Assembly (NCBI GenBank): GCA_951406725.2
Contig: OX597828.1
Coordinates: 58,652,001-58,716,000, forward strand
Direction of reading: 5' to 3'
Length of the DNA: 64,000 nucleotides
Source of the DNA: Octopus vulgaris
Taxonomy: Eukaryota
The notes beneath the pieces were generated by a model, which was given only the letters and a program-made list of their open reading frames with translations, was not told the origin of the DNA and searched no databases. Of this stretch, positions 1 to 64,000 are shown piece by piece; the first letter of the stretch is position 1; the number at the start of each line of letters is the position of its first letter. Made by a program: the position numbers and the translations under genes.

Positions 1-154
1 ACTGAGAGAATAAGTACCAGGCTTAATATAAAGTAAGTATTGGAGCTGATCCATTCAGCTAAAATTCTTCGAGGCAGTGACCCAGCATGGATGCACTGAA
101 ACCAGTAAATGATAAAGGACCCTAAAATATGTGAGATGACATCATATAAAAAAA

Positions 155-395
155 AGGAGCACTCCGTCGGTTACGACGACGAGGGTCCCAGCTAATACAA
201 TCAACGGAACAGCCTGCTCATGGAATTAACGTGCAAGTGGCTGAGTATTCCACAGACACGTGTACCCTTAACGTAGTTCACAAGGAGATTCAGCGTGACA
301 CAGAGTGTGACAAAGCTGGCCCTTTGAAATACAGCTACTACTCATTTTTGCCAGCTGAGTGGACTGAAGTAACGTGAAATAAAGTGTCTTGCTCA
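155..395 (-). mobile_element. CORE-type SINE 3' part
   Basis: Shares the gagcaagacactttatttcac core; homologous copy at about 50780-51040(+). Confidence 0.65.
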
Positions 396-953
396 TCATT
401 TACAAGACATCATGATCCAAATGCTCATCATATATAAGACATCATATACAATTTAGGTACAAGTCATATGCACTCACTCTTTTACTTGTTTCAGTCATGT
501 GACTGTGGCCATGCTGGAGCACCGCCTTTAGTTGAGCAAATCGACTCCAGGACTCATTCTCTGCAAGCCCAGTACATATTCTATCGGTCTCTTTTGCCAA
601 ACCGCTAAGTGACGGGGACGTAAACACACCAGCATCGGTTGTCAAGCGATGTTGGGGGGACAAACACAGACACACAAACATATACACACTCACATACATA
701 TATAAGACGGGCTACTTTCAGCTTCCATCTACCAAATCCACTCACAAGGCTTTGGTCACTAGTCTAGAGGCCTAAATCTCATCTATCTACATTGTGGCTC
801 ACTATCAACAAATACTACAGGGTCCAGTGCTCTGATTTTGCTTGGTGGGGGCCTATGGTTCTGCATAGATGGTCCTGGTGGAGTGTAGCTGTAATTTAAA
901 GGTACAACCTTGTTAACACTGTATCATGCTGATTCAGAATTACATTGAAGTTA

Positions 954-1454
954 CCGTAAATCCTCAAGTATAATCTGCATTTTTTTCCCAAAATTTAATG
1001 GTCAAAATCTCTAGTACGAGGTTAAAAATGAGAATTATTTTCTAAGCAATGTCTGAGTCTCTATTTGCTGTCCAGCAATGTTTATTCAGATGCATTTTGT
1101 GATGTTGAGCACGAAAATACCTTAAGCTAAGCCTGAAAGCAATGAAGTCATAAAAGAATCATCCATAATTTGCAATAAGCAACATTTATTAAACGTTATT
1201 ACTGTTATTTCTTTATTTTCTACAAACAAAATGCACAAAAAAGCTACACATTTGCATTATGTAATATATACAATAATAATAAAGTACGATGCCGTATACA
1301 TTTTTACAAACCAAGGACATTATATAGACCTCCTTGACTCAAGTTATAGAAGGGGTGCGTATTTTACGCAAGGTTTAGGTTTTTCAGAGGTACAGCCCCC
1401 TAAAAATCCCCTGCGTATTATACTCAAGGGTGGACTATACTCGAGGATTTACGG
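954..1454. mobile_element. Tc1/pogo-type MITE
   Basis: TIR ccgtaaatcctc(a/g)agtata at both ends, flanked by TA (952-953 and 1455-1456). Confidence 0.85.
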
Positions 1455-2525
1455 TATTTACATTGTGGAATATTCAGTCACTTGCATGCTGATTCAATGA
1501 ACAAGTAGTTCAGCTGATTGAATAACGAAATATTGTTCATCATCAAAGCCAACAGCAATCCAGTTTCATTTTGTAGAGAAGAAGAATGAAAAAATATCAC
1601 AATGCGGAAAGAAGGTGGAAATATATTTATTTGATAGTGAAAAATTGTTTATTTTACAGTTAAAACCTTAAGAGAAACAAACCAATAAGTCGTATCATTA
1701 CCCACTTATGTATTATGGGTTTGTTGACTATTGTATCTTTTCTGGAGAACACTGTAAATATTTCGTTTTTGGATTTGGTTTGCAAGATTCTTTATATGAG
1801 TTCGTGTGTTGAAGCATATTCTGTTGTGTCTGGGGAGAGTCATTTTCTTTTTGTGCCTTATAATATAAACTATTGAAAAGGTTGCAAGATGCAACGAAAA
1901 TTTTAGGAAAATAAAAGTAAGAAAAAAAGTGGAAATTTTACCGGTGGGTGTATTATATTATAAGGCACAAAAAGAAAATGACTCTCCCCAGACACAACTG
2001 TAAATATTTCCTTTCTTTATTTCAAGATAAGTTGTGATTTGAGAGATGTTTAGTCGCTATTTATAGCAGGTTAGGGTATTTATCTTATGTACTGTGTAAA
2101 ATGAATTAGTGTATCTTGTTCCAGTACTTGTAATCCTATGATGGAAACAAGTCATGTGGTCATTCATTTAGCATATAACTAGTCGTCTAGTAATCATATT
2201 TATATTAAGGTCAAGTACTCGAGAATATTCTAGAATATAACAGAAAATCAAATACTAGTAATTTAGGAAACTTTACTTTCAGTATTACTTGTTTATCAGT
2301 GTAATTTCACTTGTATTTTAGACTATGAATGATTCATTGATAAATGATATTAAAAAACAAAAACAAAAGTGTGGTAACAGAGGTGTTGCTGTGGCGTATT
2401 GTTATACTAATGTTACTTGGAATGAGATATGGTGAGTTTGTGGAAAAGCTGCATTGGATTACACCGTTTAAACATGATTTAATTTTGTCACTTTAGGCAT
2501 CAAAAAATCTTCATGCATTACAACA

Positions 2526-2870
2526 TACGAAGGAGAGTCAAAAATTATATTCACTCTCGCTTTTTCAATGGATTTACACAAAAGCAGGGGATAAACATGT
2601 ACTTCGTTTTTCTATATAGTCTCCTTCCTGTTCGATGCATTTGGTCCAGTGGTCCACAGGCTTGCATATTCCTTCTAAGAAGAAGGTTTTTGGTTAGTTG
2701 TGCAACCATCTTTGCACTGCTTCCTTCACATCTTCATCCATAGAAAATCGATGACCTCGTAAACCATTTTTGAACAGTCCAGAGAGGTCTGGGCTGTAGG
2801 CAGGGTATTCCAGCACCTCAAAACTCAATTGGTTAATGGTTTCAACCGTCTGGGCAGCCGTTATTAGCTT
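2526..2870 (-). mobile_element. mariner transposase C-terminal fragment with TIR
   Basis: Minus strand encodes FEVLEYPAYSPDL...LRGHRFSMDEDVKEAVQRW...WTKCIEQEGDYIEK; TIR-like tacgaaggagagtcaaaaattat at 2526. Confidence 0.8.
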
Positions 2871-3103
2871 TTAAGAAAAACCTTTTCCAATGGACATCGC
2901 TGATGGCATGGAAAGAGGAAACTTGCTTGCCTGAGTAACTGCTAGTCTTTTACAATGAAAAATATCTTGGATTAACCTGAACCTATGGCTACATATGTGG
3001 TCAGTTCTAAATAACAGAAACTTCAGAGGGGAAAAACTTGAGTGAGATTAGCCTTATAGTATTGGTCTACTTGTCTGGCCTCTGTCAATATATATATATA
3101 TAT

Positions 3104-3315
3104 AACGGGAAGCTTTATGAAAATAAACAAAAGACGAAGGCAGGTGGAATACAAACAAACAAATGTATTAGTATGGCGTTCAGGAATATAAATAAAACAA
3201 GTCTTTTACGTTTCGAGCCTACGCTCTTCGACAGAAAGATTCACAGAAAAGAAACACGGAGAGAAACAAGGAGAGAAAAAAAATGTGTGCAGAAGCTAGC
3301 GAATCAACATGGCGA
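3104..3315 (-). mobile_element. Short non-autonomous element with minimal type I hammerhead ribozyme (Penelope pLTR / retrozyme-like)
   Basis: Minus strand 3239-3202 reads UCUUU-CUGUCGA-A-GAGC-GUAG-GCUC-GAAA-CGUA-AAAGA. Inserted in (TA)n. Homologous copies at 43466, 52978 and 53922. Confidence 0.75.
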
Positions 3316-3989
3316 TATTTTTATATATACGTAACTGCACATGGATTGTTTGTGACTTTCCATTATTTTTCCTCCTTTCTCTTTGGACTTTTCTCAATCT
3401 GATAAAGAGCTATGCTTGAAACATTAACAGCTCTCTCTTTTCACCGAGCATCAAATTAATATATTTCTTGTGCATGTCCTCATGTTCATTTTTTCTGTTT
3501 TTCTATTTTCCAATTGTTTGTTCTTTGAATTGACTATATACACACTGAAGTATACCGACAATTTGAGAAAGAAAGCAGTGAACTTAGGCTTTTAGTTGCT
3601 CACAATCCGACCAGTTCTAGAAAACAATATACACACTTTAATTTATACTTATTCAGTAAGATACAAATATACACCATTAATATCCAGCACAAGTCCACAT
3701 ACTTAAACAAAAGAAGAGTCTACATATCTAAACAAATGAACCAATATATTCACTTTCCATTCACTTTTACTTTCCATTTAATATTCTAATAAACACTTTA
3801 TCATGATTTAAATGCACAAACTCAGATAAAACAGGTTAAAATTTTATGGCTGTTTTAGGTAATCAAACAGCTGTATCTTAGAACTATAAAATACATCGGA
3901 ATGCCTTTCTACAATCTACATAATTACATAAAATCACAACACACACACGTACACACGTATCTTGGTTGTCAATTGATCTCTGATGAAGA

Positions 3990-4710
3990 CATGGTCTGTG
4001 GTCTCAGCAGTCAGTAGTGGGAACACATGTGACTCTGCAGTCCAAAGCCAGAAGTACACAGGCGCCTGAAGGTTGGACACTGGTAGTCTGTGATCAGAAC
4101 TGAGGATGATGTGGCCCTGTGACACCTGTCTCTTACCTCAAAGGCAGCTAAAAGCAGTGTTGGTGATTGACCTCCAGGTAGCCGAGTTTGCAACGCTTGG
4201 TACCACACCACTTTAGGTTGCCCTTAAGGGTGTCCTTACACCTCAACTTGGGTCTTCTTTGTTACCTTGTGCCTTCCTTCAGCTCACCGCACATCAGCTG
4301 TCTGGGGATGTGACGGTCATTCATTCTGATGACGTGGCTGGTCCAGTGTAACTGAGCTTTGACCAGAAGTGCCTCGACACTTGTGGACTCTGCTCTGCCT
4401 AGTACTTCTTGATTGGAGACTCAGTCCTGCCAGTGAATGCCCATGATTGTGTGCAGTGATCTTATATGGAACTGCTTGATGTGCCAGCAGTATGGGGTCC
4501 ATGTTTCACAACAATACAGCAGCATGGAAAGAACAACAACTTTGTACGTCTCGAGTTTCGTGGACAGCTGCACGCTTTTCTGTTGTAATATTTTGACTCT
4601 TGCGTCTACCAAGTGTTTGGTTGGCTGCTGCATTGCAAGACACAGCTGTGATGGTTCTGCCAGTTGGTGTAGTATTATATCCTCCGTCTCCAAATACCAT
4701 GGTACTGCCA
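3990..4710 (-). mobile_element. RTE-BovB-type LINE 3' fragment, decayed
   Basis: KLETYKVVVLSMLLYCCETW...FHIRSLHTIMGIHWQD...RRPKLRCKDTLK, and a decayed C-terminal C2H2-like YQCPTFRRLCTSGFGLQSHMCSH. Confidence 0.82.
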
Positions 4711-7341
4711 TGATATTATGACAGCTGGTTTAGAAATTATGACAGATGGTTTAGATGTTACACTGTACCAGTGTTGTAACAGTAAACAAGATAAATGATG
4801 CATCTGTAATAACAACGTAACCATCCAACAATCTCTTCACAAACCAACAATCAATATTCCAATGAACTGACCGACACCTTCCAACTTTATTGCAAACTCA
4901 ACTTGAACTAACACACAAACTTCACTCTGGCTGCTACGATTTATAATCTATTTCTTGCAAGGGGGCATTTGTAACTCTCATCATAGCACCTTGGACAAGT
5001 CTTTTACTATAGCCTCGGGCCGATTAAAGTCTTGTGAGAAGATTTGGTAGACAGAAACTGAAAGAAGCCCATCGTATATATATATATATATATCTATATG
5101 TGTGTCTGTATTTCTGTATCTGTCCCCCCACCACTGCTTCTCAACTGGTGTTAGTGTGTTTACATCCCTGTAACTTAATGGTTTGGCAAAAGAGCCTGAT
5201 AGAATAAGTACTAGGCTTACAAAGAATAAGTGCTGGGGTCAATTTATTTGACTAGAAAAACCCTTTAAAGAGGTGCTCCAGCATGGCTGCAGTCAAAAGA
5301 CCGAAACAAGTAAAAGAATAAAAGAATAGTGATTTTACTTAGTCTTGCATTGAGAAGATTATCTCTATCGTTACCTTGTCAAGTTTACTCTTCATCCTTT
5401 TCATATAAGTAGCTTGCTTTGCTACCACATGGTTGTTGGTTCAATCCCACTTCATGGCACCTTCAGCAAATGTCTTCTATTACAGCCCCAGACTGACCAA
5501 TGCCTTATGAGTGAATTTGGAAGATGAAAACTATGAGGAAGCTTGTCGTACTTATCTGTGCTTGTGTGTGTGTGTGTGTGTGCATGTTTATATGTGTTGT
5601 ATATACATATCTATGTATGTGTGTGTGTGTCTGTGCTTGTTTGTGTGTGTTGTGTATGCATATTTGTGTATGTGTGTTCATGTGTGTCTGTGTATGTGTG
5701 TGTCTGTGCATGTTTATATGTGTTTATGTGATGTGTGTTGTAGGTTCATATTTATGTATGTGTGTGTGTGTGCGTATTTGTGTGCATGTTTGTGTTTGTC
5801 CCCACACCTTACTTGACAATAGATGCCAGGGGACTTAAACAAAGTCCCCATAACTTAATGGTTGGGCAAACGCACCAGACTTAAAAATTAGTACTGGTGT
5901 CAATCTATTCAACAAAACCCTTCAAAGTAGTGCCCCAGCATGGCCACAGTCCATGATTAAAACAAGAAAAGGACTTATATTTTTTTACTCTTTTATTTAT
6001 TTCAGTTATTTGTCTGCGGCCTTGCTGGAGCACCACCCACCTTGAAGGGTCTTAGCCTAACAAATCAACCCCAGAACCTATTATTTTAAAGCCTAGTACA
6101 TATTCTATTGGTCTTTTTTGCTGATCTGCTAAGTTACAGGGATATAAGCATACCAATAAGTGGTGATAGGAAGACAAACACACATAGATATATACGATAT
6201 ATGATGGGCTTCTTTCAGTTTCCATCAACCAAATCCATTCACAAGACTTTGGTTGGCCTGAGGCTATAGTAGAAGACACTTACTGAAGGTCCCATGCAGT
6301 AGGACTGAACCTGGAACCATGTGGTTGGGAAGCAAGCTTCTCACCAGAGGGCCATGTCTTATACTTGCTGTTGTAGATCTAAGAAAACTGAAATATGTTC
6401 ATTGCTTTTCATGTGTTGGTTTTTCGCAGACATGGTTCCCTTCCATACAAAATGTTCTATACTTTCAAAAATATATATAGGTGCAAGTGTGGCTGTGTGG
6501 TAAGAAGCTTGCTTCCCAAACACATGGTTCCAGGTTCAGTCCTACTGTGTGGCACCTTGGGCAAGTGCCTTCTACTATAGCCTCAGACTGACCAAAGCTT
6601 TGTGAGTGGATTTGGTTGATGGAAACTGAAAGAAGCATGTTGTATATACATAGTAGAAAACACTCGCCCAAGGTGCCATACAGTAGGAGTGAACCCAGAA
6701 CCATGTGGTTGGAAAGCAAACTTCTTACCTCGGTCACGTCTGTGTCTGGGAATTTCTTTATGGAGATGCCACCTGTCTTCTTTAGTGTCACTTTGTTTAG
6801 ATATAAACTTCCACAAACAAAATACAGAGTTATAAATAATGATGATTTTTTTTATACATCACATTGAAGGTAAAGAAAAACAACAGAAATATTACGAATG
6901 ACAAAATCCGGCCGTTTTGTTTTTTGTGAGTGGGAGAGATGATTGTAGTTGTAGAGATAAGTATTAAGTTTTTAGGAAACATCTTTCGATTGCCATTTTC
7001 TTGTCAATTACACATATCTATTCAAATATCAAAAACATGGGCCTTCCTCTATGTTTGTACAAAAACGAATACACAAACGCACGCGCACAATACAAATCAG
7101 CGGTCATAGAATTAATTCACGGAAATGGCTTTACATAAACTCATGCTGTTACATTTGCGCAAAAGTACACAGAGAGGGAGAGGGGAAGGGAGAAGAGGTG
7201 AGTAACAACAACAACAACAACAATGATGATAATAATAATAATAATAATAATAATATTGACTTGAATGACTAAGTCTGTCTCTTGCTTGTTATCTTCTAAT
7301 CTATGCTATTTCACTGGTTGAAAGACACAATATGGACTTAC

Positions 7342-7569
7342 GAAATCTTGATTGACAATAATTGTTGTTGTTGTTGTTGTTGTTGTATTGACATCGTCAT
7401 AATCACTATCGGTTTCATTTTTCTTTCCCCCTAATATCGATATCAAGGCTGTTGTAATTGTCGTGGTTGTTGTGGTTAACAGACTACATGAATGAATGGT
7501 AACACACCACCTGTTACCATCCATTTGTGTCTCATATCGAACAGAACATCTCTCACTCTCCACGCAGTT
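7342..7569 (-). CDS. Putative exon of an unidentified minus-strand gene (Thr-rich)
   Basis: On the minus strand: (CT)n tract + caaacag| acceptor, 76 open codons (NCVESERCSVRYETQMDGNRW...IIVNQDF), then a perfect |gtaagt donor; ATG at 7524. No partner exons or homology recognised. Confidence 0.3.
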
Positions 7570-7591
7570 CTGTTTGAGAGAGGTTGAAACA

Positions 7592-7686
<95 letters not shown>

Positions 7687-7899
7687 TAAAGCTTTAATTG
7701 TTGTAAATATTTTCGCCATTACTCAACTGATTGCTGGTGATAATGACACGGACACCTTCTTCCGACTGTCACCCTAACCGCTAATTAATGATGACGACAA
7801 GAAATCACCGGATCATCAAATGCTTCTTAAATGCTATGCACTTCTGTGTCGGGCACCACCTTATTTATCAGTTTATCTGTTTATTTATTTGTTTATCTA

Positions 7900-8290
7900 T
7901 CTGAGCTGGCAGAAACGTTAGCGCGCCGGACGAAATGCTTAGCGGTATTTCGTCTGCAGTTACGTTCTGAGTTCAAATTCCGCCGAGGTCGACTTTGCCT
8001 TTCATCCTTTCGGGGTCGATAAATTAAGTACCAGTTACGCACTGGGGTCGATGTAATCGACTCAATCCCTTTGTCTCTCCTTGTTTGTCCCCTTGTGGGT
8101 AGTAAAGAAATAGCTATTTCGTCTGCCGCTACGTTTTGAGTTCAAATTCCGCCGAGGTCGAGTTTGCCTTTCATCCTTTCGGGGTCGATTAAATAAGTAC
8201 CAGTTACGCACTGGGGTCGATGTAATCAACTTTGTCTGTCTTTGTTTGTCCTCTCTTTGTTTAGCCCCTTGTGGGCAATAAAGAAATCTA
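7900..8290 (+). mobile_element. tRNA-derived SINE family B (Meta/MESC-domain-like), internally duplicated
   Basis: gagttcaaattcc B-box + gcctttcatcctttcggggtcgataaattaagtacc domain, present twice. Other copies at about 14610-14810(-), 15250-15470(-), 33430-33635(-), 55450-55840(+) and 57462-57660(-). Confidence 0.78.
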
Positions 8291-9072
8291 TCTATCTATC
8301 CATCTACTTATTGTCCTTTTAGCTTTCTATAATAATCCAATTTGCCTTTACATAAATATTTAGTCAACTTGGTATTTATCTGGTACCTCTTTTTTTATTG
8401 ACATTGAAATGATGAAAAGCAACATTGATCTCATCAGGATTTGAACTCAGATGAAAAGGGTTTGTTCCTTCTCGAGCCACGCCTGGCTCATAAGAGCCAG
8501 TTTCCCGGTTTCCTTGGCGTATAGGTTCCCCACCTGGATGGGACGCCGGTCTGTCGCAGGTGAGCTGCAAGATGCAGGAGGAAAGAGTGAGAGAAAGTTG
8601 TGGCGAAAGAGTCAGCAGAACACCGTCTTGAAATTCCACCAAACACACAGCATGACCTTCTGTTCAAATTGACCTTGTTTGCCAACAGATTCTGAATTCT
8701 TCCTGAAATTAGAATTTTGATTTAGATAGGCAAATGTATATTTGTATGTGTGTGCGTTTCTTCTTGACTTTGTTAGGGCCTAAGGAAGGAGGGAAAATTG
8801 TAGAGTCAAAAATATGTTGAAGGTGATTCACTTGATTTTAACTGCCCCTTCTTTTATTTATGACTTCCATACTTGGCTAATGAAACCTATATTGCAAACA
8901 ATACCAACATTTGTACCGTTTTGTCTTTTACTCACTTTTGTTTTTAGACTATAGCAATGCAGGGACAGTGTCTTGATGGGTTTTAGCAGAAAGAATCAGC
9001 CCTGGAACATTTTTATTTAAACCTGGTACATCTTGTATGAGTTTCATATACTGAACCACTAAGTTAGTATTT

Positions 9073-10161
9073 CTGGGTCATCCCATAAATAATGTGTTTT
9101 TTTTTTCAATTGCAAGAACTAAAAGTCAGAGGGGGATTGCATAAACTACCTGTGTTAACTTGCTATAAAAGCAGGTAGTAATTTTACCTTGTCCTTACTC
9201 TTAGTGCAAATTTTGAAGAGGGCAGATCGATTTTAACAGTTATTTCTTCAAAGCTATAATGGAAGTGACAAAGGAGAATATTCAACATATTTTGCTTTAT
9301 GAGTTCAATAAAGGAAACGATGCAACAGAAAGTGCAACAGATATTAATGCAGTATATGGGGATTGGACAATAAGTGTAAGCCAGTGTCAACGATGATTCC
9401 AGATATTCCAAGCCAGAAACTACAGCCTGGAAGATGAACCTTGTCCTGGAAGATCTGTAGAGCTTGACGAGGATGTCCTGCAAACCCTGGTGGAACGAAA
9501 TCCCATTGTAATTATTGAAGAACCAGCAGAGAAACCTGGATTTGGTTATTCAATCATTCATCAACACCTGTGTGCCATCAGAAAAGTCAGCAAATTGGGT
9601 CATTGGATTCCTCACAAACTTTCCGAGTCTGATTATGCACAGAAAGTGAATGTGTGCTCTGTTTTGATGTCACGTCTCATGAATGAACCTTTTCTGGACT
9701 GGTGACGGGAAATGGGTTCTCTATAAAAATGTCAAATGCCGAAGACAGTGGGTAGGGAATTGAGAAACCCGGGCACTTCAGACTAAAGAAGGTCTTTGCC
9801 CACGGATGGTGTTGTTATCTGTTTGGTGGGATATGAAAGGTTTAATCCACTTTAAACTTTTAAACCCAAATCAAACAATAACAAAGGAGATTTGATTATC
9901 ATTTATTCCACAGTCTTCAAAATCATTTGGACAGAAAAGATATGAATTCTGTAGACAAAGGCAGAACAATACTGGAGCAGTATTTTTCATCATAGACAAG
10001 TGAATTTTTGAAGAGGAGCCTTGCAAGTCTATCAGACAGATGGAAGAGCATTGTAGAAAATGAAGGATAGTATATTTTAGATTAAAAAAGAACTTTGTTT
10101 ATCTTATTTTTGAAAAATAAAAGAAGTATAAAAAACTACATTATTTATGAGATGACTCAAT
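9073..10161 (+). mobile_element. mariner DNA transposon, internally deleted and decayed
   Basis: TIRs tgggtcatcccataaataatg / cattatttatgagatgactca. Transposase remnant from ATG 9259: ILLYEFNKG...SLEDEPCPGR...GHWIPHKL (WVPHEL motif), with stops. Interrupts a SINE. Confidence 0.88.
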
Positions 10162-10207
10162 ATATAAACAAACACCACTTGTCAAGCATCAGTGAGAGAT
10201 AAACTCA

Positions 10208-10284
<77 letters not shown>

Positions 10285-10854
10285 TCATGTGCCACACTTC
10301 TTTCAGTTTCCTTCTAGAAAATCCACTCACAAAGTTTTGGTCCACTCAGCACTGTTATAGTAGAAGACACTGCATTGAATTCAGAAACATGTGGTCAGAA
10401 AGGTAACTTCTCACCACACAGCCTCACCTGTACTCAGAAGTAATTTACAAACAATTGGAAGTATTTAAACGTAAGAGCTTCAAACATGCACACATACATT
10501 TAAAGTGTGACTTCAAAACCAGCCAGTACAGTTCATGTGTCAACACATCTAAAAGTCATGATATTCTACTTACAAAAGAAAAACAATGGATCTCTCTTTC
10601 TTTGTGTCATTTGCCTTGGTTTTCTACACCAATGAGTGCTTGCTCTGAAATCACTGCATTAATTACCTAAGCATTAAATTAAACAGGATATTATCACACC
10701 ACTCTGTTCAAACAGTTAAAAAGAACCTAACATTGTCTGTAATTAATTATTTGTTTATAAACATCCCTAAAATTTTCTGAAAAATGGTGGAGAAATTATT
10801 TATGTATAATAGGTGCAGGTGTTGTTGTGTGTTTATGAGACTCAATGATGTGAG

Positions 10855-10981
10855 CTCAGGATGAGTCTCGCTGCATGTAGCACCGTGGGCAAGTGACCTC
10901 AGGATGAGTCTCGCTGCATGTAGCACCGTGGGCAAGTGACCTCAGGATGAGTCTCGCTGCATGTAGCACCGTGGGCAAGTG
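10855..10981 (+). repeat. 3 x 43-bp tandem repeat within a SINE head
   Basis: ctcaggatgagtctcgctgcatgtagcaccgtgggcaagtg(ac) starts at 10855, 10898 and 10941. Confidence 0.95.
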
Positions 10982-11181
10982 TCTTCTGCTATAGTTCCAG
11001 GTTAACCAAAACCTTGTGAATGGATTTGGTAGACAGAAAACTGAAAGAATCCTCATATATCTATATCTATATATATATATATACACACACTGTAGATGTC
11101 CTGTCAATATGTGACTGCGTGTGTATTGTTGGCGATTTTCTTTCTCCGTCTTCCCTTCCTTGGGCTTTTCCTTTTTTCTAT

Positions 11182-11216
11182 ACTTCTGATGAAGAGCTCT
11201 ACTCAAAACGTTAAGT
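11182..11216 (+). ncRNA. Degenerate minimal hammerhead ribozyme in a short repeat (about 11090-11305)
   Basis: ACUU-CUGAUGA-A-GAG-CUCUA-CUC-AAAA-CGUU-AAGU; G12 is mutated to A. Related decayed copies at about 3340-3535 and 44395-44500. Confidence 0.6.
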
Positions 11217-11304
11217 CCTCCTTCTTTCTTTCCTTTCCTGAGCGTCCAATAACACTTTGCTTGTTCCACGTCCTCACATTGTTGTGTTTTCTCTTTGTTC
11301 ATGT

Positions 11305-11641
11305 TTGCCAGCTCTGTCTGGCCCCGTGTCGGTGGCACGTAAAAGCACCATCCGTTCGTGTCCGTTGCCAGCATCGCCTGGCCCCGTGCCGGTGACACGT
11401 AAAAGCACCATCCGTTCGAGGCCATTTGCCAGCTCTGTCTGGCACCTGTGCAGGTGGCACGTAAAAAACACCCACTACACTCGCGGAGTGGTTGGCGTTA
11501 GGAAGGGCATCCAGCCGTAGAAACACTGCCAGATCTGACTGGGCCTGACGAAGCCTTCCAGCTTCACAGACCCCAGTTGACCCGTCCAACCCATGCTAGC
11601 ATGGAAAGCGGACGCTAAATGATGATGATGATGATGATGAT
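11305..11641 (+). mobile_element. RTE 3'-UTR fragment with (GAT)n tail
   Basis: Same 3' end as 14170-14598 (ggcgttaggaagggcatccagc...catgctagcatggaaagcggacg + GAT tail). Confidence 0.85.
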
Positions 11642-14598
11642 ATAGACGAAATAGAAGGGGGTATAGCTACACATGGGGTAGAAGATAACTGGACGCTTCT
11701 AAGGGACAACCTGCTGAAAGCCACTGACCAGATCTGTGGCTGGTGCAAAGTCCCTTCAAGACCCAAAATAACGTGGTGGTGGAACAATATTGTTGACAGG
11801 GCTATTAGACAAAAGAAACAGGCTAGGAAGGACTGGAAGAACAGTGGTAGCAGGGAAGTGTATCAGACTGCCAGAAGGGAAGCTAGGAGGCAGGTGTATT
11901 TAGCCAGAGGGGAAGCAGATAAGAAAAAATTTGCCAATGTTCTGCACCGTGAGGATGAAAGACTTGAGGTATTTCGTATTGCAAGACAGTGTGTGAGAGA
12001 GAATTGTGACGTGGTAGGAGAGAAATATGTTCGCAAGGATGACGGCTCACTTGCACTAAATGAGGATGCAAAGAGAGAGGTTTGGAGACGCCACTATGAA
12101 AGGTTGCTGAATGAGGAAAATGAATGGGATAAAGAGAGTCTGCCGAATGTCGACCCAACAGAGGGACCAGCAATCCGAGTTGACAGTTCCTTAGTAGTTA
12201 AGGCAATTACAAGCATGAAAACAGGGAAAGCCCCTGGCCCATCAGGAATCACTGCAGAGATGCTCAAAATATCTGGTAGTGTTGGCTATAGCCTAGTCAC
12301 CCGTATAGTTAACCAGGTGATACACGAAGGAGTCATACCCAATGACTGGTGTAGCAGCATAATAGTCAACTGCTACAAAGGTAAAGGTGACGCTCTAGAT
12401 ACAAATAACTACAGGGGTATCAAGCTGCTGGATCAGGTAATGAAGGTCACGGAGAGGGTCATAGCCCAACTAATTAGAGAGAGAGTTAGCTTAGATGAGA
12501 TGCAGTTTGGGTTCGTGCCAGGGAAAAGTACTACTGATGCTATATTCCTGGTAAGACAGCTGCAGGGGAAATACCTAGCCAAAGACAAGCCCCTGTACCT
12601 GGCTTTTGTTGATATGGAGAAAGCCTTTGACAGGGTCCCCCGATCCCTTATCTGGTGGTCAATGAGGAAACTAGGGATAGATGAATGGTTAGTGAGAGCT
12701 GTGCGAGCCATGTACAGAGACGCTGCTAGTAAGGTGAGGGTTGGCAACGAGTACAGTGAAGAATTCCAGGTAGAAGTTGGGGTCCACCAAGGTTCAGTCC
12801 TCAGTCCCCTCTTATTTATCATAGTCCTCCAGGCAATAACGGAGGAATTCAAGACAGGATGCCCCTGGGAGCTCCTCTATGCTGATGACCTTGCTCTAAT
12901 TGCTGAGTCTCTATCAGAACTGGAGGAGAAGTTTCAGGTGTGGAAGCAAGGTTTAGAATCGAAGGGCCTTAGAATCAACCTTGCCAAAACCAAAGTCCTA
13001 ATAAGTAGGAAGGTAGACCAATCACAAACGCCTTCAGGTAGATGGCCCTGCTCGATCTGTAAAAAAGGCGTAGGTAGAAACTCTATAAGGTGCACCAAGT
13101 GTAAGCTATGGACACATAAGAGGTGTAGTAATGTCAAAGGAAGACTAACTAGGAAAATAGTTTTTATCTGTGGCAGATGCTCAGGAGCAATAAACTCTGA
13201 AAATATGCAGAGACCAACTTCTACCACGTTCCAGGGAGAAAAACTAGAAGTAGTTGATAGCTTCCGCTACCTAGGTGACCAAGTCAGTAGCGGGGGTGGG
13301 TGTGCTGAAAGTGTAACTACTAGAGTAAGAATAGCCTGGGCAAAGTTTAGAGAGCTCTTACCCCTGCTGGTGACAAAAGGCCTCCCGCTCAGAGTAAAAG
13401 GCAGACTGTATGATGCATGTGTACGTACAGCCATGCTACATGGTAGTGAGACATGGGCTGTGACTGCTGAGGATTTGTGTAAGCTCGCAAGAAATGAAGC
13501 CAGTATGCTCCGATGGATGTGTAATGTCAGTGTTCATAATCGACAGAGTGTAAGTACCTTGAGAGAAAAATGGACCTAAGAAGCATCAGTTGTGGTGTGC
13601 AAGAGAGACGTTTGCGCTGGTATGGTCATGTGACGAGAATGGCTGAAGATAGTTGTGTGAAAAGGTGCCACACCCTGGCGGTTGAGGGAACATGGACGAG
13701 GAAAACATGGACAGGAAAACATGGGACGAGGTGGTGAAGCACGGCCTTCGAACTTTAGGTCTCACCAAAGAAATGACTAGAGACCGAGACCTATGGAAGT
13801 ATGCTGTGCGTGAGAAGACCCAGCAAGACTAGTAAGAACATAACCTGTGGCCTACATACCTTTCCTTCTTGGGAAGCACGACCTTCGAACTTTAGGTCTC
13901 ACCAAGGAAATGACTAGAGACCGAGACCTATGGAAGTATGCTGTGCGTGAGAAGACCCGGCAAGACTAGTGAGAACATAACCTGTGGCCTACATACCTTT
14001 CCTTCTTGGGACACAAAACTCCACTTGTGAAGACCCATTGAGACAAGTGAAAATCAAAATCAAATCAAAATCAAATCAAAATCAAAATCAAACCAAATCA
14101 AATCAGATATCAGAAAGCAGAACCAAAATCGAAGTCGATCAACATCAATGGAAATTGCAGCTGTGGTTAAGCGAACCATCCGATCGTGGCCGTTGCCAGT
14201 GCCGCCCCGACTGGCCTCCGTGCCGGTGGCATATAAAAGCACCATCCGTTCGTGTCTGTTGCCAGCCTCGCCTGGCCCCCGTGCCAGTGGCATGTAGCAC
14301 CACCCGTTCATGGCCGTTGGCAGCCTCACCTGGCCCCCGTGCTGGTGGCACGTAAAAGCACCATCTGTTCTTGGCCGTTTGCCAGCTCCGTCTGGCACCT
14401 GTGCGGGTGACATGTAAAAAGCACCCACTACACTCACGGAGTGGTTGGCGTTAGGAAGGGCATCCAGCCATAGAAATACTGCCAGATCAGACTGGGCCTG
14501 ATGCAGCCTTCTGGCTTCACAGACCCCAGTTGAACCGTCCAACCCATGCTAGCATGGAAAGCGGACGCTAAATGATGATGATGATGATGATGATGATG
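11642..14598 (+). mobile_element. RTE-clade LINE, 5'-truncated
   Basis: RT ORF followed by a 3' UTR with a ~135-bp tandem duplication (about 13737-14010), a (CAAAAT)n tract, ~60-bp repeats and a (GAT)n tail. The APE domain is missing. Confidence 0.93.
11645..13832 (+). pseudogene. RTE reverse transcriptase (truncated, frameshift near 13570)
   Basis: Motifs WWWN, KAPGPSG, NYRGIKLL, QFGF, FVDMEKAFDRV, GVHQGSVLSPLLF, LYADD, FRYLG, HGSETW; after the frameshift RLRWYGHV. No start codon and no endonuclease. Confidence 0.92.
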
Positions 14599-16343
14599 AC
14601 ATACACATCAGTTGCAAATTTTGGCAAGGGCCAGCAATTTTAGGTGAAGTTAAATTGACTCCAGTATACAACTGGTACTTAATTTATTGGCCCTGAAGAG
14701 ATGGAAGGCAAAGTCCCACTCAGCAGAATTTGAATTTCTTAAGTGAAGATGAGCCAAATGCCATTCAGCATTCTGTCTGGCATACAAAGGATTCTGCCAG
14801 CTTGCCGCCTTCACAGTGTTTATACATTAAGAATGGCACATGGCACCGTTATTATTTACCGAACTTCTAACCCACTATTAATATTGTCATTCTTTAACAG
14901 GTTTAAAATAAGTAAAATGAATATAAATACTTCTCTCTGTGTGTGTTAGGCTATGTTCATTTGCATTGTTTATCTTTTATCTTTTTAATTTGTTTCAGTC
15001 ATTAGACTGCGACCATGCTGGGGCACTGCCTTGAAGATTTCTTAGTTGAATGAATTGACCCCAGGACTTTTCTTTTGTAAGCCTGGTACTTATTTTATCA
15101 ATCTCCTTTGCTGAATCGCTAAGTTTCAGGAACATAAATGTATCAACACTGGTTGTCAAGTGGTGACACAGGACAAACACAGATACAAAGACACATATGT
15201 AGATATATTTATATATGTAACGATGGGCTTCTTTCAGTTTCTTATTTCTTTACTACCCACAAGGATCTAAACACAGAGGGGACAAGCAACGACAGACAAA
15301 TGGATCAAGTTGATTATATCGACCCCAGTGCGTAACTGATACTTATTTAATCGATCCCGAAAGGATGAAAGGCAAAGTCGACCTCAGCGGAATTTGAACT
15401 CAGAACGTAGCGGCAGATGAAATACGGCTAAGCATTTCGCCTGGCGTGCTAACGTTTCTGCCAGCTCCTCCCCGCCTTCGTAGTATTGAATTCTGCCTAT
15501 TCATCGTAGACAAGGACAGTGTGATTGGTGTAGATAACACCAATGAAATTGGATATTGACCATTTGATTCCTACATCACTGCTCATGTATTTATTTGTGA
15601 TTAGGGGATGTAGTCTGTGGATTTGTTTTAGCAGTGTTGTGTTATATGAGTATTGCTGCTATGATTAATCACCTTTTTTTTTGTGGGGAATTCCTGTAGA
15701 CTGTATATGTATTGCCTACTCAAGTTTTATTATATAGTTTTGGTCTGTAATGCATTAGACTTACTCTTCTATGTAAATGCATGGTAGGAGTGTCATACTA
15801 ACACAACAGCTTTAGTAATCAAATTCATGTACAAAATACTAATCACATTAGTCATTAGTAGTTTATTTATGGGTTTATGTGTTTGTCTTTTATCTTTTAC
15901 TTGTTTCAATCATTAGAGTGTGGCCATGCTGGGGCACTGCCTTGAAGAATTTTTGGTCAAATGAATCAACCCCAGGACTTATCTTATTTTTTAAAACCTG
16001 GTACTTAGCCGTAGTGGGACACACACACACACACATACACATACGTGTGTATATATATATACATACATAAGTACACACACAGACACATACACCCCATCCC
16101 CCAACATACATACACCTATACAGATATATATCATCATCATCATCATCGTTTAACGTCCGTTTTCCATGCTGGCATGGGTTGGACGGTTCGACCGGGGTCT
16201 GGGAAGCCGGAAGGCTGCACCAGGCTCCAGTCTGATCTGGCAGAGTTTCTACAGCTGGATGCCCTTCCTAACGCCAACCACTCCGTGAGTGTAGTGGGTG
16301 CTTTTTACATGCTACTGGCACAGGTGCCAGGGAAGGCTGATAA

Positions 16344-16400
<57 letters not shown>

Positions 16401-17682
16401 GGTGAACTTCTTTCAGTTTCTGTCAACCAAATCCACTCACGAGGCTTTGGCTGGCCTCAGGTTATAGTAGAAGATACACTCCCAAGGTACCCCACAATGG
16501 GACTGAAACCAGAGCCTTGTGGTTGGGAAACAAGCTTCTAACCACACAGTCACGTTTGTGTTTACTTATTAATAAAAAGGTTTTAACTGCCCATGTTAAA
16601 ACCATATTTAGAAGAACATTTAGAATTGTCTCCATAAAGGAAGTACCAGATAAAGATATACATGGAGTAAAAGATACACTAATCAACAGAAGCTAATCTA
16701 AAAATGCATAACATAACAAACAAAGCCATAGGAAAATAAATACATCAGATACTACATACTAAATGTAAAGTAGATTAATACATTATCAAAACAAAAAAAC
16801 TAATAAAACAGAACACAAAATACACTACACCAACCATAAGCCAATGTAGCGTGAGTGATATCCTCACTGTTTGAGAGATATACAAGAAATGATCTCGTGT
16901 TAGATAACAATCATCTTCGGCTATCTGACCCTGTTGTGACCACTGCTCTGATTGGTTGGTATTGGTGCAGTTTGTCTCTTGACTTATTTCACGCCAGTGT
17001 GTAAGCCAACCAATCACGGCCTTCGGATAAGGTCCCATGACACTGTTTTTCTGATGCTTCATTTGAGCCATCTAAACCTTTTTAAAAGGTGAGATTGACA
17101 GACTATTATTTGTCTTTGGCTCTTGACCTTCTAAGGTATAGTCACTGACCACAGAGCACTCAACCATGTTCCAGCAACCCCAATCTTAGGTTTTAGTCCT
17201 TTTCAGGACTAACCTCTGACCTCAGAGCTACTCAGCCATGTTCCAGTTCTAGCGACAGATCACCAGCCAGCCAACCATGCTCCTGCTCCAGCCATGGCAA
17301 CGCTAATATACACCAGCAACTTAGGACGTCCAACTAAGATTACAAAGCTTCTTATCTGTCCTGTGAAAAAAGTTTTGAACTGATTTCAATTCTCAGCTTC
17401 AATTGCTACATCCTTTAAGGAAATCATTTGTTGGTAGGGATAAAATCCAAAGTCTGAAACTAGCAAGGGTCTACATAAGCAATAAATGATAAATATAATA
17501 TTTAAGGGGATTTGTAGGTGTCAGTAAGTTGTGAGGAATGGTAAGATGCTTTCTGTAACATTGCTAACTAAATTTAATTTCTTCATCATCTGTTTATCTG
17601 TTGAGAAGGACTTCTGGCATTGGGCAAGTAAAAGAATGGTCTGGGATATAATCAAGCATCTTTAATAGAAAGAGAGAGAGAA

Positions 17683-17761
<79 letters not shown>

Positions 17762-19594
17762 TTAATTTTGAGGACTTTCCTTTTCTTCTTATATTATCTA
17801 TTTAGTCAGGAAGAAATGCAGTTCACATGACCCTTTACAGGGCTGCTGAGATTAGTGAGAGAGAATGAAGAAAGTATCCTCACACCCATGACCTTGGCCA
17901 GAATGCTTGCCCCACCATCTGGTCCTTGGGTGCTTTTAGAAGAGTAGACTTCACTAAAAGAACACAAGGACCAGGTAGTAGTTGTAAAGCCCACAACAGA
18001 TTAACCTTTGGCTTGTCTAAAGCATTTTTGCAAGTTTGTCCTAAATGTTAATGCTTGTGTACAGACTTTTAGTGTTTGTTTCATATGTTCTGAGTAATAT
18101 AAAGCTTTTCTTTTGTAAATCCCGAGTTAGGCTGATGGCTGAAAGAAATTGGAAATGTGTAACATATATAATGCAAGAGGAATATGCCTTGTATATCATA
18201 AGTGATGCACAGGATAGATAAAGGGTTAAGTGCACTACCTAAGTAAGCCATGGCATGAATTAAGGCTGGAATAAATATCATGAAGCATCCTGTCCAAAAC
18301 TTTGAAAATTCCATCAATATACAATCCTAGAATAGTGCCCCTGCTAGTAGAGTGCCAAGAGCACCATCTGAGCGTGATTGTTGCCAGAGCAGCCAACTGG
18401 CTTCCGTGCCGGTGGCATGTAAAGGGGCACCATTCGAGCATGATCGTTACCAACGTCGCCTTACTGGCATGTGTAAAAAGATTTGAGCGAGGTCATTGCC
18501 AGTACTGCCTGACTGGCCCCCCGTATTGGTGGCACGTAAAAAGCACCCACTACACTCTCGGGGTGGTTGGCATTAGGAAGGGCATGCAGCTGTAGAAACT
18601 CTGCCAGATCAAGATTGGAGCCTGGTGCAGCCATCTGGTTCGCCAGCCCTCAGTCGAAATCGTCCAACCCATGCTAGCATGGAAAGCGGACGTTAAACGA
18701 TGATGATGATATCTTGGAAGAATGAAAGGCAAAGTTGAAATCAGTAGGATTTTAATTCGGAACACAAGAAGCTGGAATGAATATCACAAGGGAGGGTCAC
18801 TGCTTTTATGGGTGAATGAAACAAAATCTTTAAGTATTAGGACTTGCCAGTTAATCCTTACTTCCAGCCTGTGGCGTCTGAGACATTTGGAAGGACTGGG
18901 CTGCTAATGACGAAGTTCTTGTCATCATTTGCAATTTACCTCACCAAGGAGTCAGGTGATGCCTTTGAGAGTCCTTGGCTGTCCAATACCTTAGCTTCCT
19001 CATCACCTGCTGTAACGACATGAATGTGTTGGCTTGTTTTAATTAGGTTCTATTGAACCTTGTGATGTGCAACTGATTGATGCACTTAGTGGTAAATTGA
19101 TGATTTTTTTCCTCCTTTCTTCCTCTTTTTTTCTCTTTTTTTCTTCCTTTGCACATGTTTGTGTTTTTTTTTCAGTTTTGGATTTGTATTTTACTGTGGA
19201 TTATTTATCTAATTACATATGTGTACTTTTATCATCATCATCATCATTTAGTATCTGCATTCCGTGCTGGCATGAGTTAGACGGTTTCACTGTCTGAGCT
19301 GGAGAACCACACCAAGTTCCAGTGTGATTTGGCATAGTTTCTATGACTGGATGCCCTTCTGATACAGTTCCCTGCTACCCTAAATCTTCCAAGTTTTCCA
19401 AGCCTGTTTCTTTACTCTAATGGCCTTCTCTACTGTATTATTCCACCACCACATTTCCCTAGGTCTGGAAGGGACTTTGCACCAGCCACATGCTACAAGA
19501 TGTCAAATGACTCCAAAACTACTTTATTTATCACACAGACTCATGCTGAAAGTGAGGGAAATGAACAAAAAAGATTTTTATGTATGTATGTGTG

Positions 19595-19637
<43 letters not shown>

Positions 19638-20039
19638 AAACAATACTGGGAGGATAAGAAATGGAATGAAGCGAAGAATCGAACGAACCCGACGCAGGCT
19701 TTTCTGTTTTCGTTTCTGTTGAGTTCTACGTCTTTTTGTGGTGTCCTGTATTTACGTATATATATTTATATATGCATGTATATATACATGTAGATGTAGG
19801 TACGTACATATGTGTTTGTATGTATGCATATATTTTATTTATTACACTATATATATATATATATATGTATGTATATATAGTAGGGAATATAATTCCAAAC
19901 GTGCGTAGTCAACTTAATGTTTATTTAATTTAGTGATTTTTTAAATAATATTTATTAAAGTATATTTAAAAATTTTTTCTATATGGTGTAGATAATGTCT
20001 TTCACTATTGGATTGCTTAATAGAGGTTATTTCTCTTAA

Positions 20040-20317
20040 TTATATATATATATATGTACATATATATGTGTGTATATATGCATGTATATATATATATATA
20101 TTATATATATATGTATGTATATGTACATGTATATGTATGTATATATATATATGTATAAATACATATGTATATATATGTATGAATATATATATATTGTGTG
20201 TGTGTGTGTGTGTATGCATATATGGGTACAGGATATCACCAACTGTGCAAACATGAAATACGTAAACTAATGAGTTAAATGCATAAACAATGAGAGTAAA
20301 AAATGGAAAACATATAT

Positions 20318-20387
<70 letters not shown>

Positions 20388-20517
20388 GTATGTATGTATG
20401 TATGTATGTATGTATGTATGAATGTATGAATGTATATGTGTGCATATATATATACACACATATATACACATATATATGTATACACACACATCCATGCACA
20501 CACAAGTACACACACGC

Positions 20518-20569
<52 letters not shown>

Positions 20570-20610
20570 TCACTCACACACATGTACATATATGTATATA
20601 TGTATGTATT
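20040..20610. repeat. Compound TA/TATG/CA microsatellite cluster
   Basis: Seen directly. Similar clusters at 5565-5790, 7600-7683 (GA), 10210-10285, 17670-17755, 28180-28300, 34953-35195 and 52470-52562. Confidence 0.95.
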
Positions 20611-21630
20611 TCAGGACAAAGAATAAACAGCTTTGTAAAAAAAAAATTTAACTTGACTCATGCAAAATGGCATAAATTGGCAGCAGATTCTCCAATCATG
20701 AATAAATTTATAATGTGTGACAATACTGCTGCAGATAATAGAAAACCAAGACATCGTCAGCTTAGGCAGGTTTCCTTTCCCCCAAGTTCTTCGGTTGTGG
20801 CTGAAGCTGCAAATGTCAGTAACACTTGTTTGTAACTTGAAACTGATCCAACCATTGCTGCTGAATTACAAATTGTCCCCGAGATCTGTCCATATGCCAC
20901 ATGATATTCTGTCCTTGATCATCTTACTTGATTTTCACACATAATTTGTTACAAAAAATTAGCTTTTATTTCAAAGTTTTTGACAAGTTTCACGTTATGA
21001 AAGATTAATAGAAGTTAGTGCCATGATGTATATATACAAGTATTTGAGTATTTCGTTAGACTTGAGTTTATTGTTATCTCTGCCAAAAACAAAACTTAGA
21101 TTTCAATGCAGTTTTTGTCCAGACTTTTTGACATGTCATGTAAAAGTAGAAGAAATTAAAAAAAATAAAGAAAATACAGAAAAAGGGGGCAAAAATCCAA
21201 AAGTCAATGTTACCTCTCATCTATGACTTTAGCCCCCTTTTTTTTCCTTTGTTTTCTCTCCCCGACACCACCGTCGCTTTATTGCTTGTAGTTTCTCCCA
21301 CATATTTTCTCAATCTCTGAAAGTATAGAATGTGTGAAGCAATTAACTAAATCTATGTATTACATGATGTAATACAGATTTCCAATCTATTTTTTTTCTA
21401 GAGTGTTCAAAATGTTTTCACCAGAAAGAAGATATCACTTGTCTTCTAACCATATTCCCAGAGAACAGAACTGTTTAAACACACACACACACATATGCAT
21501 GCCTACTTATAGGATTTTTGTGTGTAATGGTCGCTAACAACAAACAGTAACTAACAGGTATAATGAAAAATATGAATATGTGTGAAAGTTCTACCCCCAG
21601 CTATAAAACCACTTACAAGACCTATATATA

Positions 21631-22372
21631 TCATCATCATCATCATCATCATCGTTTAACGTCCGCTTTCCATGCTAGCATGGGTTGGACGGTTCAACTG
21701 GGGTCTGGCAAGCCCGAAGGCTGCACCAGTCCAGTCAGATCTGGCAGTGTTTCTACAGCTGGATGCCCTTCCTAACGCCAACCACTCCGAGAGTGTAGTG
21801 GGTGATTTTATGTGCCACTGACACAGGTGCCAGACGAGGCTGGCAGACGGCCACGCTCGGATGGTGTTTTTTATGTGCCACCGACACAGGTGCCAGACGA
21901 GGCTGGCAGACGGCCACGCTCGGATGGTGTTTTCTTATGTGTCACCGACACAGGTGCCAGACGAGGCTGGCGGACGGCCACGCTCGGATGGTGTTTTCTT
22001 ATGTGTCACCGACACAGGTGCCAGACGAGGCTGGCGGACGGCCACGCTCGGATTGTTTTCTTATGTGCCACCGACACAGGTGCCAGACGAGGCTGGCTGA
22101 CGGCCACGCTCGGATGGTGTTTTCTTATGTGTCACCGACACAGGTGCCAGACGAGGCTGGCGGACGGCCACGCTCGGATGGTGTTTGTTACGTGCCCTCA
22201 GCACGGAGGCCAGTCGTTGCGGTACTGGCTACGGTCACGTTCGGATGGTTTTCTTATGTGCCACCGGCACTGGTACCACAAGGATACAAATTCCATTGAT
22301 GTTCAAATATTTTGATTTGGTTCGATTTGATTTGATTTGATTCGATTCTCACTTGCCTCAACAGGTCTTCAC
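21631..22372 (-). mobile_element. RTE 3'-UTR copy with expanded 62-64-bp tandem array
   Basis: (ATC)n tail on the + strand. Six near-identical units start at 21808, 21871, 21935, 21999, 22061 and 22125, followed by two diverged units. Confidence 0.88.
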
Positions 22373-22395
22373 ACATATATGTATGTGTGTATATC

Positions 22396-22437
<42 letters not shown>

Positions 22438-22452
22438 GACTGATTAACCCAA

Positions 22453-22496
<44 letters not shown>

Positions 22497-23173
22497 TTAA
22501 GAAGTTTCAAAATTAGAGTAGAAATAAAACAAGAACAGAAAATTCAAAGAAAGTGGAATTTTGATGATGTGAAAAATTTGTAGAAAATATTATGCAAAAT
22601 ATGTAAATAAAATTCTTGAAAGATCCACATATTTTGTAATCAATTACTGAAACTATATATAGCATTGCTGTTTAACTAAGAATTACACTCCTTAAACACA
22701 AGGTTTTGGGTTCAGTCCCACTGTATGGAAATTTAGGCAAGTATTATTTACTATTGCCTTAGGTTGACTAAGGCTTTGTGAGTGAATTTGGTACATAGAA
22801 ACTAAAATCGCAGAATTAACTCTACTTATTCTTTTATTCTTTTATTTGTTTCAGTCATTTGACTGTGGCCATGCTGCAGCACTGCCTTTAGTCGAATAAA
22901 TCGACCCCAGGACTTACATCCAGATGTAAAAGTTTTATAATCAATGATTGCTTATAAACTTTACATTTGGATGGACTCATATTAAACTCTGTTGGACTTT
23001 TGGATTTCACTCAAAGGATATTGGAATATTACACATATATACCATTATGCCTATAAAACGGATTTATGAACTCAATACCCATACATATCTTACATCTATT
23101 TTCTTTCCTCCACCTCACTCTCTATTTTGTATCACATCTAAACTAACTATGACTTAATTTTTCCTCTCACACC

Positions 23174-23228
23174 GTCTCCGATGAAGGGATATTATTATTA
23201 ATTAATATCCTAGAAACAGCTGTAAGAC
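23174..23228 (+). ncRNA. Minimal type I hammerhead ribozyme in a pLTR-like repeat (about 22915-23310)
   Basis: GUCU-CCGAUGA-AG-GGAUAUU...AAUAUCC-UA-GAAAC-AGCU-GUA-AGAC: helix I GUCU/AGAC, long helix II, palindromic helix III (ACAGCUGU), GUA cleavage triplet. Confidence 0.7.
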
Positions 23229-23591
23229 CTTCTATCTATAAATGCTCTAATATCTATACAGCCTTGGTTTTTTTTTATCTCATTATGCAAAAAATTCATA
23301 TATATTCATATATGTATATATATATATCAGTTATATAATATATATGTATATAAGAAGTTTCAAAATTAGAGCAGAAATGAAACAAGAACAGAAAATTCAA
23401 ATACAGGTCAAGACATTGGTAATCCTCATCAGTTATCAGCGAGAAGAGCTTTACATTTTCATGCCATTAACGATAATATTGTTCACTTTTGGTGGCATCA
23501 TATATATATACATGTGTGTGTGTGTGTGAGTGTGTGTGTGTACGTACGTGTGTGTGTGTGTGTGTCTGTGTGTACACACACCTACACACAT

Positions 23592-23647
<56 letters not shown>

Positions 23648-23649
<2 letters not shown>

Positions 23650-24432
23650 TCATTATCGTTTAGCGTTCACTTTCCATGCTAGCATGGGTTGGACGATTTT
23701 GACTGAGGGCTGGCAAACCAGATGGCTGCACCAAGCTCCAGTCTGATCTAGCAGCGTTTCTACAGCTGGATGTCCTTCCTAATGCCAACCACTCCATGAG
23801 TGTAGTGGGTGCTTTTTATGTGCCACCGGCACAGGTGCCAGACGAGGCTGGCAAACGGCCATGATCCGATGGTGCTTTTTATGTGCTACCGGCATGGAGG
23901 CCAGGCGAGGCTGGCAACAGCCACGATCGGATGGTGCCTTTTACGTGCCACTGGTATGGAAGCCAGTCGAGGCGGCGCTGGCAATGACCACGTTCGGATG
24001 GTTCTCTTACATGCCACCGGCACTGGTATCACAGCTACAATTTCCATTCATGTTGATCGATTTCGATTTTTATCCGTTTTTGATTTTGATTTTCACTTGC
24101 CTCAACAGGTCTTCACAAGTAGAGTTTGGTGTCCCAAGAAGGAAAGGTATGCATAAGTGGACTGGGTACATCCCAGGTAGAGGCCACGGGTTATGGTCTC
24201 ACTTTTCCTGCCGGGTCTTCTCACGCACAGCATACTTCCAGATGTCTCGGTCTCTAGTCATTTTCTCGGTGAGACCTAAAGTTCGAAGGCTGTGCTTCAC
24301 AACCTCGTCCCATGTTTTTCTGGGTCTACCTCTATCACAGGTTCCCTCAACCGCACTTTTTCACACAACTATCTTCATCCATTCTCGCCACATGACCATA
24401 CCAGCGCAACGTCTCTCTTGTACACCACAACT
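23648..24432 (-). mobile_element. RTE 3' fragment (ORF end + 3' UTR)
   Basis: Reverse complement matches 13590-14598, including the RLRWYGH...KYAVREKT coding end. Confidence 0.88.
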
Positions 24433-24598
24433 GTTAGAAGATATATTAACCGCATGAAGGAATGGTTTCATCCAAGGAGATACTGGTTCAATAAACTAGT
24501 ATTTTGGGGGAATGAATTTCTTTAAGATAATAGGTGTATATGAAGCATATTGTTTATATCCATGTAAAAGAAGAAAGGAAAATGGAGTTATTATCAAC

Positions 24599-24732
24599 AA
24601 CAAATTGGTCATCTTTGCTTCTTACAGCCATTTCAATGATTCGCATAAATGTAAATTTAATGTACAAATTTGAAATTAAATTATTGAGTATTAATTGGAA
24701 CGGCTGTAAGAAGCGAAAATGACCAATTCGTT
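24599..24732. mobile_element. Small MITE-like inverted repeat
   Basis: aattggtcatctttgcttcttacagcc / ggctgtaagaagcgaaaatgaccaatt. Confidence 0.6.
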
Positions 24733-24793
24733 AAGAATAAACAATTATTAACTTTTTAATTTCCATTTTCTTTTATTCTTTTAAATGGATATA

Positions 24794-24851
<58 letters not shown>

Positions 24852-27439
24852 ATAATAAGGGTAGAAATTGATATTAATCAATTAAAACCAGTGGCTTAGC
24901 ATATTTTAAAAAATCCGAAGATAAAAAATTGTGTTATATACAAAATTTAAAGGACTGACCACTAAAAGTGGACAGCCTATATGCTAAACATAGATGTCAA
25001 ATCGCCATTACCACAAAGAATATGTTCTCAAGAAAAATCTCAGCTAAAAACCAAAATGTAAAAAAATACGAAATAAAAAATGATTACCTATGTGCCATTG
25101 GTTTCACTTGTTAATATTTACGTATATGGACATGCAAACATCTGCAAGATCATCAGCATAGTCTGTTGTTTACAAAACACAATTTCCAGAACTATATACA
25201 GAACACTCAACCAAAATCGAGCATGTATAAAGTTGTACAAATTATATTTGGGTGTATTTTCGAAAAGCCTTCACTTTGGCGCGCGGAGGTCGGAAATTAC
25301 TCTGCAGTTAATAAATTGGCTGCAACAAATTAAGTCTTCATTCCAAGTGGGCCACAACAGGATTTGAATCCAGAGTACATAAAATCAGAACAAATACCAC
25401 AAGGTATATTGGCACTGTAACAGTTCCACAACTGCTGGTATTTCATTTATTAATTCTTTTGTTACATATCAAGGAAATCAACTTTGCATTCAACACTGAT
25501 GTTGTTCGTTATCTGTTGCTAATTAGTGCTAATTAGTACTTTGGTCTTTCTGTATTGAAGATTACACGTTTAGATATTAAGCTTGAAACCAAACTTCAAA
25601 ACTTTTAAATTATTTTCATTTTCATTCAACACATTTTAATTTTTTTTTTAGTTCATTTTCACTCAACACATTCTGCAATGACAAACTGGATTATCTGCAA
25701 TGACAACTGGATTATCTGCAATGACAACTGGATTATCTGTATATAATATTTCACCACAAAGACTGTAATGAACAGAGATAAAGAGAGGATGACTGAACAA
25801 GTATTTGTAGGCTCAGTCTTTTACTGAATCAACTGTCAACCCTTGTATTGATGATAGCACCTCTTGTACAAGCTTTATGAAGACATTCAACTCAAAGCAT
25901 TTACAGAACAGCCAGTCTTTAGAGTGTGGGTTCAGTTCTACTGTATGGTACCTTGGACAAGTTTCTTCTACTATAGCCTCAGGTTGACCAAAGCTTTGTG
26001 AGTGGATTTGGTAGGCGGAAACTGAAAGAAGCCTGTCATGTGTGTGTATGTGTGTGTGTTTGTGTGTGTGTGCGTGTGTAAGTGTGTTTGTCTTTGTGTC
26101 TGTTTGTCCCCCACCACTGCTTGACAGCTGGCGTTGGTCTGTTTACATCCCTGTAACTTAGTGGTTCAGCAAAAAGAAACCAATAGAACAAGTACCAAGC
26201 TTTAGAAAAAATATATGTTCTGGGGTCAATTCATTTAATTAAAAGTTCTTCAAGGCAGTGCTCCAGCATGGCTGCAGTTTAATGACTGAAACAGACAAAA
26301 GATAAAAGAGAGATAAATAAAAGCAAGGTGAATTTAAATCCCCATCATACATCATAATTGATAGGCCAGGAACTGATCTCTCAACAGTGTGCATGGGTTA
26401 CTTACTGCAGCATTTGTCTTGGGATCTCTCATGGATTTGCTGTGTTAAAAACACTGACAACGTGTATACATTAAGTATGATACATATAATAATAGGCAAA
26501 AGGTAAAAGGCCATGTACCTTCACACACACACACACACACACACGTATGTATGTATGTATGTATGTATGTATGTATGTATGTATGTATGTATGTATGTAT
26601 AAAATGGATAGAGACCCTATTCAGTCATACATTGCACTTACAAAGTTACCCTCTGGGGCACAAGTCCAGGCAAGGTTCCTCATGGAAGACCAGCAGTCTC
26701 CCATGCATACCAGTCCACCCTCTCCACACTACCAATGTTATCCAAGAGAAAAGCTAAGGCCGATACATCTTGGCACTAGTAACATTGCAACTCATTTCTA
26801 CCGTTAGGTGGGCTCGAGCAACATGAAATAAAGTGTCTTGCTCAAGAACACAATACATAGCCCTGTCTGGGAATCGAACTCACTACCTCATGATTGTGAG
26901 CATATAGGCTAACCACTGGGCCATGTACCGTCAGTGTTTGATACATCCATGGCTATCTTAATTGAATACTGCTTCAATTGTATATAATAGATCTGTTACT
27001 CTTTAGCTTAGAAATCTCCTTACAGTTGGTCTAAGAAAAAATATAATCAGGTGAAACCTCAAACTGCATCTTATCTGAGCTATTCCAAACACATACTAAA
27101 TTCACATCAACTCTTTTTACCATTTTCATGATTTGTTCTATCAGTTTGTGGTTTGTATAACCATTATTTCGTGTATATTTCCATTGTAACAGTTGACAAT
27201 GATACTGTTAAAATAGCCTTTGCAGAGATACCATTCTCCTTCTTTGCCTGATTGATTGATTAACTTGTCTAACAGCTTCATTGCATCATGCATTAAGTGT
27301 CTCAGTAGCTGTTGTATATGAACCTCTATCTTCCCACTGCATTCAAGACCCTAATTGCTCTTTGTTCTGCTTAGCATCAACAAACTTTAGACTTTCTCCT
27401 ATGCTAGTCACTCATGATAAATTGTCTTAGCCAAGAATG

Positions 27440-27725
27440 GTGGGTGAACTGAGCTGTGATGACCTTCTGCCAACTCCACTTCCCAACTGATGGAAACGTG
27501 CGGGCGGGCAGCTGAAGACCTGGGTTACGACAATCAAGGAGGACCTCTCCATGCTCACGGGACTGCAGGTGGTCGGCCTGCGCCGATGGAACCGTGACTG
27601 GTTCACTATCTCCAGTGAACTGGTGCAGGACCGTCGTGTGGGGGCTGCCATGGTTCGTGATGCCTCGAGGGTGGTAGAAGAAGCCGACTCAAACTGCCCA
27701 GGGTGAATGTCGCCACAAGTGCAAT
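27440..27725 (+). mobile_element. RTE-type LINE 3' end with 13-bp TSD
   Basis: GGQLKTWVTTIKEDL...RRWNRDW...QDRR coding remnant; ttagccaagaatg is duplicated at 27427-27439 and 27726-27738. Confidence 0.8.
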
Positions 27726-28834
27726 TTAGCCAAGAATGTTGAAAATCTAATTTCCTTGATAATTTTGTTATAGGAATAGCACTTACATATTTACATGTAT
27801 TTTAGTTTTAAATAAATACTTATAGATAAGGGAAAGATTTCTTTCAAAGACTATTGCATAGTCACCCAAAATTTTACTGTGTCACTGCTGATAGGCATGT
27901 CAGAAGTTCATTATCACTGTCATATTCATCACCATCATCCTTTTAGTGTCTTCTTTTCCTTGCTAGTATGGGCCAGACTGAGTTTATTGAGGTAGATTTC
28001 CTGCTTTCAGATACCCTTGCCTGTTTCCAAGCAAAGTAACATTTTCTCATGACCCGGCTTGCTTTTGCAGAATATTTGAAATGAATGACATTCTTTTACA
28101 ACAATTCCATGATGTTAAAACAAGGAGACAAAAACACTCACACAATTCCACTTCCACACGCATGCTTACATGCATATACATGCATGCATGAATCCATCCA
28201 TCCATCCATGCATGAATCCATCCATCCATCCATACATACATACATACATACATACATACATACATACATACATACATACATACATACATACATACATACA
28301 TAAAACCAGATTAAAAGGTTTGCTTTGAGAGTTGCATTCCCTTGCGTTCGGTACAATGTGTTTATTTATTTTGGTAGTTTTGACTTTAAGAGTCCCTCCT
28401 AGTGTGAGGCATTTATGTATAGTAATGCCCTTAATATAAATAAATATATTTAAGAAGAATAATTAATAAAATTTTCACGCTAACCACTTGATAAATTCTT
28501 ATAAAGATTTTATCCTATTTTTCAATTATATATATATATGCATGCATACATACATACATTCATGCACATACATAGACACGCACACACATACGATGGGCTT
28601 CATTCAGTTTCCACCTGCCAGATTCACACTCATAAGGATCTGCTTGGCCTGAAAGTATGGAAGACACTTGCCCAAGATCACATGGTTAGGAAGCAAGCTT
28701 CTTAACCACAAAACCATATTTGCTGTAGCCCATCTTTCTCACCAAGACAAAACATGTTCATGATAACACTTCCAATCAGTTAAGACCAGAAGCCATGAGA
28801 GCCACTGCATGGTACTGCACCAGAGCATTATTAT

Positions 28835-29950
28835 TATTGTTATTGAAGACATTGAACAGTATCCAATATTGTGAAGTTGTTGATTGGTGACTCCTCCTAA
28901 GCTCTTAAAAAACTGCCTCTGGTTAACCTGTTTTGCTGGAACTGTGCTATGCAATCAGTGTAGTGTTGCATCTTTAATGGTTTTGCCTGCACATGTTGTT
29001 TTAGCATTTCTATAAGTTTTGAACCCTTTCTTTTCTATTTGGTATTTTGTGTCAAGATATGCCCTTGCACCTTTTTTAGTATTTTTTCCATTGCCCTTTG
29101 GACCATTCTTCTATGTGACTAAGATCTTTACGCTTCAGTTTTCCACTTCCAGCATGGCTTCTTCTGTCCGTCTGCTTTCCTCTCTTTCTTTCCAACCAGT
29201 TCACCTACTAAAATTGAAGCTGATGATCAAATCCCTTGTTTCTGTTAGATCTTTTGTCAGAATGTATTTCAGAATCTCATCAACCTTTTGAGTTGCGTGC
29301 TTCACAGTGTTATGGTCAAAGCTTCTCAAATTCACCAGCTTGGTCTCTGTTCTTGTAACTATTGTATCGTTGAGTCTTGTCCTGGGGTTTCTCTGTTCCT
29401 CAGTTATATCCTCTTGTAATACAGGTTTTTCTATATTGATTATATTGATTGGCTGGCCTCTCCTCTACTACAACTTCACCTTGTCAATGTATTTGCTGAT
29501 CTTCACCCACGTTATCTTCCTCAAGGTTATCACCACTATGGTGGATTTACATGATTGTCTGAATCTGGGCCTCATTAAAAAAAACCTCTATTCCAAATTA
29601 TTCTTAGCTGATTCATGAGCCCGTTTTCAGTAATCTAGAACATACCCAGCTTGTTCTAAAGTTCTAATGATCTTTTTCAGGCAGATTTACATTTGCCCTT
29701 GTTCTTGTCTAGTTAGGCTTGTTCATGGCCCTTAGTTGCCTTTTTGCTCATATCAACAGATCACTTGTGTTTGCGGGCACTTTGCATATTTTGACCAGTA
29801 AAAGAATTATGACTGGGTGGAGTCTGGTGTTCCACTCCATTGCTCTCTGAGGGGCCCCAGCTGGGTGCAGGAGATCTGGCGACTTGGACATCCAGAGGAG
29901 TCTTCCCGTTCATGCCGTTATTTGGGTTTGAAATTGTTGTCATCCTTGTG
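28835..29950 (-). mobile_element. Decayed R2/R4(Dong)-like LINE 5' coding region
   Basis: Minus-strand remnants ARKHK*, RKDLSHIEEW and NQRQFFKSLGG resemble the pre-RT region of restriction-like-endonuclease LINEs; many stops. Confidence 0.45.
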
Positions 29951-31601
29951 TGTCAATATATAGTTATGACTCACTATTGGTTTTTGACATGGCCTTTTTG
30001 CAAAGTACTCAGTAAAACACTTTATGAAGCTAGATATAAACTAATATTCAGCCATCTAGCAATATAATTAATATAATCAATATAATTAAAATTCATGATC
30101 CAGTCACATGTATTATGTTTTATGAATCCAATCATTCAGTTACCCCTTGCGCATGGTCAGAACACATGTGACTGAAAAAAAAATCCCTGTTTGTAGATCA
30201 CTGCTTTAGTATTGCTTCAGTTTTTGTGGGATGGTGATTGTATTACATATATTGAATTCAAAATTGAACATCATCCGACGACTGGCACCCATACCAACCT
30301 CCCTTCATTGGACACTAAACTCTGCTAGCGAAGACCTGTTGGGGCAAGTGAAATCGGAATCGAAATTGAACCAATCCTATGACTGGCACCCGGCAGTTGC
30401 CAGTGCAGCTGGACTGACTCCTGTGCAGGTGGCAAGTAAAGAAACACCATTTTGACCCTGTGCTTGAAGAGACCTATTGAGTCAAGTACATCAACATCAA
30501 AAATCAATGGAAATTGTAGTTGTGATCCCTGTGCTGGTGGCATGTAAAAAGCACCATCCGAACATGGCCGATGCCAGCCTCGCCTGGCACCTAAAAAGCA
30601 CCTGCTACACTCACAGAGAGGTTGGCGTTAGGAAGGGCATCCAGCTGTAGAAACACTGCCAGATCTGACTGGAGCCTGGTGCAGCCTTCTGGTTTCCCAG
30701 ACCCTGGTTGAACCTCCAACCCATGCTAGCATGGAAAACGGGCGTTAAACGATGATGATGAGATAATGATGATCAGCTGTGTGAGTTGTTAATTGTCAAT
30801 AGTGATTGTACAGAACATTGGTTCTCAATAAGTATGCCTCTATGCCCTATCTTCCTGAATGATATTTTACAAACAGCTTATGTCACATTGTATCATAAAT
30901 AGTCCCTCTATATATTCTTATGTTTGACTGGAAAAAAAAAAGAAGCAAAACAAAACAAAAGGCAAATAATAATTTTTTTTAATCAAACAGCTAATACTGT
31001 GCAGAAGTAGGGTGCCAAGAGCACCATCTGAGCACGATCATTGCCAGAATGGCTAACTGGCTTCCGTGTCGGTGACACGTAAAAAGCACCATTCAAGCGG
31101 GATCTTTACCAGCGTCGCATTACTGGCACCTGTGCCGGTGGCATGTGTAAAAAGATTCAAGCAAGGTCGTTGCCATACTACCTGACTAGCCCCGTGCCAG
31201 TGGCACGTAAAAAGCACCCACTACACTCTCGGAGTGGTTGGCGTTAGGAAAGGTATCCAGCTGTAGAAACTCTGTCAGATCAAGACTGGAGCTTGATGCA
31301 GCCATCTGGTTTGCCAGCCCTCAGTCAAAATCGTCCAACCCATGCTAGCATGGAAAACGGACGTTAAACGATGATGATGATGATATTATCCATATTTTCT
31401 TATACTACCCCACCCAACTTGTGTCCTATTTCTTGGGTATGAATTTACAAGTATGTGTTTGAGGTAAGAATTTTGCTTCCCAGCCACATGGTTCTAGGTT
31501 CAGTCCCACTGTGTAGCACCTTGGGCAAGTGTCTTCTACAACAGCCTCAGGTCGACTGAATCCTCGAGAGTGGATTTGGCAGGTAAAAACTGAAAGAAGT
31601 T

Positions 31602-31632
<31 letters not shown>

Positions 31633-32689
31633 TTGAACCCCCACCACTATCACTTGACGACTGGTGTTGGTTTGTTTACGTCCCATAACTTAGTGATTCA
31701 GCATATGAGATTGATAGAACAAGTACTACATTTAAAAAAAATAAGTATTGACGTCAATTTGTTTGGCTAAAATTCTTCAAGGTAGCACTCCACCATGACT
31801 GCAGTGTAATGACTGAAATGAATAAAAGATAAAAGACGCAAAATAGTGCCACTAATCTTAAATCATTACATTTTTATGGAAATTACTAAAGCAGGCGAGA
31901 ACATATATATATATCGGGAAATTAGTTTTGAACTTTGGTCCATTGTCATATTGTAACCATGACAGAGATTATTTTATGAAATTGTATTTAAAATACAAGT
32001 ATTGTATCTAGTTTAAATATTTTACTTCCAAAAAACTAAAATCCTGATCCTCACCCATTCTAAACACCTATTGCCTCTTGATATTTGTTACTTATTACTG
32101 AACTTGCAATGACCCCCAAGGGTGACTCTACCATTCATGTAAAGATCCACTTGTGTAGAGTATGGTCAGAGTGGGTTTTGCTATACTATTGGGAAGTAAT
32201 GGCGTAGAACATGAGATACATAAGTTGTTTATAATATATAATCATCATCATCATCACCATCACCATTACCATCATCATCATCATCATCATCATCATTTAG
32301 CATCGGTTTTCCTTGCTATCATGGATGAAAAAGTTTGACTGGGGCTGGTCGGCTGGAAGTCTGTTTTGGCTTGGTTTCTATGGTCGGATGCCCTTCCCAA
32401 TGGCAACCACTCCACACAGGGTTTAATGAGGGGTCATTGTACAAGTAATAAATATGTACAACGAGGAAATGAACCAATATTTTTGGGCCAGGAATGTGAG
32501 ACAGGATGTTTTGTTTTTTAATGACGTCATAAAAGATAAGAACACAGAATGAGTAAGCAAAATAATTTGAAGGTAATTCTGTACTGAAGGTCAACAACAA
32601 ATAATAAAGTGACGATATTCTATGCTACAATGGATATGTTAAGGACAAATAAGGATAATAATAGTAAGAAGAAGAATAAAAAGAAGAAT

Positions 32690-33252
32690 AGATGTTCTGA
32701 TGCAATACCAAGCTTTCATGGCTTCTGATCTTAACTGACTGGAAGAGTTATCATGTACATGTTTTGTCCAAGTGTAAAAGATAGGCTACAGCAAATATTC
32801 TGATCAATACCACAGATTTGCTTGACCATAACCAGTTGAGCATGTCCCTTAGTGGCTGATGATATGTGCATCTCTGATCATGAGCAAAAGTAGTGGGGGA
32901 GCATCATAGCCGTGGATTGAAAGGAATTCTTAGAGGTTTGGATAATTCACCTTTGGAAACAAAGGGGTTTTGTTCAAATTCTTAAACAATGGTTATTCAG
33001 GGTCCTTTTGAGTGGGATGGACTACTTGGCCTAAATAAAATTCTAACTGGGCCCCACCTGCAAGGTCATGCACTGTTTATCCTGATATGAGATCCCTATT
33101 TCGCGCTTATATGGTTGTGATGCATGTGCTTGATATACCCTTATTAGATGGGTAGTCATGGTGGGTATACTGGGCTTTGTATATTTTACCCCAGTGTCAC
33201 TTTGATGGCACTCAATAATAACAACAATAACAACAATAATAATGAACTTAAC

Positions 33253-33285
<33 letters not shown>

Positions 33286-33300
33286 CATAATAATAATAAT
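32690..33300 (+). mobile_element. Non-coding retroelement with (AAT)n tail
   Basis: ~520-bp repeat also at 55865-56400(-) and partially at 28720-28830(-) and 63580-63725(-); the fuller copies abut AAT repeats. Confidence 0.7.
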
Positions 33301-33672
33301 TTTGGGTGCCTTTTACATGACACTGGCACCAGCCATGACCACAACTTCACTTAACTGTCATGTCTTCTCAGGCACAACAAATTGCCATAAGTCTTGGTCA
33401 CCTGTCATTGTCTCTGTGAGACTCAGATTCAAGGTCAGCAACTTTAGGGGATTGGTAAATTGATTACATTGACTTCAGGGCTCAAACTGGTTCTTATTTT
33501 ATTGACCCAGAAAAGATGAAAGGCAGTGTTGACCTTGGTGGAAATTGAACTCAAAAACATAATGAATTGGAAGGAATACTGCAAAGCAGCATTTTTACCG
33601 ATGTTCTAATGATTTTTTGCCAGCTTACTGCCTTTCATCATAATCTTCTCCTCCTCCTCCTCCTCAACCACA

Positions 33673-33723
<51 letters not shown>

Positions 33724-34950
33724 AGCCATAGAAGATCAAACCAAATCAGACTAGAACCTGGTGCAGCTCTCCTGCTTATCAACTTTGGTCAAACTGTCCA
33801 ACCCATGCCAGCATGGAAAACAGATGTTAAAGCATGATGATGATGATGATGATGATGATACACACACACACATATATATATATATCATCATCATCATCAT
33901 TTAGCGCCCGCTTTCCATGCTGGCATGGACTGGATGGTTTGACTGAGGACTAGTAAGCCAGGAAGCTGCACCAGGCTCCAATCTGATCTGGCGAAGTTTC
34001 TACAGCTGGATGCCCTTCCTAACACCAACCATTCCAAGAGTGTAGTGGGTGCTTTTACGTGCCATTGATATGGGGGCTAGTCAGGTGGCACTGACATTGG
34101 CCACGCTCGAATGGTGCTTTTGTGTGCCATTGGCACAGGTCTTCCCAAGTACTGCATATTGCCTGATGATTGAAGGGTACTTTTAAACAGGCAGGTTGAC
34201 AGCCCATGTTTCACTGCCGTTGACAGCGTAAGGTTATATGATCGGACTGTTACCTAACACTCCATTGTTTTCCTAATGTGAAACTGATTGGTAAGATCAG
34301 CCATGATGGATATATATATAATACTATATATTTTGGATAATACAAACATGCAAACACACACACACTCAGAAGAACCATTTAGCTCAATTGTACAGTTCAC
34401 TCAGCCAGTATCCAAGAAGCTGACAACTTTTTTCCATCTTCTAGTTCTAGGAGTACTTACCCAAATTTCTAGGCTGTTTTCACAACTATTCCGCGTTTGA
34501 AATTTATTTCCTTTATATTATATTATATTGGTTTCGGGTTCAGTCCCACTGCGTGGCACTTTGGGTAGGTGTCTTCCACTATAGCCCCGAGCCGACCGGA
34601 GCTTTGTGATTGAATTCGGTAGGTGGAAGTTACTGCCGTGTGTGTATATATGTGCGTGTAGGTGCTTGTGCCTCTCCGAAACAGAGAGAGAGGGATATAT
34701 ATATATATACATACATAATGTCAGGATATATATTCGAAAAAGAAGCACACTATAAACATTAGAACAACAATGTATTGACATTACTGTAAATTAACTTCCT
34801 GTAATATATATATATTATATATAGAGATATATATATATATATTGGCCTGCCTGCTTAGCCAGCGGGGTGGCGTCATTTGAAGGCTAAAACAAAGCGAAGT
34901 GCATTGTGACCAGCGATGTGTAGCAACATCTGATAGCCTGGTCGGTCACA

Positions 34951-35006
<56 letters not shown>

Positions 35007-35091
35007 CATACATATATATATATACACATATATATATATATACACATATATATATATATACACATATATATACATACATACATATATATAT

Positions 35092-35195
<104 letters not shown>

Positions 35196-35699
35196 GAGCA
35201 AGTGTCTTCTATAGTCTCGGCCCAGCCAAAGTCTTGTGAGTGGATTTGATAGACAGAAACTGAAAGAAGCCCGTCGTATGTGTATGTGTGTGTGTGAGAC
35301 AACCGATGCTGTTGTGTTTACGTCCCCGTAACTTAGCGGTTCGGCAAAAGAAACCGATAGAATAAGTACTAGGCTTACAAAGACTAAATGCGGTACTCCA
35401 GTATGGCCGCAGTCAAATGACTGAAACTAGTAAAAGTCTATAAGAGAATATATATATATACACGTATGCCCATTTTCCTTACTGATTTAAACGTAGAAGA
35501 AGGCCCAATTATTGCCATTTGTAGATTTAACCATCTTGTAGACACATTCCTTAAAATTTCTTTCAACTCATCATAACATGACCAAAGCAACAAAACTTTT
35601 TTAATTGTCTCCTTTGTTAATATAGCCCCTCAATAAAAGAAAAAAAAAGAGAGAAAACGAAAAGTGATCTGTGCATCTCGGAATCTGCCTGAAGCAAAA

Positions 35700-37049
35700 A
35701 AAAAAAAAAGAACCTTGATATAAATCAAGCTTCGTTTCACTTAGCAATGAGCCGAAAGACAGTCCGTATCAAAGCCTGTGGGACGCCGTCAGCGAAACCC
35801 CAATCCCACCAAACGGACAGGGGACCGTGATAAAGTATTGCAAAAAAAGGGAGAATTTCTAAAACACGAAATTTTTCTATGAAATGTGTGAAAACGTCAA
35901 GAGAAGTAATTCCCCACAAAATGCGGAAGTGTTGACAAGTTTACGCGTGAGTATGGATGGATGTACGCGCGCCACACACACACACACGACGAAGGTTGGC
36001 AGATCGAACCTTTGAAGTCTCTCTCATCTTGTAAAAGTATAATAAATACGTATTCAATGAAAAGTATTGAGTAATTCTTCAGTTTGATATTATTAAGTTG
36101 TTTTTATTATAACACTACATAAACAAACAAGCATTAAGATAGATAGATATGTTTCTTTATTAGCCACACGGGGCTGCACACAGACGGGACAGATTACAAA
36201 GTAGAGTTTTTCTTTTTTGGGGAGAGAAAAAAAAAGTGGGGTAGGTTTTCGATCAAAAGGGATCGTAAAAGGGAAAGAAGAAAAAAAAAATGGAAAAGAA
36301 AAAAAACGATCAATAGGGATCGTGTATCACAGTGTCATGATGTAAAGTGTAAAGGGGGAAGCAGATAAGGTTTATCTGTGGGGAGAAAAGCTTACGGAAA
36401 AGACCACGGTAACCTCGGTCAATAATGTTACATGTTACCACATTTGTTTGCAAGTAGGTAATCCTCTGTTTTAAATTTTCCGGGTTCATAGGATTATGCT
36501 CAGATAGATAGATGATAGATAGATGTCTTTTTTTAATTCAAATATGTATGTATGTATGTTTGAGGATACTTCAAAATGCGCAAGTCCGACGAAATCCGTT
36601 CGTCTGACGTCCTCGTATGAAAAGTGGTAGACAACCTATGCTCAGTAGTGTGATTTATCATATTCACCCAACGCATTCCGAAGTCTGAACCTCACAACAT
36701 TTTCGCTCTTCTCACGCTTTGGATGTTTTGAAATTCTCTGCAGTTTTAGGAGTGTTTTTAACTATAAACGAATTATATGCAATTACAAATGTGAAAGAAA
36801 GGATCCAGATTGAACATTTTTTTTCGATACCTTTCGCTTTTTCGTCTTTTTTTTTTTTTAACATTTCGGATTTATTTTGCTAATTTAATAATGAATCATC
36901 TCTCCCAACAAATCTCTTCTCTTCCATAATTCTTATTAACGTTATTTCTTTAAAAAGACAACCGAATAGGGAAGAAAGTTGTAGATTTTGGTGGCGAATC
37001 TAATTTAAGAGCCAGAACTACAACACTTATTCAATGAAACAATTTTTGC
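35700..37049. promoter_or_regulatory. Probable promoter / 5' region of the BAX-like gene (CpG-retaining)
   Basis: CpG is visibly more frequent here (e.g. 35750-36010, 36580-36720) than in the CpG-depleted flanks, directly upstream of exon 1. The TSS was not located. Confidence 0.45.
36140..36510 (-). mobile_element. LINE 3' UTR in an (AGAT)n tract
   Basis: Minus strand ends gccccgtgtggctaataaagaaa, like the family B SINE tail (gccccttgtgggcaataaagaaa); a related 3' end lies at 48150-48400(-). Clade uncertain. Confidence 0.5.
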
Positions 37050-37324
37050 ATGGAACAAAATATGGATAATATTCTCAGCGACGTTTACACTCCACCTGAC
37101 GCAACATCCACTGTTTTAAGTGAATTATCACTGATGTCTTTGCATTCCAATGACGATTGTTTACCACCAGATCGAGAATCTGAGACAGATTTAGCTGATT
37201 CGGTGCAAAATGAACCTAGCCACCCTTCTGAAACAAGATTACAAGGCGATTACTTGCTCAAGTCTTTTGTAAACGAACAGATTTATAAAGAAGGTTTAGA
37301 AGTTCCATCTGATGAAACCATAGA
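37050..37324 (+). CDS. Bcl-2 family multidomain protein (apoptosis regulator BAX-like), coding exon 1
   Basis: ATG at 37050. An acidic/Ser-rich N-terminus is followed by ETRLQGDYLLKSFVNEQIYKEG, resembling BAX helix 1 (TGALLLQGFIQDRA). Ends GA|gtaagt (phase 2), matching the phase-2 acceptor at 57797. Lies in a CpG-retaining region. Confidence 0.8.
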
Positions 37325-38594
37325 GTAAGTTAATGTTTTATATATTTATTATCTAGAAAGATCTATGTTCGTTCTGACCAAGATTTTTGGGAGACTCGAT
37401 TTTGTTTTTATATTGTCGCTTCCTGGATTTCCTTTCTTTCTCTTATTTATATGCATTGCCGTTGTTTGGAACATGAACTTAATATTTAGCCAATTCTAAT
37501 ACATTCCTATGTACCCAACATATCAAATCTTCATCTCTTTGTAAATGTTTCTCCTGGAAAAAAAAAACAACAAACAAAAAACTAATTTACTCTCCTCCAA
37601 AGTTCATAAGGAAACTGATAAAGTTTCTTTAATCTTTATATCTATTGCGAAATATACATTAGACGGGATTCTTAACAAGAAAATATTGTTTCTGCCAGGG
37701 AAACAGTTGACGACTGCTGTAAAGTCCCATGTTTACAAACAGTAGTGGAAAGCAAGTGCGCGCACGAAAAGGTTTATTATTGCGCGATAGATTTTATTTA
37801 CGATCGTTGGCGATAAATTTGCAGCGAATTATACGATTATTTCATCGATCTCTACCTTTCCTTTTCTCTGCTAAATTCTCTTCTCCGTTTTGCTATTCAC
37901 TTGTCGATTTCATTTTGTTGTCATTTGAAATAGAAATCAAAACAAAATTTACCTTTAAACATTTAAAAAAAATATATGTCAGCTAAATCTGCGTTAAAAA
38001 AGAAAACGACTAATTGGAAAGCTTTAGTGATTTATTAATATTTATCTGTATTGCTTTGTGGTCCAATATGTCAACGAAGTTTCAATTTGAAGTTAATCTT
38101 GCTCTGATAATTGACATAAATTTCCATTTACTTCCACCCTTTTTCTGTTTATTCGGTTGTAATTCGCTGCTTCTCCCCCTCCCCTCTTTTGCCTCTCTCT
38201 ACGACTTCACTCATTTCATTTCTCTCTCTCTCTCTCTCTCATCTTCATACTTGAGTCCTCCCTCTCTTTGCCATCGAATATCTTTTACTCTCTCTCTCTC
38301 TCTCTCCATCTCAGATATTCTATTTAAGCTTGGATTCCATTCCATTTCTTGGCGGTAGTTTTGTAAATTTTGAAAAGTCACGTTTATTCCATTTCAGATT
38401 GAAGTAACAGCTAAGTTTATGCGTATAAACACACACACACACACATATAAATAAATATACTAATACATCTGTTTGTTGTCTACACCACCTGTCTTCGTTT
38501 TTTGTGAATTCTCTCTCTATATATAAATATATGTGTGTACATAATATATATATATGTATGCCGAAAGATTGCCTATGTGTGTATATATACATAG

Positions 38595-39012
38595 ACGCAG
38601 GCGTGGCTGTTTGGTAAGTAGCTTGCTTATGAACCTCATGGTTCCGGGTTTAGTCCCACTGCGTGACACCTTGGACAGATGTCTTCTAATACAGTCTTGG
38701 GACGACCAAAGTCTTGAGTGGATTTGGTAGACGGAAACTGGAAGAAGCCCGTCATATATATGTGTGTGTATTTGTGTATATATTTGTGTGTCTGTGTTTG
38801 TCCCCACCCGCCATCGCTTGACAACCGATGCTGGTGTGGTTATGTCCCCAAAACTTAGCGGTTTGGCATAACAGACTGATAGAATAAGTACTAGGCTTAC
38901 AAAAAATAAGTCCTGGGGTCGACTTCTTCGACCAACACCATTTAAGGCAGTGCTCCAGCATGGCCGCAGTCAAATGCCTGAAACAAAAAGAATTTAAAAA
39001 AAAGAATAAAAG
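38595..39012 (+). mobile_element. tRNA-derived SINE (family A, CORE-like), full length
   Basis: A-box (ggctgtttggtaag) and B-box-like (ggtttagtccc) head, caccttggacagatgtcttct core, internal microsatellite and (taaaaga)-type tail. More than 20 full or partial copies, e.g. 472-760(-), 4985-5325, 5405-5975, 5985-6360(-), 14970-15242(-), 25925-26315, 31450-31835, 49213-49565(-), 53338-53722, 54503-54790. Confidence 0.85.
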
Positions 39013-39581
39013 ATACATACCATGGGGGTACTTGTATCACAAGTACCTACAATGGGTGTGTATCATCTGTTTGTAAACGTAGGGGTTACACTCATACAAG
39101 TGTGTGTGTGTGTAATCTGTAAACATGCGGGGGTTTTACTTACATAAATCCTCGGCTTATTACGTCTTCGTCCAAGCCAGATGAACCATATTTTCTACAA
39201 TTTATGCATATTTCTTTCGTTTGATTTTGGGGTTCGTGTATGAAAACAGGAATGTAAACATTTAAAATACTGTTACTGTTTTTTGTTTTTTTTTTTGTAA
39301 GCAAGTGTTTAGAAATTCGTGGTAACTTTTTTTACTGCGATTATGTCGACTTCGAAATAAACTGATTTGACCTTGAACAAGTCTTTTCCCCCTGTTTTAA
39401 CAAGTAAGATGAATACAATTAAACATTCCCTATGTTAGGACTAGAATTATTATCTTACTGTGTTTTAGTGTAGATCGATAGGTAAGAATTAATGGTTAAT
39501 ATAAAGATCCGAATTAAAATGTGTGTGATCAACCGCTACTGTTAGCTACTTGTAAACTTTCCTGACTGATAGATAGGTTAA

Positions 39582-40002
39582 CAATATAAAGATCTCCACC
39601 CGTGAACAAAGTAATAATAATAATATTAAACTAGCCTGCTGGGTGTTAACAAGTATGTAGGAAACGAATATGAAAAAAAAAATTGCGCTAACGACCCTGG
39701 TTATGGAGGAAAATAAAGTGAAAGTGGCGGGGGCGATTGAAATTTTGAAAATTTTTTTTTTCAGAATCGGATCCTCCATAACTAAAAACTTGGGATTCCG
39801 GGGAAAAACATCAATATATATCCATTTTACCGAAAGTTATGACGATAAAATCGGATCTTGTGAATTTTCCGAAAGTCCTCTACCCACCCACCCGCAGGGT
39901 CGTTAGCGCAATTTTTTTTCATATTCGTTTTCTACTTGTTAACACCCAGCAGGCTGGTTTATTATTATTTTTTTTTGTTCACGGGTGAAGATCTTTGTAT
40001 TG
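39582..40002. mobile_element. Foldback/MITE with ~115-bp TIRs
   Basis: caatataaagatctccacccgtgaac...ttgcgctaacgaccctg is mirrored by cagggtcgttagcgcaa...gttcacgggtgaagatctttgtattg. Confidence 0.75.
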
Positions 40003-40693
40003 ACCATATTTTTTTTAATCTCTTGCTTAATGATTGATGAATAGGGAATTGAATATCTGGTTTGATTGATGTGAAAGATCAAATATTTTGAAATAAGGCT
40101 ATCTATCGTTTCTACGAAGGATAGCTTTGTTGTTATTTAACTGAATGGCAATGATAGTGCCAAATGAGGAGCATCATACGTGTTGCTTATAAATCTGAAG
40201 AACTCCTTTGTCGTTGCTTAACCCTAGTTGGCCATTTTGGAGGCTCTCTCGGTTACGAAATAAAATAGCTTTTCAATCGTGTCTAATTAGTTTACGTGTC
40301 AAGTCCAACCTACATATATCAGAATTGGGCCCCTGGACCCATGAGAGCCCCGAGCAACAGCATCGGTCAAGCCTGGTTGTTTTCATGATTAAAGCAAACT
40401 TTATAGTATCTTTTTTCTTATAGGTACCCGCTTCATCAGTTTGACAATTGACACTTTTCGTTTATTCTGGTATTAAATAAAGGTAACTTTTTATCTGTGA
40501 GACTCTGATTATAGTGAAATGGAGCTATAAAATAGAATTAATAAATCGTATTGCTGAGATATAGTAGTGCTTAAAGTAAATAACAAATCCCTATGGTTTA
40601 GGGGAAACGTGAAAACAATTTTTTTTCGTTTTTGTCAGGAGCAATGTTATTTTTACATTTATTTGTCACAGTATTTTCTCTAATCCATTAAAT

Positions 40694-41190
40694 CAGCGGT
40701 TCACAAACTTTGTCATGCGTAGAAAACTTATGTAATTTTTTTTAGACAATCACGGATCCATGTTTTTATTCTAAAGACAATTCCCGCCATCTAATTTTAA
40801 TAAGACATAGAACAAAAATTAATTTAGAAAAATAATTTAATCAGTAAAATAAAAAAAAAGGGCTCACTTGGCGGAGATGTAGACGGAACCCTTCCCCCCT
40901 TTTAAAAAAAAACAAACTTTTCTACGGAATCCCACGTATGGAGATTCCGATTCTGAAAATAAATTTTCAAAAATCGCAACTTTTTGAAATTTTTTTTTCC
41001 GAATCGGAATCTCCATAGCCTAAAACATGGGATTCCGTAAAAAGAAAAAAAATTAAAAGGGGAGAAGGGTTCCGTTTACAAAAAGAAGCCAACTTGTACT
41101 TTGCAAGTTGTGAGTAGCATTTATTTTATAAAACCATTGTTAAATTTTATAAAAATACACATTTTTCACGGATCCTTGTTTGAGAAACTG
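40694..41190. mobile_element. hAT/Charlie-like MITE containing a nested palindromic MITE (about 40862-41090)
   Basis: Outer TIR cagcggttcacaaac / gtttgagaaactg; inner inverted repeat gtagacggaacccttc...ggaatccc / gggattccg...gaagggttccgtttac. Confidence 0.6.
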
Positions 41191-41629
41191 CTTCAAACGA
41201 GTGGGTTTCCTGTCTTTATAATAGAGTAGTGTTTTATGTTTGAGATGATTTGGACCAAATTCGGCAGATCCATGTGTGTGTTTGTGGGCGTACACACACA
41301 TCGATATATATGTATACACACTATCACACACACACACACACACAGAGGTAATTTAAACTAGGTCTCAAAACTGATATTTAAAAAAAATATCTACTGCCTT
41401 CCTATCTATGCATACTTGTGTGAGTGTACGGTAAATAGATTTAGTATTTCTAAATGAAATTCTACTCCTGCTTTTCGTCTTCTGATTTTTCTAGTAAGTT
41501 TACAGTTGCTAATGTGCGTTTTTATCTACTTTTAGATCACACACACACACACACATTTATATATACAGACATACATACACTTAATTTTACTTATTTTGAG
41601 GAATCAGTTTGAACTTACCGCCGATTTTC

Positions 41630-41666
<37 letters not shown>

Positions 41667-42652
41667 CAAATCGATAATAATCTGTTTTTAGAACCTTTAT
41701 TCTTAATAAGAATTATGTATGTACAGGATACTGTTGCGAGTTTGTATCTTAAATGACTTTTTAGGCGAGTTTTTGTTAAAATATCTCCCTTACAAGTTTC
41801 GTCATCTGCAGGTGAGGCTGGAATGTATATCGTCACGTGACTACTTTCGCTTTCGCCAGCCATTTACTTTTGAAAGCTTTTTGTTTTGGCCTTGCTTTTG
41901 TGTGTGCGAGGACAGTGTAGATTGTTGGGGGTTTGTTTAGTTACTTTGTTTTTGTTCTTAGTAACCGTTTGTGTATACTATTGGATAATCTAACATTTAT
42001 TTCAGGACACTCTGTCGTCGAGAGACACTATGTGTAATATATCTCGCCTTCTTTTTAGTTCAAACTGTTCCATTTAGTTGTCACTTGTTTTAGTCTGCAC
42101 TGTTGCTAACTTACCTTGTTTTAAAATTCTCAGTCTGTCTGTCTCTCTCTCTCTCTTGGTATGTAGTAGCAGTTACTTATGTTGACTAATGCTCTGGAGC
42201 CACAATCGCCGTTACTATGACTCACACCCAGTAAACTTAGACACAGTCTTTCCCGTTCTTTTTCTTTGATAAAACTTCGCTTTTATCACCTTTTTTTTCT
42301 TCTTTCAAACTAATTTGTTCTAGATTTTTCTTCTTTCTGCATTGCTATCGAAAACGGAAATAAAACCAGCTTTTTCTTATTGCATAAGTTAACCCAGTTG
42401 TTTTATTTAAAATATTTGAATACGCGCTCGTGCGTTCCATTTCTTTTTACTTGCTTTTAGTCAGTCGGTTACGGACATGCTGGAGCATCGCTTTGAATGA
42501 ATGGTTTAGTCGATAAAATTAACCACAGCACTAGGTTTGTCATTTCTTCACGCGATCACTTTTTACCGATGTGCTAATCAATGGAGACAAACAAACTAAC
42601 ATCGGTTGTTAGATTGTGAGAAACAATTCGAAGTGCGTGCGCACGTACACAC

Positions 42653-42690
<38 letters not shown>

Positions 42691-43269
42691 CGTGTGTGAT
42701 AGTTTCCCACAAAGTTTGATTCTACAAAGTTCGTTCGCAATGTATTGATATTGATCTGCCTGACTTTAGTACTCAAGGTGATTTGTTTAGCTAAAGCAGG
42801 CCCTGACAACTCGAATTACATTGCGGGCCACTTTAATCCCAGAAAGTATTTTGAAGGACGCTTGTATACTGACAGAATTGAAAGCATTTTGCTTTCTCAT
42901 GCTGTAATTGCAATAATGAATGAATGATCGTTGATTCAACATGAAATATTATCATTGCAAAAACAGTAATGTCTTTCTTTTTTACTTTTCATTACAATCT
43001 TTAATTTTTGATAAAATTTTCAAAATGTTTGTTTAATAAACCCATTTCAAGAATGTATCAAGCGGGCCGCAAGATAAAAGTCTGATGATATATATATATA
43101 TATATATATTTTAAAAAGATGTGGAACACGAGTTGTGATATATAAAAAAAGGAAATGAAGAAAATGCTGACAAAATAATTTAAGTAAGGGAGAGTGTATT
43201 TAATTAGGTGAAAGTTCTTTACCGGTTGCGCATTTGTTATGCTTATCAAAAGATATTTTTTTAAGAGAG

Positions 43270-43342
43270 ATAGAGTTCCATTCTGATAGATTTTTTTCTC
43301 TTATCTGATAAGAGAAAAAAATCTATCAGAATGGAACTCTAT
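43270..43342. repeat. Perfect palindrome (36-bp arms, 1-nt loop)
   Basis: atagagttccattctgatagatttttttctcttatc-t-gataagagaaaaaaatctatcagaatggaactctat. Confidence 0.95.
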
Positions 43343-43465
43343 AGAATAAGTACTGGGCTTACAAAGAATAAGTCCCGGGGTCAATTTGCTCGACTAAAGG
43401 TGGTGCTCCAGCATGGCCGCAGTCAAATGACTGAAACAAGTAAAAGAGTAAAGAGTATATATACA

Positions 43466-43652
43466 TAGGGAGAGTTTACGAAAATACAAAAGACGAAGAC
43501 AGGTGGTGAACAAAACAAACAGATGTATTAGTATAACGCTCAGGAATAGAAAAAGTCTTTTATGTTTCGAGCCTATGCTCTTCTACAGAAAGGGATACAG
43601 AAAAAACAAAGAGAACAAAATGTGTATAGTGGCTAACGATCTATCATGGCGA
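43466..43652 (-). mobile_element. Hammerhead-bearing short element, copy 2
   Basis: CUUU-CUGUAGA-A-GAGC-AUAG-GCUC-GAAA-CAUA-AAAG at about 43592-43557; helix III damaged by a CpG-type change. Confidence 0.72.
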
Positions 43653-44546
43653 ATATACACACACATATATATTTTCTATTAAGGCTACCATTGGTTTCAA
43701 GTTAACGAAACCTCAACAGCTATCAACTCCAACACGTGGAACATTGTTCATTTCCATTTTGGATCAAAACACTGTTTTCGCACAGTTTGACAGGAGATGG
43801 TAAAGCAGAGGACGGCATCGAGCTCTTCTGTTTGCTTTGGCATAATTCCTATGACCGGGCACCCTTCCTAATGCCAAGCACTTTACAGAGTGTGGACTGG
43901 ATGCTTTTTTATGTGGCACCAACACCAACAAGAGAAAGGCCCCTCATGTGAAAAGGGAACAGTACTGAGAAAGGTAGCTTTGTGCCAAGTGATGAAAAGT
44001 TAAACTATGATAGAGGAACAGAAACAGGTGTCTTGCCATAGAGGAGATGCATGGCTATCCCAGTCATCGAGGATAGAGAGAGAAAGGAGATAGTGGTGAA
44101 GATGTGACAGGGTGTTTTTATATATATATACATACACATATATCATCATCATCCACTTCAGCAATGTAACGACACGTGTACCATTAGCGATTTCTTCTCC
44201 ATCTTTTCTCCGCTGGTGGCACGTAAAAAGCACCCACTACACTCACGGAGTGGTTGGCGTTAGGAAGGGCATCCAGCTGTAGAAACACTGCCAGATCAGA
44301 CTGGAGCCTGGTGCAGCCTTCTGGCTTCCCAGATCCCCGGTCGAACCGTCCAACCCATGCTAGCATGGAGAACGGACGTTAAAAGACGATGATGAACAAA
44401 GAGCTATGCTTCAGAATGTCAAACTCATTTCACCGAGTGTCAAAAGCGAATACATTTCTTGCACGTGTCCTCGCACTCATTCTTTTTCATTTGACTTGAC
44501 TATATGTGTGTATATATATATTATATATATATAAATATATATATAT

Positions 44547-45310
44547 CATCATCATCATCATCATCATCATCATTTAACGTCCGCTTTCCATGCTAGCATG
44601 GGTTGGACGGTTCAACTGGGGTCTGGGGAGCCCGAAAACTGCACCAGTCCAGTCAGATCTGGCAGTGTTTCTACAGCTGGATGCCCTTCCTAACGCCAAC
44701 CACTCCGAGAGTGTAGTGGGTGATTTTATGTGCCACCGACACAGGTGCCAGACGAGGCTGGCAAACGGCCACGCTCGGATGGTGTTTTTTATGTGCCACC
44801 GACACAGGTGCCAGACGAGGCTGGCAGACGGCCACGCTCGGATGGTGTTTTTATGTGCCACCGACACAGGTGCCAGATGAGGCTGGCAAAACGGCCACGA
44901 TCGGATGGTGCTTGTTACGTGCCCACAGCACGGAGGCCAGTTGATGCGGTACTGGCTACGGCCACGTTCGGATGGTTTTCCTGTGTGCCACGTGCCACCG
45001 GCACTGGTACCACCGGCACTGGTACCACAAGGATACAAATTCCATTGATGTTCATCTATTTTGATTTGTTTTGATTTTCACTTGCCTCAACAGGTCTTCA
45101 CAAGTGTCACAAGAAGGAAGGTATGCACAGGTGGACTGACTACGTCCCAGGTAGGGGCCATGGGTTATGGCCTGACTAGTCTTGCCGGGTCTTCGGATGG
45201 TGTTTTTATGTGCCACCGACACAGGTGCTAGATGAGGCTGGCGAACGGCCACGATCGGATGGTGTTTGTCATGTGCCCACCGCACTGACTACAGCACTGA
45301 TGGATTTCTT
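44547..45310 (-). mobile_element. RTE 3'-UTR copy with tandem units
   Basis: Same family as 21631-22372. Further copies at about 16131-16335(-), 18345-18710(+), 30270-30765(+), 31008-31385(+), 33885-34190(-), 44212-44395(+) and 62370-62710(-). Confidence 0.85.
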
Positions 45311-45349
45311 GTGTGCTAAATATATATATATATATATACACACACACAA

Positions 45350-47095
45350 AGCATGGGGGTTAGCTCACGGGTGATCTAAATTATTAGGTACGCTAGGTAG
45401 TGTTGGTATCAGCAGTGGTAGAAGAGGTGGTATTAGTAATGCTATTGTTGCATCTATTAGTAGTTGTGTTTGCGGTAGGAGTGTTAGTAGTAGAACTATT
45501 TTCAGTAACGGTAACGTTGCCGTTGGTGTTAGTATTAATAGTCCTATTAGTAGTTGAAGTATATGTATTATTTGTTGTAGTGGTTATAGTATTGTTAGTA
45601 TTAGTGTTCCGCTTAGTGTTTGCGTTGGTTTCAGCTGTGCGCCCATTACCCTCTGAGGTGGAGACTATATTATGTATGTTTAAGTTGTTTAAAGTGGTTG
45701 GGCAAGGGGTATTAGATATGTTATTGCGATCAGTGTTAGTGTTTTTGTTGTGTAGGTCTATGGTAGGATTGTATGCATTTAGATAGTAAGAGCTAAGTTT
45801 ACGTTTATTTGATGAGGTAATAATAGATTCTATATTTGGTGTAGATGAATAGGATGATTTCAAAGTGGATCTGTTAAAGATGGAATGGTACTTGTTGTTA
45901 CGTGGGAAATTAGATTCTACTATTTTAAAGAAAGCTTTAGCGAGGCCATTAACGTTTAAAGCAAATGGAGGTGTATTCCAGAGAATAGATCTCCCACTGC
46001 TTTTATTATGCAAGTTTGGGGAGGTGTAATTCCTAGTGAATGTTAGAGGAGAATTGGAAGGTCTAGTATTAGTATTAGTGCTTGTAGATCGAGTGTTATG
46101 CATGTGGGTGCTAGGTGGATGAGATTGTCCAATTGTAGTAGGGGGATTTGAATTTCCAATATTTATGCATATTTGTCTAAAGCTAAGTTTCGAGAGGTGT
46201 TCCTTAAGTCTAGTGTTGGGTATAAATCTAATCTTCTAGGAGAAACCACTAGCAGCTAGAGCTTGGTTATAGTAATTGGTGTATTTATTGAAGATTTCCT
46301 CAGTGGCAGATAGATTGGATATTCTGATGGATATGCCTTTAATTATGCTCTCAAAAGTAGATTTTTGGTGGCTAGATTTTGTGTTGATGTATTCAAGGTA
46401 TTGATTGGGTTTATGATATGGGAAGTATAGCGAAGAGTTTAGATCTGAAGTAATATCTAGAAAATTTGCTTTCCTGTAAGAGTTTTCAAAAAAGACAGAT
46501 AGGTTGAAGTTAGTGAAGAATTTATGTAAGTGTTTTCTAGTTTTTTCTAATGCAGGTTTTGTTAGGCCATTTGTAATTAACAATGCATCATCTCTATATA
46601 AACCCCCTTTGATATGGGGGAATTGTGTATGGAGCTGTTGCAGGAGGTACAATCCGACTAGATCCATGACCTGAGTAGAGTCAGATGAGCCCATGGTTAT
46701 ATCAGAGAAGTTGCTTCTGTTAGCCTTGAGGTTAGCACGGGATCAAAGCTTATTATCGACGGGTATGAGGGTCTGCCTGGCAGATAGAATTACACCAATT
46801 TCTAAGGAGGTTATGTTGGTTTGGTTTTTAGCTAAAGGACGTTTTTAAGGAGGATAGGTAATATAGAGGCGTCATAATTGTTGATGTCAAATTGTAAGAA
46901 AGAGGATGTGTTTTTGTTTTGAAACAGGTAGAACTAGGTGATGACTTTGCATGTGCAGGACCACAAGTTAACATTTAGTTTTTCTCTAATAGAGAGTATG
47001 ACTCTGTCTAGTGTATTTTTGCCGATTCATCCTAAGTCCTATTTGGTGGGGCAGATGAGTCTAATAGAGGGTTTGGTTAAGAAGTCTGGTTAATA
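45350..47095 (-). mobile_element. Decayed Penelope-like element (RT + linker)
   Basis: Fragments MGSSDSTQVMDLVGLYLL, GLYRDD, NFLDIT, YFPYHKPN..YINTKSSH and ILWNTPPF...IFNRSTLKSSYS...NKRKL, with stops and frameshifts; flanked by TA/CA microsatellites. Confidence 0.85.
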
Positions 47096-48415
47096 TAATA
47101 TGTGTGTGTAAGGAATTGTATAATGTGACAGATGATCCAAAATTATTGAGTATTCTCAAAAGAAAAGACGATGTTGTTAAATTCTGGTATTTGAAATTTT
47201 TTATTCTTTAAAATAAAACCATTACAAGTGTTTTGATTAGTAAAAATGATTCTGCAAAGACACAGTATCTATTTCAACACAAATATAAAAATGAAATATG
47301 TTTTTCTCTGTTTTGTTCATGTTAAGTATCTTGTCTGCTGGATTTAGGACAGGACAGCTGCTGTGCTGATGACACTTATTGTGGCAGAAAGCATAGTCCA
47401 TAGCTATCCTCTTGTCCCTAGACAACCTGACTGACTTTTCCTTAATATATCCATTTCAGAGTTTTATTATTATTATCTCCTCTTCTTGTTTGTTGTTGGT
47501 CCAACTTGAAACAATTTGTTCATTTATTCTCTTCTTGAAGGGAAGATAATTTCAATAAATGAAGAATTTATCATGTATGGTATTTAATATATCTTTTTTG
47601 TCTTTCTGTGTATGTATGCTTGTATATATCACTTTGTGTGTGTGTGTGTGTGTGTGTGTGTACAGGCCCTGTAAGAGAAGTGGACTCAACTAGTAGATTA
47701 GGAGCATATGAATATATCTAGGGGCTTTCCCTAAAACAATCCCCTATTTGAATTTTGAGATTACTACCTTTTTCCATTTTATTCCTGTTTGCAAAATTTC
47801 TCTCAGGGCCCGTGTTTGTGTGTGTGTGTGTGTGTTTATTATAAAGTAAAAATATATCACCTTCTTTTCTAAATGATCAGAAATTTCTGGAAATACACAA
47901 TATAAATAATGTTATAATAGATTGGTTGTGCAGAAGGAGAAAGGTAAAAATCATTGATGTAAAAATACAATTGCTGATTAGATAACATTTGTATGAAAAT
48001 GAATACAGACAAGTCACCTAGATAGTAATCAGAGCAGGTAAACCAAGAAAACTTATAGGTGAATAATCTGTATAAATTTAACACAAGTTAATAAATAAGG
48101 TATTACTGAGAAATGTTGAGCTCAACAACGATAATAATAATAATAATTAATTCGTTTATTGGCCACAAGGGCTGACAAAAATTAATTAAAACATAAAGGG
48201 ACAAAACACAGGACGAAAGTTACAAAGGGTTTTGTCCGTTTGCAAAAGTCCGTGTAAAAATTCCAGAGATAACAACGAAAATATAACAATTGAAATTCCC
48301 AATAGGGGGAGGCGCTTCGAAAGGTTACTCGTGGAAAAACCCATAAAAGCTACGGGAGCCTGGTCAAAAGGGGGGTAGAGAGCCCCTTTCTCCTTTTATA
48401 ATAATAATAGGTTAA

Positions 48416-48539
48416 GACTATGTAGGACCGAGGTAACTCATCCAGAAGTTAGTTATACACAAATAAATAGAAGAGTGCCATATCATGTGAAATTGGTTGA
48501 ACGATATTTCGGCATGAGTTACCTCGGTCCAATATAGTC
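48416..48539. mobile_element. 124-bp MITE with TTAA TSD (Kolobok-like termini)
   Basis: ttaa-gactatgtaggaccgaggtaactcat ... atgagttacctcggtccaatatagtc-ttaa. Confidence 0.7.
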
Positions 48540-49780
48540 TTAACAATAAATGAAGTAGACTCACATGTAATAATAATAATGATAATAATTAATAATAATT
48601 AATAATAATACTTTTTAAAGTGGTGGTGGTAGCGGTGGTAGTGACAGCTGTAGTGAAGGCAGCAATGACAACTGTGTCCTATTAATAGCTAATAAGATGG
48701 TGCAATATATATATATCTAGGTTATAGGACTTACAGCCTGTTTAATTTCTTTATCAACTTTGCTCTGTCTAATTCCTTTTCTATATAATTCAGCAAGATA
48801 ATGCTTCTTAAGATTTAGTTTTTGCTACATTCTTACAAAATACATTCAATATATTGAAATTTAAAAAAAGTAAAAAATGGGGATCGAGTGAAAATCACAT
48901 ACTGAGGAGTTGAGTTGACACCTCAACATGATTTTTAATTCTTTGCAGAAATAATGAGTAGAATTATTATTCAAACAGGATTTAAGATAGTATTTTAAAC
49001 TTTTTTTGTTTTTTTTATAAGTATTTGTTAATTTGACTTCATGATGCCAAGGCATATAGAAACATAATGAAAATAGAACTTATTGAAATATCAAACTGAA
49101 GAAGGATATAGAAAATTCAGATATTTGGTGTTTATAGAAACAATTTCAATAATTTACACCTGGTTAAATAGATAATACCTGCCTCCCTTTCTTTCTGTAC
49201 GCACATATATATACTCTTTTACTTGTTTCAGTCATTTAGACTGTGGCCATGCTGGGGCTTGAAGGTTTTAGTCAAAGAAATCAATCCCAGGACTAATTAT
49301 TTAAGCCTGGTATTTATTCTATCGGTCTCTTTGGCCAAACCTCTAAGTTACGGGGATGTAAACACACTAACACCAGTTATCAAGTGGAGGTGGAGGACAA
49401 ACACAGATACAAAGACACGCACCCAGTTTCTGTGAACCAAGTCCACTCACAGGGTTTTGGTTGCTCCAAGGCTGTAGTAGAAGACACTTGCCTAAGGTAC
49501 CACACAATGGAACTGAACTTGGAACCATGTGGTTGGGAAGCAAGCTACTTACCACACAACCATACTTATTTTGTTTTCGTTGGCCCTATCAAGGTGAATT
49601 GTAAAATTGTTCTCTTGTAGTATTTGAACTCAAATCATAATGAGATGGTACTAAATGACAGCAAGTCATTTTATTCAGCTCTTTATTAATTGTGCTGGCT
49701 ACAGACTTCATACTAATCGATCTGATTATGCTAGTTTTCTTCCATGAATATCTAATGAAAGTAAAGAGGAACAGAGTTAA

Positions 49781-50001
49781 TTCTTTAGCATTTAAACCAG
49801 TCATATCAAGCCCAAATATTCTACTTCTTTTAAGTTCAAACTGGCCAAATCCAGCCTCTCACACCTACCCTACTATGTCATTCTAAAAGCATACAATCAC
49901 ATCATCGAAATCTTGAAGCTACAAGATATTTCATAATTAATTCAAAGCAATGTGAATAAATAAAGCATTACATTTGACAGAATAATCCGAATACTAAAGG
50001 G
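49781..50001. mobile_element. piggyBac-like MITE
   Basis: Family consensus TTAA + ccctttagcatt...aatgctaaaggg + TTAA; other copies at 60229-60449 and partial ones at about 54440-54830 and 55130-55226. Confidence 0.7.
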
Positions 50002-51789
50002 TTGATGTCCTGATATATTCTGTTGATCATGAGGAAATGAATGATGAAGTTGATCCTGGCAGAATTAGAGCTCTGAAGTAAAAGAGACAATACTAAACTG
50101 CACTAGTCTTGAATATAATGATTTCTAGAGTTAAGAGGAAGCTATAACATTTGTAGGAGGATGTAGTTTAATTAATTAAACTGACTCACTATTTGACTGT
50201 TAGGGTTAGGTTTAGGTACTTTACTGAACCTTGAGAGGAAGCTTTATTATTAGGAAACAAAACTGCACATTATAGACAACCAAATTTTTTGAGCAAATAT
50301 CATAAAGGATTCAGGCATGGTTGTATAGTTAAGAAGTTTGTTTCACAACAACTTGGTTCAAGGTTCAATCTCACTGCTCAGCATTTTGGGTAGACGTCCT
50401 CTGTCGTATCGTCTGGTTGACCAGTGCTTTGGGAATGCAATTTGAATGCTGGAAACTGTGCAGAAGACTGTAATATTTTCCATCACTTAATTGCTTGCTT
50501 TTCTGTGTTTACATGGCTCAGATGAGATTAATTGAGGTAGATTTTTTTCATGGCATGATTGATGTTGGGGGCTTATAGTAGAAGATACTTATCCAAAATG
50601 GGCCTTTGGGTTGAAATGCATAAAAGAATAAATGACTGCACAGTGGGACTGAACTCAAAATCATATGGTTGAAAAGCAAACTTCTTAACCACATAGCCAT
50701 ACTTGAGTCTAATACACACATTGTGTGTGTGTGTGTGTGTGTGTATACATTCATATATATATGTGTGTGTGTATAGTGAAGGCGCATGGCTTATTTGGTT
50801 TATGATTGTTTGATTTCTGGTGGCTGGTTGTGTCCTTAAGCAAGGCAACTTATTTCACTTTATTGCTCCAGCTGCCACTCAGCAGGCAAAAATGAAGTTG
50901 TACCTGTAATTCAAACGGGTCCAGCCTTGTCACATTTTGTGTTGCACTGAATCTCCCCGTGAACTACGTTAAGGGTTTACTTGTCTGTGAAGTACTCAGC
51001 CACTTCCTTGTTAATTTCATGAGCAGGCTGTTCCATTAAAAGTAATGCCCTTTTTACAGTGATAAGAAACAAGTCAGTTCAGACAGGTGAAATTCCTCAC
51101 AGTTCTGATTACATAAAGCAGCTTATACTATAAGCTACGATCAACAGTTGCATGCGCTTCGTTAAACGAGCAGGCTGGCCCCTATGATCAAAGGTGTTTA
51201 AACCATGACTGTATTGTCTTTTTCACGATACCTGGGATTATGTTATTCAATGAGGCTTTCTCTTGTTAAGATAAGATATGATCAAAGGAGATCATGTTGC
51301 TATTTCTAGCAGCTTGAACAACCATGTAAAGGTTCTGTTAATATACATTCTGTGCTAATACTGTCCTGCACAGCTGTGACTGTCGTAATGAATGATATAC
51401 ATTCAATAATTTACATAGACACACGCAAGCATTCACATGTAAACGTCCCTCAGTATCTTAGATCATTCTGGCAGGTGCCCTATAAAGTTGACCCTTATGA
51501 GGCAACACTTTATAATAGTTAAAATACGTCTTGTTGGGCCAGAATGATTTTAATGTAAAGTGAGAAAAATACCAAGTTTTTCGCTTTGTCCGGTTCTACT
51601 ACCTGTACATTAGGTTCACACCCAATGAAATGGCTCGGCTTTATATAGGTATATATAAACAAAGCATTATTGATTTCCTAGGCATGTCTTTTTTTTCTTT
51701 CAAGGACATCCAGTTACGCCATTGAAATGCGCCGTCTTTTTAAATTACTAACACCTTCTGTTCCCAAGCGTCCTACAATACTAACCAGG

Positions 51790-51825
<36 letters not shown>

Positions 51826-52467
51826 CTGCATTCATTTAGGTAGCACATCCTGTATAATCACATATATATATATATGACTGCCTTCTTTCAGTTTCTGTGT
51901 ACCAAATCCACTCAGAAATCTTTAATTTCACGTTCGGTCACATTTTCATATGCTTCACATTCAATTTCTTTTCACCTTATGAAAAATATCTTCGTTATCA
52001 GAATGTTTTGTTTTTTTTTCCTTAGCTGAGTTTCACAATAACACGTTGCTTCGTTAATTCGTAAATAAATATTCAGCAAAAGCCAATGAATTGAGATCGA
52101 CATCTTAACTCAAAACTGAAAAGTAGGACATAGTTTTCACCGCAGCAAACTGCTCCTTGTTCAAAGGAATAAACTTACTGGTTGAAAACTTAGTCGAATT
52201 TATGAAATTAGAAGTTAATAGTCTTGTACTTCTATCACTCTTTCTGCTGTGTCGAACTTAGAATTATTGTTTTGTATGAGAATCTGATAATGTCTCGGTG
52301 AGACCTCATTTCTAATAGGTGTAGGCGTGGTTGTGTAGTAGGATGTTTACTTCCCAATTACATGATTCCGGGTTCAGTTCCACTATGTGGCATCTTGGCA
52401 AATATCTTCTTTGGGCCAGCCAAAGGTTTCTGAGTGCATTTGGTACACAGAAACTGAAAGAAGCCAG

Positions 52468-52508
<41 letters not shown>

Positions 52509-52524
52509 CATACATATGTGTATG

Positions 52525-52566
<42 letters not shown>

Positions 52567-52977
52567 TAGACAGGTTCTGAAGAAGGTGGAGTTTGTTCGT
52601 GTTGGCAAAACATATTATAAAACCAACACCAGTTGTCAAGCAGTGGTGGGGAACAAACACAAAGACACACACACACATATATAATAAAATTGATTAAAAA
52701 AAAAAGTACTGTGAACTTGCCATGTGGAGCAAAAGATCCATTTTGGATATTATTTTCCTTCAGGGTAAAGTTGGAAGGAGGGAAATAAAATGAGAGACCA
52801 TAGGGTTTTACAAAAAAAGAAAAAAATCTGTGTTGCTTATCAACTGTAGCCAGTTTTTTTTTTCTTTTTGTTCATTTTGGTAACTCAGAAGATGTTAAAT
52901 TCTCTTGTCTCTAATTTATTTCTCTCCTTTCAACTTTTCCTTGACACTGGATTCTATCCAAAATGTTGGACAGAATC

Positions 52978-53088
52978 CAACACTCAGGAAGTGAAAAAGT
53001 CTTACGTTTCGAGCCTACACTCTTCCACAGAAAGAAACAAGGAGAGAAAAAAAAATGTGTGTAGTGGCTACTGATCTATCATGGCGAC
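52978..53088 (-). mobile_element. Hammerhead-bearing short element, copy 3 (partial)
   Basis: CUGUGGA-A-GAGU-GUAG-GCUC-GAAA-CGUA at about 53034-53000; helix I shortened. Confidence 0.68.
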
Positions 53089-53123
<35 letters not shown>

Positions 53124-53337
53124 TTGTGTGTTTGTGTTTGTCCCCCCACCATCGTTTGACAACTGATGTTGGTATGTTTACATCCCATAACTTAATGGTT
53201 CGGCCAAAAAGACTGATAGAATAAGTACTAGACTTACAAAGATTAAGTCCTGGGGTCGATTTGTTCGACTAAAAGGCAGTGTTCCAGCATGGCCACAGTC
53301 AAATAACTGAAACAAGTAAAAAGTAAAAAAAATATAT

Positions 53338-53722
53338 AGTGTGGTAAGTAGCTTGCTTACCAACCACATGGTTCCGGGTTCATTCCCACTGCGTGGCACC
53401 TTGGGCAAGTGTCTTCTACTATAGCCTTGGGCCAACCAAAGCCTTGTGAGTGGATTTGGTAGACGGAAACTGAAAGAAGCCGGTCGTGTGTGTGTATATA
53501 TATATATGTATGTGTGTATATATTTGTGTGTCTGTGTTTGTCCCCCCACCATTGCTTGACAACCGATGGTGGTGTGTTTATGTCCATGTAACTTAGTGGT
53601 TCAGCAAAAGAGACTGATAGAATAAGTACTAGGCTTCCAAAGAATAAGTCCTAGGGTCGATTTACTCGACTTAAAGGTGGTGCTCCAGCATGGCCGCAGT
53701 CAAATGACTGAAACAAGTAAAA
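53338..53722 (+). mobile_element. tRNA-derived SINE family A
   Basis: gtgtggtaagtagcttgcttaccaaccacatggttccgggttc...gactgaaacaagtaaaa; preceded by another 3' half at 53120-53325. Confidence 0.85.
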
Positions 53723-53921
53723 TAGTAGGTGTGTGACTTTGTGTTTGTTCCTCATCGCTGCTGGGTGGCCATTTCGGTGACCTCATAAGAGTAATGTGAT
53801 TTGTTAGGCACACCCAAACAACACGTTGGTTCAAACAGCCATTGTAACCAGTAACTTTACTACTTTATTCCTATTTAACAGTGCCTTTCATCCTTCTGCT
53901 TAACAAGCTATACAAATATCA

Positions 53922-54080
53922 AGGAGAATTTACGGGAAAAACAAAAGACGAAGACAGGTGGTGTTCAAAACAAACAGATGTATTAGTATAACGCTCAGGA
54001 ATAGGAAAAGTCTTTTACGTTTCGAGCCTATGCTCTTCTACAGAAAGGGACACAGAAAAAACAAGGAGAGAAAAAAAAAT
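53922..54080 (-). mobile_element. Hammerhead-bearing short element, copy 4
   Basis: CUUU-CUGUAGA-A-GAGC-AUAG-GCUC-GAAA-CGUA-AAAG at about 54047-54012. Confidence 0.72.
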
Positions 54081-55603
54081 ACTAATATCAATCCTGTTGA
54101 TTTTGTATGAAGCCATCAGGCAGTCGGGTGCCTTTCCTGTGTCCAGGGGTCAGACTGCCAAAACTCTTGCTTCTCTTTGTATTATGCTGCAAAACTGGCA
54201 GATGAATAAAGTGAGATCCATCACTGAGCATAAAACCTTTGGTTACAATCTTTAATCTTTAATCTTTTATTTGTTTCAACCATTGAACTGCAACTATGCT
54301 GGGATTCTACCTTGAAGGGTTTTAGTTGAATAAATTGACCCCCAGTATTTAGTATTTACTTTTTAATGTCTGGTATTTATTCTGTCAGTTTCCTTTTTGC
54401 TGAACAACTAATTTACAGAAATGCAAACAAACCAACACCAGTCACATCATTGAAATCTCAAAGCTACAAGACAAAGCATGAGTAAATCAAATAATTTGAA
54501 TGGAGTGGCGGTGTAGTAAGTAGCTTGCTTAACAACCACATGGTTCCAGGTTCAGTCCCACTGCGTGGCACCTTGGGCAAGTGTCTTCTACTATAGCCTC
54601 GGGCCGACCAAAGCCTTGTGAGTGGATTTGGTAGACAGAAACTGAAAGAAGCTTAGCAGTTTGGCAAAAGAGACCGATAGAATAAGTACTAGGCTTACAA
54701 AGAATAAGTCCTGGTGTCGATTTGCTTGACTAAAGGCGGTGCTCCAGCATGGCCACAGTCAAATGACTGAAACAAGTAAAAGAGAAAGAGTACAAGCATT
54801 ACATTTGATAGAGTGATCTGAATGCTAAAACTGTATCAAATACTTTTTCTAAGAATGCTTCGGTCTCTTGGTTCCATACATACTTTTCACCTCCAATCTG
54901 CATTGGCTATTCTATGCAATCAGTACACTAGCCTTACCGTTTTCCTAATTTACCATTGCACAACCAACAACTCACACTGACACACACACTACTCATTCAC
55001 ACTTTGTATTTAATGTACTAACATTACTTTCACAAACCTGGGTTGCTGTTTTACTGTACTCTTAAGGTAAATACACCAGCCTCACTATTTTCATAATTTA
55101 CCATTGCATAATCAACAAATCAGCTATTCGTAGGGTATGTGTAAGAGGCCAGATCTGGTTAGTTTGAACATAACACAGGAAGAATGTTTGGCCCAGATAT
55201 GGTTGGTTTAAATACTAAAGGGTTAAGAGACTTAGGTTTCTACTTTTGTCCCTCATTTTTTTTTTACAAACTCTCACTCAGATTGCTCACCAGTGAAGCC
55301 TTTCATTTTTTTCGATGGTAAATATTTTTCATCAACATCATGACATTTAACTGTGTCCATTTCTCTAACCCTCTTTGAATTAGTAGAATGACATCATCAC
55401 ATTGCTGCTATTTGCACTGTTCTTCATTGAAATTTATTTATTATTCAGCTTCATGTTCTGAGTTCAAATTCTACTGAGGTCATCTTCACCTTTCATCCTT
55501 TTGGGGTCGATGAATCAAGTGCTGTTGAGCACTAGGGGTTGATTTAATTGACTTGGTCCCTCCTCCGAAATTGTTAGCCTTGTGTCAAAATTTGAAACCA
55601 TTT

Positions 55604-55646
<43 letters not shown>

Positions 55647-55864
55647 GGCAGTGAGCTGGCAGAATCAGTAGCACGCTGGACGAAATGCTTAGCAGTATTT
55701 CACCTGTCTCTTTACATTCTACATTTTAAAAACCACTTTCAGGGTTGATAAATTAAGTACCATTTGAGCACTGGAGTTGATGTAATCAACTTGCCCCTTC
55801 CCCCAAAATTTCAGGCCTTGTGCCTATAGTAGAAAGGATTATTGTTGTTATTATTGTTATTGAG

Positions 55865-56400
55865 TAAGAGAGCAGTGCATGCCATCAAAGTGACACTGGG
55901 GTAAAATATACGAAGCCCAGTATACCCATCATGACTACCCGTCTGATAAGGGTACACCAGGCACATGCATCACAACCATATGTGTGCAACATAGTGATCT
56001 CATATCTAGATAAACAGCACATGACCTTGCAGGTGGGGCCCAGTTAAGATTTTCTTCAGGTTGAGTTGCCCATTCTGCTCAAAAGGTCCTTGAATAAGGA
56101 TTGTTTAAGGATGTTGAACGAAACACCCATGTTTCCAAAGGTGAATCATCCAAACCCCAAAGAATTCCTCTCAACACATGGTTTTGATGCTCCCCCACTA
56201 CTTCTGCTCATGATCAGAGATGCACATACCATCAGCCACTAAGGGACATGCTCAACTGGTTAGGGTCAAACAACTGACAAGCAGATATGTGGTATTGAGC
56301 AGGATATTTGCTGTAGCCCATCTTTTATACCAAGACAAAACAATGTACATGATAACACTTCCAATCAGTTAAGATCAGAAACCATGAGAACCGTTGGCTG
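55865..56400 (-). mobile_element. Second copy of the (AAT)n-tailed retroelement
   Basis: Reverse complement of 32710-33215. Confidence 0.7.
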
Positions 56401-57059
56401 GTCACAACTATTTCCTTTGTGTGTGTGTGTGTGTGTGTGCATGTTTTATACTGGAAACATTTTGATGATCTAACAGTGTATAGGAAACTTGCTTAATGAC
56501 ACTCCTTTCCATTTTATTGATAATGAAGAGACCTATACAGGGCTGCTTGACCTATTAGAAACAGTTTCTTCAAATCATAGTCTGTCATTTTTAGAAAAAA
56601 AGAGTACTCTTGTTAATGGAAACAAATTTAAACAACTGGATGGTGAGAACTTGAACACATTCTTTCGATAAATGTGTTCAGTGTAGGTTGACCTAAGGCA
56701 AAATTGCAACTTATAACGAAATCCTTCATGAGTTAACTGAAAAAGTATTTTTGTAGTTGGTGTGTTGGTATTTTCCTTGTTTACGTCACTGCTTTGCTTT
56801 AAAAATATATCCAAAACAAGGGTAAATCCCATGATAATGATCTTTTAAAGTAGAACTGACACAAGTCTTTTTTCACTGTACAGCCCTTCCTCTTTCTCTC
56901 TGTCTACTGCTATCCCATCCCCCTGCACTTCCCACTAATTCTGTCATGCTCACGCTGACTGTATGCTTGTCTTTTGTTATATAGTAGTGCAAGTTAACAA
57001 CATTTAACCTGCTGACTAATATACCTTACCTAACGCTCATAGTTATGGAATTTTATTTA

Positions 57060-57323
57060 GTATGTTTAGTATGCCTCCTCCCCATACACACACACACGTC
57101 ACGTTTTGCTGGGCAATTATGTCATCTTGGTATTTTACTCTGATGAACAGAAATATTCTGAAGACATCTAACCATTTGTAAACTTGTCATATTTGTAAAA
57201 TTTAATCACAAAAGGTTTCTGTAACTTTTTGCTTTTAGGCAAAGTCATGGCTGTGTGGTAAGGAGTTTGCTTCCAAACCACATGGTTCTGGGTTCAGTCC
57301 CACTGCATGGCACCTTGAGCAAG
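57060..57323 (+). repeat. Left arm of local inverted duplication
   Basis: Reverse complement of 58613-58883, with about 4 substitutions and 2 small indels. Confidence 0.95.
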
Positions 57324-57796
57324 TGTCTTCTAATTTGAATGCTAAATGGTTAAAAGGAAAAAATAATCTCTCCCCAATATCTCTAATTTTAATCTTATAC
57401 CTTTATATATTTAAGAATTTCATAAATGGAAACCTTTGATTGGTTTTCTTTCTTCTCACAAGAAGGCAGTGAGTTGGTAGAATCATTAGAATATCAGGCA
57501 AACTGCTTTGTGGCATTTTGTCTGTTTTTATGTCCTGGGTTCCAATTCCACCAAGGTCAACTTTCATCCTTTCAGGGTAGATAAAACAAGTACCAGTTGA
57601 GTACTGGGGTGTCGATGTAATCAACTGACCCCTTCCTCTGAAATTGCTGGCCTCGTGGCTAATGATGACCACAAGTTGCTTGTTCTGTTAGTAAACTTAA
57701 GATTTGTTGTTAAGTTTTTTTCTTTTAATTCTTTTCTTTTTCAAACTTTATATTTTTCCCTTTTTTCTTTCTTTTTTTTTGTTTTTTTTTTTGCAG

Positions 57797-57911
57797 TAAA
57801 GATTATGGAAAAAAACAAGAAGCGCATGCACTTGGAAGAGACTTGAGAAGGTTGGCTGACGCTTTTGAACAGAGTTACGAAAGGAAAGAAGTGAAGAAGA
57901 AAGCCAGCACT
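57797..57911 (+). CDS. BAX-like Bcl-2 family protein, coding exon 2 (BH3)
   Basis: Long polypyrimidine tract ending ttgcag|. Encodes (D)KDYGKKQEAHALGRDLRRLADAFEQSYERKEVKKKAST, with BH3 motif LGRDLRRLADAF. Donor ACT|gtaaat is phase 0. Not in the supplied ORF track in this frame. Confidence 0.88.
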
Positions 57912-58139
57912 GTAAATCATTATTCATTAATCACTAATGTCTTTAAGTTTTAAAAATAAAATTTGAATCTGAACTCTTCTCTCTGAAATCATGTGATGTC
58001 CTTTATCTCTGTCTGCCTTGTTGAGAGAATATAGCTATTATTTTAAATAGATTGGAAAATTGAGATATCTTATTCTGTCATAAAAAGAAACCTGCTTTTG
58101 TATAAGCTAGATGTTTACTCAAGAATGTAACATATAATA

Positions 58140-58610
58140 ATGAAATTATTGTATACAGGGTTCAGGTGCACCACAACTTGTCAGACAGTGCATATAAAGC
58201 ATATGCATTAATGTACAAATGTCTGCAAAGCGAACAATGTATGAGTCAGATACATGCTTGCGTGTGTATGGAGGGGAGAAAATCAGGTGTAGTGTTGGCG
58301 AATCTCAGGAAGCATGGAAGTTTTGAAGGATGCAGTGCTCCGACAACTAACAACTGATGCTGGCAGTTTGTTCCATGCTTCAGCAACTCTCAGCGTGAAA
58401 AAATGTTCCCTGAAGTCATGGGAGCTGTGCTGTTTTCTGACTTTGTAAATATGTCCATAGGTGTTAGACGGGTGGAGTTTGAAAAGGTGCTCAGAGTTAT
58501 TGTTTGTGAGATGGTTGATAATTTTATGGGTGTCTGCCAAGTCAGCTGCCAGACGTTAGAGTTTCAATGTGTTCATGCCCAGGGAAGTAAGGCATTCAGA
58601 ATATGGTGAT
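58140..58610 (-). mobile_element. CR1-type LINE 3' fragment
   Basis: NTYGHIYKVRKQ...REHFFTLRVAEAWNKLPASVV...FK, a CR1-like ORF2 C-terminus, plus 3' UTR. Confidence 0.82.
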
Positions 58611-58612
58611 GC

Positions 58613-58883
58613 CTTGCTCAAGGTGCCATGCAGTGGGACTGAACCCAGAACCATGTGGTTTGGAAGCAAACTCCTTACCACACAGCCATGACTTTGCCTA
58701 AAAGCAAAAAGTTACAGAAACTTTTTGTGATTAAATTTTACAAATATGAGAAGTTTACTAATGGTTAGATGTCTTCAGAATATTTCTCTTCATCAGAGTA
58801 AAATACCAAGATGACATAATTGCCCAGCAAAACGTGACGTGTGTGTGTGTGTGTGTATGGGGAGGAGGCATACTAAAACATAC
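58613..58883 (-). repeat. Right arm of local inverted duplication
   Basis: Reverse complement of 57060-57323; abuts the 5' truncation point of the CR1 fragment. Confidence 0.95.
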
Positions 58884-58999
58884 ATAAGTGAAACATGGAA
58901 CTCAATTTTTTTTGTGATAGGACAGTGCTCATAATCACACCCTCCCCTACTTTTTTAAGCAAAGAAAGAACAAATAATTTAATCCTAGGGTGAAAAGGG

Positions 59000-59340
59000 T
59001 AATGACCCCCTTTCATTAAGAATGACCATGGGATTGCACCTAGAAAGTTTCCCTCCAAGGCACAAGTCAGGGCAAGGTTGTTTATTAAAGACCAACAGTC
59101 ATTCTTGCACACCAGCCTCCCCACTCCCTGCCACTGATGTTATCCAAGGGAAAGGCAAAGGGGCCGATACAGCTTGGCACCAGTGACATCACAACTCATT
59201 TTTACAGCTGAATGAACTGAAGCAACATGAAATAAAGTGTCTTGCTCAAGAGCACAATACAAAGCCTGATCTGGGAATCAAACTCACTACCTCATGACTG
59301 TGAACCCAACATGCTAACTAGTGAGCCGTGCACCTTCACA
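59000..59340 (-). mobile_element. tRNA-derived CORE-type SINE (family D)
   Basis: Reverse complement has a tRNA head and tgttcttgagcaagacactttatttca core; copies at 26610-26930 and 63080-63390. Confidence 0.72.
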
Positions 59341-59737
59341 GTTTAATCCTAGAGGTGGTATGGTCATGACTAAAACAGCTTTGATCCTAGGTCTGCTTGC
59401 TCAGCGATAATCTTGAACCAAAAAACAACATTGCAAATGCTGTAAAATAGTCTTTAGCTAATTATTGTAATTATTCACTTAACATGAATGATATCCTGCA
59501 TGATCAACAGGTGTTGCCCTTGATTCTTTGGCATGATTCTTCACATTATTATTTGGCTAAGACCAAATGCATGATTAATTTAATTAATTTAAATTTCTTG
59601 GTTTTACTATATCAAGTATACTAACATTTACCTATTATGTTTACAAGCAGCAGACATCTACTCCTGAGTATTATTTCACAGCCACTCTCATAACTACTTA
59701 TGTTCTGTAAATGTAAATTTTTATATATATATATATA

Positions 59738-60135
59738 TAATTAAATTATTGTATACAGTGCCTAGGTGCACCACAACTTGTCAAAAGTGTGTATAAAGCA
59801 TATGCAGTAATGTACAAATGTCTGGGAAGCGAACAGTGTATGAGTCAGATACATTTTTGCGTGTGTATGGAGGGGAGAAAATCAGGTGTAGTGTTGGCGA
59901 ATTTCAGGAAGCATGGAAGTTTTGAAGGATGCAGTGCTCCGACAACCAACAATGAATGCCAGCAGTTTGTTCCATGCTTCAGCCACTCTTAGCGTGAAAA
60001 AATGTTTCCGAAAGTCATGGGAGCTGTGCTGTTTTCTGACTTTGTAAACATGCCCCCAGATGTTAGACAGGTGGAGTTTGAAAAGGTGTTCAGAGTTATT
60101 GTTTGTAAGATGGTTAATAATTTTATAGGTGTCTA
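59738..60135 (-). mobile_element. CR1-type LINE 3' fragment
   Basis: Near-identical to 58140-58535. Confidence 0.82.
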
Positions 60136-61419
60136 GGTATTAAGTTGTTGGTTAATACATCATTTGTTACAAGTTGACTTGCTACTACGGAACAGTTGTA
60201 ACTTTTATTCTACCTCCAGTTTCATTAACCCTTCAGTATTTAAACGGACCATACCTGGCCCAAAATATTCTACCTGTTTTATGTTCAAATAAGCCAGATC
60301 CAGCCTCTCACACCTACCCTATAGTGTTATTCTAAAAGTAAACAGTCACATCATTGAAATCTCAAAACTATGAGATGCTGCATGATTAATTCAAAACAAT
60401 GTGAGTAAATAACCATTACATTTGATAGAATAATCTGAATGCTGAAAGATTAAAGCTAAAGCTTTCTTAGTTGAACTTGGATTGCAGTATTTACAAGAGC
60501 TGTGATGACCGAGATTGATTTTTAAGGAAGTAGTTTTGGGAACCAATGATCTTAAGTTCAAACCAAAGCTTAACACCAAGTTACAGACCCCATTTTTACC
60601 CTCTGTGGCAAACAAAGAACAATTGAATTTAGATGCTTGACAACATGGCACTTGTAATAGTGACAAGCATAAAGTTTATGGCAGTTGCTGTTCTCAAGTA
60701 TCTTCTCCACCCATTATTCCTGAGAGGGTTGTTGGGGTAGAATCTTCTGGTACCTCCTTCATAAGAAGCAACTATCATTACACTTTCCACTTGGATTTCC
60801 AAGCTGATCAACTGAGATTATGGATATTATTCAACCATCTCATTCTTGGCAATTCTGTTCTCAATAAAGATTGATATAATGAGTCACATAGCACCATGTT
60901 GTCTGCAAATGTCAGCTGCTGACTCTACACTCACTGATTCTGAGACCACCTCCACAGAAGCTGTGCTTGTCAGTTCAGTTGATAATTTCATAAAAATGAT
61001 AAATATGAATTACAAAGTGCTGGTGACATATAAAAGGCACCTGTGCTGGTGACACTTACAGTACACTCTGTGAAGTGGTAAGCATTAGGAAGGGCATCCA
61101 GCCATAGAAATCAAGCCAAAACAGATGACTGGAGCCTGGTGCAGCATGCTAGTTTATCAGTCGCAGTCAAACTGTTTACTAGAAAATAGAATGTTAAACA
61201 ATGATGGCAGCAGCATTGGTGGAAACGGTGGTGGTGGTGGTGGTGGTTGTCATCATTGTTGTTAAAAGCAGCTATATAATCATCAATATTTAAATTTTTA
61301 TGGAGAACAAAATTAAGAAAATTGATTAAGTTCACTACAAGTTAGCAGGCATGAATTCATTTAGTTAAATATCACTTTGAAGAAATAAGTTTTATAAGAA
61401 CAGAACCTTCAATACCTTC

Positions 61420-61705
61420 AACAACAACACTGAACACCTTTTTGATCTCCATGTGTCTAACACACGTGGACATGCCTACAAAGTCAGAAAACAGCACAGC
61501 TCTCATGACTTTCGGAAACATTTTTTCACGCTCAGAGTTGCTGAAGCATGGAATAAACTGCCTGCATCAGTTGTTGACTGCCATGACACTGCATCCTTTA
61601 AGGCCCTCATGCTTCCCGAAATCCGTCGAAACTACACCTGATTATATATACACTTTAGATGAGTTGTAGTGCACCTGAGCACTGTACACAATTATTATTA
61701 TTATT
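61420..61705 (+). mobile_element. CR1-type LINE 3' fragment
   Basis: SNTRGHAYKVRKQHSSHDFRKHFFTLRVAEAWNKLP, in the opposite orientation to the two upstream copies. Confidence 0.82.
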
Positions 61706-61844
61706 ATAAATAAGAATATTTTGTGATGCAAATCTTAATTCTTCCAACTTCTCAGTTGTGTCAAAGAGTTTTAATGTTATACATTGAAATTTTCTTTTAT
61801 TAGCATACACTAATGAATTTTTTTTTTTTTGTTTTTTATTACAG

Positions 61845-62072
61845 TGTAATCTTGACATCAACAGTTACTCAGAATTTTCTAGAATTTTGAAAAGTTTGTT
61901 CACCAATGGTGGGATCACACACAGCAGAATCATAGTCTTATTCTTTTTTTGTTCCGATTTTGCAATTCGCACCTTAAAAGAGTGTTCACAGCGCTTTGCG
62001 CGCTTTATTAGTTGGTTTTTCCAGTTTCTATCGGATTATGTTTATGAGTGGGTAGAATTACATGGTGGATGG
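61845..62072 (+). CDS. BAX-like Bcl-2 family protein, coding exon 3 (BH1 + BH2)
   Basis: T-tract ending ttacag| (phase 0). Encodes CNLDINSYSEFSRILKSLFTNGGITHSRIIVLFFFCSDFAIR...YVYEWVELHGGW. Donor TGG|gtacgt falls right after GGW, the conserved Bcl-2-family BH2 intron position. Confidence 0.92.
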
Positions 62073-64000
62073 GTACGTATTTAACATTTTGTTTCTTTCT
62101 GCTTTTAAATGCATAAATATATGGAATTAAAAATTTAATTGTTATTTTAATTTATAAAGAAAAACAAAAGGAAAGAGCTTCTCTTTGGTAATTTTCTTTT
62201 TGTTATCTAAAAGTAATGTTTATTTTGTCTCACCTTTATTACTCTCATTGACAATCAGATATTATTGTCAAACCAACAAGCAAGCCTCTAGAAATAGCAG
62301 CCAAATCTCCCTCAAATCATATCCTACCACCTTGAAACAAAAGTACATCTCAGACAATGTAGTTATAGATCATCATCATCATCGTTGTTGTTTAATGTCC
62401 GCTTTCCATGCTGGCATGGGTTGGACAATTTGACTGAGGACTGGCGAACCAGGCTCCAATCTGATCTGGCAGAGTTTCTACAGCTGGATACCTTTCCTAA
62501 TGGCAACCACTCCGAGAAGGTAGTGGGTGCTTTTATGTGCCAGTCAGGCAGTACTGGCAACACCATGCTGAAATGGTGTTTTTTACGTGCCACCTGCACA
62601 GGGGCCAGTCCAGTGGTACTGGCAACGACCTCACTTGAATGTTTTTTCACGTACCACTGGCACAAGTGCCAGTAAGGCGACGCTAGTAATGATCATGCTC
62701 GAATGGTGCTTTTTTTTTGTGTGTTTACATTCCCATAACATAGTGGTTTGGCAAAAGAGACCAATCAAATAACTACCAGGCTTGAGGGGAAAAAAAGTAT
62801 TGGGGTTGATTCATTCAACTAAAATTCTTCAATGTGGCGCCCCAGCATAGCTATAGTCTAATGACTGAAACAAGCAAAAGATAAAAGATACAGCTATAAG
62901 TTAACTAAAACCTTGTGTGTGGAATTTTGTAGGTAGAAACTGTGTAAGTCTTTTGTACACATCTGTGTTTGTTTAGACTGGTCTTAAGAAAGCATGAACC
63001 ATGCAGTTTATGTTGTATCCTATGATGGGTTGTACTGTAGCACTTTGACGAATATAGCTCAATAAAATAAGTAAAAAGAGTAAAGACCCCCTTCGGTCAT
63101 AAATGATTATGGGAATGCACCTAGAACGTTCCTTCCGAGGCACAAGTCCAGGCAAGGTTGTTTTATGGAAGACCAGCACTCACCCATGCATACTAGGTTC
63201 CCCTCTCCATGCCACTGATATTATCTGAGGGAGAGGCAAAGGGGCCGATACAGCTTGGCACCAGTGATGTCTCAACTTATTTCCACAGCTGAGTGGGCTG
63301 GAGCAACATGAAATAAAGTGTCTTGCTCAAGAACAAAACACACAGCCTGATGCAGAAATCGAAATAACTACCTCATGATTGTGAGCCTGTACTAGAACAA
63401 CTAAATCCTTGAGGTTAGTGCTCCATCATGGTTGCAGTCCAGTGACTGAAGCCAGTAAAAGCAACTACACTGTGTAACATGATTTTTGTCCTTGGGTAGC
63501 AACTGTTATTTCCTATTTGCTTACTCTTAGAAAATATGAAGAACGGTTAATATTTCCTTCAAACTTTGCTTTTGTTTCAAAGAATTTCTCTCAGCATATG
63601 GCTATGATACTCCCCACACTACTCCTGCTCATGGTCAGAAATGCACATACTGTCAGCCACTAAGGGACATGCACAACTGGTTATGATCAAGCCATTAACA
63701 AACAAATCTGTGGTACTGTGCAGAATCCTTCCTATAATGATATTTCTGCTTCAGCAATTCAGCACTTAATCTGTCTGAAATGTAATGGAAAATAGGTCAG
63801 TTTCAAAACATTGATGTCCAGATAAGAAAAGCAAAATTTGAAGGGAATTGTAGTCATTTCCTTTGATTTCTAAAGAGAGGCAAATAGGAAATAACTCTTA
63901 CTGACCAAAGACAGTAATAAAAAAACCAACTTTTGTTACACAGTGTAATGGGTTGTACTGTAGCGCTTTGACAAATATAGACCAATATAATAAGTACTGC

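Follow-up and report, generated by a model that had tools for sequence, protein, structure and literature searches.

A hammerhead motif with U at core position 6 conserved in the truncated ends of a Penelope-like retrotransposon family of Octopus vulgaris

The dispersed repeats of about 200 bp in a 64-kb stretch of Octopus vulgaris DNA (referred to as the window) contain a hammerhead motif in which U occupies core position 6 in place of the usual A. Judging from longer copies elsewhere in the genome, each of these repeats is the 3' end of a Neptune-type Penelope-like retrotransposon, left by 5' truncation. Because A6 is found in sister families, U6 is fixed in this family and the constrained positions are otherwise invariant, U6 appears to be a derived and old state within a motif that is still under selection. 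The reading favored here, to which we assign a probability of roughly 0.55, is that the U6 motif is likely kept as a putative slow, dimer-dependent self-cleaving ribozyme in the truncated Penelope ends, with U6 retained through at least ten subfamilies.

The window copies and the motifs that they carry are listed in Table 1. The sequence-only reading of this DNA had reported four minus-strand copies, all with U6 and with C, A, G and A at position 7, together with a plus-strand 3' piece at about 38455-38520 that lacks a hammerhead; all of these were recovered at those places. The damage it described in helix III of copy 2, the shortened helix I of copy 3 and the G-U pair it noted in one helix II were likewise seen when positions were checked. 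Copy 3 lacks 2 nt from the 3' arm of helix I, and a U-G pair tops its helix II. The proposed minimal type I layout also held in full (helices I and II, a base after A9, the G10.1-C11.1 pair, palindromic 15.2-16.2 and H at position 17). In copy 1, helices I and II are each of 4 bp, an extra A follows A9 and helix III is palindromic; re-derivation of the predicted cut site placed it, as before, between 3207 and 3206. Aligned over 215 nt with the final 212 nt of an intact element (L309), this copy shows 91.6% identity; its identity to the 39 other best genome matches is 97-98%.

Table 1. Copies of the U6 family, their hammerhead motifs and a further core-like motif in the 64-kb window.
Feature	Positions	Strand	Description
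Copy 1	3104..3315	-	Pseudo-LTR, 5'-truncated 3' end of Penelope-like element; youngest subfamily; TA repeat at end
Copy 1 hammerhead, minimal type I	3203..3238	-	C3 at 3234, U6 at 3231, C7
Core-like motif	23170-23230	+	C at position 4, long AT-rich stem; possibly another Penelope end
Copy 5	38456..38520	+	Very short 3' end, starting downstream of the hammerhead and hence without a core
Copy 2	43466..43652	-	A7 subfamily, truncated 3' end; C3 at 43588
Copy 2 hammerhead	43557-43592	-	U6; G16.2 changed to A, a CpG-type change
Copy 3	52978..53089	-	Both ends truncated; G7 type; C3 at 53030; U6
Copy 4	53922..54080	-	A7 subfamily, truncated 3' end; C3 at 54043
Copy 4 hammerhead	54012-54047	-	U6

An Rfam scan of the window with E values up to 10 returned no hammerhead among the best 150 of 153 matches listed, and its microRNA matches were all sub-threshold and all on simple repeats. 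No reverse transcriptase (RT) or endonuclease fragment was detected in the window itself. A tRNA-derived SINE head was considered and rejected because no tRNA was found in the window. Throughout, the window is dense in short interspersed repeats and in TA, CA and TATG microsatellites.

Across the genome, the copies share a common 3' end followed by a TA repeat, the element inserting into TA repeats, and their 5' ends vary, some reaching the edge of the 1.5-kb flanks. Upstream of the hammerhead, longer copies encode a reverse transcriptase, a CX4CX2C linker and a GIY-YIG endonuclease, for which a first look gave 17,285 candidates in the genome (93-100% identity among the 150 that were scored). 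Three of the 12 long loci fetched were full-length (L308, L309 and L312), with units of 4.48-4.58 kb preceded by partial copies of 1337 bp (97.6% identity), 638 bp (98.4%) and 593 bp (92.6%), respectively. The open frames of L308 (1181 codons) and L309 (1119 codons, or 1079 residues counted from methionine) are uninterrupted, and both pseudo-LTRs of each of these two elements carry the U6 hammerhead. The RVT_1 match lies 31.8 bits above the cut-off; the GIY-YIG match is weak (E 0.007), with the motif visible. As in EN+ Penelope-like elements, a single ORF combines the RT with a C-terminal GIY-YIG domain, and pseudo-LTRs arise from partial tandems together with inverted truncated copies and frequent 5' truncation; Penelope-typical clusters of inverted and partial-tandem pseudo-LTRs occur at L127 (5975-7134), L044 and L069/L070. 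The copies are therefore truncated ends of an autonomous RT and GIY-YIG element of up to 4.5 kb, and the earlier description of a stand-alone mobile RNA of about 200 bp has to be given up. The non-autonomous, fixed-length tandem units without a coding parent that define non-LTR retrozymes are not what was found here, where 5' ends are staggered and the parent is coding.

Placement in the Neptune clade is suggested by the linker and the RT N-terminus, which match published Neptune rows by eye. The CX4CX2C linker begins at residue 876, about 40 residues ahead of the endonuclease core, and by an eye comparison of layout it has the full spacing to GIY-YIG of the CX2-5CxxC linker that distinguishes Neptune, the linker being absent in Poseidon and its spacing reduced in Nematis (PMC8557442). 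Homologues at 42-59% identity came without clade names. Additionally, the octopus element resembles the Neptune clade in its single ORF, its DKG motif, its RT-CX4CX2C-GIY-YIG order with CCHH, its TA-repeat targeting, its partial tandems and its inverted 5'-truncated ends, and, compared by eye, the N-terminus of its RT is very like the Neptune1_Ap row (PMC8557442). It departs from that account in one respect, as canonical hammerheads are there called universal outside Naiad and Chlamys, whereas the U6 family is non-canonical (PMC8557442).

The fixation of U6 was evaluated by genome-wide searches of 2.8 Gb in 227 contigs with an exact 27-nt core pattern. Among 17,912 matches, 17,224 (96.2%) carried U6, as against 429 with C6, 204 with A6 and 55 with G6; the reversed control pattern gave 0 matches genome-wide, and the motif is therefore not a product of chance. 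The counts of 17,224 and 20,661 are both lower bounds on copy number. A U4-to-A change, two bases away from position 6, was found 117 times as a control, so the 204 A6 matches lie within twofold of what point mutation provides. In 158 copies found without core selection, from which 30 loci picked by likeness to copy 1 were excluded unless refound by another route, position 6 was U in 151, C in 3 and A in 4, two of the A6 rows being extensions of A6-picked loci. The core was visible in 23 of 30 loci picked by their endonuclease, and U6 was present in all 23. Within assembled contigs from four runs of four organisms, no other letter reached 3% at position 6. Combined, these results bear out the earlier claim that U6 is fixed in the family: the genome-wide consensus, which could have proved to be A6, is U6, and the core thereby differs from the A6 core expected of a minimal Penelope hammerhead.

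The oldest layers of the family were also examined for an ancestral A6 or C6 state. Counted by eye, position 6 in the oldest layers was U in 79, C in 14, A in 6 and G in 1 of the first 100 of 594 matches, and a second sample of the oldest layer (the first 100 of 156) gave 81, 13, 5 and 1. With copies in these layers diverging by 7-16% and a background T-to-C rate of 8.5%, the minority letters could reflect either such a state or point mutation; the A6 copies had no clear private mutations in common.

The rest of the motif was compared among ten subfamily consensuses, from which the copies differ by about 2-16% within their own subfamily and whose flanks differ from one another by up to 38% (nine subfamilies). 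None of 30 constrained hammerhead positions and none of four loop II positions varied, whereas 49 of 95 ungapped flank columns did (Fisher p 3.7e-8 for hammerhead against flanks, with columns treated as independent, which they are not); this invariance is to be read with the copy finder in mind, which allowed at most 5 core mismatches, the oldest subfamilies being fetched in part with core-fixing patterns. The possibility that conservation would not exceed that of the flanks was thus tested and is contradicted. Only two of the 36 motif positions are variable: position 7, which shows all four bases across the subfamilies and is free as had been claimed, and position 17, where A, U and C occur and never G. 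The published minimal-hammerhead consensus leaves the same two positions free (PMC4209133). In the contigs of the four runs, variation likewise falls at 7 and 17, read depth peaks on the hammerhead and loose ends lie at both helix I borders; variable sites number 2 of 36 inside the motif and 27 of 255 outside, a share that is no test by itself.

Within the family, no compensatory base change was found in any of the ten U6 source lineages. An apparent older U6 lineage with a compensated helix II was dropped, its paired variants proving sporadic once helix II was left free in sampling the oldest layer. Between U6 and A6 families, the helix sequences differ and the pairing is kept (by eye). A downstream repeat of the helix II strand was tried as a switch and rejected, since no covariation with helix II was seen by eye in other families.

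The derived state of U6 rests on comparison with other families, which account for 14,196 canonical hammerhead matches in the genome. The nearest sister found shares its helix II stem with the U6 family and differs in the loop and in helix I; its endonuclease is 51-59% identical to that of the U6 family over 37-99 residues. Position 6 is A in 96 and U in 0 of the first 100 of its 3,482 matches, and A in 91 of the first 100 of 197 matches to a more distant group. A core was seen in two of seven metagenome relatives, both canonical. The published minimal-hammerhead consensus also has A6, as do 44 of the 44 alignment rows examined (PMC4209133). With a calibration in which a distance of 0.2 corresponds to 56 million years (PMC13282606), we infer from the 16% copy divergence that U6 is some tens of millions of years old.

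Two canonical A6 families are abundant (L159-L186, L380-L445): one lies next to TAA repeats and has a helix II of 6 bp, and the other is the sister of the U6 family. An apparent chimera (L042:1440-1640) takes its 5' flank and the start of an A6 core from the sister and, from a joint inside the hammerhead onward, its helix II and 3' flank from the U6 family. A related family with a U4C hammerhead (L121:7900-7945 and genome-wide, 320 exact matches) has C4 in 71 and T in 28 of the first 100 of the 320, the T probably reflecting CpG decay.

The size and end structure of the copies were assessed in 90 copies picked by a 3'-flank motif, two pairs of which are possibly duplicated insertions. Their 5' starts lie downstream of the core in 17, within 49 nt upstream in 12, at 50-90 nt in 41, at 91-111 nt in 7 and beyond 149 nt in 13. 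The earlier size of about 200 bp is explained by the 41 copies starting in the 50-90-nt zone, but it does not stand as a family length, as copies reach 4.5 kb. Since 30 of 34 A6 sister copies start in the same zone (by a measure capped by the partner copy), this size is a property of the lineage and not of U6; the zone may be where the RT stops or where transcription begins within the pseudo-LTR. Because 73 of the 90 copies span the core, it appears that the template there had mostly stayed intact or been religated. The 5' junctions next to TA repeats, read by eye in about 35 loci among the first 100 of 265 matches, scatter from about -24 to +6; about 4 of the 35 fall at the cut site, which shows no peak, and the upstream pseudo-LTRs of full-length copies start 0.6-1.3 kb upstream and not at the cut.

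The U6 hammerhead probably still folds, and it would be expected to cut slowly at best. In the predicted fold of a 40-nt monomer, U6 pairs with A15.1 at a probability of 0.43-0.98, against 0 for A6, and the resulting hairpin zips the two core strands with three or four consecutive pairs. In a longer context this hairpin is kept only for the young U6-U7 form (0.41-0.63) and is lost in three of the four U6 copies folded; the dimer energy computation ignored non-canonical pairs and was uninformative. A natural A6C hammerhead cleaves slowly yet detectably, at a rate under 0.1 per minute and with a preference for Mn2+ (PMC3088659; PMC7151607), and in a saturation screen every single mutant of the U-turn region was low in activity (PMC9901934). 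Minimal hammerheads of Penelope elements need to be multimeric to cleave, and even then do so weakly (PMC4209133); copying by Penelope enzymes starts at the 3' end and yields truncated products (PMC4209133; PMC6765202).

Under the favored mechanism, the element's own enzyme would prime at the fixed 3' end and would usually stop early, the commonest stop lying 50-90 nt upstream of the core. The template hammerhead would usually be uncut or religated, with most copies spanning the core. In a tandem transcript, the palindromic helix III would let two hammerheads pair, with occasional cutting, while U6 would lower the rate and favor the off-state hairpin in the monomer. The high intracellular salt expected of a marine animal could relax the U6 core, as has been argued for saltern variants.

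The slow, dimer-dependent ribozyme is placed first and a non-cleaving recognition fold second because A6C is slow, U-turn mutants are low in activity, a U6 hairpin is predicted and the junctions show no peak. Recognition, with a U6 hammerhead that no longer usefully cleaves and whose fold or hairpin signals to the RT-endonuclease or a host factor, is an explanation that we hold tentatively and at less than even odds. It accords with the strongly deleterious effect of position-6 changes in vitro (PMC7151607; PMC9901934; PMC3088659), with the consecutive core-strand pairs that U6 provides in the predicted monomer, with the lack of a 5'-end peak at the cut site and with the spread of another family in this genome with U4C; loop II, invariant in the U6 family and variable in the A6 sisters, also fits recognition of sequence, and non-cleaving roles are left room in PMC4209133. 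The hairpin itself fits the conservation pattern less well: position 7 faces A14 in it, yet five of the ten subfamilies have a base other than U there; C3 and U16.1, which it leaves unpaired, are invariant in all ten; and it disappears in the longer context for three of the four U6 copies folded. Moreover, the sole variable positions (2 of 36) are those left free by hammerhead chemistry. It is possible, if doubtful, that A6U switched the hammerhead off tens of millions of years ago and that the entire fold has since been retained because it, or a U6 switch between an off-hairpin and an on-dimer, is read by the element's enzyme.

Two further explanations concern the conserved block and the short copies. 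The 36-nt block could be conserved as DNA or primary sequence, such as an internal promoter, a splice signal or a termination signal, with the hammerhead shape a relic; Penelope pseudo-LTRs do contain a promoter and start site (PMC8557442; PMC6765202), 5' ends accumulate 50-90 nt upstream of the core and covariation is lacking within the U6 family. We regard this as improbable, for conservation ends at the helix I borders and spares exactly positions 7 and 17, and the sisters keep the geometry with other helix and loop sequences. Still less credible, and in our judgment very unlikely, is that the copies of about 200 bp form an independent non-autonomous element (SINE-like or a retrozyme) derived from a short pseudo-LTR transcript or circle, even though 41 of 90 copies start within one 40-nt zone, an upstream GC-rich motif is present in 30 copies, of which 22 end no more than about 12 nt from it, and one contig joint in run X16 jumps back 176 nt. 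The 5' ends are staggered, with the 13 longest of the 90 extending into the coding region, the short copies share diagnostic bases with the long copies of their own subfamily, the A6 sister has the same start zone, and the fetched loci show Penelope-type inverted and partial-tandem ends only, without head-to-tail unit arrays.

Relative to known systems, the octopus motif resembles the hammerheads of PMC4209133 in its pseudo-LTR site, short helix I, extra base after A9, G10.1-C11.1 pair, loopless palindromic helix III, U-rich 5' and AU-rich 3' context and mostly single truncated copies. It differs from them in that A6 is there part of the consensus and required by the descriptor, U3-A8 being one core variant reported for minimal metazoan motifs, and in that the U6 family is homogeneous, unlike the variable families of that report (PMC4209133). 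A natural position-6 change is shared with the A6C hammerhead of phage Bcep176, which is a full ribozyme in one phage sequence, whereas U6 is the source state of at least 17,000 copies of the minimal dimer type (PMC3088659; PMC7151607). Short type I hammerhead repeats in animal genomes are also known as non-LTR retrozymes (PMC7229834); those are non-autonomous, unlike the octopus copies, which end a coding element and have staggered 5' ends. Hammerheads of Penelope elements, the Neptune clade and a variant at position 6 have thus each been described before, and A6U fixed in a large family appears to be the new part. Lunse et al. 2017 reportedly describes many Penelope hammerhead variants. A full-text literature search, with that article and parts of the PMC4209133 supplements outside its scope, returned no large family with a natural, fixed A6U hammerhead. 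Hammerheads are also absent from the main text of a 2026 Octopus repeat annotation.

The role of the hammerhead in endonuclease-bearing Penelope elements is stated as unclear in PMC8557442, and nature provides, in the U6 family, a way to ask if cutting is required of Penelope hammerheads. Here a core base that is normally invariant has been replaced in the sources of a very successful, apparently still intact family, with the rest apparently kept by selection. If A6U is a tolerated natural core, hammerhead chemistry is wider than thought and descriptor searches miss whole families; if cutting is dispensable, the fold has another job. Were the recognition or switch proposal true, nuclease activity would come second to recognition or switching as the role of Penelope hammerheads, and a genome holding both U6 and A6 sister families would constitute a natural experiment. 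Ready controls exist in the A6 sister family and in the 204 point variants with A6.

Hammerhead-like motifs were also observed in two other repeats. A second young Penelope-like element (L122:3747-8482; G000:C6, minus strand) lies directly upstream of a truncated U6 element; it has a 775-codon RT-endonuclease frame, an upstream 454-codon frame and 465-bp repeats that are 100% identical, and its repeat carries a hammerhead-like motif with C at position 4 and without the G10.1-C11.1 pair. Six copies of an unrelated repeat (L504-L509) contain a canonical core-like motif and, about 45 nt away, another with U6; the order of the two is not that of type I, and these may be rearranged hammerheads.
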